A stretch of 64,000 nucleotides of DNA from Bdellovibrionales bacterium (GTDB lineage: Bacteria; Bdellovibrionota; Bdellovibrionia; Bdellovibrionales; UBA1609), in the NCBI GenBank assembly GCA_965199825.1, contig OZ241329.1, positions 2,048,001 to 2,112,000 on the forward strand, read 5' to 3'. Positions within the stretch are counted from its first letter, which is position 1. Each line of letters starts with the position of its first letter. The notes under the pieces were generated by a model, which was given only the letters and a program-made list of their open reading frames with translations, did no database searches and was not told where the DNA came from. Below are positions 1 to 64,000 of the stretch, piece by piece. The translations under genes and the position numbers were made by a program.

Positions 1-600
1 ATACAGTCCGAGTCTACCAAAAAAAGTATTTACCGAATGGGCAAAGGCCTCTTTCATTGTGATGTAAGTGGTCCAGCGATTGAGTTCAGATTTCAAAACA
101 TTTCTTTTATAGAGAGTATGGCTCGATCCGTTGTAGGGCAAAATGGTGTCGGGAGTTGCAAGGTTCTGGTCAAGTGCGGCTGTTGCGGTGACAAGTTTAA
201 AAACCGAGGCCGCTGGGAATGTGGCCGAGACCGCAAAGTTTTTTGGAAATTTTGAGCGATTGTAGCTGCTCATCGCAAGAACTCGGCCGGTTGACGCATT
301 GAGTGCAACAAGGCCTGCATAATCGGGTTGATATTTTTTAAGTAACCCATCAGTAAGATTCTGCATTTCGGTATCAAGGCCGTACTCGATCTCAACCGGC
401 TCTTGTCCCTCGGCCTGAATGGTTTGGGGATAAATATTTTGATTTATCTGATTTGTGATCTGATCCGAAATCCAAGATTTGGTGTAAAGGGGAGTCTTCA
501 TCACCTCGATACTTGGGCCAAAGATCAGCCACATCAAAAAAACAAACATCGAACATGCCGATGTGAGGAGGGCCAAAATCTGGATGCGATCACGACTCAT
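1..600 (-). CDS. Penicillin-binding transpeptidase domain protein (partial, runs off left edge; absent from ORF track)
   Basis: Manual translation from ATG at 600: MSRDRIQILALLTSACSMFVFLMWLIFG (TM anchor)...GLVALNASTGRVLAM...FPAASVFKLVTATAAL, containing the SxxK motif. Confidence 0.85.
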   Translation of the reverse strand, partial: MSRDRIQILALLTSACSMFVFLMWLIFGPSIEVMKTPLYTKSWISDQITNQINQNIYPQTIQAEGQEPVEIEYGLDTEMQNLTDGLLKKYQPDYAGLVALNASTGRVLAMSSYNRSKFPKNFAVSATFPAASVFKLVTATAALDQNLATPDTILPYNGSSHTLYKRNVLKSELNRWTTYITMKEAFAHSVNTFFGRLGLY

Positions 601-643
601 CTTCAAATTGTGACATGAAAAATTTGAGACGTCGACTGAGGCT

Positions 644-1261
644 TTAGTCCTTAATTACTAGCTGATTTTTAAGTTCGTTGCGCGCGCCTGCTTGCTCGGG
701 AAAGTGGGAGTGAAGAATCTGGCCCACACTTTCGATCGCGTTGATCAAAGCCTTGGTCAGATCTTTTTGGCCCGCACGCTGAGTGAGTTGGGTTAAAATA
801 TTTTGCCAGACTGAGGCGTCTAGTTTTTGTGCAATACCTTGATCAGCCAAAATCACCGCACGTTTTTCAAACAGCGATAAAAAAATCAGCACACCGATTT
901 TGTTGTGGGTGAGGTGAACACCATTTTGATAAAATTCGTAAAACGCTCTCGCCTCGACCATTTTTTTTTGATCCCCACGTGGAGTAAAAAAACGCTCAAT
1001 CACATCAAGAGTGCCGGCCCAGTAGCTGATCAATATTATCGATAGACTGAGCAGAGCAAAAATCCAAAAGGGCGGATAAAATAACTCGATCCCAAAGATC
1101 AAAGTTAGCCCGCACAGCAGAGTACAAATCCGAGCATGTCCAGTGGTGCAGCACTTTGAAACAACCATCGGCACAATTTCGCCTTCGGTTTGGGCCTCGG
1201 CCTTCATCAGTGCGGTTTCGATGAGATTGAGTTCCTCATTTGTAAATCGAATTTTCACCAA
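644..1261 (-). CDS. TPM domain membrane protein
   Basis: AEAQTEGEIV, GVLIFLSLFEKRAVILADQGI, NELKN motifs; third gene of lemA-TPM-TPM operon. Confidence 0.85.
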   Translation of the reverse strand: MVKIRFTNEELNLIETALMKAEAQTEGEIVPMVVSKCCTTGHARICTLLCGLTLIFGIELFYPPFWIFALLSLSIILISYWAGTLDVIERFFTPRGDQKKMVEARAFYEFYQNGVHLTHNKIGVLIFLSLFEKRAVILADQGIAQKLDASVWQNILTQLTQRAGQKDLTKALINAIESVGQILHSHFPEQAGARNELKNQLVIKD

Positions 1262-1974
1262 TCCCCCGAGGCGCCGCCGCCCGAAAATCCACCGCCGCCG
1301 CCGGACCAGCCGCCACCGCCGCTGCCTCCACCAAATCCGCCTCCGAAACCTCCGCCGCCAAAACCTCCGCCAAAGCCGCCACGCGGAAAAAATCCTCCGC
1401 CGCGAAACACAAACATTAAAAAAACCACTAACACAATAATCATAATCAGCGAAATCGAGTGGGGTGCATCTTCCACCACAACACCTTGACGCTCAAAGTA
1501 TGAGGCAAAATCAAAATCGGGAGCCACAGTGTGAACGATGGTATACACGCCAGTTATAATGCCCTCGGCATAATGATTTTGGCGGAACAACGGCAGCATA
1601 TTTTCGTCGATAATTCGTTTTGCCCGAGCATCGGGAAGATCGCCTTCAAGGCCTCGTCCGACCTCAATTCGCACTTTGTGTTCTTTTAAGGCTAAAAGAA
1701 CCAAGATTCCCTTATCCTCTTTTAATTTTCCGAGCTTCCATTGATCCACAACCCGAATCGAAAACTCATTAAGGTCATCCCCCTCAAGGGATTCAATTGC
1801 GAGCACGTTGATCTGAATTTGGGTTTGGTCATTGAGCGCGTGCAGAGCTCGATTGAGTTTTACTTCGGTCGAGTGTTTTAAGACCTCAACTTCCTGAACC
1901 ACACTGCCGGTGAGGCTTGGAACCTCACGGGCAAATACGGAAAACTGAAGTAAAAGCCAAAAAACAATCATCAA
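1255..1974 (-). CDS. TPM domain (YgcG-like) protein with Gly-rich tail
   Basis: WKLG..DKGILVLLA...RIEVGRGLEGDLPD; C-terminal GGGGGFSGGGASGDW. Confidence 0.9.
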   Translation of the reverse strand: MMIVFWLLLQFSVFAREVPSLTGSVVQEVEVLKHSTEVKLNRALHALNDQTQIQINVLAIESLEGDDLNEFSIRVVDQWKLGKLKEDKGILVLLALKEHKVRIEVGRGLEGDLPDARAKRIIDENMLPLFRQNHYAEGIITGVYTIVHTVAPDFDFASYFERQGVVVEDAPHSISLIMIIVLVVFLMFVFRGGGFFPRGGFGGGFGGGGFGGGFGGGSGGGGWSGGGGGFSGGGASGDW

Positions 1975-2540
1975 AATTGAACTTTGGGTGCGGTTTGAAT
2001 TTGCTCAACGTTTGAAACGGTCCATTGAGGCATCTTTGGGTGATGATAAAAAATGCTGTTGGTGAAACTGGTTGGTGGAACAGAAATTAGATCATTAAAC
2101 GCCTGAATATTATCAATATGACGTTTACGAGCCACTGTAATTCGATTTTCTGTCCCCTCAAGTTGGGCCTGAAGCTCACGAAAGTTAGCATCACTTTTTA
2201 GTTGCGGATAATTTTCGGTGACCATCATCAATCGACCTAGAGCTTGGCTTAATTCCCCTTGAGCCGCTTGATATTTTTTTACCGATTCTATGTCTGAAGG
2301 CTTAAGGGTCACTTGTGTTGCATGAGCGCGCGCTTCGGTGACGCCGACCAAAACACTCTCTTCTTGTTTGGCATAACCTTTAACCGTGTTAACAAGGTTA
2401 GGAATCAAATCGGCGCGGCGTTGATATTGATTGGTGATTTCGGCGAGTGAGCCTTCCACCGCGTTGTTGGCCTGAGGGATACTTTGCACCCCGCAACCGG
2501 TCAGTAGCAAAAAACAAAAACACAATACTTGGGTGCGCAT
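1971..2540 (-). CDS. lemA: LemA family lipoprotein
   Basis: YQRRADLIPNLVNTVKGYA, ENYPQLKS, LEGTENRITVAR; lipobox LTGC; AAGGAG SD favours ATG at 2540. Confidence 0.92.
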   Translation of the reverse strand: MRTQVLCFCFLLLTGCGVQSIPQANNAVEGSLAEITNQYQRRADLIPNLVNTVKGYAKQEESVLVGVTEARAHATQVTLKPSDIESVKKYQAAQGELSQALGRLMMVTENYPQLKSDANFRELQAQLEGTENRITVARKRHIDNIQAFNDLISVPPTSFTNSIFYHHPKMPQWTVSNVEQIQTAPKVQF

Positions 2541-3906
2541 GATCACTCCTTTATTAAAAATTTATTTCCACTGGCTGAATCTAGCAGCAATCTTACTGAT
2601 TTGCATTTTATCGTTTCGGTTTGCAGAGGCCAAAGATTGTCTTGAACTTGCAACCCGATCTCCCTTGGTCTGTTTACGAAACCCAAAAAACTGCACCCCG
2701 TCTGAAACGCTAGGTTTATTTACTTCTTGTCACAAGCAATATCTTCAATCGTGCCTTCATCTTGTAAAGGCCATAACACAAGAAAAACACGACACCCCTT
2801 TGAGCGTCCTTGTCGATGAGTTCTTATTTTTTGATCAAGAGTTCTGTGATCAGGCTCGAGCCCTTAAAAATCAGGTCAATTTGATTTTGGTAAAGGAGCC
2901 TGCCAAATACATGCGAGACCCTGGATTTTTTAGCTCTCAAGGTATTTATTCAGCCTTGCCCTACGGAATCATGGGAGCTCAATCGGTCGCAACTTTTTTT
3001 GCCCAATGCCCGGGAATCAAAGTGGAACAAGCCTTAAAAGGTGAAAATTTAGTAAATAATAAAAATTTATATGAGGATAACCTCGATCCCCAAACTTTTG
3101 AATTGCGAGCCGATGGTGGGAATATTTTGTTTTTAAATCCTTCCACCGTGCTTGTAGGCGAAACTCACGCCAGGCCATTTCCGAAACAGATCGAAGAATA
3201 TTTAAAACAGAACAAAAAAGTGATCAAAATCAAAGTGCCGAATTTACAAGTTGGGCATCTCGACGAGATTTTTTTTATCAATCCCAATCGACAGCAGTGT
3301 GAAATTTTGGTGGCTTCGCCTCAACAAATGAAAACCTTTTTGACCCAGAATAAAAATCTTGAACTTTATCCAGAACCTTTGAGTCCTGAGCAACGCGCTC
3401 AACTCGAAATCGCTTTTGATCAAATTCAGATTCGGAACTCATCGAAGCGGCCACTGCCACTGGAATGGAAATCAAAATTTGAGAGTAAAAAAATGATCAC
3501 TGCTGACCAAGTTTTGGCTAACAAAATTTTGATGGCACAGTGGACCCTGTGGCAAAATCAAATTGATGCAGCAAAACTAAAAATCAAGCAAGCCGCTCGA
3601 TGCGCGGTTCATTTTCGAGATCTTCCTGTTTTTTGGAATTTAAAGGGGCAAGCGATCTTGACCAATCCAGTAAACAGCATTTATTTAAATAAAAAGTATT
3701 TAATTTCGAAGCCGTATTTAATTTCAAAGGTCACTTATGAATTTAAAAATCAAATAGAAGGACGAATATCAACAATGCCCTTTTTGATCTATGAAAAGGC
3801 TATTCAAAGTCAATTAGGTTTGGTGAAATTTGTCGATTTAAAAGACTATGATGAGGGTGGCGGCAATGTTCATTGTGCCACCCAGCAGATCCTATGCACG
3901 CATTAA
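2533..3906 (+). CDS. Secreted protein-arginine deiminase / amidinotransferase-fold (pentein) enzyme; start uncertain
   Basis: YMRD, DGGNI, VGHLDEIF and GGNVHCATQ catalytic-type motifs; signal-peptide-like N-terminus ending AEA. Confidence 0.7.
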   Translation: MRMITPLLKIYFHWLNLAAILLICILSFRFAEAKDCLELATRSPLVCLRNPKNCTPSETLGLFTSCHKQYLQSCLHLVKAITQEKHDTPLSVLVDEFLFFDQEFCDQARALKNQVNLILVKEPAKYMRDPGFFSSQGIYSALPYGIMGAQSVATFFAQCPGIKVEQALKGENLVNNKNLYEDNLDPQTFELRADGGNILFLNPSTVLVGETHARPFPKQIEEYLKQNKKVIKIKVPNLQVGHLDEIFFINPNRQQCEILVASPQQMKTFLTQNKNLELYPEPLSPEQRAQLEIAFDQIQIRNSSKRPLPLEWKSKFESKKMITADQVLANKILMAQWTLWQNQIDAAKLKIKQAARCAVHFRDLPVFWNLKGQAILTNPVNSIYLNKKYLISKPYLISKVTYEFKNQIEGRISTMPFLIYEKAIQSQLGLVKFVDLKDYDEGGGNVHCATQQILCTH

Positions 3907-5033
3907 AGATGAATGTTTTGGCATTGCTCGCTCAAGCGAACATTTTGGATTCCCATTTTTTGATTTGCACGACAGGTAAAGATTTGTGTCGGTGTTGACC
4001 CTGATGCATTAGCTCGATCAATCCGCGCACCTGCTTCACGCAACATCCGGTCATAAAAACGGTAATCTGAATTATTGGCGGCGTAGTGGAGTGGAAGATT
4101 GCCATCGGCATCGGCGGTTTTCCAGTTGATGGCGGGGCCTAAGAACAATGCATCCAAGATATCATATTGATCTTGCAAGGCAGCCCAATGAAACACATTA
4201 CGGTTTTTAAAATCGACAATTTTAAGATCAACAAACCCACATCCCAAGAGTGCTTTTGTCGAAGCCAAAGATCCGGCTTGAACCGCAAGCATCAACGGGG
4301 TCTGTCCATTGCGATCTTGCGAATTAAAAAGTCGACGCCGGCCAAGTTGGGTTGGCATTTCGCGCTCGATCAAATCCAAATATTTTGCATACCAAGCGTT
4401 GTCACTATACTGACGAATAATCCAAGCCAGTGCGCGTGCTCGCCCCGCAGAGGCTGCGGTATGAAGCGGTGTGCGCCCAAGCTCATCCACCATCATCATG
4501 TCAAAATGGATTGAAGCTCTCGCATCAAACAATGTTTGCATCACTCGATCATTGTTTGCGACATGGACGGCTCGCTCGCCATTCATCGATCGGGGATCAA
4601 GCTCATCGGCACTCAATTTTTGTCGAGTTCCATTACGAATGATATTTAAAACCGCATCGTTGATGCCGCTTTCGGCAGCCAAAAAGAGATAAGAGTTGCC
4701 ATGCAAATTTACCGCTCTCACATCGAGATTGGGATGTTTTGAAAGTGGAATCGCAATCTCTTCGAATCCACGGACCAGACTCAATTCAAGTGGAGTAAAT
4801 CCAGATGCATCTCGCATATTGATGTCTGCACCCGCACGAATCATTTTTTTTACCGCTGAAAGATTTCTATCTTTGACAGCCTCACTCAAAGATCTCGGCT
4901 CACTCTCTTGCGTCTCAGGTAGGTTTGGTCGCGACTGTTCGAAGCGTTCTGGTGGGGAGCCATTTTCGTTTTTGGCACAACCCCACAGAGCAGCAACGTT
5001 TAGCATTAACCATAACCGAAGTGTTTTCGGCAT
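3903..5033 (-). CDS. Ankyrin-repeat lipoprotein
   Basis: Lipobox LWGC; repeats GFTPLELS, GRTPLHTAA, GQTPLMLAV, GNLPLHYAA and others; GAGGAG SD. Confidence 0.88.
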   Translation of the reverse strand: MPKTLRLWLMLNVAALWGCAKNENGSPPERFEQSRPNLPETQESEPRSLSEAVKDRNLSAVKKMIRAGADINMRDASGFTPLELSLVRGFEEIAIPLSKHPNLDVRAVNLHGNSYLFLAAESGINDAVLNIIRNGTRQKLSADELDPRSMNGERAVHVANNDRVMQTLFDARASIHFDMMMVDELGRTPLHTAASAGRARALAWIIRQYSDNAWYAKYLDLIEREMPTQLGRRRLFNSQDRNGQTPLMLAVQAGSLASTKALLGCGFVDLKIVDFKNRNVFHWAALQDQYDILDALFLGPAINWKTADADGNLPLHYAANNSDYRFYDRMLREAGARIDRANASGSTPTQIFTCRANQKMGIQNVRLSEQCQNIHL

Positions 5034-5105
5034 TTGATCTCCTCGTCTCTGTTAGTAGAGTTATGACTCGGCTCAGGCAAAAAATCAAATTTAGGATACG
5101 TCGTC

Positions 5106-5714
5106 CTAAAGCCAGTGATAGTTGAAACTAATGGAAGGGCGCGGCAAATTGTGGCGCTGAAATGGCACCTCATGACGAAGCCAACTCTCGAATAATATAA
5201 CTGATCCTGTAGATGGCGCGTACGCAACATGAGATGAATCCTTCTTGGTGCGTGGTGAAGCCATTTTGAAACTGCTCCTTGGATCTTCGAAAATAATAGG
5301 CGCATCTTTTTCAGAAACCACCGGATAATATGTTCCACTCAACACGGACAAGGGATGAATGTGCGATCCATGTGCCCCGCCTTCTTCTAAAATGTTGACC
5401 CACATTTCGGACATCAGCAAATTTTTCTGCTGCAGATCCCATCCCAAGGTCCTGACAAACTTCTTAACGTGAGCATCAATATAGTTTTTCAAATCAGCGC
5501 AAACCGATAGGCGCTGATGTAGGTTGTCCCAGGAGCCGTAACTGGTAAACCCATTGGCGTAATTTTTTTTACACCAACGTCGCCCCTCTAAATCAAATTT
5601 TTTTATATCAGTAATCGCATCCATACACAGTCGAGCAAAATTCAAATTCTGTTTTGGTTGAGACATTAGGCGAGCTTGATAAATGGGTGTGGCAAAAAGC
5701 AAATCAATTTTCAC
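5106..5714 (-). CDS. Putative 2OG-Fe(II) oxygenase (TIGR02466-like)
   Basis: LFATPIY, WVNIL..GGAHGSHIHP.SVLSGTYY, LFESWLRHEV, SISFNY; GTG at 5714 overlaps end of pyrC. Confidence 0.8.
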   Translation of the reverse strand: MKIDLLFATPIYQARLMSQPKQNLNFARLCMDAITDIKKFDLEGRRWCKKNYANGFTSYGSWDNLHQRLSVCADLKNYIDAHVKKFVRTLGWDLQQKNLLMSEMWVNILEEGGAHGSHIHPLSVLSGTYYPVVSEKDAPIIFEDPRSSFKMASPRTKKDSSHVAYAPSTGSVILFESWLRHEVPFQRHNLPRPSISFNYHWL

Positions 5715-6975
5715 AAAGCTGAATCCCATTTTTATTCGCGATCGCAACAATCGGAAATGGCAAATGACTATTTATAAAACAAGAATTTTTTGAAAGGCTA
5801 TGAAAGTGATGGGCTCCCCATGGACGTGGCGCGCTTTCGAGATTCACAAATAGACCTCTAAAGGTTTCGCCCTCGCGCAAAGGGTCAATGGTTTCGATAT
5901 TTAAAAATTGGGCAGGCTTCGTCGACCACACCTCAATCAATCGCTCAAGACTCAACATTTTTTGTTGATAGTAAGAGGTGAGCACAGGAAGAGTTGTTTC
6001 AAGCCCAATTGTGCCATTAGCCGAAGTATGAAAGTCATCGTGCTTTGCTGTTTGTTCGTGAGGTGCATGGTCGGTCGCCACAAAATCGATTTGTCCATTG
6101 ATGAGGCCTTTTAATAGAGCTTGCTGATCGCTCGGCGAGCGAAGTGGTGGATTCATTTTAAACGAAGAATTTTTAGGATCGATTTGTTCTGCATTAAAAA
6201 ACAAATGGTGAGGCGAGACCTCGCAAGTTGCCAAAAGTCCCTGGTGTTTTGCCTGCTCAACAAGTTCAAATGTTTTTGCGGCTGAAATATGGAGCACATG
6301 ATAACGAGCTTTTTTAAATTTATTCAAAAGATCGAGGTCGCGTTGGACCATATCGACTTCGGCAGACTCAGGATAAGAATTTATATTTAAACTCTTTTGG
6401 ATGGAGCCGGGTGCAAGCGCTCCGCCATGACCCTCCATTTCGGCATGCTGCAAAAGAGGAACTCCCGTCTTTTCACAAATCGCAAACGCTTCCGACATCA
6501 ACTGATCTGACATCACCCCACGCCCGTCATCGGTAAATCCTTTGACGTCATGTTTTGCGAGCTCAGAGAGTGGTGCTAATTTTTTGCCTTGTTGGCCTTC
6601 GGTGATTGCGGTGGTAAAAAAAACTTCGACATCATAACGCTCAGATTCGGTTTCAACCGACTGTCTTGCCTGATTGAGAACTTCTACCGAATCGATCACG
6701 GGCTGCGTATTCGGCATTGTCAAAAGAGCTGCGTAACCTCCGAAAAAGGCGGCTTCAAGTCCGGTTGCTGCAGTCTCTTTGTGCGGCTGACCGGGCACTC
6801 TAAGATGGGCTTGAACATCCACACCTCGCGGAAGAAACGTTAAATTGCTCAAAGGTGTTGAGCCTTGTTCCGTGGATTTCTCGATTTTTTGAATTCGTCC
6901 TTGATCAACAAAAATATTGTAACGATCAAGCGCTCTGCCGTCAGGCGTGCACAAAAGATTCTGATATATAGTCAT
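5704..6975 (-). CDS. pyrC: Dihydroorotase (type I-like)
   Basis: DVQAHLRVPG, MPNTQPVID, FTDDG, CEVSPHHL, FKMNPPLR, ATDHAPH; ATG at 6975 is the likely start. Confidence 0.88.
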   Translation of the reverse strand: MTIYQNLLCTPDGRALDRYNIFVDQGRIQKIEKSTEQGSTPLSNLTFLPRGVDVQAHLRVPGQPHKETAATGLEAAFFGGYAALLTMPNTQPVIDSVEVLNQARQSVETESERYDVEVFFTTAITEGQQGKKLAPLSELAKHDVKGFTDDGRGVMSDQLMSEAFAICEKTGVPLLQHAEMEGHGGALAPGSIQKSLNINSYPESAEVDMVQRDLDLLNKFKKARYHVLHISAAKTFELVEQAKHQGLLATCEVSPHHLFFNAEQIDPKNSSFKMNPPLRSPSDQQALLKGLINGQIDFVATDHAPHEQTAKHDDFHTSANGTIGLETTLPVLTSYYQQKMLSLERLIEVWSTKPAQFLNIETIDPLREGETFRGLFVNLESAPRPWGAHHFHSLSKNSCFINSHLPFPIVAIANKNGIQLCEN

Positions 6976-7061
6976 GGGGCTGCGGTAACATAATTTTTTT
7001 GGTTCGTATAGCGGAGCGTGAAGGAGTGGTAATTTTTTATTTAAAATATACAAAATTAGTT

Positions 7062-7409
7062 TATTTGTAGCGGGTAGAAAGATTTTTGTCGTGCCCGCAA
7101 AAAATATTATCGGAAATTGAGTGCGGAATTTTTTTGTGAACACGAATTGCCGAATTTTCTACGGCGGTGAGGACTTTTGAATATGGGGTAATGTCATTAA
7201 ACACATTCGTGCCCATAAACCTGACGTCATCTCAGGTTCTAAAATGATGTTGATCACGATAAGTCCTGCGGTGTTTTAGTTTGGTTTGAATTTTAATCAG
7301 ATTGGCACAAATAAAATTAAGTGGGTCCAATTTAAGTCTGTGGAGTTTTTGATGTAAATGTTGTCGTGCCCACTCACAGTTTGTCGTGCCCGTACCTTCG
7401 TTCACAAAA
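7062..7409. repeat. Cluster of short TTGTCGTGCCC(R) repeats and imperfect inverted pairs (REP-like or integrase arm-site-like)
   Basis: TTGTCGTGCCC at 7086, 7361, 7381; TCGTGCCC at 7207; inverted variant TTTGTGAACACGAAT at ~7133. Confidence 0.6.
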
Positions 7410-7708
7410 TCGCGTGAGAGCTCGACATGAATACCGAATGTGGTTCAAGTAAAGAATGACAACTTCAGACAACAATTGAAATGTAATCTCATCAAACACT
7501 CGAGGGGCAAATCCCAATGTTCATTTATCAATAAAGCTCTCTTTATTAATAAAATGGTCGAATTAAAAATGAACTGAGTGGGATGCGGTAATATCTAAGC
7601 GCGAAATGAAGCCACACAAACAAATGTTTTGATTGTGGAGTCGTCTCGCAAAACTATTGAAGAGTTATTTCGATGTTTTTACCCAATGAGATTTCAAAAA
7701 AACAAAAG

Positions 7709-7785
7709 TGGAGCGGGTGAACGGGCTCGAACCGTCGACCTATACCTTGGCAAGGTATCGCTCTAGCCAACTGAGCTACACCCGC
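7709..7785 (-). tRNA. tRNA-Gly (anticodon GCC), encoded CCA
   Basis: Reverse complement GCGGGTGTAGCTCAGTTGGCTAGAGCGATACCTTGCCAAGGTATAGGTCGACGGTTCGAGCCCGTTCACCCGCTCCA folds as a cloverleaf. Confidence 0.97.
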
Positions 7786-7823
7786 TCGACAAACACAGTC
7801 TTAGTTGTCCTGAAATAGAAATG

Positions 7824-9287
7824 TCAAAAAGAATCCTCAGATGGTTCAACACTTAAATCTTTTCCGTGTTGGAGGCGCCATTTGGCGTAGCCGCTTTTGT
7901 CCACAACCGTTTCGATTTTGAGATCTCCTTCGAGGCCAGCTGTCAGATAGGTCAAATACTTTCCTTCGATCACCGAAGGTCTTAAAAGTGGCCGACCGTG
8001 GAGCGACATTCTCCCTATGACCTGACCGTTTTCGGGATTAAAAAGACAGATTCGGGTTTTCATACAAGGAGCACCCAAAACCCAGCCTTTATTGGCCCAA
8101 CGAATTTTTGTTTCATTAATGGATTGAGCATTGAGTCTAAATGAAAATGCCCAAGCATGAGTGAGATCGGTTTCTAATTGAAAATGCCATTTCTTTTCAC
8201 CTGTCTTGGCATCGAGAACATCCAGCATGTGATTTGGCGAAATGACGGCTAGCAAATTGTATGAGGGTACAAAGGCCTGGATGGTGCTCAAGTTATTTTC
8301 AAATTCGGTTTCCCAATTTTTGCGGCCGCGAAGGCTATAAGAAACAATTTGGCCGGTTTTGGTGGTGGCAAATAAATTATCGCCCTCAATCGTTGGCGGT
8401 TTGAGTGGGGACGAGGGGAGAGTGATCTGCCAAAGCAATTTCATTGTGGCAAAATCATAGGCGATTATTTTTTGATTTTGAGAAACAAATAGCATCTCTT
8501 CAGAATCATCAAGGCTGATCTCAACTGGGGCTTCATCAAGCTCGGGCGAAATCGGAAAGGTCCGATCGATGTCACCATGGGCTCTTTTGAGACTCACAAG
8601 ATGAAGCCCCATTTTTTTCATTGGAACATCTTTTTCTTTTTTGAGAACTTTTTGATTTAGCCTTACACGCAATGGATCTTGAGAATTGGTGAACACAAAA
8701 ACTTTTTCGCCCACCAAAAATGGCGCGCTGTAGATGTGAACGTTAAGATCGTTCATCCAAAGCATCTGGCCCGTGGAACTCAAAATCGAAAAAATTTTGC
8801 CATCAGCTAATGCGGTGTAGGTGGCGGCAAGGTCAAATGTTGGCGGATACAATGTTGAGGTATTTTTTAAAAAATTAAATTGCCATTTTTCGCCGTCTAT
8901 CTTTTTAAGGCTCAATTCTCCTTGTGAAAACACCTGGCCGTTGAACAAGCTCAAAAGCCCTTCATCATTAATTTTTACATGGAGTGAATTGACCGCCACA
9001 TTATAAAAATTGTGACTCCAAATTTTTGGGTTAGGCTCAATACCTGAATGCGATAAAGGTCCAAATTCGGAGGGTTTGCCCCGATCAAGAGAAAATGGTT
9101 TTTGTTTAAGGAGTGAGGGGATGGGCTGAGAGTGTTCGTTCTTGCGTTTTGATAAGGCCAATTTGTAATCAATTTGATCATACAAAAACGGATTATTAAT
9201 CAACACAAGTGCGATCACCGCAATGCTGAATACGGTAAACGAAAATTTCCAGTACCATGCTACTCGGCGGTAGGAGTTGTATTCCAC
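7824..9287 (-). CDS. Membrane-anchored PQQ-like beta-propeller (BamB-like repeats) protein
   Basis: N-terminal TM; repeated S.TGQMLW, DAKTGEKKW, NPENGQVIG blades. Confidence 0.75.
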   Translation of the reverse strand: MEYNSYRRVAWYWKFSFTVFSIAVIALVLINNPFLYDQIDYKLALSKRKNEHSQPIPSLLKQKPFSLDRGKPSEFGPLSHSGIEPNPKIWSHNFYNVAVNSLHVKINDEGLLSLFNGQVFSQGELSLKKIDGEKWQFNFLKNTSTLYPPTFDLAATYTALADGKIFSILSSTGQMLWMNDLNVHIYSAPFLVGEKVFVFTNSQDPLRVRLNQKVLKKEKDVPMKKMGLHLVSLKRAHGDIDRTFPISPELDEAPVEISLDDSEEMLFVSQNQKIIAYDFATMKLLWQITLPSSPLKPPTIEGDNLFATTKTGQIVSYSLRGRKNWETEFENNLSTIQAFVPSYNLLAVISPNHMLDVLDAKTGEKKWHFQLETDLTHAWAFSFRLNAQSINETKIRWANKGWVLGAPCMKTRICLFNPENGQVIGRMSLHGRPLLRPSVIEGKYLTYLTAGLEGDLKIETVVDKSGYAKWRLQHGKDLSVEPSEDSF

Positions 9288-10474
9288 GAAACATTTCCTC
9301 GAAATTTAACTTCTGGTTTACAAATGTCTTCGACCTCAAAAATCCGTTTGTACTCAGGATCTTTTAAAGTTCGTAAATCAAAATATGCCGACACCGTTTG
9401 AAATCCTTGAGTTCCTGCAAATTGATCACAGGCCTGTTTGGCATCCAAAAACTTAAGGTATGGACTGCACTGAGTTTGGATCGGCCGTCCCGAAGGAGCA
9501 TCTACCGAAATCTGTTCAATGCGAGAATTAAAATGGGCAAACGTTGTAAGCCGGCATTCAAGGTTCGAAGCCAGGCGATCGAGAGCTAAAGTTTCAACCA
9601 CAGGATGGGTCTGCTCCAATGCCAAAAAAGGAATCAGCTGGATTGCCCAAAAAACAATAAGGGTGAGGCCTGCCCAAAGATTACTCGGCTCGGGACGTAA
9701 GTAGGATTGGTAAAGAAGTTCGGATTCGAATTTTCTTTCTTCCCAGCCTGCCAACCAAAAAAGTGAAAGAGCCATGATTTGCACAAGGGCTGGAAAAAAT
9801 CCGTCAAACCACCAAAGGACAGCCTGATAGAGAACCAAAACCAAAAAACCGATAACGAAATATTTCCCTTTTTTAAATAAAAGAGCCGCTCCGCCAATCA
9901 TTTCGACCAAGACCGAAATTGCGGCACACCATTCGGCAAATTTGGGGCGGGTGATTTTGTGACTCATAAACCATTGGCCGGTGAGCCACTCTGGCGAAAG
10001 CTTGAGCATTCCGGTTGCGAGATAATACGAAACAATAAACCCTTTAAGAACATTTTGTTTGGAGGGGACAAAGAGATAAATCAGCTGCAAGCAAAATAAA
10101 AAGTAATGGATGTTGGAACTTAAACGATAATCTTGAATATAAAAGAACGCTTTAAGTAAAAATAATGAAAACAGCAGACCCCAATTTAATAAGGTTGCAC
10201 GGGTAAAGAAAAACACGCAGGCGGTCAGTAAGCTCAATACAAAATAAAAATAATAAAGAGCGGTGAAAACTGACAAAGGAACAATTCGCATTGCCAAACA
10301 GTTTTCAAAAAGGGTCCAGCACATGGGTGTGCTGGTGTAATAAGCGAGCGGCAGATGCCCTTGCAGTTGCCAGTACAAAAATGTGAGGGCATGAGTCAGC
10401 GCAAGCAAGCCACCAAAAATTCTAAGGCTTGCCGATTTTTCGATTTCCCAAAGTTGATTGCGCATCCATTCCAT
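9260..10474 (-). CDS. Polytopic membrane protein, HTTM-like
   Basis: Multiple TM helices; YLATGMLKLSPEWLTG resembles the HTTM Y..AG..KL..DWL.G motif; NIHY. Confidence 0.6.
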   Translation of the reverse strand: MEWMRNQLWEIEKSASLRIFGGLLALTHALTFLYWQLQGHLPLAYYTSTPMCWTLFENCLAMRIVPLSVFTALYYFYFVLSLLTACVFFFTRATLLNWGLLFSLFLLKAFFYIQDYRLSSNIHYFLFCLQLIYLFVPSKQNVLKGFIVSYYLATGMLKLSPEWLTGQWFMSHKITRPKFAEWCAAISVLVEMIGGAALLFKKGKYFVIGFLVLVLYQAVLWWFDGFFPALVQIMALSLFWLAGWEERKFESELLYQSYLRPEPSNLWAGLTLIVFWAIQLIPFLALEQTHPVVETLALDRLASNLECRLTTFAHFNSRIEQISVDAPSGRPIQTQCSPYLKFLDAKQACDQFAGTQGFQTVSAYFDLRTLKDPEYKRIFEVEDICKPEVKFRGNVSWNTTPTAE

Positions 10475-10480
10475 CGCCCC

Positions 10481-10509
10481 ATCATGAAGGCGTTATATGG
10501 GAGAGTCAA
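10481..10509 (-). promoter_or_regulatory. Sigma70-like promoter, leaderless geometry
   Basis: TTGACT-N17-CATGAT, 6 nt before ATG 10474. Confidence 0.5.
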
Positions 10510-11066
10510 TTTGGCTGTTGAATCTTGCGGTTGATAAAATAGCCCGAAGTGTATTGAATGCCAGACACAATCGACAATCCAACACTGATCCACAATAAAT
10601 AATAACCTGCAAAGCTCAGGTACTTATCGTGATCGATCAGCAAACAGGGAATGGCAATCATCTGAAGTGCTGTTTTCCATTTGCCAAAGGGCTTGGCGTC
10701 AATGATCACACGGTCAGCCGCTGCAACAGATCTTACACCACCAATCGCAATGTCTCTTGAGATCAGCAAAAAAACCATCAACGGATCGACCATGCCCCGA
10801 TCTAACAGCATCACCAAAGTTCCGAGCACTAAAATTTTATCGGCGATGGGATCCATTAATTTTCCCATTGTGCTTTCGGCTTTGAATCTTCTAGCCCAAT
10901 AGCCATCAAGCCAATCGGTAATCGAAAATAAAATAAATAAAACGGCGGACACCGTTGTCGCCAATGGCCACGAGGTCATCAGTAAACAAACTATAACGAG
11001 ACCGCCAAACATTCGCGAAGTTGTTGCCCACATGGGGAGTTGCAGCTTCCAATTTTTTTGTGACAT
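10506..11066 (-). CDS. pgsA: CDP-diacylglycerol--glycerol-3-phosphate 3-phosphatidyltransferase
   Basis: TDWLDGYWARR...GKLMDPIADK CDP-alcohol phosphotransferase motif; GKWKTALQM. Confidence 0.95.
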   Translation of the reverse strand: MSQKNWKLQLPMWATTSRMFGGLVIVCLLMTSWPLATTVSAVLFILFSITDWLDGYWARRFKAESTMGKLMDPIADKILVLGTLVMLLDRGMVDPLMVFLLISRDIAIGGVRSVAAADRVIIDAKPFGKWKTALQMIAIPCLLIDHDKYLSFAGYYLLWISVGLSIVSGIQYTSGYFINRKIQQPN

Positions 11067-11146
11067 AAAAAAATCGTAATGCGGGCTTTCATTCCTCGCA
11101 AGCGAAATTGACACAAGACAAAGGCGTAAGGGACACTTCGAGCCTC

Positions 11147-11593
11147 ATGTTTAAAGCCATTCATCGCGTGCATTTTTACGAAACCGATGTGATGGGCATT
11201 GTTCATCACTCCAATTTCTTGCGGATCTTTGAAGAAGCCCGAATGAGTTGGCTCAAAAATGTTAAGCTCCATCTCTCACATGCTCCTTATGCCAACATGA
11301 CGTTCGCAGTTTTAGAAACTCATGTGAAGCATCTCAAACCCGCATATTTAGACGAAGAGTTGACAACCTATATTCAAGTTCGTAGCGAAAAAGCCAAGAT
11401 TCGATTTGGTTACGCCACAGTTTGTGAATCTAAAAATCAGATTGTGGCAACCGGCGAAACACTTCATGTGGCGCTTGATAAAGAGTTAAAAATTTTGCGG
11501 ATTCCTTTTGAATTTTTAAAAGTTTTGGAGAGCCAAATATGGACAGAAACCTGGCCCTTGAATTTGTTAGAATCACTGAAGCCGCAGCGCTAG
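11147..11593 (+). CDS. Acyl-CoA thioesterase, YbgC/4HBT family
   Basis: RVHFYETDVMGIVHHSNFLRIFEEAR. Confidence 0.88.
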   Translation: MFKAIHRVHFYETDVMGIVHHSNFLRIFEEARMSWLKNVKLHLSHAPYANMTFAVLETHVKHLKPAYLDEELTTYIQVRSEKAKIRFGYATVCESKNQIVATGETLHVALDKELKILRIPFEFLKVLESQIWTETWPLNLLESLKPQR

Positions 11594-12495
11594 CTTCGGC
11601 TCATTTGATGGGGCGTGGTGACGAAAAGGCTGCCGATCAAGCCGCAGTCGATGCGATGAGAAAAGCATTTGATTCGGTTGATATCGATGGCACGGTGGTG
11701 ATTGGCGAAGGGGAGCGCGACGAAGCTCCAATGCTCTATATTGGTGAAAAAGTCGGAAGGCGTTCAGCACAATCTCCTCAAATTGATATCGCACTCGATC
11801 CCCTCGAAGGCACAACCATTTGTGCCAATGGGGGAGTGGGGGCGGTGTCGGTGATTGCGGTTGCGGGACAAAATCAATTTTTGCACGCACCAGATGTTTA
11901 CATGCAAAAAATCGCCTGCGGTCCGCGCGCAAAAGGTGCAATCGATCTCAACAAAACTCCGGAGGAAAATATTAAGTCGGTGGCGCAAGCCTTGAATAAA
12001 GAAATTTCTGAAATCACCGTGGTGATATTGAAACGGCCAAGGCATACTGAGTTGATTTCGAAAGTGAGAACTCTTGGAGCCCGGATCCAATTGATTGACG
12101 ACGGCGATGTTTCGGCCGGTATTGCGACCTGTTGGGAAGATTCAGGAATTGATATTTTGATGGGCATTGGCGGCGCACCTGAGGGTGTGATCACCGCGGC
12201 TGCACTTAAATGTTTAAACGGTGATTTTCAAGGACGACTTTTTTTTAGCAATGACCAACAAAAATCACGAGCGATAAAAATGGGAATTACTGATTTTGAA
12301 AAAACTTATCAGCTCGAAGAACTGGCGGCCGGCGACGTGATGTTTTGTGCCACCGGAATCACCGATGGGCCTTTACTCAAAGGGGTCCGGTTATTGGCAG
12401 GCCACCGAGCCACAAGTCATTCATTGGTGATGCGATCAAAAACTCAGACCATTCGGCGCATCGAAGCCGAACATCATTTGAAATTAAAACCATGA
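11539..12495 (+). CDS. glpX: Class II fructose-1,6-bisphosphatase
   Basis: VVIGEGERDEAPMLYIGE, DPLEGT, DGDV, GGAPEGV, ATGITDG. Confidence 0.97.
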   Translation: MDRNLALEFVRITEAAALASAHLMGRGDEKAADQAAVDAMRKAFDSVDIDGTVVIGEGERDEAPMLYIGEKVGRRSAQSPQIDIALDPLEGTTICANGGVGAVSVIAVAGQNQFLHAPDVYMQKIACGPRAKGAIDLNKTPEENIKSVAQALNKEISEITVVILKRPRHTELISKVRTLGARIQLIDDGDVSAGIATCWEDSGIDILMGIGGAPEGVITAAALKCLNGDFQGRLFFSNDQQKSRAIKMGITDFEKTYQLEELAAGDVMFCATGITDGPLLKGVRLLAGHRATSHSLVMRSKTQTIRRIEAEHHLKLKP

Positions 12496-12791
12496 GTGCT
12501 CGTTTTGAATTTTCCTGTTTTTCCTGTGGATTGCTTTTAAGTTTTCAAGACACACCAGGGTTTCGCGCCACGTGCGAAAAATGTGATAGCGATATTCACG
12601 TTTGTAAGAACTGTCGGTTTTATGATGTCAAAGCTTACAATGAATGCACCGAGCCGTCGGCCGAGGTGGTGCGTGAAAAAGAACGCAATAATTTTTGCGA
12701 ATATTTTGAGCCCGGCGGGAATGGACCAAAAGAAAAAACCTCAGCCGAAGATCTAAGATCAAAAGCCGAGGCCTTATTCAAAAAATTCTAG
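12492..12791 (+). CDS. Small Cys-rich (Zn-binding) conserved hypothetical protein
   Basis: CFSC, CEKC, CKNC, C..NNFCEYF; ATGA overlap with glpX stop. Confidence 0.75.
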   Translation: MSARFEFSCFSCGLLLSFQDTPGFRATCEKCDSDIHVCKNCRFYDVKAYNECTEPSAEVVREKERNNFCEYFEPGGNGPKEKTSAEDLRSKAEALFKKF

Positions 12792-14386
12792 TGTCGACGA
12801 TACGTCAGTTTCAATTTTGATCCTGGTTTGACTTTTCCAAACAACACGCGATCCGAAATCGTCACCGATCCTGACGGATCATACTGAAGTCCACGGCGAT
12901 CAAGAATTTCTTCATGCCCACTTGAATCGATGATTGAAACCACAACAGTTTCAAGTGCAATTCGACTTTCATCTCCGTTATGGATCCGAAGTGTCTTTGT
13001 GTAATCCATCATCTTGTAATTTGAAAAATCGGCGATGCGCATCATGTTATCAGAAATTTGGGCGTGCTTTGCCAAATCAACCGGAAAGCCCTTGCTCAGT
13101 TGAATCAAATCCAAATAGCCATGACCCATCTCGTGTTCTAAACCAAATTTATCGGTCTTGTCTGTTTTAGGAATCGATTCATTCGAGAGATAATGAACTC
13201 CCGAAATAACGAGGGGACCACCGGTCGCGCTTTGAAGTGCACTTAAGACATCTTGGGGAGTGATGTTGCGTGAGTTCGCCGCATACTTGTCGATATGGCA
13301 ATATTGACTCTTCGCTTTGATCTCGATCGGATCTTGTTCGCACTTGCCGTTAAACTGGGGGCATTCATTTGCTTTGTAATCATAGCAAACATCTTGCTCG
13401 TCCGACATAAAGATCACACCCAAGGCTGAGCCGGGCTCAAGCAATCCTTCACTTTTTAATTGTGGCAGATCTTGAGCATCGGTCACCGCGCGAAAAATAC
13501 TCATCAATCCCATTTCACCTTGAGCCGAAGAATCATCACGATATTTTTGTAAGATCGTCATCTTGCGAACAACACGTTTGCTGATTTCGGCAAGCGACAT
13601 CTGTGGATAATGAAGAACTTTTGGATCTTCTGTTGGACGGCGCGTGGTCTTTGAGGATTCGCTAAACAAAACTCCTTCGAGTCGATCGGAGGAGTCAGGC
13701 CCGTGAGCGGCGATGACTCCGATGTCCACTTGTGAGTGAGGTGGAAGACGCATAATAAAATCGCCTACTTTTTTGGCCACAACTTCGCGGGTCAGATCCA
13801 TCGAATCTGAGGTGTCAGGAACTAAAAGCAAAGTGTATTTTTTGATGCGCGCATTCATGGGCTGCTCAATCGTGATTGGAGCACATTCTTCTGTACCTTC
13901 GATCACTTCTTTAGCGCAACCACCACCGCAAAGTCCTAAAACTGTGGGCGCACTACCGCCGCTCACCCAAGGAACGTTTGGAGCAGGCTGTGTGTTGCCA
14001 CCGGCCATATGAACAGGGCCCGAAAATTCAAGACGCTGAGTTGGAATATTTGCTGGTTCAAGTGCTACCGGTGGAGGTGAAGGAAGTGTTCTAATAATTG
14101 TTGTTGGTTGTGGCGTGCTGATCACAGTTGTGGTTTCAACTGGAGTGGGTGTTTGACGTAATTCCACATCGGGCAGCGGTGCTTGCATGATTGAAATCGG
14201 CTGCACGAGAGGTCTTGGCGGTTGATAGACGATCGGAATCGTTGGCGGAGGATAATAAGGTTGGCTCGGCATTGGCCCACGGGCGATCGTCCCATTGGGT
14301 GCTTGTTGCACAGACGAATGACTCGCCTTTTGACAACTCACAATGGTCGCCACCAACAACATAATCACATAGATTTTTTTATTCAT
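12788..14386 (-). CDS. Lipoprotein with Pro/Thr-rich linker and vWA-like domain
   Basis: Lipobox IVSC; DTSDSM MIDAS-like motif; VIFMSDEQD; GGGAGG SD before ATG 14386. Confidence 0.7.
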   Translation of the reverse strand: MNKKIYVIMLLVATIVSCQKASHSSVQQAPNGTIARGPMPSQPYYPPPTIPIVYQPPRPLVQPISIMQAPLPDVELRQTPTPVETTTVISTPQPTTIIRTLPSPPPVALEPANIPTQRLEFSGPVHMAGGNTQPAPNVPWVSGGSAPTVLGLCGGGCAKEVIEGTEECAPITIEQPMNARIKKYTLLLVPDTSDSMDLTREVVAKKVGDFIMRLPPHSQVDIGVIAAHGPDSSDRLEGVLFSESSKTTRRPTEDPKVLHYPQMSLAEISKRVVRKMTILQKYRDDSSAQGEMGLMSIFRAVTDAQDLPQLKSEGLLEPGSALGVIFMSDEQDVCYDYKANECPQFNGKCEQDPIEIKAKSQYCHIDKYAANSRNITPQDVLSALQSATGGPLVISGVHYLSNESIPKTDKTDKFGLEHEMGHGYLDLIQLSKGFPVDLAKHAQISDNMMRIADFSNYKMMDYTKTLRIHNGDESRIALETVVVSIIDSSGHEEILDRRGLQYDPSGSVTISDRVLFGKVKPGSKLKLTYRRH

Positions 14387-14642
14387 AAACCCTCCCACCT
14401 GTTTCAAATTGCAAGGTCAAGAGCAGTGTGGCTGAGGCTTTAAAACGATTTTACAAAGTTATGCCAAAAATTGTCTAAGCACTTTGGCGATTTTGGGCGC
14501 TTCGGGTTGTTATCAGGAAGTCGGTGAATACCGAATCCATGGAAATAAAAAGTTTGCTCATTCGAGAAAAACAAGAGCTTACCTCATTTTCAAATATGAC
14601 TAAACAATTGGTATTTGAAGTGATTTTGATTTAAACAGCTCC

Positions 14643-15680
14643 ATGACAAAATTACTGCGCTCTTCAACTTTTATACTTTGTGCAACATTGAGCAATTTGG
14701 CTTACGGAGAAATTTCGGAGCCGTTCGTTTTAAAAATTAAAAAAGATGATCAGGTGTCCAGCCTATTCGTGAATTATCCCAGTTCAAAATTTCCTTCTCG
14801 TGCGACCAAAGCTTTTACTGATGGGCTACTTAAAGAAGTTAAAAACTTACTGATCAGCCAACAAGACACTTCGTGGCGGGGTATAAAAAGCCAAATCAGC
14901 AAAAATGATGATCCAGCCTCTGCTCTGCGAACCACATTTGGTGAGTTTTCTTATGAATGGAAGTACATTAGTCGTACTTTTAAAAAATTGAGTGTGCGAA
15001 GTAAATCGCTAGCAGATTGTACTATTCCTTTCTCTGCACTCGATTCCCTCTTTTCAAGCGGAATTTTCGCGTGGATTACGCGTAACCGACTTTTAAGTTT
15101 AATATTAGCTGAGGTTTCGGGGTCGATCTCGAATACGAGCGGACAAGATCTGATGCATCTCCTGAACTACAGAGCTAGAAAATTGAATTACTCCGTGATG
15201 TATTTTGAAAAAACTTATGACTCAATATCGTTCGAAGCGGTGAAAGATCACGACATCAAAGAACTCCTTGGTCTCTTGGCGAGTTTTAAAACTTCAGATA
15301 AAGAATTTCTTGATGAGTTTGAAAAGTTGGGTTTACTCACATCGTTAAATCGCAGCAGAACAGGGGATGAGGTCGAGGCGTATGAGCAAAAGCGGAGATG
15401 GCTCAATCAGATTGAATTTCTCCATGAAAAAGAAGGCGTTGCTGTTGCGCTAGGGCTTGGGCATATCGTGGAGTTCGGAGGAATAGGTAATTTGCTGTTT
15501 GAGCTAAGACTTCGAGGTTTTGAGATTTTAAACGGTGAAGGTTGGACGAGCGACTCTTCTTGCTCCAAAATCTTATCAGCAAGAAAAATTAAAACTGCAG
15601 GTGCTGGTCTCCAACGGATGAGCAGACGCGAAAATCTTTTGCGTCTGCGTGGGATCGATTCTGAAGATGGTTTGTACTGA
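14643..15680 (+). CDS. Secreted hypothetical protein, TraB/GumN-like C-terminus
   Basis: Signal peptide; RWLNQIE...VAVALGLGHIV..G..NLLFELRLRGFEI resembles the TraB/GumN 'vavGagHl.g..gll.lLr..Gy' motif. Confidence 0.5.
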   Translation: MTKLLRSSTFILCATLSNLAYGEISEPFVLKIKKDDQVSSLFVNYPSSKFPSRATKAFTDGLLKEVKNLLISQQDTSWRGIKSQISKNDDPASALRTTFGEFSYEWKYISRTFKKLSVRSKSLADCTIPFSALDSLFSSGIFAWITRNRLLSLILAEVSGSISNTSGQDLMHLLNYRARKLNYSVMYFEKTYDSISFEAVKDHDIKELLGLLASFKTSDKEFLDEFEKLGLLTSLNRSRTGDEVEAYEQKRRWLNQIEFLHEKEGVAVALGLGHIVEFGGIGNLLFELRLRGFEILNGEGWTSDSSCSKILSARKIKTAGAGLQRMSRRENLLRLRGIDSEDGLY

Positions 15681-15991
15681 TCAACAAGTTTTTTGGTCGC
15701 CGGGTTTTTAAGGTGTAGGGTGATTTGAGTTTTGGGTACTGACTCTGATTTACATTCTGATCCGAAGAACCTTCCTGCCTTTCACGTGGCAGCTAGGACT
15801 GTGGTTCGATCTAAATTATTATCTAAAAAATGATTTTCTGAATTTGAAATTTCTGATTTGTTTAATTCGAATTCATCATCTCAATTTTAAAAGCCTTCAC
15901 CTCTAAATTATGACAGTGCCCCGGATGGCATCCGAACACCATAATCCAATATAAAAATATAAATAAATTATGATTATAAAAACAAAATTTA

Positions 15992-16020
15992 TTGTCTTTT
16001 CACCTAAGCAAATATATTAT
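15992..16020 (+). promoter_or_regulatory. Sigma70 promoter for the Y1 transposase (leaderless)
   Basis: TTGTCT-N17-TATTAT, 6 nt before ATG 16027. Confidence 0.55.
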
Positions 16021-16026
16021 TCACGT

Positions 16027-16623
16027 ATGAAACAACTGAATTTATTTAAAATGAAAACGCAAAAATCTTATGGTGGCAAAACTTTAGGTAAAAGAAAATC
16101 CACGCGGCCGCTCAATCCAAAACGCCTTCATCATGTGATAATGAAATCACAACACGCCAAAGGATTGCTTAGTTTTAAAAATCCAGTTCATCGAGCTAAA
16201 ATAGAAAAATTAATTTTTGATAAAGCGCAACGCTACGGAATTCGAATTGCAGAGTTTGCCAACGTGGGAAATCACTTTCATCTCCTTGTTCGATTCAAGA
16301 ATATTTATCTGATACAAAATTTTTTAAAAGTGACCATGGGATTGATTGCACGATTGATCACCGGCGCGAGCAAAACAAAAAGATATGGGCGATTTTGGGA
16401 AGGACTTGTCTTCACCCGAATTGTTTCAAAAGGTTTGGATCAATCGCGGATGTTTGATTATCTCGCTGCAAACAAAATTCAATCCGATGCGGGGACCGAA
16501 AGTCGCTGTCGTTTTGAAATGTCAAAAAAGAGGGAGTGGCGGAGACGGACCAGCAAGCATCAAAAGGTTTCTAGTGCACTACAACTTGCCCAACTTGATT
16601 GTCGTTTATACCGAAGTAATTAA
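16027..16623 (+). CDS. HUH Y1 transposase (IS200/RAYT-like)
   Basis: HHVIMK, NVGNHFHLLV (HUH), RFWEG..FTRIV, DYLAAN (catalytic Tyr, YxxxN). Confidence 0.8.
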   Translation: MKQLNLFKMKTQKSYGGKTLGKRKSTRPLNPKRLHHVIMKSQHAKGLLSFKNPVHRAKIEKLIFDKAQRYGIRIAEFANVGNHFHLLVRFKNIYLIQNFLKVTMGLIARLITGASKTKRYGRFWEGLVFTRIVSKGLDQSRMFDYLAANKIQSDAGTESRCRFEMSKKREWRRRTSKHQKVSSALQLAQLDCRLYRSN

Positions 16624-16726
16624 ACCGCTTAAAAAAGCCCTAGATTTTCTGTACGACACCGCACTCACAGCCCACCCGAAGATGCAGCTCAAGACATACC
16701 AATTAAAACAGCAATCATCCCACACC

Positions 16727-16819
16727 GTTTCAAATTGAAACACCCAAACCATTCAAAAGTAAACTTTCGTACATAGTAAACAGAAAACCCACCCTTAAAA
16801 TCCCGTCTCAAATCGAAAC
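16727..16819. promoter_or_regulatory. Paired palindromes, candidate activator (UAS) sites
   Basis: GTTTCAAATTGAAAC (16727-16741) and GTCTCAAATCGAAAC (16805-16819). Confidence 0.45.
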
Positions 16820-16952
16820 GTCAATAAACTAAAAAAGTGTAGATAAATCATCGGATGTGATTCCAAAACGCAAACCTTAAAAACTTGAACAGGTGTCAAT
16901 CGAGACGACATATCTAACTGCGCGAAATTCTTAAATCCTCAATTCCCAAGGT

Positions 16953-16969
16953 TGGGAATCCAAAATGCA
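16953..16969 (+). promoter_or_regulatory. Sigma54-type -24/-12 promoter overlapping an inverted repeat
   Basis: GG(16955)-N10-GC(16967); IR ATTCCCAA-GG-TTGGGAAT at 16942-16959. Confidence 0.45.
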
Positions 16970-16996
16970 AATCTAAAAAGCATCACGGGGGGATTT

Positions 16997-17743
16997 ATGA
17001 AAACAGCTTTTTTGGTTTTGATGTGTTCGATGGGTCTTGCGGCTTGTTCATCAGGTGGCTCTGCATCGAATGCCTCTACGGTAAACAGTAGCTCTGCTGT
17101 CACCATCCTCCCGAGCAGCGTCACCCTCGCCTTTGGGCAGCAATACACTTTTGCTGCAATGGGTGGTGCAGGGTATGGCTACACCTTTCAAATCGTAAAT
17201 GCGCCGAACTCTTCGGCGCAAGGAACGCTAGTGAGTTCTACTGGTTTTTATACCGCACCTTCAGCCAACCAAACGCTGTCTATTATGGTGACCGATGTCA
17301 ACGGAGCTAGTGCCACTGCAACCGTAACAATCAGCTCAACCGCAACATCAACCACCACGACAAATGCCGAAACCCCTCTTTGGAGATTCTTTAATACAAC
17401 AACGGGCGAGCATTTTTATTCGGGAGATTCAACCGAGGGGGCGAAAGCCGGGGATGTGCCAGAGGGCATTGCCTTTTTAGTTCTTCAATCCCAACAGGTA
17501 GGATCGGTTGCTCTTTATCGCTGCAACACCGGCTCATCACACTTTATGAGTTTGGATCAAAATTGTGAGGGTTTTACTAACGAATCCACTTACGGATTTA
17601 TCTATACCGCTCAACAATCGAATACAGTTCCTGTTTATCGATTCTTTTCACCCACATCGGGAGATCATCTTGTGACCACCAACTACAGTGAAGGTGCGGG
17701 CTACCAATACGAATCAACTCTGGGTTATGTTTTTACAAACTAA
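16997..17743 (+). CDS. Ser/Thr-rich lipoprotein with Ig-like segment and DUF5648-type repeats
   Basis: Lipobox LAAC; repeats PLWRFFN..TGEHFYS, ALYRCNTGSSHFMS, PVYRFFS..SGDHLVT. Confidence 0.75.
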   Translation: MKTAFLVLMCSMGLAACSSGGSASNASTVNSSSAVTILPSSVTLAFGQQYTFAAMGGAGYGYTFQIVNAPNSSAQGTLVSSTGFYTAPSANQTLSIMVTDVNGASATATVTISSTATSTTTTNAETPLWRFFNTTTGEHFYSGDSTEGAKAGDVPEGIAFLVLQSQQVGSVALYRCNTGSSHFMSLDQNCEGFTNESTYGFIYTAQQSNTVPVYRFFSPTSGDHLVTTNYSEGAGYQYESTLGYVFTN

Positions 17744-18318
17744 CTTGCAAGACTTATTGATTTTTCGAGATGAATTTCGATTGGAACTTGGCTGAGTTTT
17801 AAATACACACGCCGCATCTCAAGTTGCGGCCACCAGGAATACAAAAAGTTATCAAGTGGTCGCCACATGGCGACCCAACCCATAATCATAATTCCTTCGC
17901 GCAACACATCGATCGCAACGTTTCCATTTGGAAAACTCTGCGATACGGTCAAACAAGAAAACATCACCACAAATCCAATCAGCAAAGAGATCTGTCCTTG
18001 GCGCACGGTCCGATGCAATTTTTTTCGCATCAAATCGGCTTTGTAGGTAAAGTGATTATGAATGGCCTCAATAATAGTTGTTTGAGGCAACAGCATGCCA
18101 TCGGGCTCGGCAATATGAATCACCAATCCAATCGCGGTGTTTACCGGATGCTCCATACTTGAACTCACAATATAATCGGCCGCCGTATCATCAAGATCGC
18201 GCTCCAAAAATGGCGAAGGATCGCGCGAATCAAACAGCTGCTCGATTTTGCGCAGTTTAAGATCAATCAGCACTTTGCCTTTTTTGGTGCGATAGCGGTT
18301 GGATGAGGTCTTTTCCAT
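17740..18318 (-). CDS. Conserved hypothetical membrane protein
   Basis: QLFDSRDPSPFLERDLD, two TM helices, GWVAMWRP; ATG 18318 is the likely start. Confidence 0.75.
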   Translation of the reverse strand: MEKTSSNRYRTKKGKVLIDLKLRKIEQLFDSRDPSPFLERDLDDTAADYIVSSSMEHPVNTAIGLVIHIAEPDGMLLPQTTIIEAIHNHFTYKADLMRKKLHRTVRQGQISLLIGFVVMFSCLTVSQSFPNGNVAIDVLREGIMIMGWVAMWRPLDNFLYSWWPQLEMRRVYLKLSQVPIEIHLEKSISLAS

Positions 18319-18325
18319 AACAAAC

Positions 18326-18353
18326 TTATCGGCGTAAATCGAAAATTGCCTGG
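18326..18353 (-). promoter_or_regulatory. Sigma28 (FliA)-like promoter
   Basis: CCAGG-N15-GCCGATAA, 7 nt before ATG 18318. Confidence 0.5.
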
Positions 18354-18455
18354 TTTGGTTTTTTAAGTTCTTGTTGAAAACCGGCCGATGGTCTGGTGTC
18401 CTTTGATTTTGCCAGAATCTAAAAAACATGCAAACGTCTAGTAACGAGGAGGCCC

Positions 18456-18887
18456 ATGGCCAGTGCCGAAATCAGTGATCAATTTAACTGCACTAAGGAG
18501 CAGTTTTTTAAGATCATTTCAGACTACGAAAAGTATCCTGAATTTTTAAATGAAGTTAAAAAATGCACCGTTTTAAAAACCGAAAAAAATCGCAAACTCG
18601 TCGAGTACGAAGTTTCGGTGGTAAAGACATTTAAATATCGCCTGTGGATGACTGAAAAGCCCGCAAGCTTGATCACCTGGACACTGGATTCAGGGGACAT
18701 GTTCAAGGTGTCTAACGGCAAATGGGAACTTAAAGAGAAAGCCAAAAATACGATCGCTCACTACAGCGTTGAGGCCGAGTTCAAGGTTTTTGTACCCGGA
18801 ATGATTGCGAAAGCTTTGGTCCAGGTGAATCTTCCGCAGATGATTGAATCTTACAAAAAACGAATAAAGGAAATTTATGGCGGTTAA
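18456..18887 (+). CDS. SRPBCC / polyketide cyclase-dehydrase (RatA/Coq10-like) protein
   Basis: IISDYEKYPEFL, SNGKWEL; GAGGAGG SD. Confidence 0.85.
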   Translation: MASAEISDQFNCTKEQFFKIISDYEKYPEFLNEVKKCTVLKTEKNRKLVEYEVSVVKTFKYRLWMTEKPASLITWTLDSGDMFKVSNGKWELKEKAKNTIAHYSVEAEFKVFVPGMIAKALVQVNLPQMIESYKKRIKEIYGG

Positions 18888-19179
18888 ATCCAAAAAACCG
18901 GGAATTGCGATAAAAAAAATATTGTCGGTGGGTTTAGGTGCGGCCTTTTTGACCGAAGATATGGTTAGATCCTATTTACAAGACGTCAAGCTTCCAAAAG
19001 ATGTGATGAATGTTTTGCTTCAGCAAGCGGGCAAATCAAAAAATGATCTGATGAATCTTGTGGGCAATGAAACTATGAAGATCATTTCAAAAATTGACTT
19101 CGTTAAAGAAGCTTCTCGCTTTGTCGAAAATCATAAATTCAAAGTCTCGGCCGAAATCGAAGTGATCAGAAAGACTTAA
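18877..19179 (+). CDS. Hypothetical protein, phasin-like N-terminus
   Basis: KKILSVGLGAAFLTED. Confidence 0.6.
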   Translation: MAVKSKKPGIAIKKILSVGLGAAFLTEDMVRSYLQDVKLPKDVMNVLLQQAGKSKNDLMNLVGNETMKIISKIDFVKEASRFVENHKFKVSAEIEVIRKT

Positions 19180-19721
19180 CGTATGGGTGATTTGAGTTTG
19201 AAGTGGGTCGAATCGATTTGGCGTAATTTTTTTTCGACAATTTCGCCAACCATATCGGGCCGGACCGCCTTTGCGGTGTACCACTCATCGCCATTTGAAT
19301 ACGAGCGGACTCGAATGTATTGGGCAGGATCTTTAGGATTTGAGATGGTCGAAAATTTCATATAGCCTTCAATGAAAGTCCCGGTGTTTTCGCTTTTTTC
19401 AGCCTGAGTTTGTAGCGCTGTAGAAAGATTAAAAGCAAACTTTCTTAAAGCCAAAACTCCATGAGGATCTGAAGCCTCGATGGTTGCGATATCATCAATT
19501 TGTTTAATGATAAATTCGCGCTCGCTGCCGTTCAGATATTTATCAAAGCGAAAGATCAATCTTTTTAAAAATTCATTTCTTAACCCATACTCGATCCGCT
19601 CTTGCGGAGTTTTGGCGTTCATCAATAACTTTTGATTAGCTGTAGACACCTCTTTTAATCGATCAAAGCTAACAGTTTGCGAAATCGAAAAAAAACAAAA
19701 CCAAATTAATAAGATCGCCAT
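19176..19721 (-). CDS. Secreted hypothetical protein
   Basis: Short hydrophobic N-terminus; extended -10 TGCTAGGAT 6 nt before ATG. Confidence 0.65.
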   Translation of the reverse strand: MAILLIWFCFFSISQTVSFDRLKEVSTANQKLLMNAKTPQERIEYGLRNEFLKRLIFRFDKYLNGSEREFIIKQIDDIATIEASDPHGVLALRKFAFNLSTALQTQAEKSENTGTFIEGYMKFSTISNPKDPAQYIRVRSYSNGDEWYTAKAVRPDMVGEIVEKKLRQIDSTHFKLKSPIR

Positions 19722-19766
19722 AAACTTATCCTAGCAAAAACTTTTGAACAGTGCGAACACCGCAAC

Positions 19767-20690
19767 ATGGATAAAGTCTGGAATTCTGTCGAGCACAAAG
19801 TTTTTCGCGCCCTCAAACCGATCCCGCTGAAAGATAAAATTCTGCTGGTTGCGGTGTCAGGCGGAGCGGACTCGATGGCCCTCTTGACCATTTTGAATCA
19901 TTTAAAAAAATCATTAAAATTTGAGATCAAGGTGATCCACATCCATCACGGCGGAAACAGTCGCTTCCGTCATCAAGCCCAAAAGTTTGTGTTCAAGATT
20001 GCAAAGGCAATGGATCTGACTTGCGAAACCAACATAGATTTGCCTAGCGATCTTAAGAGTGAGGCCGCTTTAAGACGATACCGGTACAAAATTCTTGATC
20101 AGGCCCAAAAAAAATATGGTGCGGTGGTGGCGACCGGTCATCATGCCCAGGACCTCCTCGAAACCCAACTAATCAATTGCATTCGGGGATCAAGTTTTTA
20201 TGGGCTGCAATCGTTAAGCTTTTATCATCCTCAAAGACAAATTTTGCGGCCCCTTTTAGGCTTGAGCAAAAATCAAATACTTGAGTATTGTAGAGAGCGT
20301 AGAGTCAAATTCTTAAACGATCCTTCAAACCGTTCAAAGGCCCCATTACGAAATTGGATTCGCCACGATTGGCTGCCTCGGCTAGAAAAAAAAAGACGCG
20401 GGTCAGTCACTTCTTTGGCGCGAAGTTTTAATCTCCTTTCGCAATCCAAGCCGCAGCAAAGAAAGACCTTAGACCGGGAAAAATTTAAAACCTGGAGCCC
20501 AGAAAACAGAGCTCACGCCATTGTGGAGCTGATTCGTTCAAGCGGCATCTCCAATTACACCAAAGGGCATATCGAAGAGATTTTGCGCCGCCTTGACACC
20601 CCTCAAAAAACCTTCACATTTCGTACACTCGATCGAAATTGGAGCGTCACTCATCTTACCGTTAAAATTTGCCAACCACATTCAATTTGA
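19767..20690 (+). CDS. tilS: tRNA(Ile)-lysidine synthetase
   Basis: VAVSGGADSMAL, ATGHHAQD, RPLL, DPSN, RNWIR. Confidence 0.95.
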   Translation: MDKVWNSVEHKVFRALKPIPLKDKILLVAVSGGADSMALLTILNHLKKSLKFEIKVIHIHHGGNSRFRHQAQKFVFKIAKAMDLTCETNIDLPSDLKSEAALRRYRYKILDQAQKKYGAVVATGHHAQDLLETQLINCIRGSSFYGLQSLSFYHPQRQILRPLLGLSKNQILEYCRERRVKFLNDPSNRSKAPLRNWIRHDWLPRLEKKRRGSVTSLARSFNLLSQSKPQQRKTLDREKFKTWSPENRAHAIVELIRSSGISNYTKGHIEEILRRLDTPQKTFTFRTLDRNWSVTHLTVKICQPHSI

Positions 20691-20741
20691 GCTCTTCTGT
20701 ATTTCGGTGTTAGTCTTCATTAATCATCAGAAAGGATCTTC

Positions 20742-22712
20742 ATGAGATCTCCACAAAAAACCATGGCTCTTTGGGCAATTTTATTGGTTGTCGGCGTTTT
20801 GTTTTTTCAAATGTATGAAACCCAACGGAGCACTTTGGTGCGCGATTTTGATTATCCGAAATTTGTTTCGGCGATCGAAAAAGGCGAAATCAAAAAGGAC
20901 TCGATTATCTTTTATAAATCTACCGGTCAGATTGAGGGGGAACTCAACGATGCGGGCGAAAAGATTTTTGGTGGGCGAAAATTTAAAATCGATGGCAACA
21001 TCGATACCGATGGCTTTAACCAACTCAAAGCCAACGGGATTGTTCCAAAATACGTCAACTCCGACAATTCGTTTTTGACCTCGCTTTTTTTCAATTGGCT
21101 ACCACTGATTATTATTATCGGAATGTTTATGTTCTTTATGCGCCAAATTCAAATTGGCGGGGGTAAAGCCATGGCCTTCGGCAAAAGCCGCGCACGCTTG
21201 CTTACCGAAAATAAAAATAAGGTCACATTTAAAGACGTGGCTGGAGTTGAAGAAGCCAAAGATGAACTCAAAGAGATTGTTGCCTTTTTAAAAGAGCCAA
21301 AAAAATTCACCAAACTCGGCGGGCGCATTCCAAAAGGGGTGTTGCTGGTGGGTCCTCCCGGAACAGGAAAAACTTTGCTCGCACGTGCGGTTGCGGGCGA
21401 GGCGAATGTTCCGTTCTTTACGATCTCGGGGTCCGATTTTGTTGAGATGTTTGTGGGTGTGGGAGCAAGCCGTGTGCGCGATTTGTTTGAGCAAGGCAAA
21501 AAAAATGCGCCTTGTCTTATTTTTATTGATGAGATTGATGCGGTCGGAAGACATCGGGGCGCGGGCATGGGCGGCGGTCATGATGAGCGCGAACAAACTC
21601 TGAATCAATTGCTAGTTGAGATGGATGGTTTTGAAAGTAATGATGGTGTGATTTTGATTGCGGCGACCAATCGTCCTGATGTTTTGGATCCCGCACTGTT
21701 GCGACCCGGTCGATTTGATCGACGTGTTGTGGTTTCAAAACCTGATGTCAAAGGGCGCGAACAGATTTTATTGGTGCACTCGCGAAAAACTCCATTGTCT
21801 TCGGATGTGGTGATTGAAACCATTGCGCGTGGAACACCAGGATTTTCGGGTGCGGATCTCGAAAATTTGGTGAACGAAGCAGCACTCTGTGCGGCTCGCG
21901 AAAATAAAAATAAATTAGAAATGGATGATTTCGAACGGGCTAAAGATAAAGTTTTGATGGGTGCTGAGAGAAAAAGCATGGTGATCAGCGAAGCAGATCG
22001 AAAAATTACCGCCTATCATGAAGCTGGTCATACAATCGTAGGACGGATTTTGCCGGGGCTCGATCCGATTCATAAGGTGACGATTATTCCACGGGGCATG
22101 GCTCTTGGTGTCACTCAAACTTTGCCCGAAGAGGACAGCCTCAACCTGTCAAAAACCAAAGCAAAAGCGATGATTGCTTTTTTGTTTGGTGGGCGAGCAG
22201 CCGAAGAAATTATTTATAACGACAGCACGACCGGTGCGGGTAACGATATTGAACGCGCCACCGAGCTTGCACGACGTATGGTGTGCGAGTGGGGAATGAG
22301 CGAAAAGTTAGGCCCCTTGGCTCTTGAAAAACGTGATGGCCCGGTGTTTATGGGAATGCAATCTGCCCAATCGCGCGACTATTCCGATGCAAAAGCCCAA
22401 GAAATTGATCAAGAGGTTTTTAGCTTGGTTACAGGTGGATATCATATTGCAAAACAAATTCTTCAAGACAACATTGGGATTCTACACAAGATGACCGATG
22501 CTCTTTTGGAGCACGAAACCATCGATGCCGAAGAAGTAAATATGCTTATCGCTGGTGCGGGCCTTGTAGAAATCGCAAAAAAACGCGAGGATAAGCAAGC
22601 GCGCATTGATGCTGAACGCAAGGTCTCCGCAGAAAACGAATTGAAAGCACGCGCCGAAGAAAAAAAATCAGGACGTGATCCTGTTGGACAGTCGGGACCT
22701 GTGACAGCTTAA
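20742..22712 (+). CDS. ftsH: ATP-dependent zinc metalloprotease FtsH
   Basis: [29 protein letters not shown]. Confidence 0.98.
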
Positions 22713-22724
22713 TAGTTAGGTTAT

Positions 22725-23528
22725 ATGCTTAAGGGCGTTTTTGAAAATCTGTCGTTGATCTTTATCCAATTGCGCTTTCAAGACTTTTTGGATTTTGTTT
22801 TTGTTTGGCTCGTGATTTATCGCATTCTGCTCCTGACCAAACGCTCGGGAGCAGTTCAAATCTTAAGCGGGATGGGCATTTTAGCCATTGCCTATCTCAG
22901 CAGCATTTATCTTGATCTCGTTACTTTCAATTGGTTGCTCGAACGGTTTTTTTCGCATCTCTTTTTGATTATCGTCATACTATTTCAAGCAGAAATTCGT
23001 AGAGCCTTGGCACAAATCGGTTCAAACCCCTTTTTGACCGGAGTAGGGCGAGTAGAAGAAACTCATATCGTTGAAGAGATCGCAAAAGCCGCGGTCACGC
23101 TAGCACAAAAAAAATATGGCGCCTTGATTGTGATCGAGCGTGAGATTGTGCTCGATTATTTTGTTGAAGTTGGAACAGTACTGCAGTCCGAAATTCAATC
23201 TGAATTGTTTAGTTCGATTTTTCATCCTGCATCTCCTTTGCATGATGGGGCGGTGGTGATTCGCCAAGGGCGCATGTTTGCGGCCGGCTGTTTTTTACCG
23301 CTTTCTAAAAATCCAACGTTGGATAAAAATTTAGGCACTCGGCATCGTGCTGCGATCGGTTTAACCGAAGAGACCGACGCCCTTGTTCTTGTAGTGTCCG
23401 AAGAGCAACATTCGGTGGGCATTGCTCACGGCGGGACTTTTCTGCCCGATGTGGATCATGCCACAATCAGAAAACATCTTTATGATGTCTTTGGTCTTCA
23501 CTTTCGAACTGAAAAGGTGAGCACGTGA
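22725..23528 (+). CDS. cdaA: Diadenylate cyclase CdaA
   Basis: Three TM helices; LHDGAV (DGA) and GTRHRAA (RHR) motifs. Confidence 0.95.
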   Translation: MLKGVFENLSLIFIQLRFQDFLDFVFVWLVIYRILLLTKRSGAVQILSGMGILAIAYLSSIYLDLVTFNWLLERFFSHLFLIIVILFQAEIRRALAQIGSNPFLTGVGRVEETHIVEEIAKAAVTLAQKKYGALIVIEREIVLDYFVEVGTVLQSEIQSELFSSIFHPASPLHDGAVVIRQGRMFAAGCFLPLSKNPTLDKNLGTRHRAAIGLTEETDALVLVVSEEQHSVGIAHGGTFLPDVDHATIRKHLYDVFGLHFRTEKVST

Positions 23529-23914
23529 AGTTCACAGAAAACATGAGCTATAAACTTGTTTCGTTTTTTGTTACCCTCATTTTGTGGGTGAGTATGCTGT
23601 CGCGAAAAGATGCGGTGATCACTCGCGAAATGAATCTGCAATATCTGCTTCCCGCACACACAATTTTGATTGCCCAAAATCAGCCAAAAAAAGTTGTGAT
23701 TCGTCTGTCTGGTCCACGCATCACACTTCAACGCTACTTGCAAAGTGATGAGGATTTAACCCTTGATCTGACCCGTATGCCCACAGGCCGGGTGCGAGTT
23801 CATTTAACACAATCCAACTTGTCGCTCCCTTTGGGTCTTCGTGTGATGGCCATCGATCCAGAAGAAATTCTTGTCGATCTTAAAGATGAGCCGATCAAAG
23901 GAGATGAACGATGA
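23525..23914 (+). CDS. cdaR: CdaR/YbbR-like regulator (single domain)
   Basis: N-terminal TM, V.IRLSGP, IDPEEILV; position between cdaA and glmM. Confidence 0.8.
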   Translation: MKFTENMSYKLVSFFVTLILWVSMLSRKDAVITREMNLQYLLPAHTILIAQNQPKKVVIRLSGPRITLQRYLQSDEDLTLDLTRMPTGRVRVHLTQSNLSLPLGLRVMAIDPEEILVDLKDEPIKGDER

Positions 23915-25311
23915 CAAAAAAATTGCCCGCAAAAATCCCTTCTACTCCACAAAAATTGTTTGGTACCGACGGGATTCGTGGCCAGGCCAATCGGTTTCCG
24001 ATGACTCCCGATCAGGTTTTAAAAGTGGGGCAAGCTATGGGCTACATGCTTCGGCACACACCAAGCTCGCGCAAAGGCTCGGCCCGCATGGTGTTGATCG
24101 GAAAAGACACCAGGCTTTCTGGCTACATGCTGGAGCAAGCCTTATCGAGTGGACTCAATTCCATGGGTGTGGCGGTGACATTGACTGGGCCTCTTCCCAC
24201 TCCTGGAATCGGTTTTTTGGCTCGCAATATGAGAGCGGATGCGGGCATTGTGATTTCGGCCTCGCACAATGCCTACTTTGATAATGGAATAAAAATTTTT
24301 GGCGCCGATGGATTTAAAATCACCGATACCATGGAGCGCGAAATTGAGCGGCTCGTGGGCGAAGTCGACATGAATGTGCATCTTGCGGATTCGGCCACCA
24401 TTGGCCGCACGCGACGTATCGAAGATGCCGCCGGTCGGTATGTGGTGTTTGTTAAAAATACTTTTCCTTTGGATATGACTTTGGATGGATTCCGAATTGT
24501 CTTGGACTGTGCTCACGGCGCAACTTACAAAGTTGCCCCCTCAATTTTTGAAGAGCTTGGTGCCGAGGTCATTTTGCTTGGTGATGAGCCCAATGGCTAC
24601 AACATCAACGACAAAGCCGGAGCTCTTTATCCCCAAAAAACTTGTGAGGCGGTAATCAAATATCGTGCGGATCTTGGCATCAGTTTGGATGGCGATGGCG
24701 ATCGGGTGATCATGGTGGATGAGCTCGGGAATATCGTTAATGGCGATCATATTCTTGCCATTTGTGCGATTCATCAAATGAAGCGAGCAAAACTTCGCGG
24801 CTCTACCGTTGTAGCAACCCAAATGAGCAATGTGGGCTTAGAGTTGTGTCTTAAAAATTACGGTATCAATCTGATTCGCACCGATGTAGGCGACAAGCAT
24901 GTGGTCGAAGCATTGAGACAAAATGGATTTAGTTTAGGCGGCGAGCAATCCGGTCATATCATCCATCTTGATCATTCTACCACCGGGGATGGCTGTGTGG
25001 CCGCACTCAATGTGCTTGCGGTCATGCGTTTTGAAAACAAAAGACTCTCCGAGCTCAAAGCTTTGATGGAAGATGTGCCCCAAGTTTTGATTAACCTGAG
25101 AGTTCGCGAGCGAAAAGATTTGAACGAACTTCCAGGCTTTAACGCCTTAATCAAAGATATTGAGCTTCGACTTAAAGGCAGTGGTCGTACCTTTGTGCGC
25201 TTTTCGGGTACAGAGCCTGTGTTGAGAGTGTTGGTTGAAGGCCGCGATAAAAAACAAATCAGCAAATATGCCGAAGAGATTGCCCATTTTTTAGAGCATG
25301 AATTGTCGTAA
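23911..25311 (+). CDS. glmM: Phosphoglucosamine mutase
   Basis: LFGTDGIRG, VISASHN, DGDGDR, GGEQSGH, RFSGTEP. Confidence 0.97.
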   Translation: MTKKLPAKIPSTPQKLFGTDGIRGQANRFPMTPDQVLKVGQAMGYMLRHTPSSRKGSARMVLIGKDTRLSGYMLEQALSSGLNSMGVAVTLTGPLPTPGIGFLARNMRADAGIVISASHNAYFDNGIKIFGADGFKITDTMEREIERLVGEVDMNVHLADSATIGRTRRIEDAAGRYVVFVKNTFPLDMTLDGFRIVLDCAHGATYKVAPSIFEELGAEVILLGDEPNGYNINDKAGALYPQKTCEAVIKYRADLGISLDGDGDRVIMVDELGNIVNGDHILAICAIHQMKRAKLRGSTVVATQMSNVGLELCLKNYGINLIRTDVGDKHVVEALRQNGFSLGGEQSGHIIHLDHSTTGDGCVAALNVLAVMRFENKRLSELKALMEDVPQVLINLRVRERKDLNELPGFNALIKDIELRLKGSGRTFVRFSGTEPVLRVLVEGRDKKQISKYAEEIAHFLEHELS

Positions 25312-25317
25312 AGTCCG

Positions 25318-26700
25318 GTGAAGCTCCTCACAAAAGAACAGATTAAAATTTTGGAACGCAATCATTCTGGGTTGATGATCAAAGCGGGCCGACTGGCTGC
25401 CAAAAAATTAAAAAATCTGAACGGTACAATCGCTATTGTGTGTGGGCCCGGCAACAACGGCGGCGATGGGTTTGTTGTGGCGCAAGAGCTTTTTAAACAA
25501 AAAAAAGTTGTCCAAATTATTGTGCCTCTAACGCCACAAACGCAGCTTGCGAAGGTGGAATTCAAAAAATGCTTGCGACTTAAAATACCAATTTTAAAAG
25601 CGCCCATAGCAAAAGTGGATTATGTGATCGATGCGCTCTTTGGAATCGGACTCTCACGTCCCATGCCATTTAAAAAACTCATTGAATGGATCAATTTGCA
25701 TCCTGTGATTTCGCTCGATGTGCCAAGTGGGCTTAACAGTGATACTGGCACGTGTAATGGGCCGGTGGTTCGGGCTCAGCGCACACTGACCTTTGGGGCT
25801 TCAAAGCCGGGATTTTATGTTAACTTTGGACCCGAGCACTGTGGCCAGATTGAGGTCTTAAAGCTGTACCCAATCCAAAGTTCAATTCAACTTTTTGATC
25901 AAATGAAACTTCCGAAGCGGCCAAATCAATCTAACAAATCAAGCTTTGGTCACACGTTGATCTTATCCGGTCGCGAGGGGTATTGGGGCTCTGGCTTAAT
26001 GAGTTCGAGTGCCGCCTTTAGAGTGGGCTCTGGATATGTGACTTGGGCAAGTTTTGATTCCATTCCGCTGCATCGGGCAATTCCTGAAGCGCTCACCGCA
26101 ACGATAAATAATAAGTTATTTAGTGGTAAATTTGATTCGATCTTGGTGGGGCCTGGTCTTGGCACAACAAACAAAACCGCTCATCTCTTAAAATATTTAT
26201 TTCGATTTCCAAACGTGATTGTTGATGCTGATGCTTTACAAGTTGCGGTCACACACAAACTTTTTCCTTTTCCCAAAACGTGGCTGATCACACCGCATGC
26301 GGGCGAGCTTGCAAAAATATTAGAGAAACCCGCAAAATTTCTTGAGTCGGATCGCATGATGGCGGTGGAGCTTGCGATAAAAAAGGTGGGATGTTCGGTC
26401 TTGTTCAAGGGTTTTCGCTCGATTCTTAAAACCGAATCACAAACTTTTGTGATTGCTTCGGGCAATAGTGCTCTTGCCAAGGCGGGCAGTGGAGACGTAC
26501 TCGGTGGAATGATTGCAGGGCTGTGTGCTCAAAAATTGCCATTGCCAAAAGCGGGTCTTCAGGGAGCTTACATCCACGGAAAATTATCTGATGCTTGGGT
26601 TTTGAGCGGGCGACATAAAAATAGTTTGATGCCGTCGGATCTCTACCGGGTGCTTCCAAAACTTTTAAAAAAAATTGATGCTGATGATTTATTCGACTGA
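25318..26700 (+). CDS. nnr: Bifunctional NAD(P)H-hydrate epimerase/dehydratase
   Basis: CGPGNNGGDG, DALFGIG, DVPSG, VDADAL, TPHAGE, AGSGDVLGG. Confidence 0.93.
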   Translation: MKLLTKEQIKILERNHSGLMIKAGRLAAKKLKNLNGTIAIVCGPGNNGGDGFVVAQELFKQKKVVQIIVPLTPQTQLAKVEFKKCLRLKIPILKAPIAKVDYVIDALFGIGLSRPMPFKKLIEWINLHPVISLDVPSGLNSDTGTCNGPVVRAQRTLTFGASKPGFYVNFGPEHCGQIEVLKLYPIQSSIQLFDQMKLPKRPNQSNKSSFGHTLILSGREGYWGSGLMSSSAAFRVGSGYVTWASFDSIPLHRAIPEALTATINNKLFSGKFDSILVGPGLGTTNKTAHLLKYLFRFPNVIVDADALQVAVTHKLFPFPKTWLITPHAGELAKILEKPAKFLESDRMMAVELAIKKVGCSVLFKGFRSILKTESQTFVIASGNSALAKAGSGDVLGGMIAGLCAQKLPLPKAGLQGAYIHGKLSDAWVLSGRHKNSLMPSDLYRVLPKLLKKIDADDLFD

Positions 26701-27085
26701 AAAACTCAAAGACCTCGAAAATTTCGCTCGAAATTTTGTAAAGACTCTTCCCCCACGCTGCGTTTTATTGCTTGAAGGCCCCATGGCTGCGGGCAAAACA
26801 ACTTTTGTTCATATGCTCACTCAAGGCGAGGCCTCATCGCCCACATATAATCTTCATCACACTTATTTTTTGGGAGAGCAAAGAATTGAGCACTTTGATC
26901 TTTACAGGCTTGAGAATGCAGACGAAATTGAATCCTCAGGCCTTTACGAGATTTTAGATCAACCTGGAAATCAGTGGGTGATTATCGAATGGCCAGAGCG
27001 GGATCTTTTGCAAAAGCAAAAAGATTTGACCTATCTTTTGGGTTTTAGTCTTAACCCAAGACAAATAGTGGTTAAGCAGCTTTAA
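26678..27085 (+). CDS. tsaE: tRNA threonylcarbamoyladenosine biosynthesis ATPase
   Basis: GPMAAGKTT, SSPTY, HFDLYRL, IIEWPE. Confidence 0.92.
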   Translation: MLMIYSTEKLKDLENFARNFVKTLPPRCVLLLEGPMAAGKTTFVHMLTQGEASSPTYNLHHTYFLGEQRIEHFDLYRLENADEIESSGLYEILDQPGNQWVIIEWPERDLLQKQKDLTYLLGFSLNPRQIVVKQL

Positions 27086-28145
27086 GGATTGCGGGAAATA
27101 ATTTTTGGGTGAGTCGTTCCAGATTTTGTAAGATCTCTTGCGGTGCACATTTATCATCGCCAAGAGCAAGAATTTGTCCACGAGTGTCGGTTCCGGTTAA
27201 AAGCGGCAAACACGTCACGACCGCAGGATATCCTTCAAAACCAAAATTCGAAAAAAATGCTTTATTGATTTCGGTGTCCACCACGGGGCCGTGATAAGGG
27301 ATATTTGTGCGACGAACAATTCTAAACACACTTGGTTTATTTGGATCGATCGATTCAAACGCTTGCTCACTTGTCGGTTTTAAATCTGCGGTAATTCTAA
27401 AGGGCTTTAGCAAATTTCCTTCGTAGTGCAAAATGATCACCGAACTGTAGTGTTGAAGAGCATGTTTGCAAAACCAATTGAGCATTTGGTCTTGAGTCCG
27501 AGCTTCTTCAATTTGGGCCACCGCGTGCTGCGGATTTAAGACCTTATCTGAATTTTCGCTCGGCATATTGTAAACGCCAGTGGGAATATCATCTTGAAAA
27601 AACACATCATGATTATTTGGCAGTCCCTCAGGGCCATCCAAGCCTTGTGGCTCTTGAGGAAGAATGGGCGGCGGCGGAGGTGCGAGTTTGAGATTGAGCC
27701 CAATTGGGCCATCTTCTTCGGGTACGGGAGGGATCTGGGTAAAACTCATCTCGAGAGTTTGATATTGCTCAAAAAGATTTTTTAAGTTTTGGGGATGAGT
27801 CAAAACATAACAAACCGGAAAGCTCCACTGAACATCTAAGGGTTCAACACAGCCAATAAAAATCACGCCATCCCATTCTTCAAGAGGCAAGATGTCTTGG
27901 TTCCAATTGGTGACACTTCGAATTTTATTCCAAAGCTCGCGACTAGGGGCTTCATTAAAATAGGGGCTTAAAACTTGAGGTAAACCATAGTAATTTTTAG
28001 CCCATTGAAAATAGGCATCTGCAGAGATGTGGCGATTCTGAATCGCCCACGAGGTGATAGATTGCTCAGGGCCGATCGAGAGCTGCCACAATTCATAATC
28101 AGCTTGAGAAATTTGAAGGGCTGATACCCATGGTTTTTGATTCAT
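27072..28145 (-). CDS. Hypothetical protein: T2SSE_N/MshEN-like N-domain, Pro-rich linker, GAF-like C-domain
   Basis: WAKNYYGLP...ILPLEEWDGVIFIGCVEP; PPPPP linker; AVVTCLPL..GQILALG. Confidence 0.5.
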   Translation of the reverse strand: MNQKPWVSALQISQADYELWQLSIGPEQSITSWAIQNRHISADAYFQWAKNYYGLPQVLSPYFNEAPSRELWNKIRSVTNWNQDILPLEEWDGVIFIGCVEPLDVQWSFPVCYVLTHPQNLKNLFEQYQTLEMSFTQIPPVPEEDGPIGLNLKLAPPPPPILPQEPQGLDGPEGLPNNHDVFFQDDIPTGVYNMPSENSDKVLNPQHAVAQIEEARTQDQMLNWFCKHALQHYSSVIILHYEGNLLKPFRITADLKPTSEQAFESIDPNKPSVFRIVRRTNIPYHGPVVDTEINKAFFSNFGFEGYPAVVTCLPLLTGTDTRGQILALGDDKCAPQEILQNLERLTQKLFPAILKAA

Positions 28146-28153
28146 CACAAAAC

Positions 28154-28181
28154 TTATCGGCATTTGAGATCGGAACCTCAA
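28154..28181 (-). promoter_or_regulatory. Sigma28 (FliA)-like promoter
   Basis: TTGAG-N15-GCCGATAA, 8 nt before ATG 28145. Confidence 0.55.
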
Positions 28182-28230
28182 GGTTTTCGAAGACGTCTCA
28201 AGCCTCTCTGTGTTAAAGCTAACGACCTTT

Positions 28231-29376
28231 ATGACCAATTTTGTCTATCTCGATTGCAACGCAACCACACCTTTGTCCAAAGAGGTGATCGAGTTTGCCC
28301 AAAGCCAAATTTCAGAATTTGGCAATCCCTCATCGATCCACTCCTTTGGTCGAGGTCCTAAGACCCGACTGCGAGATGCGCGAACGATGGTAGCAAAAAT
28401 GATTTACGCCGATCCTCTTGAAATTATTTTTACCAGTGGCGGAAGTGAATCAAACAATCTCGCTTTAAAGGGAGTTTCTCAGCCGCATCGCAATCGGATT
28501 TTGATTTCGAGTGTGGAACATCCCAGTGTTTTAAAAACAGCGATGTCGCTTAAAAATCATCACATCGATTTGATGCCGGTAAATCGTCAGGGCGAAGTGG
28601 ATCTTGAGATCTTTTCAAATCTTGTAACCGACAAGACAGCGCTTGTTTCATTCATGTTTGCCAATAATGAAACCGGTCATATCTTTCCAATCGAGCAAAT
28701 GACAAAAATCGCGCATGACAAAGGGGCCCTGTTTCATACCGATGCGGTTCAAGCTTTGGGTAAAATCGAAATCGATGTTCGAAAGCTCAATGTGGATTTC
28801 TTAAGTCTTTCTGCTCACAAGTTTTATGGCCTCAAAGGGGCAGGGGTTCTTTACGCTCGAAAGGGTGTTGAACTTCAAACCCTGATTCATGGCGGTGGAC
28901 AAGAGCGATCTCGTCGCGCAGGCACCGAAAATATTTTGAGTGTTGCAGCTCTTGGTGTGATGTGCGCAAAACAAGACCAAGTGGTGGCTAAAAATTTAGA
29001 AATAAAAAATTTAAGAGACCAAATGGAGTCACAAATTCTTGAAAGAATCCCTGCGGTTCGAATCGTCGGGCAAGAGACAGATCGATTACCAAACACATCA
29101 TGTTTAATCATCGATGATGTTGATGGCGAAATTTTATTAATGAATTTGGATATTGAAGGCTATGCGGTTTCAACTGGGGCTGCATGCAGCAGTGGAAGTC
29201 CTGATCCATCGCCAGTGTTACTTGCAATGGGATACTTAAGGCGCGAAGCCCAACATTCTTTACGTATTTCTTTGGGCTGGCACAATACCCAAGACGAAAT
29301 TATTGGTTTTGTTGAAGCCCTTAAAAAATCTGTGGAGCGAATTCGATCCTTTAAAAAAGTGGGTTTAAATTTATGA
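28231..29376 (+). CDS. Cysteine desulfurase (IscS/NifS family)
   Basis: YLDCNATTP, FGNPSS, SGGSESNN, HTDAVQ, SAHKFYG, STGAACSS. Confidence 0.95.
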   Translation: MTNFVYLDCNATTPLSKEVIEFAQSQISEFGNPSSIHSFGRGPKTRLRDARTMVAKMIYADPLEIIFTSGGSESNNLALKGVSQPHRNRILISSVEHPSVLKTAMSLKNHHIDLMPVNRQGEVDLEIFSNLVTDKTALVSFMFANNETGHIFPIEQMTKIAHDKGALFHTDAVQALGKIEIDVRKLNVDFLSLSAHKFYGLKGAGVLYARKGVELQTLIHGGGQERSRRAGTENILSVAALGVMCAKQDQVVAKNLEIKNLRDQMESQILERIPAVRIVGQETDRLPNTSCLIIDDVDGEILLMNLDIEGYAVSTGAACSSGSPDPSPVLLAMGYLRREAQHSLRISLGWHNTQDEIIGFVEALKKSVERIRSFKKVGLNL

Positions 29377-30446
29377 AAAAAAGAGTTCTGGTCGCGATGA
29401 GTGGAGGAGTGGACAGTTCGGTTGCGGCCGCATTGTTGGTCGAGCAAGGCTACGATGTGATCGGCATGACGATGCAAGTTTGGGATTACTCCAAGAAGAG
29501 CTGCGATATTTTCGAGGGCCACGGTACCTGTTGCTCGAGCACTGATGTTGACGACGCCCGAAGTGTTGCCGATCGACTGAACATTCCATTTTATGTTTTA
29601 AATTGTGAAGCGAAGTTTCAGGCCTATGTGATTGATGAATTTGTGGGATCTTATCTAGAGGGTCGAACTCCGATCCCATGTGTGAACTGCAATACTTATC
29701 TTAAATTTGATCATCTGATCCAAAAAATGAAAGAGCTCAATTGCGATTATTTAGCGACCGGACACTACGCTCAAATCGAAACCCATAGTGATCAAACCAC
29801 GTTGTCCACCAGTACCGATGATTTTAAAGATCAAACCTATTTTTTGTTTACTTTACCAAAATCAATTTTGCCGCGGCTCCTTTTTCCGATCGGCCATTTA
29901 TCAAAACCCGAGGTGAGAAAAATCGCTGAAGAACGAAATTTGTGTGTGGCGCGTAAAAAAGATTCGACCGGAATTTGTTTTATTGGGCCAAAAGGATATT
30001 CCGACTTTATTGAGACCCACACCGCTCCTGATCTTTTAAAAAAAGGTGACTTGCGACTGTATCCCAGCGGCGAAGTTGTCGGCACCCACGACGGTATTCA
30101 TCATTTTACCTATGGTCAGCGAAAAGGTTTGGGCGTGTTTCGACCAAACCCTTTGTACGTTCTAAAAGTGGATCCCAAAACCGCGGAAGTATGGCTCGGT
30201 GAAGAAGAGCATTTGTACTCTTCCTCGCTCAAGGTCAAAAAAGTGCATTGGCTTGATCCCATTTTGCCCGAAGAGCGTGTGACCGTAAAAATTCGTTACG
30301 CTCACAAAGGTGCAATGGCCAAATTGAGATCCACCGATCAAGGCTTAGAGGTTGAATTTGACGAACCACAACGAGCGATCACGCCCGGACAGGCTGCGGT
30401 GTTTTATCGCGGATCACAGCTTCTTGGTGGAGGATGGATCGTTTAG
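29373..30446 (+). CDS. mnmA: tRNA 2-thiouridylase
   Basis: AMSGGVDSS, TPIPCVNCN, ATGHYA, KDQTYFL, ITPGQAAV. Confidence 0.97.
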   Translation: MKKRVLVAMSGGVDSSVAAALLVEQGYDVIGMTMQVWDYSKKSCDIFEGHGTCCSSTDVDDARSVADRLNIPFYVLNCEAKFQAYVIDEFVGSYLEGRTPIPCVNCNTYLKFDHLIQKMKELNCDYLATGHYAQIETHSDQTTLSTSTDDFKDQTYFLFTLPKSILPRLLFPIGHLSKPEVRKIAEERNLCVARKKDSTGICFIGPKGYSDFIETHTAPDLLKKGDLRLYPSGEVVGTHDGIHHFTYGQRKGLGVFRPNPLYVLKVDPKTAEVWLGEEEHLYSSSLKVKKVHWLDPILPEERVTVKIRYAHKGAMAKLRSTDQGLEVEFDEPQRAITPGQAAVFYRGSQLLGGGWIV

Positions 30447-30529
30447 TCCGCCGATTGACGTTGACGCCAAGCAATAAGTCGGGGTATTACAACATCTTTA
30501 TTGGGCGAATTTTCCCTGAAGGGCCCTTG

Positions 30530-31201
30530 ATGACCTTGGCTGAACTTAAATTTCGAAACGATGAGCTGTTGCTACAAGCTCTCACTCACAAGTCCTTTTC
30601 AAACGAAAACAAAGACAAGATTAAAAGCTCTTTGCACAACGAGCGTCTAGAATTCTTAGGCGATGCGGTGCTCGATTTGGTTTTGAGTGATTACCTTATG
30701 AGTGAATTTCCAGAACTCAACGAAGGTGATTTATCCAAAATTCGGGCAGGATTGGTCAACGAATCGGTTTTGTCACAGGTGGCACTCGAGCTTGAGCTCC
30801 ACAATCAACTTAAATTGGGAAAAGGCGAACTTCAAACCGGTGGTTTAAAAAAGCCACGGCTGTTGGCCTCGGTTTTTGAAGCGGTGATTGGGGCCTACTA
30901 CTTGGACTCAGGCTTTATTGCGACCAAGCATTTTGTGACCGAAACCTTTCGAGCACGAGTGCAAGACACCAATCCACTCATAAAAAATGGCACCGATTTT
31001 AAAACTCAACTTCAAGAAGTGATGCAAGAAAGATTTAAGCGCACCCCTACCTACGTGGTCGCAAGATCTGATGGTCCTGATCATGACAAAACATTTTTTG
31101 TTTGTGTGTATTTAGATAAAAAGAAATTGGCTGAAGGTTTTGGGAAAAGTAAAAAACAAGCAGAACAGGTGGCCGCTCAAGCGGCGCTAAAGGAGATATA
31201 G
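30530..31201 (+). CDS. rnc: Ribonuclease III
   Basis: NERLEFLGDAVL signature; dsRBD DFKTQLQE...GKSKKQAEQ. Confidence 0.97.
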   Translation: MTLAELKFRNDELLLQALTHKSFSNENKDKIKSSLHNERLEFLGDAVLDLVLSDYLMSEFPELNEGDLSKIRAGLVNESVLSQVALELELHNQLKLGKGELQTGGLKKPRLLASVFEAVIGAYYLDSGFIATKHFVTETFRARVQDTNPLIKNGTDFKTQLQEVMQERFKRTPTYVVARSDGPDHDKTFFVCVYLDKKKLAEGFGKSKKQAEQVAAQAALKEI

Positions 31202-32106
31202 TGGATTCGAATTTTCGTGCAGGCTTTGTTGGCCTCCTCGGGTTACCAAATGCGGGTAAAAGTACACTGATCAATGCATTGGTTGGCGAAAAAATTGCGG
31301 CAGTGTCGGCCCGCCCCCAAACCACACGCCGCCGTGTGCGTGGTGTTTTAACCAATGAGCAAGCCCAAATTATTTTTGTCGATGCGCCAGGTTTTGTTGG
31401 TCAAAACATCAAGGGCTTAAATAAATTTTTGGCTTATGAATACCAAGACGTTTTGAAAAACTCCGATGTGTTGATGGTGGTGTTGAGTCCGGATGAGGGG
31501 AGCCTTGAGAATCTTCAAGCCATGATCAAGACTGCCGCACTTGCGAAAAAAAGCATCGTGTTTGTGATCAATAAAATTGATTTAGGGCTAAATGACCAAA
31601 TGCAGGTTTTGAGAAATTTATTAAAAGGCGAAAAAATTATCGAGATTTCAGCTTTGTGGTCGAGAGAGGTTTTAGAAAAAGCCATTTTGACCGAGCTTGT
31701 GCCTCATTTACCAAAGAGCGAAGCTCCACTTTATGACGCCGAGTTATTTACTCTTGAAATCAGCCGCGATATGGCTTCAGAAATGATTCGTGAGCGAGCT
31801 TTTGTTTCATTAAAACAGGAACTCCCTTATAGCCTTGCTGTTCGAATTTTGCAGTTTGATGAAGAAGATCCAGATCTTTCAAAAATATCTGCCGAGATAT
31901 TGGTCGCCAAACAAAATCATCGCGGAATGGTTGTTGGTATGGGCGGTCAAATGATTCGGAAAATCGGCTCAGAAGCGCGCGAACAGATCGAGCACTTTTT
32001 GGGAAAAAAGGTCTTTCTTGATCTGCATGTCACCTGTAAACCCCAATGGATGAAACGCCCAGAGATGCTTAAGGAGCTTGGTTATGTCATTACGGACTCT
32101 CAATAG
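31201..32106 (+). CDS. era: GTPase Era
   Basis: GLPNAGKSTL, QTTR, DAPG, NKID, QELPYS, KH domain; follows rnc. Confidence 0.95.
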   Translation: MDSNFRAGFVGLLGLPNAGKSTLINALVGEKIAAVSARPQTTRRRVRGVLTNEQAQIIFVDAPGFVGQNIKGLNKFLAYEYQDVLKNSDVLMVVLSPDEGSLENLQAMIKTAALAKKSIVFVINKIDLGLNDQMQVLRNLLKGEKIIEISALWSREVLEKAILTELVPHLPKSEAPLYDAELFTLEISRDMASEMIRERAFVSLKQELPYSLAVRILQFDEEDPDLSKISAEILVAKQNHRGMVVGMGGQMIRKIGSEAREQIEHFLGKKVFLDLHVTCKPQWMKRPEMLKELGYVITDSQ

Positions 32107-33424
32107 AGTCGGACTTTTTGGTCGGCCCAACGTAGGTAAATCAACTTTATTTAATATGCTCACGAGGAGCCGCAAGGCTCTCGTCAAAAATGAACCCGGT
32201 GTGACCCGAGATCTCTTGATTGACCGCGCCGACTGGTGGGGACATCAGTTTGAAGTGGTCGACATGGGAGGGGTGACCGAATCAAAAGAGGGTTTTGCTC
32301 CGTTGATTCGCGAAAAGGTTTTGTCGAACCTGCACAGCCTTGATCTTTTGTTGGTGATCATGGACGCGCGCGCCGGCGTCTTGCCCGAGGACAAAGACAT
32401 TTTGCGACTCGCCAAAGAATCTGGGAAACCTTTTTGTTTGATCGTCAACAAAGTCGATAGCGAAACTAACATCACCAATTTGACTGCCGAATTTTTTGAA
32501 TTTGGACTCGATTTTTTTACCACCTCATTTGAAAAACGGGTGGGTGTGGATGAAGTGGTCGAGTGGGTGATTCGCCATCTTGAAGACAAAAAAGCCGAAG
32601 AAAAAACGGGCCTGCGCATCACGATCTTGGGTAAGCCCAACGTGGGCAAAAGCTCGCTTTGCAATTATTTGTTAAGAGAAAATCGACTGCTCGTTTCAGA
32701 CCGTGTCGGAACTACGGTCGATGCGGTTGAAGTTCCACTGACCTACGACGATAAGCCTTATATTTTGGTTGATACCGCGGGTTTAAGACGCCAAGCGAGA
32801 CGAAAAGACGGAGTCGAATATCTCTCGGCCCACATGTCTGAAGAAGCCATCCGTCGCAGCAATGTGGTGTTGTTGGTGGTCGACGCGACTCATGGTCCCT
32901 CAGGTCAAGATGTCAAAATGGTGGAACTCTGTCTTGAGCTTCACAAAGCGGTTATTTTAGTCGGCAACAAAATGGATTTGAGCGACAATCGCACTCAAAC
33001 AAAAGAAAATTTTGTGCGATTGATCGAGCGTCACCTCCGATTTTTTCCCGACATTCCATTTTGCTTTGTCAGCGTAAAAGAAGGAAAAGGATTTCGCGGA
33101 TTATTCAGAACGGTCGAAAATGTTGCGGTTCGATTAAAGCAAAAAATCAGCACATCAAAACTCAATAAGTTTTTCTTTGATGTGATCCGTAAAGCTCCGG
33201 CACCTGTTTGGGGCTCATCCAACGTTAAATTTTATTATTTGGTTCAGACTGGCCAACTTCCTCCAAGTTTTATTGCTTTTGCCAATCATCCCCAGGGCGT
33301 AAATCCTTCTTACAGAAAGTTTATTTCAAAACGTCTTAAAGAAGAATTCGATCTGATGGGAATTCCGGTGCGTATATTTGTGATGCCTTCGCATAAAACT
33401 CAACTCGAAGAGAGTCGCGTTTGA
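32084..33424 (+). CDS. der: Ribosome biogenesis GTPase Der (EngA)
   Basis: Two G-domains: GRPNVGKSTL and GKPNVGKSSL. Confidence 0.96.
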   Translation: MSLRTLNRVGLFGRPNVGKSTLFNMLTRSRKALVKNEPGVTRDLLIDRADWWGHQFEVVDMGGVTESKEGFAPLIREKVLSNLHSLDLLLVIMDARAGVLPEDKDILRLAKESGKPFCLIVNKVDSETNITNLTAEFFEFGLDFFTTSFEKRVGVDEVVEWVIRHLEDKKAEEKTGLRITILGKPNVGKSSLCNYLLRENRLLVSDRVGTTVDAVEVPLTYDDKPYILVDTAGLRRQARRKDGVEYLSAHMSEEAIRRSNVVLLVVDATHGPSGQDVKMVELCLELHKAVILVGNKMDLSDNRTQTKENFVRLIERHLRFFPDIPFCFVSVKEGKGFRGLFRTVENVAVRLKQKISTSKLNKFFFDVIRKAPAPVWGSSNVKFYYLVQTGQLPPSFIAFANHPQGVNPSYRKFISKRLKEEFDLMGIPVRIFVMPSHKTQLEESRV

Positions 33425-34791
33425 AGCAAAAGGCATTTGGAACCCGCGCCGGGTTTTATTTAGCCTCATTAGGTTGCGCCTTTGGAATTGGAAATCTTTG
33501 GCGCTTTCCTTATGTGGTTTATGAAAATGGTGGCGGGGCTTTTGTTTTTTTATTTTTTTTAAGTCTTTTTATTATCGGATTGCCGCTGATTGTTGCGGAA
33601 CTTGCAATCGGCAAAATGACCGGCCATTCGAGTGTTCTGGCCTTTGAGCGTCTTACAAACTCAAAGCCAGCAAAAATTTTGGGTGTTCTTTCAACCGCAC
33701 TGACTGTGTTTGTTTTAAGTTATTATGCGGTAATCAGTGGTTGGGTGCTCTACTTTTTTTTAAAATTTGCGTCCGCTATTGCAGCCTTTCAACCGCTTGT
33801 TGCAACCGAAACGCTTCAGCTGTTGCAAGAATCTTCCGACCTCCAAATCTTTCTTACCTTCGCTCACATATGTATCGTGGTCTATATTGTGGCTCGCGGT
33901 GTTCAGCTCGGAACAGAGCGCTTTATCGGACTCTTTATGCCGCTCCTGATCGCGCTTGTTTTTTTACTTTGTGCCAAGGGCTTAAGCCTTGAACATGCAT
34001 CAGAGTCTCTTCATAGTTTTTTGTATCCCGATTTTTCAAAACTTAACGTTTCAAGTTTCGGAAAAGCTCTAGGCCAAGCCTTGTTTACCCTTGGTGTCGG
34101 CTTTGGATCGATGGTCACCTTTGGAAGCTATCTCAATGATCGGGTTTTTATTCCATTTGCCGCATTCCGAGTGGTCGCGCTCGATGCTTTGCTTTCACTT
34201 TTTGCAGGCATTCTCATTTTTCCTTTGATCCACTGGACACCCTTGACTCCTCACGGCCCCGATTTGCTTTTTCAAACAGTCCCTGTGTGGCTGGGCTCGT
34301 TGGCATTTGGAAAAGTATTTGGAGCCGCATTTTTTTTATGTCTTTATCTTGCAGCAGTGGGAGCGAGCCTTGCTCTATTTGAAGCTGTTGTGGCCAATCT
34401 CCAAGAAATCTTAAAAATCTCACGCAAAAAATCAGCAGTGTTTGCAGGCCTCACATGTCTGATTTTTTCGTTGTTGAGTTCTTTGTCGAACACAACTTTT
34501 AAGTGGGTGTCCTACCAAGGCAGAGGATTATTCGAAATTGTCGACTCGGTATTGATTGATGTTTTGTTGCCGATTGTTGCACTTATTTTGTGTTTGATTA
34601 TTGGGAAACATCTCAATCGCCCAGAGATTGTGAAATTGGTGATGAGCGAGCCCAGTGCGGAGGGTGAGCGCGTTTTGCGTCAGTGGGTTTGGCTGATCCG
34701 GTGGTTTATACCGGGGATGGTGGTGGTGGCGCTAGCAGGTCAACTTTACTCCCTCCAGCTGGCCCCTTTAATTGTTTTTTTTGGCGGCTGA
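33421..34791 (+). CDS. Sodium-dependent transporter (NSS/SNF family); last ~9 codons and stop supplied by the IS
   Basis: GCAFGIGNLWRFPY..YENGGGAF; many TM helices. Confidence 0.92.
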   Translation: MKQKAFGTRAGFYLASLGCAFGIGNLWRFPYVVYENGGGAFVFLFFLSLFIIGLPLIVAELAIGKMTGHSSVLAFERLTNSKPAKILGVLSTALTVFVLSYYAVISGWVLYFFLKFASAIAAFQPLVATETLQLLQESSDLQIFLTFAHICIVVYIVARGVQLGTERFIGLFMPLLIALVFLLCAKGLSLEHASESLHSFLYPDFSKLNVSSFGKALGQALFTLGVGFGSMVTFGSYLNDRVFIPFAAFRVVALDALLSLFAGILIFPLIHWTPLTPHGPDLLFQTVPVWLGSLAFGKVFGAAFFLCLYLAAVGASLALFEAVVANLQEILKISRKKSAVFAGLTCLIFSLLSSLSNTTFKWVSYQGRGLFEIVDSVLIDVLLPIVALILCLIIGKHLNRPEIVKLVMSEPSAEGERVLRQWVWLIRWFIPGMVVVALAGQLYSLQLAPLIVFFGG

Positions 34792-34808
34792 TTTTAATCT
34801 CCAAAATT

Positions 34809-35735
34809 TTAAGCTTCGAGGCCCATCAGATCTAAAAATATGCGGTGGGATTTCTTCGGCTGAATTATAAATTCATTATGATAAAAGGTGTAGATCGCGA
34901 GATGGTTGTTTAAATCCTCAATCTTTTTTGTGGTGCACCAAGTTTTTCGCGACATTCTTTTTAAATTGTCACGAATCATGGCACAAGTGTGGTTGACAGT
35001 GAACAGAGGATCAAAGCCTCCTCGCTTCAGCTCTCCTTGTCCAACAATACAGCCTCTTCTTCCTTTAAACGTCTTATGCTCGTGCTGCTTGAAATGCTTT
35101 TTCATGTCTGAAACATAGTGAGGATTTTGGTCCGAACGAAAAACGCAGTCCTCTCTGATTAGAGGTTTAAGCTTAAGGAAGAGTCTTTGACGAGCTTGAG
35201 GTCTTTCATCTTTCCGGTGGCCGTACTTGATCCGAGCCTTCTTACTCAACAAACCTTTGGCCGGCATCTGGCTGCATTCTGAACCAAGAATGCGCCTGGT
35301 TTTTTTATCAACAGCAAGACTGATGGAGATGGGCTTACATTTCGTATGTTCAAAGGTTTCCATGTCGTCGAACTGAACCTCGGTGACGTTTTGATCATGA
35401 ATTTGTTGGTCTAGAAAACAAAATGAGAGATTTGCAAGAAATCGAAACTTTCGAATCACAGTTTTACGATTCGTTCTCAACACAAGCGCAGTTCTTCGTT
35501 TAGAAAAGCCACCGCAGAGTTTGTGATAAATAGGAATATTTAAAAATCGTTTCCTTTGACGGTAACAAACTTCACGGGTCGCACTTGAAAAACTCTTCTT
35601 ACACCCTAAACAGCAGTAGCGCTGAATCCATTTTTGATCAGATTTTCGAAAAAAGAATCCGGCTTTGCGAACACGCATCCGCTCTTTTCCGGATTGTTTT
35701 TCGCATTCGCAAACGGGATTTGATCTTTGATTCAT
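34809..35735 (-). CDS. IS1-like transposase (Zn ribbon, HTH, DDE-fold), single ORF
   Basis: CEC...CLGCKKSF; SKRRTALVLRTNRKTV; VQFDDMETF; FRSDQNPHY; VNHTCAMIRDNLKRMSRKTWCTTKK. Confidence 0.85.
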   Translation of the reverse strand: MNQRSNPVCECEKQSGKERMRVRKAGFFFRKSDQKWIQRYCCLGCKKSFSSATREVCYRQRKRFLNIPIYHKLCGGFSKRRTALVLRTNRKTVIRKFRFLANLSFCFLDQQIHDQNVTEVQFDDMETFEHTKCKPISISLAVDKKTRRILGSECSQMPAKGLLSKKARIKYGHRKDERPQARQRLFLKLKPLIREDCVFRSDQNPHYVSDMKKHFKQHEHKTFKGRRGCIVGQGELKRGGFDPLFTVNHTCAMIRDNLKRMSRKTWCTTKKIEDLNNHLAIYTFYHNEFIIQPKKSHRIFLDLMGLEA

Positions 35736-35748
35736 TCCTGATCAGAAG

Positions 35749-35764
35749 AGCAAACCCTCGGCCA
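35749..35764 (-). promoter_or_regulatory. Sigma54 -24/-12 promoter inside the IS, upstream of the transposase
   Basis: TGGCCGAGGGTTTGCT (GG-N10-GC), ending 13 nt before ATG 35735. Confidence 0.6.
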
Positions 35765-35786
35765 CAAACAATTAAGTGGGCCAGCT

Positions 35787-36512
35787 TTAGAAGTTTACGC
35801 CCAGGATTGCGAGCACCGTTATAAAATCCCCCTTCGGATAAAACCCCGTGTGCTCATTGTTGGCCAACACAACCTCTGAATTTTCGTTGGCGAAATTAAC
35901 CAGTTCATAAACAGCTTGGCCACCAAAATACATTTTGTTTCGCATCATCGGAATTTCAATTCCAACGCCCACATCAAAACCCAATGCATTATCCTTTGAG
36001 TAAGCCCCCTCGGCCACCACGGTTGCGGTCCGATAGACCTCGCTAAATCCGCCGAGCAAATAAGGATTTAAGGCTGCAAGACCACGCGTTACGTTTTGGG
36101 TGTTAAGATAATATTTCAGTGACATCCCGATTGCCGAAATATTGGCATCGCCATGAACCTGTGTGCCTGCGCGTGAGGTGTAACTGATCGTGTGATCACC
36201 GGTTAAAAAATTAATTTGCAATGCAAATCGCAAATCGAAAAAATAACTTAAGTAAAGACCGTAGGCCGGTGCACTTTGATAGAGTTGCGACATCGTTTCG
36301 GTTACGACGCGATATCCACCCAAAAATCCAATGGTAAAAAAACGTCCGTTACGAAAAAAGTTGATATCGGCTTCTTCATCTGAGGCCTGATCGAACTCAC
36401 TGTAATCGGCAAAGGGATCGTAGGTTTCGTCAACCTCGGATTGAGCAACCTTGAATTCGGTTGCAAATGTTGGACTAAAAAATATTTGAAGAACAAAAAT
36501 CAGACCTATCAT
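35787..36512 (-). CDS. Outer-membrane beta-barrel protein
   Basis: Signal peptide; alternating beta-strands; C-terminal LGVNF. Confidence 0.8.
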   Translation of the reverse strand: MIGLIFVLQIFFSPTFATEFKVAQSEVDETYDPFADYSEFDQASDEEADINFFRNGRFFTIGFLGGYRVVTETMSQLYQSAPAYGLYLSYFFDLRFALQINFLTGDHTISYTSRAGTQVHGDANISAIGMSLKYYLNTQNVTRGLAALNPYLLGGFSEVYRTATVVAEGAYSKDNALGFDVGVGIEIPMMRNKMYFGGQAVYELVNFANENSEVVLANNEHTGFYPKGDFITVLAILGVNF

Positions 36513-36606
36513 TGTGACGCTTCCCCCTTAACGCCCTTATTCTCACTTGGAGTGTCAAACAGAAGCAAGTCTTGTCTCGCAGAATATTCAGATGTTAGAG
36601 AGACAT

Positions 36607-37599
36607 GTGACAATCACATATAAACAATCAGGCGTTGATATCGAGCGCGGTGATGCGCTTGTCGATTGGCTCAAGGCCTCGCCTCAAGGGCCCCACCATC
36701 AAAAAATTGTTTCTGGTATCGGTGGGTTTGCAGCTCTCTTCAAGGCCGACTTTAAATCGATGAGCGAGCCCACATTAGTCAGCTGCACGGATGGTGTGGG
36801 AACAAAATTAAAACTGATCACTCACTTTAAAAGCTATCACACCGTAGGCCAAGACTTGGTCGGTATGAATGTTAATGATTTGATTTGTTGTGGAGCGGAG
36901 CCCTTATTTTTTCTCGATTATTTTGCAACGGGCCATCTCGAGCTCGAAAATGCCAAATCTTTTTTGACGGGCTTAAGATCGGCCTGTGATCAATCCGATT
37001 TGGCTTTGATCGGCGGTGAGACCGCTGAGATGCCCGGGTTTTATCCCAATGGCGAATTTGATTGCGCCGGATTTGCTGTGGGTGTTGTGGATTTGCAAAA
37101 GGCTTTAGGACCAAAAAAAGTGGCAGCAGGCGCAAAGATTTTAGGCATTTCCTCTTCTGGATTTCATAGCAACGGCTATTCCTTGATTCGAAAAGTTTTT
37201 GAAAATGATTTGGATCAGCATCGCGAGATGCTGCTTGAGCCCACCGCGCTTTATGTTCAAGTGGCAAAACTTTTAAAATCAAAATGTGTGGTGCAGGCCT
37301 TTGCTCATATTACGGGTGGAGGGATTCACAATCTGATGCGTGTGATTCCTGATCACTTGGGCGTAGCACTTCAAAGCTGGCAGGTGCCCGAGGCTTTTGA
37401 AATGGTTAAGCAACGTGCGGGGTTGTCATGGGCCGAAATGTTAAAGACCCTCAATTGTGGAATTGGTTTTGTGGTGATCGTTGATCCAAAGGATTTTGCG
37501 ATTGCACAAACGTGTGTGACCGAGTGTGGATTTCAACCTTTTGATTTGGGTGAGGTCACACAAGCCCAAGGTTTTAAGATTTCGGGTTTTTATGACTGA
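36607..37599 (+). CDS. purM: Phosphoribosylformylglycinamidine cyclo-ligase
   Basis: TYKQSGVDI, TDGVGTK, GGETAEMPG, HSNGYSL, HITGGG; GTG 36607 is the likely start. Confidence 0.97.
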   Translation: MTITYKQSGVDIERGDALVDWLKASPQGPHHQKIVSGIGGFAALFKADFKSMSEPTLVSCTDGVGTKLKLITHFKSYHTVGQDLVGMNVNDLICCGAEPLFFLDYFATGHLELENAKSFLTGLRSACDQSDLALIGGETAEMPGFYPNGEFDCAGFAVGVVDLQKALGPKKVAAGAKILGISSSGFHSNGYSLIRKVFENDLDQHREMLLEPTALYVQVAKLLKSKCVVQAFAHITGGGIHNLMRVIPDHLGVALQSWQVPEAFEMVKQRAGLSWAEMLKTLNCGIGFVVIVDPKDFAIAQTCVTECGFQPFDLGEVTQAQGFKISGFYD

Positions 37600-38839
37600 T
37601 GTTTTGATTGTTTCGCTTTATGGGCGTGGACATTGGATGGCTTGGGACTTGGCCGATCGCGGTCTTAAAGTTCAACTTGTGGATCTTTCAGAAAGTATGG
37701 GCCGCTGGACGCCTGAGGATTGGGAAGGTCCTTTTGGATTTTCGCAAGGGGAGGGTTTGTTGCCCTCGCAACTTGCACGGCTGCAAGAAGAAGACGATCT
37801 TGATTCTGTGCACGATGGTTTTACTCTTTGGACGCCTTCGGGCCCAGTGGACACACGAGGGCCACTCTCTCAGCACTTTCAAAATGGAATTCTAAATAAA
37901 AATGCTTTTGAATCTCAAGCTCGAGATTTTAAAATAATATGGCCTGGTCTGCTTTCACGATCGTTAAGTAGCAATGTCTATTTTGAGCATTTTTCGGCTT
38001 TGGATTCGCCGTCTCACCTCGATATGTTTCAACCTTTTTTTGTTCATCGTGTGACCCGAAGGGGGCTCCAAAAGTCCTTGGATTGGTGTAAACAAAAAGG
38101 GGTTGAGGTTTTTCAAAGTGCGTCTTTAAGAGATATTCAAACCGAAGGCTCGCAAATCAGCGGTGTTGAAATCTCAAGCGAATTTAAAGGGGTTTTACAA
38201 GCTCAGCAGTATGTGTGGTGCTTGACCAGTGCCGAAACAAAAAAAGTAGAATCAAAGGCTGCAAAAACTCTTTATCCCTCTGGGATTCTCGAGATGGAAT
38301 GGAGTTGGATTCGGTACCGCTTTAGTTTTGATGCCGACATCTATCAAAAGGTGATTCCCACTCATGCGGTCATGATCGATGATCTCAATGTGCCATGGAC
38401 TCACAATAATCTTTTGATTTTGCAAAAAACAGTTAAGCCCCAGCATTGTGATCTTTGGATGAGGCTTCCAACCCATCATCGATTTCAACGGGCGTATCTT
38501 GAAGATATGGGAGCAAAAGCAAAGGAGCTTTTGCTTCGTCGATTGCCTACGGATAAAATTGAAATTTTAGAAATGCCTCAAGATTATCTTTATGATTTTG
38601 AAGAGCTCGGCCCCTCGCTCTTTCCGGTTTATAACAGAACAGCCAAAGAAAAATTTGAGCCGCGAAATTTTAAAAATGTTTTCTATGATGGACCCGAACA
38701 TTGGTTGGGACTGGATTGGATGAATCGATTTCGTTATCAGTCTCAATTGACCGATAAACTAAAAGCTTGGAAACAAAAACAAATCGAGCTTGAACAAAAA
38801 AGGAAGCCTGACAGTGATCGCTCGTTACACGCGCCCTGA
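37592..38839 (+). CDS. Hypothetical protein, degenerate FAD/NAD-binding oxidoreductase-like fold
   Basis: DVLIVSLYGRGHWMA..LADRGLKVQLVD resembles a Rossmann start; KNVFYDGPE near the C-terminus. Confidence 0.55.
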   Translation: MTDVLIVSLYGRGHWMAWDLADRGLKVQLVDLSESMGRWTPEDWEGPFGFSQGEGLLPSQLARLQEEDDLDSVHDGFTLWTPSGPVDTRGPLSQHFQNGILNKNAFESQARDFKIIWPGLLSRSLSSNVYFEHFSALDSPSHLDMFQPFFVHRVTRRGLQKSLDWCKQKGVEVFQSASLRDIQTEGSQISGVEISSEFKGVLQAQQYVWCLTSAETKKVESKAAKTLYPSGILEMEWSWIRYRFSFDADIYQKVIPTHAVMIDDLNVPWTHNNLLILQKTVKPQHCDLWMRLPTHHRFQRAYLEDMGAKAKELLLRRLPTDKIEILEMPQDYLYDFEELGPSLFPVYNRTAKEKFEPRNFKNVFYDGPEHWLGLDWMNRFRYQSQLTDKLKAWKQKQIELEQKRKPDSDRSLHAP

Positions 38840-40112
38840 AATGGGTGAGCTTTGGGCTCAGCACTCGCGGTTTGATTTTTTGCTTAAAGTTGAGCTTGCG
38901 GTGGCTCAATCACAAAGTGAAGCTGGATTGATCCCTAAAGAGGCTTTTTTAGATATCAGAAACAAAGCTCGCTTTGATGTGGAGCGAATCGCCCAAATCG
39001 AAGAGCAAACAAAACACGATGTGATCGCCTTTGTTTCAAACCTTGCAGAAAATGTTGGCCCCAATGGGCGCTTTATTCATTATTGTTTAACCTCTTCAGA
39101 TGCGCTCGATACGGCATTGAGTCTTCAGATTTTGGCAGCGGGTGAGTTGATCACCAATGAGCTTCGACAATTGACTCAGGTTCTTGCCACCCAAGCCCTC
39201 AAATTTAAAGACACTCTCTGTGCAGGGCGCACTCATGGAATGCATGCCGAGCCCACAAGTTTTGGTCTTAAGCTTGCCGGATTTTGTGAAGAGCTCAGGC
39301 GAAATCATCAAAGATTTTTGGATGCCCTCGAGCAGATTACGATTGGCAAACTGAGCGGAGCGGTGGGGACCTATTCGGCTTTGTCGGTTGATGTTGAAAG
39401 TCGGGCTCTTGAAATTTTAAAATTGCGGCCTGAGGTGATTGCGACTCAGGTGATTCCGCGCGATCGTCATGCCCAAGTTTTATTTGCACTCTCGATGATT
39501 GGTTCTGGGATTGAACGCTTGGCGATAGAACTCAGGCATCTTCAGCGCACCGAAGTGGCTGAGGTGTCCGAGGGTTTTAGCAAAGGTCAAAAGGGATCTT
39601 CGGCCATGCCGCATAAGAAAAATCCGATCTCTGCCGAGAATCTCACCGGCTGTGCTCGGCTGCTCAGGTCTTATTTGCAATCGGCAATGGAAGATATAGC
39701 ACTTTGGCATGAGCGAGATATTTCGCACTCGGCAGTCGAGCGGGTGATCTTTCCTGATGCCTTTATTTTAACCGATTACTGTATTCACCGAATGAAGAAT
39801 TTGGTTTTGGGACTTGAGGTTGATTCAGACAAAATGATGGCCAATATGGAATTGTCTCAAGGAAAATTGTTTAGCTCGCATTTGCTTTTGAAATTGGTCG
39901 AAAAAGGACTACTTCGCGAAGAGGCTTATGCCCTGGTTCAAGAATTGAGTTTTCAAGCCGGCGAAGAGGGTTTACAAACGCTTGCTCTAAAAAATCCCAA
40001 AGTCACACGGTTATTGTCGGCGCAAGATCTTGAAGATGTGTTTTCTGGTGAGGCCCACCGAAAGGCGATCTCGAAGCAAGTCGACCGCTGGCTTTCAAAG
40101 GTTAAAATATGA
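38814..40112 (+). CDS. purB: Adenylosuccinate lyase
   Basis: IARYTRPEM, HDVIAF, GRTHG.HAEP, GSSAMPHKKNP. Confidence 0.97.
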   Translation: MIARYTRPEMGELWAQHSRFDFLLKVELAVAQSQSEAGLIPKEAFLDIRNKARFDVERIAQIEEQTKHDVIAFVSNLAENVGPNGRFIHYCLTSSDALDTALSLQILAAGELITNELRQLTQVLATQALKFKDTLCAGRTHGMHAEPTSFGLKLAGFCEELRRNHQRFLDALEQITIGKLSGAVGTYSALSVDVESRALEILKLRPEVIATQVIPRDRHAQVLFALSMIGSGIERLAIELRHLQRTEVAEVSEGFSKGQKGSSAMPHKKNPISAENLTGCARLLRSYLQSAMEDIALWHERDISHSAVERVIFPDAFILTDYCIHRMKNLVLGLEVDSDKMMANMELSQGKLFSSHLLLKLVEKGLLREEAYALVQELSFQAGEEGLQTLALKNPKVTRLLSAQDLEDVFSGEAHRKAISKQVDRWLSKVKI

Positions 40113-40828
40113 ATCGCGGTTCATTGGTGTACGAAGGTAAGGCAAAAAATCTTTACTCAATTCCAGGCGAGCCCGATCTCATTTGGATGGAATTTAAAGA
40201 TGATCTCACCGGATTTAATGGTTTAAAAAAAGGTGGGTTTGAAGGTAAAGGTGCTTTGAATCTTTCTATCTCTGAAGTGATCTTTGCAAAATTAAAAGAG
40301 GCAGGGGTTGAGTCTCATTTGGTCAAAAAAATGTCGAGCAACGAATGGGTCACAACTAAACTCCAGATTATTCCGCTTGAGGTGATTGTGCGTAATAAAT
40401 TGGCGGGCTCAACCGCCAAAAAATTTAATTTTACCGAGGGCACTCCGCTTGAAAAACCTTTGGTCGAATTTTTTTATAAAAACGATGCCTTGAATGATCC
40501 GTTTTTGAGCGATGATCAGGCCCTCATGTTAAAAGCGGCAAAGTCTCAGGATGAGTTAGAGCAACTCAAAACAAAAGCACTTCAGATCAATCAAATTCTA
40601 AAACAACTTTTTTTAAAAGCAAAATTAGAATTGATCGATTTTAAAATTGAGTTTGGAAGACGTGCCGATCAATCCATATGTTTGGCCGATGAGATCTCGC
40701 CAGATTCTTGTCGATTGTGGGATATCAAAACCCAAGAAAAATTTGATAAAGACCGATTTCGAAGAGATCTTGGCGGCATCGAAGAAGCCTATGCTCAAGT
40801 TCTCGAGCGGCTCAAATCAAAGGAGTAG
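40109..40828 (+). CDS. purC: SAICAR synthetase
   Basis: YEGKAK, DFKIEFG, LADEISPDSCRLWD, DKDRFR. Confidence 0.97.
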   Translation: MNRGSLVYEGKAKNLYSIPGEPDLIWMEFKDDLTGFNGLKKGGFEGKGALNLSISEVIFAKLKEAGVESHLVKKMSSNEWVTTKLQIIPLEVIVRNKLAGSTAKKFNFTEGTPLEKPLVEFFYKNDALNDPFLSDDQALMLKAAKSQDELEQLKTKALQINQILKQLFLKAKLELIDFKIEFGRRADQSICLADEISPDSCRLWDIKTQEKFDKDRFRRDLGGIEEAYAQVLERLKSKE

Positions 40829-40831
40829 AGA

Positions 40832-41062
40832 GTGATAGTGGGTTTAAAAATCTTACCGCGAAAAGAGGTCCTTGATTCTCAAGGGCGAGCTGTGGAGCAG
40901 ACATTAAAAGCTCACGGATTTGATCTGACTCAATGTCGGGTTGGAAAATATATCGAGATCGAAGTCGAAGCTCTTGATAAAAATGAAGCCCATCAAAAAA
41001 TCAAAGCGATGGCCGACTTCGTTTTGTATAATCCTTTGATCGAAAGTTATGAGCTTATATGA
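40832..41062 (+). CDS. purS: FGAM synthase subunit PurS
   Basis: VLDSQGRAV, RVGKYIE, LYNPLIESY. Confidence 0.93.
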   Translation: MIVGLKILPRKEVLDSQGRAVEQTLKAHGFDLTQCRVGKYIEIEVEALDKNEAHQKIKAMADFVLYNPLIESYELI

Positions 41063-41697
41063 AAGTGGGTGTGGTTCGGTTTCTTGGCACAAACTGCGAT
41101 CATGATGTTTTTGAGGCGGTCCGCTTACTGGGTGGAACTCCTGAGTATCTTTGGTTTGAAAACCAATTTGATCCAAAGAATTATGGTGCACTCTTAATTC
41201 CTGGTGGATTTAGCTATGGAGATTATCTCCGATGTGGAGCATTGGCTGCCAAAGCGCCCGCGATGATCAGTGTGATCGAAGCCGCCAAGCGCGGAGTGCC
41301 TGTATTGGGAATTTGTAATGGATTTCAAATCTTGTGCGAAGCCCAACTCTTGCCTGGAGCTTTATTAAGAAATATCAAAGGCCGATTTATTGATCGATGG
41401 GTCAAGCTCTCCACCATCAATTCGAGTCCGCATTTTCCCTCGGATCGTAATTTTAGTCTTCCTGTGGCTCACGGTGAAGGGTGCTACTACGCTCCAGACG
41501 ATGAGATTCAAAAACTCTATGATCAAAATCAAGTGTGGCTCGAATACACTGAGCCGGTGAATGGCTCGGTCAAATCCATTGCCGGAATCATGAACCAAAC
41601 AAAAAATGTTTTAGCCTTGATGCCTCACCCTGAAAGGGCCCTTGCGAGTTGGATGGGTTCTGATGCGGGTACAAGTTTTTTTGCCGGATTATCATGA
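41059..41697 (+). CDS. purQ: FGAM synthase glutaminase subunit
   Basis: PGGFSYGDYLR, GICNGFQIL, MPHPER. Confidence 0.96.
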   Translation: MKVGVVRFLGTNCDHDVFEAVRLLGGTPEYLWFENQFDPKNYGALLIPGGFSYGDYLRCGALAAKAPAMISVIEAAKRGVPVLGICNGFQILCEAQLLPGALLRNIKGRFIDRWVKLSTINSSPHFPSDRNFSLPVAHGEGCYYAPDDEIQKLYDQNQVWLEYTEPVNGSVKSIAGIMNQTKNVLALMPHPERALASWMGSDAGTSFFAGLS

Positions 41698-43835
41698 AAG
41701 AAAAATTAGAAAAATATCGTATCAGTCCAGATGAGTATCAAAAGATTTGCCAACTTTTAGATCGTGAACCTCAAGGTGTCGAGTGGGCTTTATTTTCGGC
41801 ACTGTGGAGTGAGCACTGCTCTTACAAATCGTCGCGGTTTTATCTTAAAAAATTTAAAACAACGTCCACCCGCGTTTTAGAAGGCATGGGAGAAAATGCG
41901 GGCGTGGTGGATTTAGGACTTGGTGAGCGCGTGGCTTTCAAAATGGAAAGCCACAATCATCCAAGTTTTATTGAGCCTGTACAAGGGGCTGCAACCGGTG
42001 TGGGCGGAATACTTCGCGACATCTTTACCATGGGAGCACGACCCATTGCCCTTGCCAATTACCTCTGTTTTGGAAATCCCAAGGCCCACAGGATGTCCGA
42101 GCTTGTTGAGGGTGTGGTGAAAGGAATTAGTTTTTACGGCAACTGTGTGGGAGTTGCCAACATCACCGGTCAAACCGAATTTCATTCGTCTTATGACGGA
42201 AATATTTTGGTGAATGCATTTGCTCTTGGCTATTTTGGTCCAGAGGATCAAATTGCCAATTCGCGGGCGCAAGGAATTGGAAATTTAATCATCTATGTCG
42301 GGGCCAAGACCGGGAGAGACGGCATTCATGCGGCTAGCATGGCCTCTGAAAGCTTTGATCAAAATTCTGAAAGTAAAAGACCAACTATACAAATCGGCGA
42401 TCCGTTTTATGAAAAACTTTTGATCGAGGCGTGTCTTGAAATCATCCAACAAAATCTGGTGGTGGCGATCCAAGATATGGGAGCTGCGGGGCTCACATCC
42501 TCAACCTTTGAAATGGCCCAAAAGGGCGGCGTCGGATTCAGAATAGATCTCGACCGAGTTCCTCTAAGAGATTTAACTCTCACTCCAGAAGAAATTTTAT
42601 TGTCCGAAAGCCAAGAGCGAATGCTTCTGATTGCCGAGCCCAAAAATCTCAAAGCAATTCAAGATGTGTTTACTAAATACACCCTTGATGCCGCCGTCAT
42701 TGGCGAAGTTGTCGAGGGGCAAGATGTTGAATTGCGCTATCATCAAAAGACTTTAACAAAAATCAATCCGCATCTGTTGACCGAAGGTGCGCCACTTTAT
42801 CAAAGGCCTTTTACTGAGCCCGAGATCCGAATGTGTGAAAAGCTCACACCCTTGGACAACACCGATGCTCTCGGACTTTTTTTACAAATGATTTCCTCCC
42901 CGCAAGGATGTAGCCGTAATTTTATTTATGAGCAATATGATCAGCGTGTGGGGGGTCGAACCGCCAGAGACTGTCGGTCTCCGGTGGGAGTGGTCAAACT
43001 TCCGTCGGATCGATTGTTAGGAATTGCAATGGGATTTCGGCCCACGCTCATGCGACTGTGTCCCCATGTGGGCTCCGTTGATTCGGTGATCTCGGCTTGT
43101 CTTAAGCTTTCGGCTTTGGGATTTGAGCCGTTGGCCACCACCGATTGCCTGAATTTTGGATCTCCCGAAAATAAAGCAATTATGGGTGAATTTATCGTGG
43201 CGGTAGATCAAATAGCAAAAGCTGCCGAAGTCTTTCATGCGCCTGTGATCAGCGGCAATGTCAGTCTTTACAACCAAACTCTGGATAAGAGCATCACCAA
43301 CACGCCATCGGTCGGCGTAGTGGGAATCAAAACAAAGATGGAGCTCACGCCGAGCTCGACTTTTACAGATGTTGATCAAAATATTTTTGTTTTGAGTTCG
43401 GTTGATGTAACAACCTTTGGTGATTTGTCTGAATTATTAAAACTTCCACTAGAGCACACCGGAAAAATTCACCTTCAGGCTCAAGCCGATTTTGCCAAAC
43501 ACTTACGACAAATGGCCCAAAATTTTACCAGCGTGCGGGTGGTTACAAAATTTGGAATTCCTTATGCTTTGTTTAGAATGTGCACCGAAGAGTTGGGTTG
43601 CAGTGTCAATTTGAATGTCAAAGATCTCTCTGAGTTATTTGTGGAAAAACTTTATCAAGTGATTGTCACAGGCCCAAAAAACCTGCCGGAATTATTTCCG
43701 CATCAGGCGTTTGTGCATATTGGTTCAACCAAGAAGACTATTTTTGAAATTGTGGGACATATCAAAACCGATGTGATGAGTTTAATTGAGCATTACAACA
43801 AAGGATTTGGAGATCACTTTGCCAAGCTTTCATGA
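41694..43835 (+). CDS. purL: FGAM synthase subunit PurL
   Basis: WSEHCSYKSS, ESHNHPS, QDMGAAGL, LSESQERM, SGNVSLYN. Confidence 0.97.
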   Translation: MKEKLEKYRISPDEYQKICQLLDREPQGVEWALFSALWSEHCSYKSSRFYLKKFKTTSTRVLEGMGENAGVVDLGLGERVAFKMESHNHPSFIEPVQGAATGVGGILRDIFTMGARPIALANYLCFGNPKAHRMSELVEGVVKGISFYGNCVGVANITGQTEFHSSYDGNILVNAFALGYFGPEDQIANSRAQGIGNLIIYVGAKTGRDGIHAASMASESFDQNSESKRPTIQIGDPFYEKLLIEACLEIIQQNLVVAIQDMGAAGLTSSTFEMAQKGGVGFRIDLDRVPLRDLTLTPEEILLSESQERMLLIAEPKNLKAIQDVFTKYTLDAAVIGEVVEGQDVELRYHQKTLTKINPHLLTEGAPLYQRPFTEPEIRMCEKLTPLDNTDALGLFLQMISSPQGCSRNFIYEQYDQRVGGRTARDCRSPVGVVKLPSDRLLGIAMGFRPTLMRLCPHVGSVDSVISACLKLSALGFEPLATTDCLNFGSPENKAIMGEFIVAVDQIAKAAEVFHAPVISGNVSLYNQTLDKSITNTPSVGVVGIKTKMELTPSSTFTDVDQNIFVLSSVDVTTFGDLSELLKLPLEHTGKIHLQAQADFAKHLRQMAQNFTSVRVVTKFGIPYALFRMCTEELGCSVNLNVKDLSELFVEKLYQVIVTGPKNLPELFPHQAFVHIGSTKKTIFEIVGHIKTDVMSLIEHYNKGFGDHFAKLS

Positions 43836-45210
43836 TGAGTGTGCGGTGTTTGGAATTTGGAATGATCCAGAGGCTGCGCGGATGACTTATCTTGGACTTT
43901 TTGCTCAGCAGCATCGCGGACAAGAGTCTGCAGGCATTGTTACAAATTTCGAGGGCCAACAACTGCATCATAAAGGGTTGGGGCTTGTTGGCGATGTGTT
44001 TAGCGAGACCAATCTTAATGATCTCAAAGGTTTTGCAAGTGTTGGACACACACGCTACTCCACAACCGGCCAAAATCTTTTGACCAATGCCCAACCCCTC
44101 ACTGCACAGTTGGAGGCCGGGCCCATTGCGCTCGCTCACAATGGCAATATCGTCAATGCCCAAGAACTCAGGAAAGACTTGATCGCACAGGGTGCGATTT
44201 TTTACGGGACCAATGACACAGAAATTTTACTCCATCTTTTGGCCCGGAGTTCGAAAGATGTGATCAAAGGTTTAACCGAATGCGCCCCATTATTAAAGGG
44301 GGCTTACAGTATGACATTGTTAAATCAAAATTGTTTGATTGCGATACGTGATCCCTTGGGCTTTCGACCTCTTGTGGTGGGGCGGCGCACTCTTGAAAAT
44401 GGTGGATTTTCGACAGTGGTTGCATCCGAAACCTGCGCTCTTGATTTGATTGGTGCAAAATTCGTAAGAGAAATTCAACCAGGAGAAATCTTTTGGGTGG
44501 ATGCTCAAGGCGAGCACTCCACTCGATTTTCAGCTTCAACAGAACAAACCGCTAAATGTGTTTTTGAACATGTCTATTTCGCAAGGCCCGATTCGATTGT
44601 TTTTGGTGAGAGTGTTTATGAGGCGCGGAAAAAAATGGGTGAGTGCTTAGCCGAAGAAAGTGGAGTCGAGGGCGATATCGTGGTGCCGGTTCCAGATAGC
44701 GGAGTCCCTGCGGCTATCGGGTATAGCAACAAAAGTAAAATTCCTTTTGAGCTCGGAATTATTCGCAATCACTATATTGGGCGCACATTTATTCAGCCCA
44801 GTCAGTCGATCCGCAGTTTTGGGGTTAAGATAAAATTAAATCCGCAAGCCCAAGTGCTCAATGGCAAACGTGTGATTGTGATTGATGATTCGCTAGTACG
44901 GGGAACCACCAGCCAAAAAATCATTCGGCTGATTCGCCAGGCGGGAGCTAAGGAAGTTCATTTTAGAATTGCCTCGCCCCCGACAACGGGCCCTTGTTTT
45001 TATGGTGTGGACACTCCAAAAAAATCTCAGTTGGCCGCGGCAAATTCCTCACTAGAAGAGATCAGACGTTTTATAGATGCCGATTCGTTATCTTATCTTT
45101 CGGTTGAGGGATTAATGAGGGCGGTGAATGGAACTCGTAAAGCCTATTGTGCCGCATGTTTTGACGGAAATTATCCCACTCCATTATTTGGTTTAGACAA
45201 GGAAAAATAG
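43819..45210 (+). CDS. purF: Amidophosphoribosyltransferase
   Basis: HDECAVFG (propeptide plus catalytic Cys), QHRGQES, GHTRYST, VIDDSLVRGTT; start approximate. Confidence 0.97.
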   Translation: MPSFHDECAVFGIWNDPEAARMTYLGLFAQQHRGQESAGIVTNFEGQQLHHKGLGLVGDVFSETNLNDLKGFASVGHTRYSTTGQNLLTNAQPLTAQLEAGPIALAHNGNIVNAQELRKDLIAQGAIFYGTNDTEILLHLLARSSKDVIKGLTECAPLLKGAYSMTLLNQNCLIAIRDPLGFRPLVVGRRTLENGGFSTVVASETCALDLIGAKFVREIQPGEIFWVDAQGEHSTRFSASTEQTAKCVFEHVYFARPDSIVFGESVYEARKKMGECLAEESGVEGDIVVPVPDSGVPAAIGYSNKSKIPFELGIIRNHYIGRTFIQPSQSIRSFGVKIKLNPQAQVLNGKRVIVIDDSLVRGTTSQKIIRLIRQAGAKEVHFRIASPPTTGPCFYGVDTPKKSQLAAANSSLEEIRRFIDADSLSYLSVEGLMRAVNGTRKAYCAACFDGNYPTPLFGLDKEK

Positions 45211-45254
45211 TCCGCACACTTCTTGCACTTTTTTAAGAGAATCAACTTAAAGGA

Positions 45255-46148
45255 GTGTTTCACATGCAACCGCAAATTCAAAACGAACCAAAGCCGCCCT
45301 TTGTTCCCCAACATCAGTCCACATCTCCCGGTCTTGAATCCGAACTCAATCCGCGTCCAAATTTTGATGCGCCTCTCTACAAACCGGCAAATAAACTGCT
45401 TGGCAAAAAAGCTTTGATCACCGGAGGTGATTCTGGAATTGGGCGAGCGGTTGCGGTTCTTTATGCTCGTGAAGGTGCGGATGTGGCGATTGGTTATCTT
45501 CAAGAAGAACAAACCGATGCGGATGAGACCAAGCGTCTTATTGAGCATGAAGGTGGCAAATGTCTTTTGCTTCCCGGCGATGTCACAGATGAAACCTTTT
45601 GTAAAAGTATGATCGAAAAGTGTGTTTCGGAATTTGGTGGAATCGATATTCTTGTGAGCAATGCCGCCCATCAGATGCGCAAAAAATCATTAGAAGAAAT
45701 TTCGGCCGAGGAGTGGGATAAAACCTTTCGTACAAACATCTATGCCTATTTTTATTTAGCCAAAGCGGTTGTTCCCCACATGAAGCCAGGATCGGCGATC
45801 ATTGTAACAAGTAGCGAAACCGCCTTTTATGGACCTGAAGAATTGCCCGATTACTCCTCAACAAAAGGGGCGATCAACACCTTTACAAAATCACTTTCAA
45901 AAATGCTTTTGCAAAAAGGGATTCGGGTCAATGCGGTGGCTCCAGGGCCTGTATGGACTCCGCTCAATCCTGCTGATCAAGGAATGGATGCCGAGCGCGT
46001 TGCCAAATTCGGATCGTCACAGCCGATTGGTCGAGCGGCTCAGCCCGAAGAACTTGCACCCTCTTATGTGTTTTTGGCGTCTGATGCTGATTCAAGTTAT
46101 ATCACCGGAATTATTTTACCTGTGATGGGCGGCAAACCTGTCACTTGA
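45255..46148 (+). CDS. SDR oxidoreductase (YghA / general stress protein-like)
   Basis: TGGDSGIGRA, YSSTK, NAVAPGPVWTPL. Confidence 0.92.
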   Translation: MFHMQPQIQNEPKPPFVPQHQSTSPGLESELNPRPNFDAPLYKPANKLLGKKALITGGDSGIGRAVAVLYAREGADVAIGYLQEEQTDADETKRLIEHEGGKCLLLPGDVTDETFCKSMIEKCVSEFGGIDILVSNAAHQMRKKSLEEISAEEWDKTFRTNIYAYFYLAKAVVPHMKPGSAIIVTSSETAFYGPEELPDYSSTKGAINTFTKSLSKMLLQKGIRVNAVAPGPVWTPLNPADQGMDAERVAKFGSSQPIGRAAQPEELAPSYVFLASDADSSYITGIILPVMGGKPVT

Positions 46149-46152
46149 GCAA

Positions 46153-46575
46153 GTGTCTCTCGAACAAATTCGTCGCGGAGAAATTACCAAAAACGACGGC
46201 TTTGTTATTGTGTGTATGAGATTTTATCCGCGGGGTTTAAAAAAAGAATTGATCGATGAATTTCAACCCCGCCTTTCGCCTCCTAAACAATTGCTCCTCG
46301 ATTTTAAAAAAGCCGAAGCCCAGTTTGGTCATGAACAAGCCTTTGAAGTCACAAATTACAACGAGCGATTTGAGTTGTCTTTTCAAGCCTTGGCCGAACT
46401 TCAAAGGTTAAGCGAGATGGATAAAAAAGTATTTGTTGGTTGTCAGTGTGCGATCGGCCAAATGTGTCACCGCGAAATCCTTTTGGCTCTGGCCCATAAA
46501 CTTTTTAAGGCCGAGATTGGCCAAATATTTCATTCCTATTCTTTCGTCGATCAATTCGAATTTCCTAGTTTTTAA
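46153..46575 (+). CDS. DUF488-like protein
   Basis: MRFYPRGLKK, LSPPKQLL, C....CHR.IL. Confidence 0.75.
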   Translation: MSLEQIRRGEITKNDGFVIVCMRFYPRGLKKELIDEFQPRLSPPKQLLLDFKKAEAQFGHEQAFEVTNYNERFELSFQALAELQRLSEMDKKVFVGCQCAIGQMCHREILLALAHKLFKAEIGQIFHSYSFVDQFEFPSF

Positions 46576-46601
46576 GTTTCAAGGTTGCTTTACTTAAAGC
46601 C

Positions 46602-47492
46602 ATGCAACTTAAAAAAAACGATCTGATTGACATCATTGCCCCGGGTTCTATTGGGCAAAAGGATCATTTTAAAAAAGCTTTGGGTGTTTTGCGCGATCGC
46701 GGTTTTAAAACTCGGTTTCCAGAGGATATGTATGGACCAACAAAAATGGTTTCAAACACCGATGAACGAAGGTTTGATCATCTTCAAAAAGCATTGCTGA
46801 ATACCGAATCCAAAGCGATTTGGTGTGTGAGAGGGGGATATGGGTCAATTCGACTATTGCCCCATTTGGCAAAACTCAAAAAGCCCCGTCACAAAAAGAT
46901 CTTTATTGGTTATAGCGATGTCACAAGTCTGCATCTTTTTTTAAATCAAAATTGGGGATGGCCCACCATCCATGGGCCGTTACTTGATCGTGTGGGCAAA
47001 GGGGTGATGACTCCAATCGAAAACAAATCGCTATGGAATTTGATCGAAGGCGAACCAGGTCCTGTCCGATTTTCTGATTTAAAAACTCTTTTGCCGATGA
47101 GCAAATCTATCACTGGAAAAATCATTGGTGGAAATCTCATGGTGGCCCAAAGCACGTTAGGGACTCCTTTTCAGATTGATGGCAGCAATCGTATCTTGTT
47201 TTTTGAAGAGATCGACGAGCGCCCCTACCGAATTGATCGCATCCTTCATCATATGGAGCAGGCCCAAGTTTTTAAAAAAGCAAAAGCAATTTTATTTGGT
47301 CAGATCGTTGGAATTCCGACCGAAGAGATTGCTATTTTGAAAAACGATGTGCTCTTGCCTTTTGCAAAAAGAATGAAGTGCCCCGTGATCACGGGTCTTT
47401 CTGTTGGACATGGAACAAAGCAGTTGTCATTGCCACTCAATCAACAAGCGACACTTGTTTGTAACGGTGAAAAGGCCCAGCTCACGTTATGA
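46602..47492 (+). CDS. LD-carboxypeptidase (S66, LdcA-like)
   Basis: RGGYGS, GYSDVT, GGNL, FFEEIDE, VGH. Confidence 0.92.
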   Translation: MQLKKNDLIDIIAPGSIGQKDHFKKALGVLRDRGFKTRFPEDMYGPTKMVSNTDERRFDHLQKALLNTESKAIWCVRGGYGSIRLLPHLAKLKKPRHKKIFIGYSDVTSLHLFLNQNWGWPTIHGPLLDRVGKGVMTPIENKSLWNLIEGEPGPVRFSDLKTLLPMSKSITGKIIGGNLMVAQSTLGTPFQIDGSNRILFFEEIDERPYRIDRILHHMEQAQVFKKAKAILFGQIVGIPTEEIAILKNDVLLPFAKRMKCPVITGLSVGHGTKQLSLPLNQQATLVCNGEKAQLTL

Positions 47493-48502
47493 CTCCCCAG
47501 CAGGTGTTTGAAAAAAAAGTGGCTGATTATTTAAAGGTAGCGGGGGGAATAAAAAAATTAACCCAAGGATTTTGTATTTCGGTCACAAAAAAAGATCGGG
47601 TGATCTATCAAAAAAATTTTGGTAAGGTGTACCGTTTTTATGATTTGGCTTCGCTCACGAAAATCATTTGCTCAACCGCAATAGCAATTGAACTCGTTGA
47701 ACAGGGTCGGTTGGATTTAAAAAAAGCGGTGAGTGCGTATTGGCCGCAGTATCCGGGAAATGCACGGGTTCGTGACTTACTGAGCCACCAGGCGGGCCTT
47801 GAGTGGTGGGAGCCGTTTTATCAGTTGATTGATCCCAAACTTTCGAGACCCAAACGGTTTGAACAAATCGAAAAAGCAATTTCATATCAAAAAAGATCGC
47901 GCATAAAGAAATCGATTTATTCTGATCTTGATTTGTTTGCTCTTTATGCAGTCTTACGCCGAATCACCAATGAACCGCTTGAAAAAACATTTCGACGATT
48001 AAAAACAAAAAGCATCTTTTTTAATATTGATAATAAATCGCGCTTTGATAAAAAAGATTTTGCTCCCACTGAGATTCATCAAGGTCAGGTGCATGATGAA
48101 AATGCGTGGAGTCTTGGCGGGGTCGCTCCCCACGCAGGACTTTTTGGCTCGCTCGAGGGGGTAACAAAATATCTTTTAGAGCTGCGCCAAAACTATCTAA
48201 AATCAAAAGTGGTCAAAGATTTTGTAAAACGCAAAATGCCTCCTGAAGACGGCGATTTTGGCTATGGCTTTATGCTTCCGACTTATGGCCGGGCCTCTTG
48301 TGGCCAGTTTTTTTCTCAAAAAAGTTTTGGTCATACCGGATTTACGGGGACCAGTTTGTGGTATGATCCTCAAGCCGATTTGGGTGTGGTGCTCTTAAGT
48401 AATCGGGTTTATCCCACACGCCAAAATAAAAAATTTAATGAACTCAGACCGCTTCTTCACGATTGGCTTTTTGAAATGCAAAGGGAGATTCATGCAACTT
48501 AA
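47489..48502 (+). CDS. Serine hydrolase, beta-lactamase/AmiE-like family
   Basis: DLASLTK (SxxK), YSD, VHDENA, HAGLF, GHTGFTGTS. Confidence 0.88.
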   Translation: MTPQQVFEKKVADYLKVAGGIKKLTQGFCISVTKKDRVIYQKNFGKVYRFYDLASLTKIICSTAIAIELVEQGRLDLKKAVSAYWPQYPGNARVRDLLSHQAGLEWWEPFYQLIDPKLSRPKRFEQIEKAISYQKRSRIKKSIYSDLDLFALYAVLRRITNEPLEKTFRRLKTKSIFFNIDNKSRFDKKDFAPTEIHQGQVHDENAWSLGGVAPHAGLFGSLEGVTKYLLELRQNYLKSKVVKDFVKRKMPPEDGDFGYGFMLPTYGRASCGQFFSQKSFGHTGFTGTSLWYDPQADLGVVLLSNRVYPTRQNKKFNELRPLLHDWLFEMQREIHAT

Positions 48503-49937
48503 AAAAAACGCTACAATACATCTTATGGGCATCTGCGGAACCGCAATGGCTTCGCTTGCAGGAATTTTTAAGAGCATGGGATTTGAGGTTCAGGGCAGTG
48601 ATCAAAATGTCTATCCCCCCATGTCGACCCAACTCGAAAAATTAAAGATCAAGGTGAACGAAGGTTATAAAGCCCAAAATTTAATTCCACCCCCAGATTT
48701 TGTGGTGGTCGGAAATGTGATTTCAAAAAATAATCCCGAAGCACAAGCGCTGCTTGAAAGTTCAATCCCATACTCGAGTTTACCCAAAGCTTTGGGCGAG
48801 TATGTGATTGAAAATCGTAAAACCATTATTGTTGCGGGCACTCATGGGAAAACAACCACCACTTCGATGGCCGCGGTGGTTGCGTTAGAGCAAGATTTAA
48901 AGCCTGGCTTTTTAATTGGTGGAATTCCACTTAACTTTTCGACCTCATTTCAAAAACCAGAGGGAGATTGGTTTGTGATTGAGGGTGATGAGTACGACAC
49001 CGCTTTTTTTGATAAAGTGCCCAAATTTTTGCATTACAGGCCTTTGCATGTGATTTTAACCAGTATTGAATTTGATCACGCCGATATCTATCGCGATCTT
49101 GATCATGTGAAGGAATCTTTTAGAAAACTTTTGCGACTGATTCCCGAAGACGGCACCTTGATTTACAATGCCGAGGATAAAAATATTTTAAGTTTACTTG
49201 GTGAAACCCGTTGCAAAAATGTTTTTGGTTACGGCGAATCGACGGGTGATTTTACGGTTGCGGATCGACAGAATTTATTGGGCCGCAATCAATTTGCGGT
49301 GATCCAAAATAACGAGCGCATTGCCGATATCGCAATCAAAAGTTTTGGAATCCACAATACCTTAAATGCCTTAAGTGTTTTTGCTTTAAGCACCGTCCTT
49401 CAATGGAATCTTTCAAAAACTTTGACCGCTTTAAGCAAATTTAAGGGTGTCAAACGCAGGCAAGAAATTTTATTTGAGATTGGGGGCATCACGGTGGTTG
49501 AGGATTTTGCGCATCATCCAACCGCGGTGGACTTGACTCTAAAATCAATCCACGAGCAATTTCCAAATCGGCGGGTGATTGGGGTTTTTGAGCCACGCTC
49601 GGCCACCTCGCGCCGTAATATTTTTCAAGAGGCTTATGCCAAAGCATTTGCCGCAGCTGATTTGGTATTTTTGATGGAGCCCTTTGATCAGAGCCAAATT
49701 CCAGAGGAACAAAGATTTTCGTCCAAAAAATTAAAAGCAGATTTAGAAAAACAAAATACAGAAGTATTTTTGCATCAATCAGTGGATGAGTTGGTCGTCA
49801 ATTTGACCGACCAAACCAAAAAAGGCGATGTGATTTTGGTGATGAGTAACGGCGGCTTTGATGGAATTTATCAAAAATTGAATGAAAGCCTAAAACGTTC
49901 CAGTCATAGCCATAGTGGACAAGAAAATAGTCAATAG
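48492..49937 (+). CDS. mpl: Murein peptide ligase
   Basis: IHLMGICGTAM, GTHGKTTT, EGDEYDTAFFDK, DFAHHPTA, FEPRS, MSNGGF. Confidence 0.95.
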   Translation: MQLKKNATIHLMGICGTAMASLAGIFKSMGFEVQGSDQNVYPPMSTQLEKLKIKVNEGYKAQNLIPPPDFVVVGNVISKNNPEAQALLESSIPYSSLPKALGEYVIENRKTIIVAGTHGKTTTTSMAAVVALEQDLKPGFLIGGIPLNFSTSFQKPEGDWFVIEGDEYDTAFFDKVPKFLHYRPLHVILTSIEFDHADIYRDLDHVKESFRKLLRLIPEDGTLIYNAEDKNILSLLGETRCKNVFGYGESTGDFTVADRQNLLGRNQFAVIQNNERIADIAIKSFGIHNTLNALSVFALSTVLQWNLSKTLTALSKFKGVKRRQEILFEIGGITVVEDFAHHPTAVDLTLKSIHEQFPNRRVIGVFEPRSATSRRNIFQEAYAKAFAAADLVFLMEPFDQSQIPEEQRFSSKKLKADLEKQNTEVFLHQSVDELVVNLTDQTKKGDVILVMSNGGFDGIYQKLNESLKRSSHSHSGQENSQ

Positions 49938-50030
49938 GGTAAAAATAACCAAGGTCCATTGCGCATTGTCGATCTGTTCCACGGGATACCATCCTTCATT
50001 GATTAAGATTTAAGGATATTAGCAAGCAAG

Positions 50031-51032
50031 ATGCCAGAATTCGTTATGGAAAACCCCTCGATTCGTCATGCGCGCGAGCTGCTCGAGGTCCATCCATCCA
50101 GTTCGCTCGAGGATTTAAAAAAAGCCTTTAGACGGATGGCATTGCTTTACCATCCGGATCGCAATCAAGAGCCTCAAGCCCCAAAAATTTTTGATTCCAT
50201 CAAAAAGGCCTATGATCTTTTAAAAGATCCGGTTCAGGTTCGTCTGTTAAATAAAAATGCGATCAAAGACCGATTGTCTCGCACCGTGATTGAAGGTCTG
50301 GCTGTGACTTTTGGTTCATTTTTTGGATTTCGATTGTTTCGCTTACCGGGCCTTACAGAAAAGCGATTTCGTTTGGGAAAAGAAAAACTCGGTGAGGTCG
50401 ACCAATACAATATGTCTTATGCCGAATCTCTTGAGGCCACATCCATTCTTGATCATCCGGCTTATGATTCCTTGGAGCTTGTTTATGCGGGCCGCTTTTC
50501 AAAAGAAGATGAGGCGGAGCTTCTCAAAAACTTTAAGACTCAAAAAATATTGGAGCTACCATGGGTGACCTTAAATCACCGCGGTATTTTTTTATTTTTA
50601 AAGCAGGATTTGCGGCAGGCCGCAAAATGTTACGAACTTTTGAATGAACGAATCCCTTTGAATATTATTTTTATGTATCGATTGGGGCTACTCAATATTT
50701 TGCTCAGTTTTCAGGAGGCAAAAACGAGCGTTCTGGGTGCAAAAAAGCCTGAACCTCGGGCGTTTAAAAAAGGTGTGGCCCTGCTGGAGGCTTGTTTAAA
50801 AATTGCAGCCCAAAGACCAGTTGGAAAACAAAAATGCATTTTGATTAGAAAAACCTTGGCCGAGGTCTATGAAAAGTCTGGTCATAAATTTAGGTCTCAG
50901 CGGATGTGGCGCGAGATCGAAAAGCTAGACCCTAAGTCCATCGAAGTCGCTTATCGCAGGAAAGGTTTAAAAGGAGCTTTACGCCTTCTTGACTCCAAAA
51001 AGTTGGCAAAAAAACCGATAATTTCGGTATGA
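50031..51032 (+). CDS. J-domain protein with TPR-like C-terminus
   Basis: LKKAFRRMALLYHPDRN (HPD); helical repeats downstream. Confidence 0.85.
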   Translation: MPEFVMENPSIRHARELLEVHPSSSLEDLKKAFRRMALLYHPDRNQEPQAPKIFDSIKKAYDLLKDPVQVRLLNKNAIKDRLSRTVIEGLAVTFGSFFGFRLFRLPGLTEKRFRLGKEKLGEVDQYNMSYAESLEATSILDHPAYDSLELVYAGRFSKEDEAELLKNFKTQKILELPWVTLNHRGIFLFLKQDLRQAAKCYELLNERIPLNIIFMYRLGLLNILLSFQEAKTSVLGAKKPEPRAFKKGVALLEACLKIAAQRPVGKQKCILIRKTLAEVYEKSGHKFRSQRMWREIEKLDPKSIEVAYRRKGLKGALRLLDSKKLAKKPIISV

Positions 51033-51955
51033 ATTCAAAACTTGAAATCGATCAATTCCTAGAAGCCGCAAATCAAATTATCATCGGTAAAAAACAGCAA
51101 ATTAAATTGAGTTTGTGCACGGTGCTTTCAGAAGGACATTTGTTGATCGAAGATGTTCCGGGTGTTGGGAAAACCACACTTGTTCGGCTTTTAGCAAAGG
51201 CTCTCGGATTAAAATCCAGCCGGGTTCAGTTTACCAATGATCTCTTGCCCGCCGATATTTTAGGAACCTCGATATTTGATGCGCGAACCTCGGGATTCTC
51301 GTTTCATCAGGGGCCAATTTTTAATCAGATCGTGATTGCGGATGAGTTAAACAGAGCCACTCCAAAAACCCAAAGCGCATGTCTTGAAGCCATGGAAGAG
51401 CGAAGGGTGAGTATCGACGGACGGAGTTACGATTTACCAAAACCTTTTGTGCTTGTTGCAACCCAAAATCCTTTGGAGCAAGCAGGAACCTATCCACTTC
51501 CAGAAGCTCAGCTTGATCGTTTTTTAATGCGCATTGAAATCGGCTATCCCGATCGCGAGTCTGAAAAACAACTTCTCAAAGGCGATTCGAGAGAGAGCCT
51601 TTTGCAGGGAATGAAAAGCATCATGACGCCCGAGGAAGTTCTCAATCATCAGGCAAAAACAAAAAATATTTATATTGCGGATTCGGTGATTCAATACATT
51701 CAAAATCTTTTAGAATTTTCGCGCTCTCAAGCAGTTGATCAAAAAGGGCTATCTCCCCGAGCGGGCCTAGCCCTGGTGCGTGCTGCAAAAAGTTATGCCT
51801 ACATCGAAGGCCGCGATCATGTGTTGCCAGATGATGTGAAAGCGGTGGCGGTAGCGGTGATGGGCCATCGACTCAATCATATGACCGATCAAACCGCGTC
51901 GGAAGGGCAGCGGCGTGCTTTAGAGATTCTTGATTCTGTCTCAGTGGATGAGTGA
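51029..51955 (+). CDS. MoxR-family AAA+ ATPase
   Basis: EDVPGVGKTT, QFTNDLLPAD, DELNRA, ATQNP, QLDRF, SPRA. Confidence 0.95.
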   Translation: MNSKLEIDQFLEAANQIIIGKKQQIKLSLCTVLSEGHLLIEDVPGVGKTTLVRLLAKALGLKSSRVQFTNDLLPADILGTSIFDARTSGFSFHQGPIFNQIVIADELNRATPKTQSACLEAMEERRVSIDGRSYDLPKPFVLVATQNPLEQAGTYPLPEAQLDRFLMRIEIGYPDRESEKQLLKGDSRESLLQGMKSIMTPEEVLNHQAKTKNIYIADSVIQYIQNLLEFSRSQAVDQKGLSPRAGLALVRAAKSYAYIEGRDHVLPDDVKAVAVAVMGHRLNHMTDQTASEGQRRALEILDSVSVDE

Positions 51956-52815
51956 TGAAGCGGATTTATATTCTTCCCACAGGGCACGGCTTAGTTTTTT
52001 TGTGCTCCATCGTATTTATGATTCTGACCGCTGCAAGCTTCAATAATAACCTAGTCTACATTTTGTCTTTTGTGCTGTTTGGTGTGTTTTTTGTCTCTAT
52101 GATTCAAACAAATATCAATCTCAAGAAATTGAAATTCAAAAATTGCACCATTGCCGATCAAGTGAGTGATCAAACAATAACGATATGGCTTACGTTTGAG
52201 ACCACAAATAATAAAAAGGTGGAGTGTATTGATCTCGGATCAAAGCAGTTGGTGGAGCGAGTGGGAGAGATCAATCAAACTTTAAGAGTAAAAGCATTTA
52301 TCCCGTCACAAAAAAGAGGTCGCCATATTCTAAAAAAGTTTCGGGTGTCGACGACCTATCCGCTCGGGCTTTTTAGGGCGTGGACCCAGCTTGACCTTTC
52401 TTGTGCCTATTACATCTACCCCAATCCAATAAAAAATAATAAATCCAGTAGTTCAAAAGGTGCCGACGGCGAATCTAGTTCTTTGCTCCATCAGCGCGCG
52501 CAAGAATTTTATGATCATCGCGCTTTTCAATTTGGCGATAACTCGCATCATATTGATTGGAAGGCGTATGCGCGGGGGCGTCCGCTTTTGATCAAGCGCT
52601 TTCAAGGTCATCTCAATACCATTTCACATTTTGTGTTAGATGAGAGCGATGTGGAAAGATCTTTATCTTTGATCACCGCTGATATTTTAGACATTAAAAA
52701 ATCACAAAACGATTTTTCACTCAAAATGAGTGCAACCGCACAACCTCAAAAATTTAACTCAAAACAAACAGCGATGGCTCTCAGATTATTGGCGACTTAT
52801 GGACACGTTGCTTAA
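51952..52815 (+). CDS. DUF58 domain membrane protein
   Basis: IYILPT..G, YPLGLFRAW, GDN..HIDWKAYAR. Confidence 0.9.
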   Translation: MMKRIYILPTGHGLVFLCSIVFMILTAASFNNNLVYILSFVLFGVFFVSMIQTNINLKKLKFKNCTIADQVSDQTITIWLTFETTNNKKVECIDLGSKQLVERVGEINQTLRVKAFIPSQKRGRHILKKFRVSTTYPLGLFRAWTQLDLSCAYYIYPNPIKNNKSSSSKGADGESSSLLHQRAQEFYDHRAFQFGDNSHHIDWKAYARGRPLLIKRFQGHLNTISHFVLDESDVERSLSLITADILDIKKSQNDFSLKMSATAQPQKFNSKQTAMALRLLATYGHVA

Positions 52816-54784
52816 AAAACGAAAACCGATTCTTTATATTTTGGTTTTGATCAATGTCTTAAGTGTGGCCACCGATCTTGAGCAGTGGATGGTTGCCCTT
52901 TCGCTCACATTTATCTGCTGGAGTTTTTTAAGTGAGAACTACAAGAATATAAAGCCGCCCCGATACGTAGTTTGGTTGACCGCGGTGGTGTCTGCCCTTT
53001 TGGTGTTGAATCAGTACGACATGTTGTGGGGAGTGCAGTCGGCACTGGCATTACTGGCTCTTCTTGTGCCGCTTAAACTTTTTGAAAGTACAACTTATCG
53101 CGATATGATGTTTTTGACTTATCTTTGCTTTTTTGTGCTGATGGCAAAACTCCTCTTGTCACAAACTTTGTTTACCACTGTTTTTATGGGATGTGACACC
53201 GTCGCACTTTTGGCCTTGATGGCCTCTTTTCATAAACAGGATCAAAATTTTTCGTTTTTTAGTTTATTAAAACAAATTTTACTTTTATCGATTTTGGCTA
53301 TTCCTATTTTATTTATATTTTTCGTTCTCTTTCCACGATTTGAAACCTCGTTTTTTTCGCGTTCTCAAGAAAATACCGGATCGATTGGATTTTCAGATCA
53401 GCTGAAGCCCGGAAGTATTTCAAAGCTGATTCAGAGTGAAGAGGTGGCATTGCGGGTTTCCTCAGATCAAGAATTTCCGCCACTTGATCACCTTTATTTT
53501 AGAGGCTCGGTGCTCTCCCTCTCAAAAGGCCTAGAGTGGCAAAAATTAAAATCGGTAGAGCGGCATGCGGCCAATAAACCTTTAGATCTTAGTCAAGCGA
53601 TCCATTACGATTTTATTTTGGAGCCGCAATTTGATCGAATGTTATTTTCGCTCGACTGGCCACTCTGGATTGAATTTAAAAATGAATCTCAAAACGCCCA
53701 ACTTGAGCGCGGAGATGGTTTTATTTTTAGTAGCGCAATAGAGTTCACAACCAGAAGCTTATACCGCGAATATTCAAGCCCTGATGTCTACAAGATTCCT
53801 TGGCGCGAAGAGCTGATTCAGCCTGAATTTTATTTGAACCTTGAGGATGTGGAAGCTCCACGTGCGAGGTTGTTCGTGAACCAACTGATCAATTTGCATT
53901 TAAGCCAAAGCGAATTGATTTCGCGGCTGCTTGAGTTTTATCAACAGAATTTTAAATACTCCTTAAATCCTCCCTTGGCGCGAAATCTCGATGAATTTTT
54001 GTTTGAAACTCGAGTGGGATTTTGTGAGCACTTTGCCGCAAGTTTTGCCACCCTTCTACGCATGGCCCATATTCCCTCACGGGTGGTCTTGGGCTTTCAG
54101 GGTGGAACGCGCAGTGCTTTTGGAAATTTCGTCACCGTTCGAAATTTGGATGCTCATGCTTGGCTCGAATACTATAGCAAAGAGCAAAAAATTTGGCGTC
54201 GTCTTGATCCCACCTCTGTGGTCGCCCCGGATCGATTGCGTTTAGGTGCCGAACGATTTGGCGATTCCGAATTGCAAAAGATCGGGCAACTCTCTGATCG
54301 CTATCCGTTATTATCGAAAGTGTTTGGCTCAGAGGTCAGTCAGATTTATTTTCGAATCCGGCGTATGCTGGATCAAGGCGAGTCGTCGTGGATTCAATTT
54401 TTATTGCAATTTGATTCAAACTTTCAAAAACATTTTTTTGAAAAGTTTGATTTTTCTTATCTCAAACTGTTTTTATTTTTGATTTTGAGTAGCTTTGTTA
54501 TTTTCTGTGCAATCTATCTCGTGCTTCGCCCAAGGCGACGTCGCGAAGATCCAGTTCTCAAGGCCTATGCGGGTTTGTTAAAAAAACTCAAAACCAAAGG
54601 TTTTGAAAAAAGCCCAAGTGAGGCGCCACTCGAATTCGAAAACAGGGTTTTAACAACTCTAAAAGAGCCCGAACTCCAAGCTCTTTTTGTTGAATGGCGA
54701 ACTCTGCGCTATTCGTCAGCTAATAATTCCAAACAAGCACTGCTTGATTTTAAAAAGCACGTCAAACTCTTGCGTCTGAGTTGA
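52799..54784 (+). CDS. TgpA-like membrane transglutaminase (DUF3488 plus TGc)
   Basis: LFPR, GFCEHFA (Cys), GFQGG, AHAWLE (His), W.RLDPT (Asp). Confidence 0.9.
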   Translation: MDTLLKKRKPILYILVLINVLSVATDLEQWMVALSLTFICWSFLSENYKNIKPPRYVVWLTAVVSALLVLNQYDMLWGVQSALALLALLVPLKLFESTTYRDMMFLTYLCFFVLMAKLLLSQTLFTTVFMGCDTVALLALMASFHKQDQNFSFFSLLKQILLLSILAIPILFIFFVLFPRFETSFFSRSQENTGSIGFSDQLKPGSISKLIQSEEVALRVSSDQEFPPLDHLYFRGSVLSLSKGLEWQKLKSVERHAANKPLDLSQAIHYDFILEPQFDRMLFSLDWPLWIEFKNESQNAQLERGDGFIFSSAIEFTTRSLYREYSSPDVYKIPWREELIQPEFYLNLEDVEAPRARLFVNQLINLHLSQSELISRLLEFYQQNFKYSLNPPLARNLDEFLFETRVGFCEHFAASFATLLRMAHIPSRVVLGFQGGTRSAFGNFVTVRNLDAHAWLEYYSKEQKIWRRLDPTSVVAPDRLRLGAERFGDSELQKIGQLSDRYPLLSKVFGSEVSQIYFRIRRMLDQGESSWIQFLLQFDSNFQKHFFEKFDFSYLKLFLFLILSSFVIFCAIYLVLRPRRRREDPVLKAYAGLLKKLKTKGFEKSPSEAPLEFENRVLTTLKEPELQALFVEWRTLRYSSANNSKQALLDFKKHVKLLRLS

Positions 54785-54806
54785 ATCTTTGCTCTTTACT
54801 TAAAAC

Positions 54807-57182
54807 ATGACGAGCTCGACCACCCCACTCATGAAGCAGTATTGGGAAATTAAAACTCAACACTCTGACAAAATTGTTTTGTTTCGGATGGGTGATTTTT
54901 ACGAGATGTTTCATCGCGACGCCGAAGTGGCAGCACCATTATTGGGAATCCAACTGACCCAGCGAAATAAAAAAGCCAAAGATGTCACCAAAATGTGTGG
55001 TGTTCCACATCATAGCATTGCGGGCCCGATTGCAAAGTTGTTGGCTCAGGGTCATAAGGTTGCGGTTGTTGAACAAACCGAAGATCCAAAATTTGCCAAG
55101 GGCTTAGTTCGGCGCGAAGTCACCCGAATCTTAACACCAGGAATGGTTTATGATCCCTCAACCTTAAATGAGTTGAGCGCCAATTATATTGTGGCCTACG
55201 ACAATGAGTCTTTAAGTGCGGTAGACACCTCAACCGGTGAAGCCTTTTTTTATCAAACCAAAGAGGTTCAGCGTTTAATTGAGCTGTTAAGACCAAGCGA
55301 AATTCTGGTGGCTCATCCACAATTACATAATGAAAAAACTCATCTTCATCTTGTGCCTCAAGACTTTGGCAATTTAGATTTACCCTTAAGTGCTCGCTGC
55401 GTGATTCATTACCTAAAAAGTTTAAATGCCGATGTGGAATTGATATTTGAACAGCGCAGATTAGACCGGGTTTTAAATTTATCTCCAGAAGCCCTAAGGG
55501 CGTTAGAGATTTTTGAAAACGCAAGGGGCGAAACCTCACAAACTTTATTTGAAAGCATGAGACAGTTTAAAACCTCGAGTGGCGCGCGCCTGTTTCGTTC
55601 GTGGCTTAAATTTCCATTGCTTGATCTGGATGAGATTGATCGTCGACACAATTTGATTGATCTTCATATTCAGGATCTTTCAAATCTAAAAGATATCAGA
55701 GAAAATTTAAGTTATCTCGGAGATGTCGAACGAAAGTTAAGTAAAGCTCTTTTGTTGACCAGCACAGCGAGAGACTTAAACAATCTCAAAAGTTCTATTG
55801 AGGTCGGATTAAAATTAAATCTAGACTTAAAAGAATTAAAAATAATTGTCGATGACATTGAGCGAACAATTGAGCCCGACTCGCCCTCGAATCACAAAGA
55901 GGGCGGATACATCAAACAAGATTATAGTTCAGAGCTTAAAGAACTCCTGTCTTTAAGTGAGAATTCGAATCAAAAACTCTTAGAGATGGAAAGCTTACTC
56001 AAGGAGCAAACAAAAATCTCTTCGCTAAAAATCAGATACAATTCGGTTTTTGGTTTTTATATTGAGGTCACCAACACTCATCTTGAAAAAGTGCCCTCCA
56101 ATTTTTTAAGAAAGCAAACTTTGGTCAATGCCGAGCGCTTCACCACAAAAGAATTAGAACAACTCGAAGTCCAAATTCTTTCGGCAAAAACAAAACGTCT
56201 CGAGCTTGAACTCCAAATCTTTTTGGATCTCAAACAAAAACTAAAAACTTCGGCCCAGGATATTTTACTGGCTGCAAGAAAATGGGCTGAGCTTGATGTG
56301 GTCACAACTTTGGCGTGGCTCTCGATTGAGCGAAAGTATACGCGGCCCAAATTTATCAAAAATAACGGACTGACGCTGGTTCATTCCAGGCATCCTTGCT
56401 TGGAACTCACGCGCGGAAAAACTTTTACCAGTAACACGATCGTGATCAAACCAGGCCAGTGTCTTTTACTCACAGGCCCCAACATGGCGGGTAAGAGTAC
56501 GATCATGCGCCAAGTGGCCTTGACCGTTTTGCTCGCCCAAGTGGGATGTTTTGTTCCGGCCGAGCAGGCCCAAATTTCTTTGGTGGATGGGATTTTTACG
56601 CGTCTTGGATCGAGTGATCAGTTGAGCGAGGGAATGTCGACTTTTATGGTGGAGATGACCGAGACGGCCGAAATCCTCAGACTTGCCACTCAAGATTCGC
56701 TCATTCTTCTCGATGAGATTGGCCGCGGCACAAGTACCTATGATGGATTAAGTCTTGCGCAATCGTTACTCGAACATTTGGTTGAGCATAAAAAAAGTTT
56801 TTTACTTTTTGCGACCCATTACCATGAGCTCACCAGCTTAAAAGATCGGTTTAAAAATATCTCGAATCGGCATATGCGAATTGCCGAAAAAAACGGGCAC
56901 ATCGAATTTTTGCATACTCTAGCCGAAGGTGCGGCTCAAAAAAGCTATGGATTACATGTGGCAAAACTCGCAGGGGTTCCCACTTCGGTGATCGCTCGAG
57001 CACAAACTTTGTTAAAATCTTTTGAATCTCAACCCCAACAATTGAGTTTGTTAGAAACGATGCAGGATCAAAGCCTTAACGATCTTAAAAATAAAGTTTT
57101 GAGTCTCGACTTAAACCAAACCACACCTATGGATGCACTTTTAAAGTGGAAGGCGCTGCAGTCGGAATGTTTGGATCTTTGA
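54807..57182 (+). CDS. mutS: DNA mismatch repair protein MutS
   Basis: TPLMKQY, FRMGDFYEMF, TGPNMAGKST, DEIGRGTST, FATHYHEL. Confidence 0.97.
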   Translation: MTSSTTPLMKQYWEIKTQHSDKIVLFRMGDFYEMFHRDAEVAAPLLGIQLTQRNKKAKDVTKMCGVPHHSIAGPIAKLLAQGHKVAVVEQTEDPKFAKGLVRREVTRILTPGMVYDPSTLNELSANYIVAYDNESLSAVDTSTGEAFFYQTKEVQRLIELLRPSEILVAHPQLHNEKTHLHLVPQDFGNLDLPLSARCVIHYLKSLNADVELIFEQRRLDRVLNLSPEALRALEIFENARGETSQTLFESMRQFKTSSGARLFRSWLKFPLLDLDEIDRRHNLIDLHIQDLSNLKDIRENLSYLGDVERKLSKALLLTSTARDLNNLKSSIEVGLKLNLDLKELKIIVDDIERTIEPDSPSNHKEGGYIKQDYSSELKELLSLSENSNQKLLEMESLLKEQTKISSLKIRYNSVFGFYIEVTNTHLEKVPSNFLRKQTLVNAERFTTKELEQLEVQILSAKTKRLELELQIFLDLKQKLKTSAQDILLAARKWAELDVVTTLAWLSIERKYTRPKFIKNNGLTLVHSRHPCLELTRGKTFTSNTIVIKPGQCLLLTGPNMAGKSTIMRQVALTVLLAQVGCFVPAEQAQISLVDGIFTRLGSSDQLSEGMSTFMVEMTETAEILRLATQDSLILLDEIGRGTSTYDGLSLAQSLLEHLVEHKKSFLLFATHYHELTSLKDRFKNISNRHMRIAEKNGHIEFLHTLAEGAAQKSYGLHVAKLAGVPTSVIARAQTLLKSFESQPQQLSLLETMQDQSLNDLKNKVLSLDLNQTTPMDALLKWKALQSECLDL

Positions 57183-57293
57183 CATCGTCTGTCTAGACCC
57201 AAAACAATTTTATGTTTGCCTCTTGCGGACTATCACAAAGGCTGTCAGACTTTAATACAGTTAACGAACACCATCATTGGGGAGGGAGCAAGG

Positions 57294-57671
57294 ATGCTCA
57301 GAGATGTCCTAATTCAAAAAGGTCTGTCGAATAGAGAAGCAGAGGTCGCGGAACTCGTGACTAAAGGACTTTCCAACAAGGAAGTTGCCAATCAATTGTT
57401 TGTCACAGAGAAAACTGTGAAGTTTCATCTGACAAATATCTATAAGAAAATGAGCGTGAAAAGTCGAGCTCAACTTATTGTATGGTGCTTGCCACATCTT
57501 GGATTTGTCGAAAAAGAAGAGCGCGCCATCGAGAGCAATCAACTCAATGCAAGCCAGCAAGCCCCAACGATTCCGGTGGGCAATGCAACCGTTGGTCAAA
57601 CTTCGGCCGCTCCAGCTATTCCGACTTTAAATCGTGGAAACGATGCGGGTCACGACGCTGGTTCTTTCTAA
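57294..57671 (+). CDS. Stand-alone LuxR-type HTH regulator with low-complexity tail
   Basis: LSNREAEV..LVTKGLSNKEVANQLFVTEKTVKFHLTNIYKK; GGAGGGAG SD before ATG 57294. Confidence 0.92.
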   Translation: MLRDVLIQKGLSNREAEVAELVTKGLSNKEVANQLFVTEKTVKFHLTNIYKKMSVKSRAQLIVWCLPHLGFVEKEERAIESNQLNASQQAPTIPVGNATVGQTSAAPAIPTLNRGNDAGHDAGSF

Positions 57672-57677
57672 AAGAAA

Positions 57678-58157
57678 ATGAATGTGAAGGAAGCCCGTCC
57701 CGTCGACCATTCGATTGTCATCATGACGGAGATGGTGCTTCCGAGTCACACCAACGCTTTAGATTCTATTTTTGGCGGTGTGATTATGTCTTGGATCGAT
57801 ATTGCCGCCGCAATTTCAGCACAGCGCCATAGCGGATCACAAGTGGTCACCGCATCGATTGATGATCTTCATTTTGTCCAACCCGTATACAAAGGTTGGA
57901 TTGTGAATCTCAAGGCTTCGGTGAATTTTACGGGTCGAACATCAATGGAAGTCGGTGTTCGAATTGACGCCGAAAATCCAATCAAAGATCAAACCTTTCA
58001 TACGGCTTCGGCCTATCTGACTTTTGTAGCTGTGGATGCTCAAGGTAATCCTGTGGAGATTCCGCAAGTGATCGCCCAAACCGAAGATCAAAAAAGACGA
58101 TTTGCCGCCGCTCAAGTGCGGCGAAAATTGCGACTCGAACGGCGCAAAAAGTATTAG
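57678..58157 (+). CDS. Acyl-CoA thioesterase (YciA hotdog family)
   Basis: N..IFGG.IMSWIDIAA, VVTAS, GRTSMEVGV, AYLTFVAVD. Confidence 0.92.
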   Translation: MNVKEARPVDHSIVIMTEMVLPSHTNALDSIFGGVIMSWIDIAAAISAQRHSGSQVVTASIDDLHFVQPVYKGWIVNLKASVNFTGRTSMEVGVRIDAENPIKDQTFHTASAYLTFVAVDAQGNPVEIPQVIAQTEDQKRRFAAAQVRRKLRLERRKKY

Positions 58158-59116
58158 CGAGCTAAAATTCTTTTTAAGTCATCCAAAAATGGCAGCAACG
58201 AGTGATTGTTGAGAAAGTTCGGATCAAGCTCAAGTCTTTGTCTGACACTCAAGTAGGATTTCTGTGCCGGAAAAGATAAAATCTGTTTATCCTTTTTTAA
58301 TGCTCGCTTGATCATTTTTGATTTGATCGCAAGGTAATCGACAAATAAATCGAATTGAGTCTTGTTACTGTTAAGAAGTCGCTCAAAATCCTGGCCTATA
58401 TCTTTGTAATTCTCATTTGAAAGTAAGAGATCGCGAAGCTGAGTGATTTCTTGAATTAACGCTTGCTGATTCTCGATGAGGTGACGTTGAGTCATCAATC
58501 GAAAAACAAATTCAGCCACATCATCAAACAAGGGTTTGCTGTAATCGGCGGTCAATTCTTTTAGATCTAAATCAATCTGATGATCTTTATAGGTGAGGGT
58601 GAGATGAAATCGTACAGACTTTTCCCAACTGCTGAGGCTGATATTTTTCATCGCGATTTTTTGTGGGATGAGAGATGCGTCGATGGGATTGAGATTGATC
58701 AACTGGGCCGCTAAACTTTTTTGAAGTCTGGTGGCGTCGGTAAAATCCTTATTTGTTTCAATTTCGAAATCAATATGGTGATCAAAACGATGTTGCGAAA
58801 GCAACTCTCGGTCTTCGTGGGTAAATGCGGTGGGAAATCCACTGAAGCTCGCGGCCAAAACACTATTGAGCCATGAGGGATTTGTTTCAAGTAATGTGAG
58901 CAATTGAAATGGCATAAAGCGATTGGCCACGCGGGTGAGAAGAGAGGAGCAGCTATTGTGCTGACTATTTTGGCCTCGAAAAAGATCCATCGCTTGCTGC
59001 TGATCCGGGTTAAAAGGTTTTTTTACTGCTTGGATGCGGATGTCGAGATCCTCTAAACGGGTTAAGCTCAAAGCGGGAAGACTTAAAAAAATCAAACTCA
59101 TCAAAAAATACTTCAT
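58154..59116 (-). CDS. Secreted hypothetical protein (paralog 3 of tandem triad)
   Basis: Signal peptide; motifs collinear with the two upstream ORFs. Confidence 0.7.
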   Translation of the reverse strand: MKYFLMSLIFLSLPALSLTRLEDLDIRIQAVKKPFNPDQQQAMDLFRGQNSQHNSCSSLLTRVANRFMPFQLLTLLETNPSWLNSVLAASFSGFPTAFTHEDRELLSQHRFDHHIDFEIETNKDFTDATRLQKSLAAQLINLNPIDASLIPQKIAMKNISLSSWEKSVRFHLTLTYKDHQIDLDLKELTADYSKPLFDDVAEFVFRLMTQRHLIENQQALIQEITQLRDLLLSNENYKDIGQDFERLLNSNKTQFDLFVDYLAIKSKMIKRALKKDKQILSFPAQKSYLSVRQRLELDPNFLNNHSLLPFLDDLKRILAR

Positions 59117-60162
59117 CGATTTTTACTTTCTCGTAAGATCCTAAAAAAGGTTTTTGTATCCTCCGAATTGAGATCGCTATAAAGGGGGGTTTCCAAAACT
59201 TTATTGAAATCTAGAGCCCAAGCGCCGATCAACGACGGCTCAACCGAAAAAGCAAAATGGCCGTGTAAGTCGTCAATGCGTTGCAGTTCAGAATTATAAT
59301 AAAAGTAGGGGTATGCTTTTTTTAAAAAATTCTCTTTGATGATGAAGTAAGTTTTAAAAATATCGTAGCTGTTTGTGGCAATAAGCTGATCTCGATGGGG
59401 ATGATTTAAGATCGCTTCCAAACTTTTAATAAAGGGTTCGACAAAATCAAATTGGGGCTTGCGAGCAAGCCTCTGAAGATCAAAACGGAATTTGATGATC
59501 TCATCCAAAATTCTTGGCCCCAACAGATCATAATTTCTTAAAATGCTTATCAATTCGTGAGCTAGAGCTTTGCTCTGTTCCTGATCGGTGTGAATCAAAA
59601 CGTCGGTGGTTTTTTTAACACCATATTCAGAAATCAAGGTGATCTCAAAGGAGACTTGTTTGCGGTAATAATCATAATCAAGATAGCGCAAACTGTAGCG
59701 GGGCGGATTGCTCTTTAGAGCCGAGCGCTCTAAGGGCGTCACCACATGAGCATTGAGGTAGAATTCTGTGTCAAGATGATCAAAGTTGATGATGTCATAG
59801 GGATTAAATTCGATCGAGAGGGGATTTGCGGTATTGATCCACGCGCGCTCGGACTCGCTCAATTCTTTTTGATTTAAAAAAACATGAGATAAAGCAAGTC
59901 GGAGCCATGAGGGAGCGCTTAGAATCGCTTGATGTAAGTCAATATCGCGCCGGTTTTGGAGGTACTTGCGGCAAGCCAAATGGTCATTCAATTTTTTAAA
60001 GTGCTCAAATAAAAATTGTCTACTCGAGCCTAAATCGCTTTTGTTTTTTTGCTCAACTAAAATTTCATCTCCCACTTTGACTGCGGGCAGTGTGAGAATG
60101 GGTTCGGCAAAAACGAGCTGGCAAAACAAAATTCCAGCTCCAATTTTAAAGAGGCTTGCCAT
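59113..60162 (-). CDS. Secreted hypothetical protein (paralog 2 of tandem triad)
   Basis: Signal peptide ending VFA; ATGA overlap with next gene. Confidence 0.7.
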   Translation of the reverse strand: MASLFKIGAGILFCQLVFAEPILTLPAVKVGDEILVEQKNKSDLGSSRQFLFEHFKKLNDHLACRKYLQNRRDIDLHQAILSAPSWLRLALSHVFLNQKELSESERAWINTANPLSIEFNPYDIINFDHLDTEFYLNAHVVTPLERSALKSNPPRYSLRYLDYDYYRKQVSFEITLISEYGVKKTTDVLIHTDQEQSKALAHELISILRNYDLLGPRILDEIIKFRFDLQRLARKPQFDFVEPFIKSLEAILNHPHRDQLIATNSYDIFKTYFIIKENFLKKAYPYFYYNSELQRIDDLHGHFAFSVEPSLIGAWALDFNKVLETPLYSDLNSEDTKTFFRILRESKNR

Positions 60163-60168
60163 AATCGC

Positions 60169-61506
60169 TTAGTCTTTTTGATTTGGTTGAGCGGGGTGAA
60201 ATTTTCCATCCTTTAAATCAAAATACAACAAACCCTGTTGTGAGTGTTTTTGGGTGTCCCAAGAGTCAATCACCTGATGATCTGCGCTAAACAAGGGTTG
60301 TATACTAAAATCCTGGCTCACATTTTCGGGCAGTGACTCGAAATCTTGGGTGGTTCGGTCGGTCACAGCGCTAAATAAAGACTTCATCGCATCTTTCAAA
60401 ACCATTCGGCCAGTTGCGAATAAGGGATGGTTCATCATCATTGATGGCTCAAATATCCATGTTCGCATCAAGGTGCTAAACTCATTGTTATGAGGGTAAT
60501 AAAAATCATAACCGCTTGGTGTGCTTGTTCTGTAAAAGTTTTTGCTTGATGTCGCATGAGCTTGAACCGAAACCAAAAAGCGGGCTTTTGCTTTGAGGTA
60601 GAGATCAAGAATATTAATCTTATCAATCGAATAGGTCAAAAGGGTGCGCTCATCAAATTGAAGACTTTGAGCAAGCTGCGCATAATCGGTCCGATCAATT
60701 TCTGAAGTGCTCAAGGCTGCAAGCTTAATCAAGTTGTAGCGCAACTCATTGACCTCATGAGCAAAGGCTTTTTCTTCAAATATAGAGTGATAGTTTAAGA
60801 GTCGAAGGATCGCCTGGGCCACACCCTCACTGATGTTTGCGGGGGAGTTCATGAAACCACCAGAGAGCGAAACATTCAGGCCCAAACTGTAATGTTCGGT
60901 CTCAGAATAAACTAACTTAAGATGAATCTGGCTTAAATTTCGATCGGCATTGAAGACCTGCAGTTCTACAACCTCAGGAAGGTCATTGCGTGCAAAACTG
61001 GATTCATAAGGATTTTGATTGGCCTGTGCGCGGCTGAATTCAGCCTCGATATTTTGCACACCTTTAGGTAATGCATCTTTGTTTACTTTGAGTTTGATCG
61101 GCGAGGCATAAGTGTTGGTGTTTAAAAAATGGATGTCGCTCGCGGTGAATGGAATTTGTGAGTAATAGGCCTGATTGAGCATTGCGCCCACCCATACAGG
61201 AGCTGCCAAAAGTTCTTTGAATTGCGGTGTATCATAAGTTGTGGCCGAAACGGATTGTGTGCCCGAAAACTTGTTGGCTAAAGCTTCAAAAAACGAAGGT
61301 TGCGATTTGCTTGCAACATCGGGTTGAGCCTTTTCACTTAATAGCCGCTTGCACGTGTTACCCAAAGAGGCTCTTCCAAGAGCACTCTTTGCCAAGAGCT
61401 GGTCTGTGTTCGGCTTTTCGTGTTTCATCTTAATTAAAAGATCAGGTATGTAATTTTGGGCTTGTGCAAATAAACTTAAAGAAAGCGCAACGATTAAGTG
61501 AATCAT
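60169..61506 (-). CDS. Secreted hypothetical protein (paralog 1 of tandem triad)
   Basis: Signal peptide ending AQA; preceded by sigma54 motif. Confidence 0.7.
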   Translation of the reverse strand: MIHLIVALSLSLFAQAQNYIPDLLIKMKHEKPNTDQLLAKSALGRASLGNTCKRLLSEKAQPDVASKSQPSFFEALANKFSGTQSVSATTYDTPQFKELLAAPVWVGAMLNQAYYSQIPFTASDIHFLNTNTYASPIKLKVNKDALPKGVQNIEAEFSRAQANQNPYESSFARNDLPEVVELQVFNADRNLSQIHLKLVYSETEHYSLGLNVSLSGGFMNSPANISEGVAQAILRLLNYHSIFEEKAFAHEVNELRYNLIKLAALSTSEIDRTDYAQLAQSLQFDERTLLTYSIDKINILDLYLKAKARFLVSVQAHATSSKNFYRTSTPSGYDFYYPHNNEFSTLMRTWIFEPSMMMNHPLFATGRMVLKDAMKSLFSAVTDRTTQDFESLPENVSQDFSIQPLFSADHQVIDSWDTQKHSQQGLLYFDLKDGKFHPAQPNQKD

Positions 61507-61517
61507 AAGGTTTGATC

Positions 61518-61533
61518 AGCAAAAAAGAAGCCA
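61518..61533 (-). promoter_or_regulatory. Sigma54 -24/-12 promoter
   Basis: TGGCTTCTTTTTTGCT (GG-N10-GC), ending 11 nt before ATG 61506. Confidence 0.6.
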
Positions 61534-61549
61534 GCAGATCAGTGTGAAT

Positions 61550-62806
61550 TTACTTGATCAAAAATTCTCGCCAACGCGCAAGATTCTGGGCAGTAATTGA
61601 GACATAACAAACAGTTCCTTGAGATGCGGCCTCGGTTTTTTTGATATGGGATTCGCGTCCCAGCTCGTAAATTTTGAATTCCTGATCTTTTGGAAAATAC
61701 ATTTCTACATCTTCGTCTTTGGCATGGACAGTTTGGCTCATCAGCCGTTTTAACTTTTCGAGACCCTCACCGGTCAACGCACTAATAAACACTCTGGGAA
61801 AGGTGTTGATTTGAAATTGTTTTTCAAAGGGAGCTCGGTCCATCTTGTTATAAACCGTCAAAATGGGCTTTGAATCCCAGCCAAAACCCTTAATCAGTTT
61901 AAGCACTTCGTTCTCTTGGGCCTCTCGCTGATCAGAAGACAAATCGACCACATGAAGTAAAACATCGGCATCTCCAGATTCTTCAAGTGTCGCTTTAAAG
62001 GCTTCGATGAGATGGGTGGGGAGTTTTCGTATAAAGCCCACCGTGTCGGTCATTACCGCAGGGCCCAAATCATCAATAAACAATTTTCGTGTAGTCGGAT
62101 CAAGTGTCGCAAACAGCTGATCTTTTGTAAAAACTTGAGACTGTGTCATGGTGTTGATCAGGGTGCTTTTTCCGCTATTGGTATAGCCGATAAGGGCAAA
62201 GCTTGGGATCTGCTGTTTTTTGCGCAAGGCCCGATGTTGGGAGCGAGAGCGATGAACATTTTCGAGCTGCTTTTTGATTTGCTTGATTCGGTTTTTAATT
62301 CGCCTGCGGTCCACCTCTAAGGCAGTCTCACCAGGCCCACGTGTGCCAATCCCCCCACCAAGTCGTGAGAGCGAGCCCTGCCATGCTCCAACCATTCGGG
62401 GCATCTGATCAAGCATTTGGGCCAGCTCCACTTGGAGTTTTCCTTCGTGGGTTTCAGCGCGTTGGGCAAAGATTTCGAGAATCAACTGGGTGCGATCAAA
62501 GACTCTGACTTTAAGTTCTTGTTCTAAATTTCGACCTTGGGCTCCGGTCAGCTGATGATCGATCACCACAAACTGACTTTTGGTTTCCTCAATAAGGGCT
62601 TTGATTTCTAAAACTTTACCAGAGCCTAAGAGTGTTGCCGGATTGTAAGACGGCAACACCTGAACCACATGACCGACCACTTCAAATCGCGCCGAGGTTG
62701 CAAGCTCCTCAAGCTCTAAGAGGCTTTCTTTAATTTCGGGAAAGGAATCCGATTTAAGACCGACACCAACAACAATTGCTAAAACATTTTTTGTAGCACT
62801 CATCAA
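61550..62806 (-). CDS. hflX: GTPase HflX
   Basis: DRTQLILEIFAQRA, GTRGPGET, GYTNSGKSTL, LFATLDPT, DTVGFI, NKMD. Confidence 0.97.
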   Translation of the reverse strand: MMSATKNVLAIVVGVGLKSDSFPEIKESLLELEELATSARFEVVGHVVQVLPSYNPATLLGSGKVLEIKALIEETKSQFVVIDHQLTGAQGRNLEQELKVRVFDRTQLILEIFAQRAETHEGKLQVELAQMLDQMPRMVGAWQGSLSRLGGGIGTRGPGETALEVDRRRIKNRIKQIKKQLENVHRSRSQHRALRKKQQIPSFALIGYTNSGKSTLINTMTQSQVFTKDQLFATLDPTTRKLFIDDLGPAVMTDTVGFIRKLPTHLIEAFKATLEESGDADVLLHVVDLSSDQREAQENEVLKLIKGFGWDSKPILTVYNKMDRAPFEKQFQINTFPRVFISALTGEGLEKLKRLMSQTVHAKDEDVEMYFPKDQEFKIYELGRESHIKKTEAASQGTVCYVSITAQNLARWREFLIK

Positions 62807-62812
62807 TTAGGG

Positions 62813-64000
62813 CTATTGCTCCTTATAGGCCTGAGCCTCGAGGGCTGTCAGCACGATGCTGTTGACAATGTCATCCACAGTGCAAGTGCGCTGCAAAACA
62901 TTTGCCGGTTTTTTAACACCCAATAAAAATGGCCCAAGCACTTCGCCGCCGCCAAGTTGTTGCACAAGTTTATAAGAAATATTTCCGGCATCAAGTGTTG
63001 GAAAAATCAAAATATTTGCTCCGCCCTTGATATCGCAAAACGGAAAAATACGATCAACAATATCAGGATTGATCGCGGTGTCGGCCTGCATTTCTCCATC
63101 GACAATAATATCGGGGTAGCGCTCTTTGACTAAGCGGGCCGCTTCGCGCATTTTTTTTGGCGATTCTTTTTTGGCCGCAAAATTTGAAAATGAAAGCATT
63201 GCGATTTTTGGCTCCACTTTAAAATAGCGTGCAATGCGTGAGGTATGAATTGCAATGGTGGCAATCTGCTCGGCTGTGGGATCAATATTCATTGTGGTGT
63301 CGGCAAAAAAGAGCATGCGATCTTTAAACAGAACAATATTTAAGCCCGATGCGGTTTTGCGCCGACCAGTGCCGATGATTTCTAAGATCGGCCGCACACA
63401 ATCGGCATAAGTTTGGGTGGCCCCTGTGACCATCCCGTCGGCATCATTCAAGTGCACCGCCATTGCGGCAAAATAATTGGGATCGGTCATCAGACGGTCC
63501 GCTTCAGCGCGCATCACGCCTCTGCGCTTTCGGCCTTCGTAAAAAGCTTGAACGTAAGTGTCAAAATGAGGGTGCTGCGATGGAAAATGAACAGGCACGT
63601 GACCAAGCTCATCAAACAAACCGAGCTCATGCATTTTTTGATGCACCAGTGTGGGATCTCCCAACAACACAGGACGCACCACTTTTTCGTTTCGCAAAAC
63701 ACTCAAGGCTTTTAAAACTTTTGTGGAACGACCTTCGGGGAAAATTAAGAGCGGCACATCTTCTTCGCGTTTTTTTGCCCGCGCTTTGATTTTATTCATA
63801 TAGGTACGAATAAATCCGCGACTCACACTTTGAAGGGCCTCTAATTTTTCACGGTAAGCTCGAAAGCTTGTAATCGGGATGCGGGCAACGCCGGAATCCA
63901 TCGCCGCTTTTGCGACAGCCGGAGCCACTTTTAAGAGCACACGGTTATCAAATGGTTTTGGAATAATATAATCAGGACCAAACGAAAAAAGTTTATTCGC
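62813..64000 (-). CDS. maeB: NADP-dependent malic enzyme with PTA domain (partial, runs off right edge)
   Basis: Frame continues to the edge: FGPDYIIPKPFDNRVLLKVAPAVA; PTA domain DGEMQAD, NILIFP, GNISYKL. Confidence 0.93.
   Translation of the reverse strand, partial: ANKLFSFGPDYIIPKPFDNRVLLKVAPAVAKAAMDSGVARIPITSFRAYREKLEALQSVSRGFIRTYMNKIKARAKKREEDVPLLIFPEGRSTKVLKALSVLRNEKVVRPVLLGDPTLVHQKMHELGLFDELGHVPVHFPSQHPHFDTYVQAFYEGRKRRGVMRAEADRLMTDPNYFAAMAVHLNDADGMVTGATQTYADCVRPILEIIGTGRRKTASGLNIVLFKDRMLFFADTTMNIDPTAEQIATIAIHTSRIARYFKVEPKIAMLSFSNFAAKKESPKKMREAARLVKERYPDIIVDGEMQADTAINPDIVDRIFPFCDIKGGANILIFPTLDAGNISYKLVQQLGGGEVLGPFLLGVKKPANVLQRTCTVDDIVNSIVLTALEAQAYKEQ

Follow-up and report, generated by a model that had tools for sequence, protein, structure and literature searches.

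An IS1-related insertion sequence of Bdellovibrionota with a 9-bp target duplication and ends placed at host stop codons

The window, that is, the whole stretch of 64,000 nt analysed here, contains a gene for an NSS-family sodium-dependent transporter and a gene for an outer-membrane beta-barrel protein (OMP), which converge on an insertion element (Table 1). We judged the ends of the two host genes also against the C-termini of relatives. The stop codon of the OMP gene, TAA, is composed of one host T and two bases of the element. Contigs of other runs cross both the left junction (X1, X2, and X4) and the right junction (X1, X2, and X3), and therefore the element is not an assembly artefact. 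The contigs of runs X1-X4 can show only the presence of the element, and neither an empty allele nor a circle junction was listed in them for the window copy or for its sister at C1:2255 kb. No convincing promoter or terminator was found in the element, the signals being at the level of shuffled sequence.

Table 1. Features at the junction of the NSS and OMP genes (positions in the window).
Feature	Position	Strand	Length	Remarks
NSS-family sodium-dependent transporter	33421..34791	+		last 11 residues (QLAPLIVFFGG) and TGA come from the element
Whole element	34755..35788	-	1034 bp	ends set by the family-wide distance of 4 nt beyond CTG and by sister-copy ends
Downstream terminal inverted repeat (NSS side)	34755..34777	+		CCAG-CTGGCCCCTTTAATTGTTT; AGCT inside the repeat
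Transposase	34809..35735	-	308 aa	Cys-containing (zinc-finger-like) region at the N-terminus, then HTH and RNase H core
Upstream terminal inverted repeat (OMP side)	35766..35788	-		AAAG-CTGGCCCACTTAATTGTTT; first AA completes the OMP stop codon
Outer-membrane beta-barrel protein (OMP)	35787..36512	-		weak TIGR04565 match; full length, ending ...GVNF and stop
Probable surviving copy of the 9-bp target	35789..35797	+		AGAAGTTTA; fits the AT-rich target profile

The first-pass annotation of this DNA had described the element as complete, related to IS1, with a single ORF, and inserted where two convergent genes meet at their stop codons, and our analysis supported this description, including the single transposase ORF. 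It had also proposed 17-bp terminal inverted repeats. Inverted ends are indeed present, but the 17-mers quoted agree at 15 of 17 positions; the inverted arms that we found (34757-34777 and 35766-35786) are 21 nt long and 90% complementary. It was also correct that AGCT precedes each GGCC at both ends, that removal of 34761-35786 would leave CTC CAG CTT TAG, and that the native junction at 58154-58157 is a TTAG overlap. The TAG regained by this removal had been taken as independent support for the ends and for a 4-bp AGCT target duplication. However, the regained TAG adds little, because the TAG at 35788-35790 is expected by itself when the OMP gene ends with TTC-TAA, and it would fall in the NSS frame about one time in three. 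It adds little also because, at convergent junctions here, stops most often overlap or abut (214 of 407, median -4).

The four disputed bases formed a direct repeat in only 4 of 80 related elements, always the palindromic AGCT (the window copy, two sister copies, and one other genome), and an inverted repeat in 77. The ends were AACT...AGTT in 73 of these elements and in 48 of 51 further elements, among which AGCT was repeated directly once. That is, the aligned ends lack an AGCT direct repeat in 76 of the 80 elements, an outcome that the first-pass annotation had itself named as refuting its proposal, and which contradicts the proposed duplication. The ends of the homologues form inverted repeats, and the caveat already attached to the proposal, that AGCT may be a part of the terminal inverted repeat, was the right reading.

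A perfect 9-bp direct repeat was located 4 nt outside the conserved CTG at both ends (offset 4/4) in 14 of the 80 elements, at 13 sites, whereas 1000 shuffled pairings gave at most one. The second set replicated this result with a 9-bp duplication in 12 of 51 elements, and the remaining elements (66 of 80 and 39 of 51) have no duplication. The family ends are TAAA, AAAA, AGAA, CAAA, or GAAA followed by CTG, with free terminal dinucleotides. Across the family the element starts 6 nt outside GGCC, and this rule places the window element at 34755-35788.

Empty sites in relatives established these ends and the 9-bp duplication. Genome G081 has a single AGAACATTT where G072 and G075 carry the element between two copies of it, and at the empty sites of G102 and G105 the same overlap of 9 bp is seen for the element of G094. 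Each empty site has one target copy and no ARCT core. For two further loci (L096 and L097) the searches for empty sites gave one flank only, and a relative of a third (L093) holds a remnant in place of an empty site.

These data bear on two other models. An element bounded by GGCC...GGCC that targets and duplicates AGCT agrees with the AGCT flanks of the four elements named above, and with a distant relative without the element (L206), which reads TAGCTTTAGAA at its NSS-OMP junction. At the family level this model is refuted by the inverted ends, by the 9-bp duplications, which lie further out, and by the empty sites; what the family duplicates is 9 bp of AT-rich DNA. We consider it very improbable for the window copy as well. 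Blunt insertion between AR and YT, with ends CTG...CAG and no duplication, would explain all six copies in the host genome, none of which has a target duplication (three are AGCT/AGCT, one is AGCT/AGTT, and two are AACT/AGTT). The 9-bp duplications and the empty sites of G081, G102, and G105 put the ends 4 nt further out and rule it out, leaving this model practically no probability.

With the ends defined by the family, the window copy seems to have lost its 9-bp duplication. The NSS side has no partner for the copy that probably survives on the OMP side, and TTACTCCCT is found there instead. The left boundary may be off by about 2 nt, since its CCAG does not match the AAAG, ACAG, and AAAA ends of the three closest sister copies. 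No empty site for the NSS-OMP locus of the window was found in relatives or in the run contigs, and its history is therefore read from other loci of relatives. The family transposase is absent from four long NSS-OMP gaps of relatives, and no congeneric genome of G000 was present among 60 relatives. Since the NSS genes of relatives are at most 51% identical to that of the window, a base-level reconstruction of this junction is out of reach. Two other copies without duplication show what such a loss may involve: that at L089 lacks 15 bp of spacer compared with 4 of 4 relatives, and that at L095 lacks 18-38 bp compared with 4 of 5. Cross-matching detected no swapped 9-mer partners between copies in G336, G341, and G267, which gives no support to recombination between copies as the cause of the missing duplications.

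The position of the elements relative to host genes was distinctive. A host stop codon lies at -3 to +1 of 117 of 250 element ends (47%), of which at most 36 could be accounted for by split genes. Stop codons lie within -12 to +3 in 109 of 125 elements, and gene 3' ends lie on both sides in 86 of 125. Elements between convergent genes numbered 51 of 76, and none was between divergent genes. The A-rich ends often complete the host stop, as for the OMP gene in the window. The corresponding counts for -3 to +1 were 1 of 86 ends for IS3 in the same class and 0 of 120 ends for IS1 of E. coli.

Such placement could also arise with the same ends and the same duplication but without any targeting. That is, insertion would occur at any AT-rich 9-mer, only copies at gene 3' junctions would last in compact genomes, and deletions would shorten the spacer until the A-rich end lies against a stop or completes one. 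As such a trimming ratchet predicts, exact adjacency is commoner at ends without duplication (104 of 208) than at ends with it (14 of 48). The family copies are old, none being identical among the pairs compared. The control copies are mostly young: all IS3 copies other than a single pair, and around half of those of IS1, are 99-100% identical. Selection has thus had longer to act on the family. Furthermore, a null of short convergent gaps attains 65-82% per element; with gaps of up to 60 bp weighted by the target profile it gives 82%, against 87-91% observed. A convergent bias and adjacency within 1-3 bp have been reported for many IS families, and passages of PMC2942039 and PMC13548323 read them as selection. 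In contrast, of the untrimmed copies that still bear the duplication, 21 of 23 already lie at stops, compared with 18-34% under the all-intergenic and all-convergent nulls, and no per-end null at -3 to +1 exceeds 16%, against the 47% observed. In addition, a distant member in G103 (35% identical to the query) occupies the same TAG as the element of G094, and IS3 in the same class has no such pattern. We therefore favour targeting of stop codons by the element itself as the likely explanation, and regard selection alone as possible rather than probable.

The transposase is under purifying selection, with dN/dS of 0.02-0.17 in most pairs and an ORF of at least 270 aa in 125 of 130 elements. Four copies in the host genome have dS above 1.4 and dN/dS near 0.07 or lower, and a pair at an orthologous site has a dN/dS of 0.12. 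D123 and D202 are conserved in 125 of 125 transposases, and E126, E235, and D242 are also conserved. The position in register with the Glu of InsB, N248 in the query, is Asn in 124 of 125 and in 139 of 141 sequences; we set this register by eye, and a profile comparison was weak (E 0.097). C9, C42, and C45 are conserved in the N-terminal region, HTH models match up to 21 of 119 members weakly, and helices occupy residues 63-114 of the predicted model. No sequence match was found among solved structures, and the closest solved fold was that of the ISCth4 transposase (Foldseek E 8e-5; VIA Z 13.3, rmsd 8.2 over 253 residues). Judging from these residues, catalysis is likely performed by D123, D202, and a non-standard third residue, which may be N248 or alternatively E235 or D242.

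Intact ORFs and low dN/dS would also be expected if the copies were kept for a benefit to the host, as domesticated or semi-domesticated elements like RAYT genes that, for example, separate colliding convergent transcripts, with an Asn active site of little activity. Against this, the family is patchy (123 of 390 genomes), a single genome can hold as many as about 22 pieces with 91-99% identity, fresh 9-bp duplications occur, and the sites differ between species. Cis-acting transposases, as stated for IS1 in a passage of PMC12903888, give purifying selection without host benefit. We consider host benefit improbable.

The family, one of predatory bacteria, comprises 4069 proteins and is present in 102 of 301 genomes of the phylum Bdellovibrionota; plasmids, phages, and E. 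coli genomes gave no match. It has no match in Pfam, and some homologues at NCBI are labelled IS1 family transposase or simply transposase. In the literature that we searched, which took in few subscription papers, neither this family nor an insertion-sequence transposase of the DDN type is described. The suggestion of an uncatalogued IS1-related subgroup stands as an apparently uncatalogued group, although not in its AGCT-targeting character. A family so large and without a Pfam match is easily missed, and the C-termini of host proteins are then silently rewritten.

Taken together, we think the following reading probable. The window holds an intact IS1-related insertion sequence of Bdellovibrionota with ends NNA(A/G)CTG(G/C)CC; in its relatives an AT-rich target of 9 bp is duplicated, and the element likely aims at gene 3' ends, above all at tight tail-to-tail junctions. 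The zinc-finger and HTH part would bind the inner repeat, with the RNase H core cutting at a fixed distance, and this would leave the outer two bases of the ends free. The A-rich ends (TAAA, AAAA, AGAA) would complete or replace the host stop, so that insertion would leave the gene whole. Later deletions beside the element, likely adjacent deletions of the IS1 type, would take away one copy of the target together with the spacer as far as the stop of the neighbour. In the window, the OMP gene would have kept its full length through T+AA, and the NSS gene, which now ends inside the element, would have lost its stop codon along with the duplication and probably 0-3 codons.

More tentatively, this may be a phylum-wide family of insertion sequences that actively docks at host stop codons and restores the stop from its own first bases, a safe harbour set by gene structure rather than by a fixed site. 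Its RNase H transposase would then work with no canonical third Glu (DDN or a relocated acid) and need no conserved dinucleotide at the termini. Insertion sequences may lie beside genes through targeting or through selection, and in this family the pattern is extreme, with 47% of ends on a stop codon. If the targeting is real, it would offer a natural route for DNA insertion that leaves genes intact. Elements with fresh duplications whose transposase has an invariant Asn as the third catalytic residue would extend what is known of DDE chemistry.

Lastly, we compared the family with known systems. In IS1595 elements, too, one ORF encodes a zinc finger, an HTH, and a catalytic core, and the duplication is 8-9 bp; their subgroup signatures differ from the ends of the family, and the N..E..W catalytic motif of IS1595 is absent from the family. 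PF12762, the catalytic domain of IS1595, gives weak matches in 7 of 119 members (E 0.0047 at best) and does not match the query. ISCth4 (IS256 family; PDB 6xg8 and 6xgx), in spite of its fold, is only about 10% identical, and the family transposase is about 100 residues shorter.

Classical members of the IS1 family use an InsA/InsB -1 frameshift, and single-ORF members also exist; the family studied here has one ORF and no frameshift. The query matches the NCBIfam IS1 model (NF033558) with E 8e-9, but its score of 35.7 bits is under the curated cut-off of 100; the nearest named ESM Atlas clusters carry PF03400, and PF03400 itself has no match in the host genome. A C-terminal motif aligns with LRQHLARLGRK of InsB. 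The 9-bp duplication, often missing, is shared as well: among E. coli IS1 copies we found a duplication of 8-10 bp in 29 of 60 and none in 31. The order of zinc finger, HTH, and RNase H core is also that of IS1, as a passage of PMC12428005 gives it. In contrast, the family element is about 1.0 kb long against 768 bp for IS1, its ends are NNARCTG against GGT(G/A)ATG (GGTGATG/GGTAATG in IS1A), and it has no terminal repeats starting with GG. The Asp-Asp-Glu triad is not seen in its usual form, as Asn stands where the third catalytic Glu of IS1 likely lies, although another conserved acid (E235 or D242) may take its place. The ends of the family are at stop codons in 47% of cases against 0 of 120 for IS1. 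The bias to convergent pairs and to adjacency within 1-3 bp goes in the same direction as that of insertion sequences in general, as passages of PMC2942039, PMC13548323, and PMC9208149 describe it. However, 51 of 76 elements are convergent here against the 18.3% given for all insertion sequences in a passage of PMC9208149, and in this family the ends themselves supply bases of the stop codon.

The four bases AGCT on either side of the element had been taken in the first-pass annotation for a 4-bp target duplication, so we aligned the ends and flanks of homologous elements. The source genome holds five paralogues of the window transposase (protein identity 58-83%), and the four bases of its six copies read AGCT/AGCT in 3, AGCT/AGTT in 1 and AACT/AGTT in 2, the last being an inverted, not a direct, repeat. 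Relatives were then collected. Of 108 loci in a first set, 80 had both ends and flanks; duplicates, loci at contig ends and loci without an end pair made up the rest. The four bases formed a direct repeat in only 4 of the 80; in 77 they were inverted, reading AACT...AGTT in 73. The same AACT...AGTT was found in 48 of the 51 scorable loci (one duplicating a first-set locus) among 60 fetched later as a second set. Ends were anchored on CTG, and its conservation is hence by construction.

An offset scan gave a single signal: in 14/80 loci (13 sites) the two flanks share a perfect direct repeat of 9 bp, placed 4 nt beyond CTG at either end; shuffled end pairings gave 0 or 1. The second set had this repeat, at the identical offset, in 12/51. 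A single AGAACATTT is present in the relative G081, and G072 and G075 carry the element between two copies of it; the empty sites of G102 and G105 likewise show a 9-bp overlap for the element of G094. Because these empty sites hold a single copy or the overlap, the 9-bp duplication and the ends are settled. The original observation is confirmed in part: the element and its inverted arms are real, and the 4-bp AGCT duplication is ruled out by the inverted ends, the 9-bp repeats outside them and the empty sites. At the site shared by G072 (L091) and G075 (L092), dS was 0.24 for the elements (dN/dS 0.12) and 0.52-0.59 for the flanking genes, a gap that could mean that the site was hit more than once, that a copy was replaced later, or that selection retained the elements. 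Locus L173 of G085 is a 46-nt remnant starting with one element end, where G087 carries a full element.

The limits of the window element therefore follow from the family's 9-bp duplications and empty sites (see table). The structure is real, since contigs from other sequencing runs span both junctions; no empty allele or circle was found among the contigs listed. The single transposase ORF described between the NSS transporter and outer-membrane barrel (OMP) genes is present.

Features of the window at the insertion
Feature	Position	Strand	Remark
Transposase ORF, 308 aa	34809-35735	minus	
NSS transporter gene	33421-34791	plus	
OMP (outer-membrane barrel) gene	35787-36512	minus	
Inverted arms, 21 nt, 90% complementary	34757-34777 and 35766-35786		AGCT inside
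Window element, whole	34755-35788		no longer has a duplication; flanked by TTACTCCCT and AGAAGTTTA

The TAG that the NSS gene regains on removal of the element, once offered as independent support, carries no such weight: the OMP end TTC-TAA alone makes a plus-strand TAG, which should be in frame with the NSS gene in roughly a third of cases. Stops overlap or abut at 214/407 convergent junctions of the source genome. At related NSS loci, an OMP gene was convergent within the fetched flank in 12/19, with a 4-nt overlap in 3 of these. Read by eye, the relatives' OMP C-termini (G-V/I/F-N-F-stop) are the same as the window OMP end, and their NSS proteins mostly end 0-3 residues past the position of the window's YSL. 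From this comparison, the window OMP gene is whole, with two stop bases supplied by the element, and the NSS gene now terminates with 11 element-encoded residues. The OMP-side flank (window 35787-35799) reads outward as TTAGAAGTTTA, as does the flank downstream of the sister copy L055 (G000:C1:2256198-2256208), and at both this sequence completes an NF-stop end. Its orientation fits neither the partner copy of a duplication nor a plain inversion, and it is likely common to both by chance, through target preference.

Most copies have no duplication. At one such copy (L089) the relatives' empty site is 15 bp longer in 4/4; at another (L095) it is 18-38 bp longer in 4/5, the fifth holding 1053 other bases, and the element has replaced the entire spacer between two stops. 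E. coli IS1 has no duplication in 31/60 copies, and element-driven adjacent deletion is typical of IS1. Duplications were likely lost through such deletion, ordinary small deletions being the alternative source. Locus L163 (G094:C4 about 392700-393740) is a different 1053-bp insertion, with no clear match to the family transposase, in the convergent junction filled by G103's element.

We then scored the stops of open frames of at least 100 codons relative to the first element base. A stop lay at -3..+1 in 67/157 ends of the first set and 52/100 of the second, and within -12..+3 in 64/77 and 46/49 elements. In the pooled set (125 elements, both flanks at least 400 nt), the values were 117/250 ends and 109/125 elements; 86/125 elements lay between two gene 3' ends, and 5/125 had none on either side. 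Split genes are possible for at most 36 of the 117 stop-adjoining ends, the stops at loci with empty sites (L091, L095, L099) are native, and 21/23 duplication-bearing copies are at stops. Terminal 4-mers among the 157 ends were TAAA (47), AAAA (37), AGAA (26), CAAA (11) and GAAA (8); TAAA, AAAA and AGAA either are stops or supply the rest of one when a T precedes them.

Nulls were computed on the source genome from simple ORF calls. Per end, intergenic models reached 2-8%, whether or not they were weighted by the target profile, and models that allowed only convergent junctions, short ones or all weighted equally, reached 13-16% at most. Per element the values were 11-34%, and 65-82% for weighted convergent gaps <=150 or <=60 bp. 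Control IS3 elements of the same class scored 1/86 ends and 2/43 elements, and E. coli IS1 0/120 ends and 11/60 elements, 12/13 of its stops within -12..+3 being IS1's own, at +2. A distant member in G103 (35% identical to the window transposase), with its own near-perfect 9-bp duplication, is at the TAG used by G094's element. These two (L140, 1197 bp, and L099) are independent insertions of distant members on opposite sides of that TAG, in a convergent junction. We lean, if only slightly, towards the view that the element itself targets stop codons. Selection and trimming alone, with no targeting, are a less likely alternative: exact stop adjacency was commoner in ends without a duplication (104/208) than with one (14/48), so trimming adds to the pattern, and both controls are younger than the family copies, so selection may be at work.

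As for the transposase, no Pfam family matches it, and the NCBIfam IS1 model, whose cut-off is 100, gave 35.7 bits. In the ESM Atlas, unnamed Bdellovibrionota clusters came first and PF03400 clusters next; the AlphaFold model (pLDDT 86) has an RNase H core, nearest to the ISCth4 transposase. D123 and D202 are invariant. A weak profile match aligned D202 with the TDG of InsB, and InsB LRQHLARLGRK aligned with IRDNLKRMSRK of the family. At the position seven residues ahead of that Arg, the Glu of IERH in InsB, which we take to be the third catalytic residue, gives way in the family to N248, kept in 119/119 close homologues, 139/141 aligned 50%-cluster representatives and 26/26 duplication-bearing elements. 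Because E235, D242 and E126 are likewise nearly invariant, the catalytic acid may have been relocated.

ORFs were intact in 125/130 elements. Of the pairs compared, only the two closest, which differ by few changes, lay outside a dN/dS of 0.02-0.17, at 0.41 and 0.59. Unlike the IS3 controls, the full-length copies compared included no identical ones. Cis action, stated for IS1 in PMC12903888, would explain this purifying selection; maintenance through host benefit is a minor rival. The sister copy L057 (G000:C1:2351014-2351933) has a frameshifted transposase and perfect ends.

At E <=0.001 the window transposase matches 4069 proteins; at E up to 1e-30 there are 528 clusters of 50% identity, and members occur in 123/390 genomes of the class and 102/301 of the phylum. 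Named records are Bdellovibrionales, Oligoflexia and Bacteriovoracia assemblies; plasmid and phage collections held no member. In the source genome, two short (~80-100 bp), degenerate, MITE-like elements (G000:C1:624719-624820 and 185004-185083) have paired family ends and no transposase, with one end of each at a gene stop. Solo ends lie at G000:C1:772230, 2236066, 2657795 and 1294981, with no transposase remnants nearby; that at 772230 completes a gene's stop codon. A ~55-bp sequence occurring twice, 1077 bp apart, at G000:C1:709400-710700 is tied to the element only by a chance AGCTGGCCCC and is probably part of tandem paralogous genes.

No published description of the family was found in the literature searched. 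On placement, IS bias toward convergent gene pairs is interpreted as selection (PMC2942039), ISs between convergent genes make up 18.3% of all (PMC9208149), and 1-3 bp adjacency is given for 28/30 IS families (PMC13548323). Of the proposed uncatalogued, AGCT-targeting IS1-related group, the relationship and the uncatalogued appearance stand and the AGCT targeting falls. In conclusion, the element belongs to an apparently uncatalogued family, related to IS1, whose ends, active site and placement are unusual. Compared with the IS1 features given in PMC12428005 and PMC12903888, it resembles IS1 in domain order, 9-bp duplication and loss of duplications, but it does not pass as IS1 by its triad, ends, frameshift or model score, and we therefore keep the family out of IS1.
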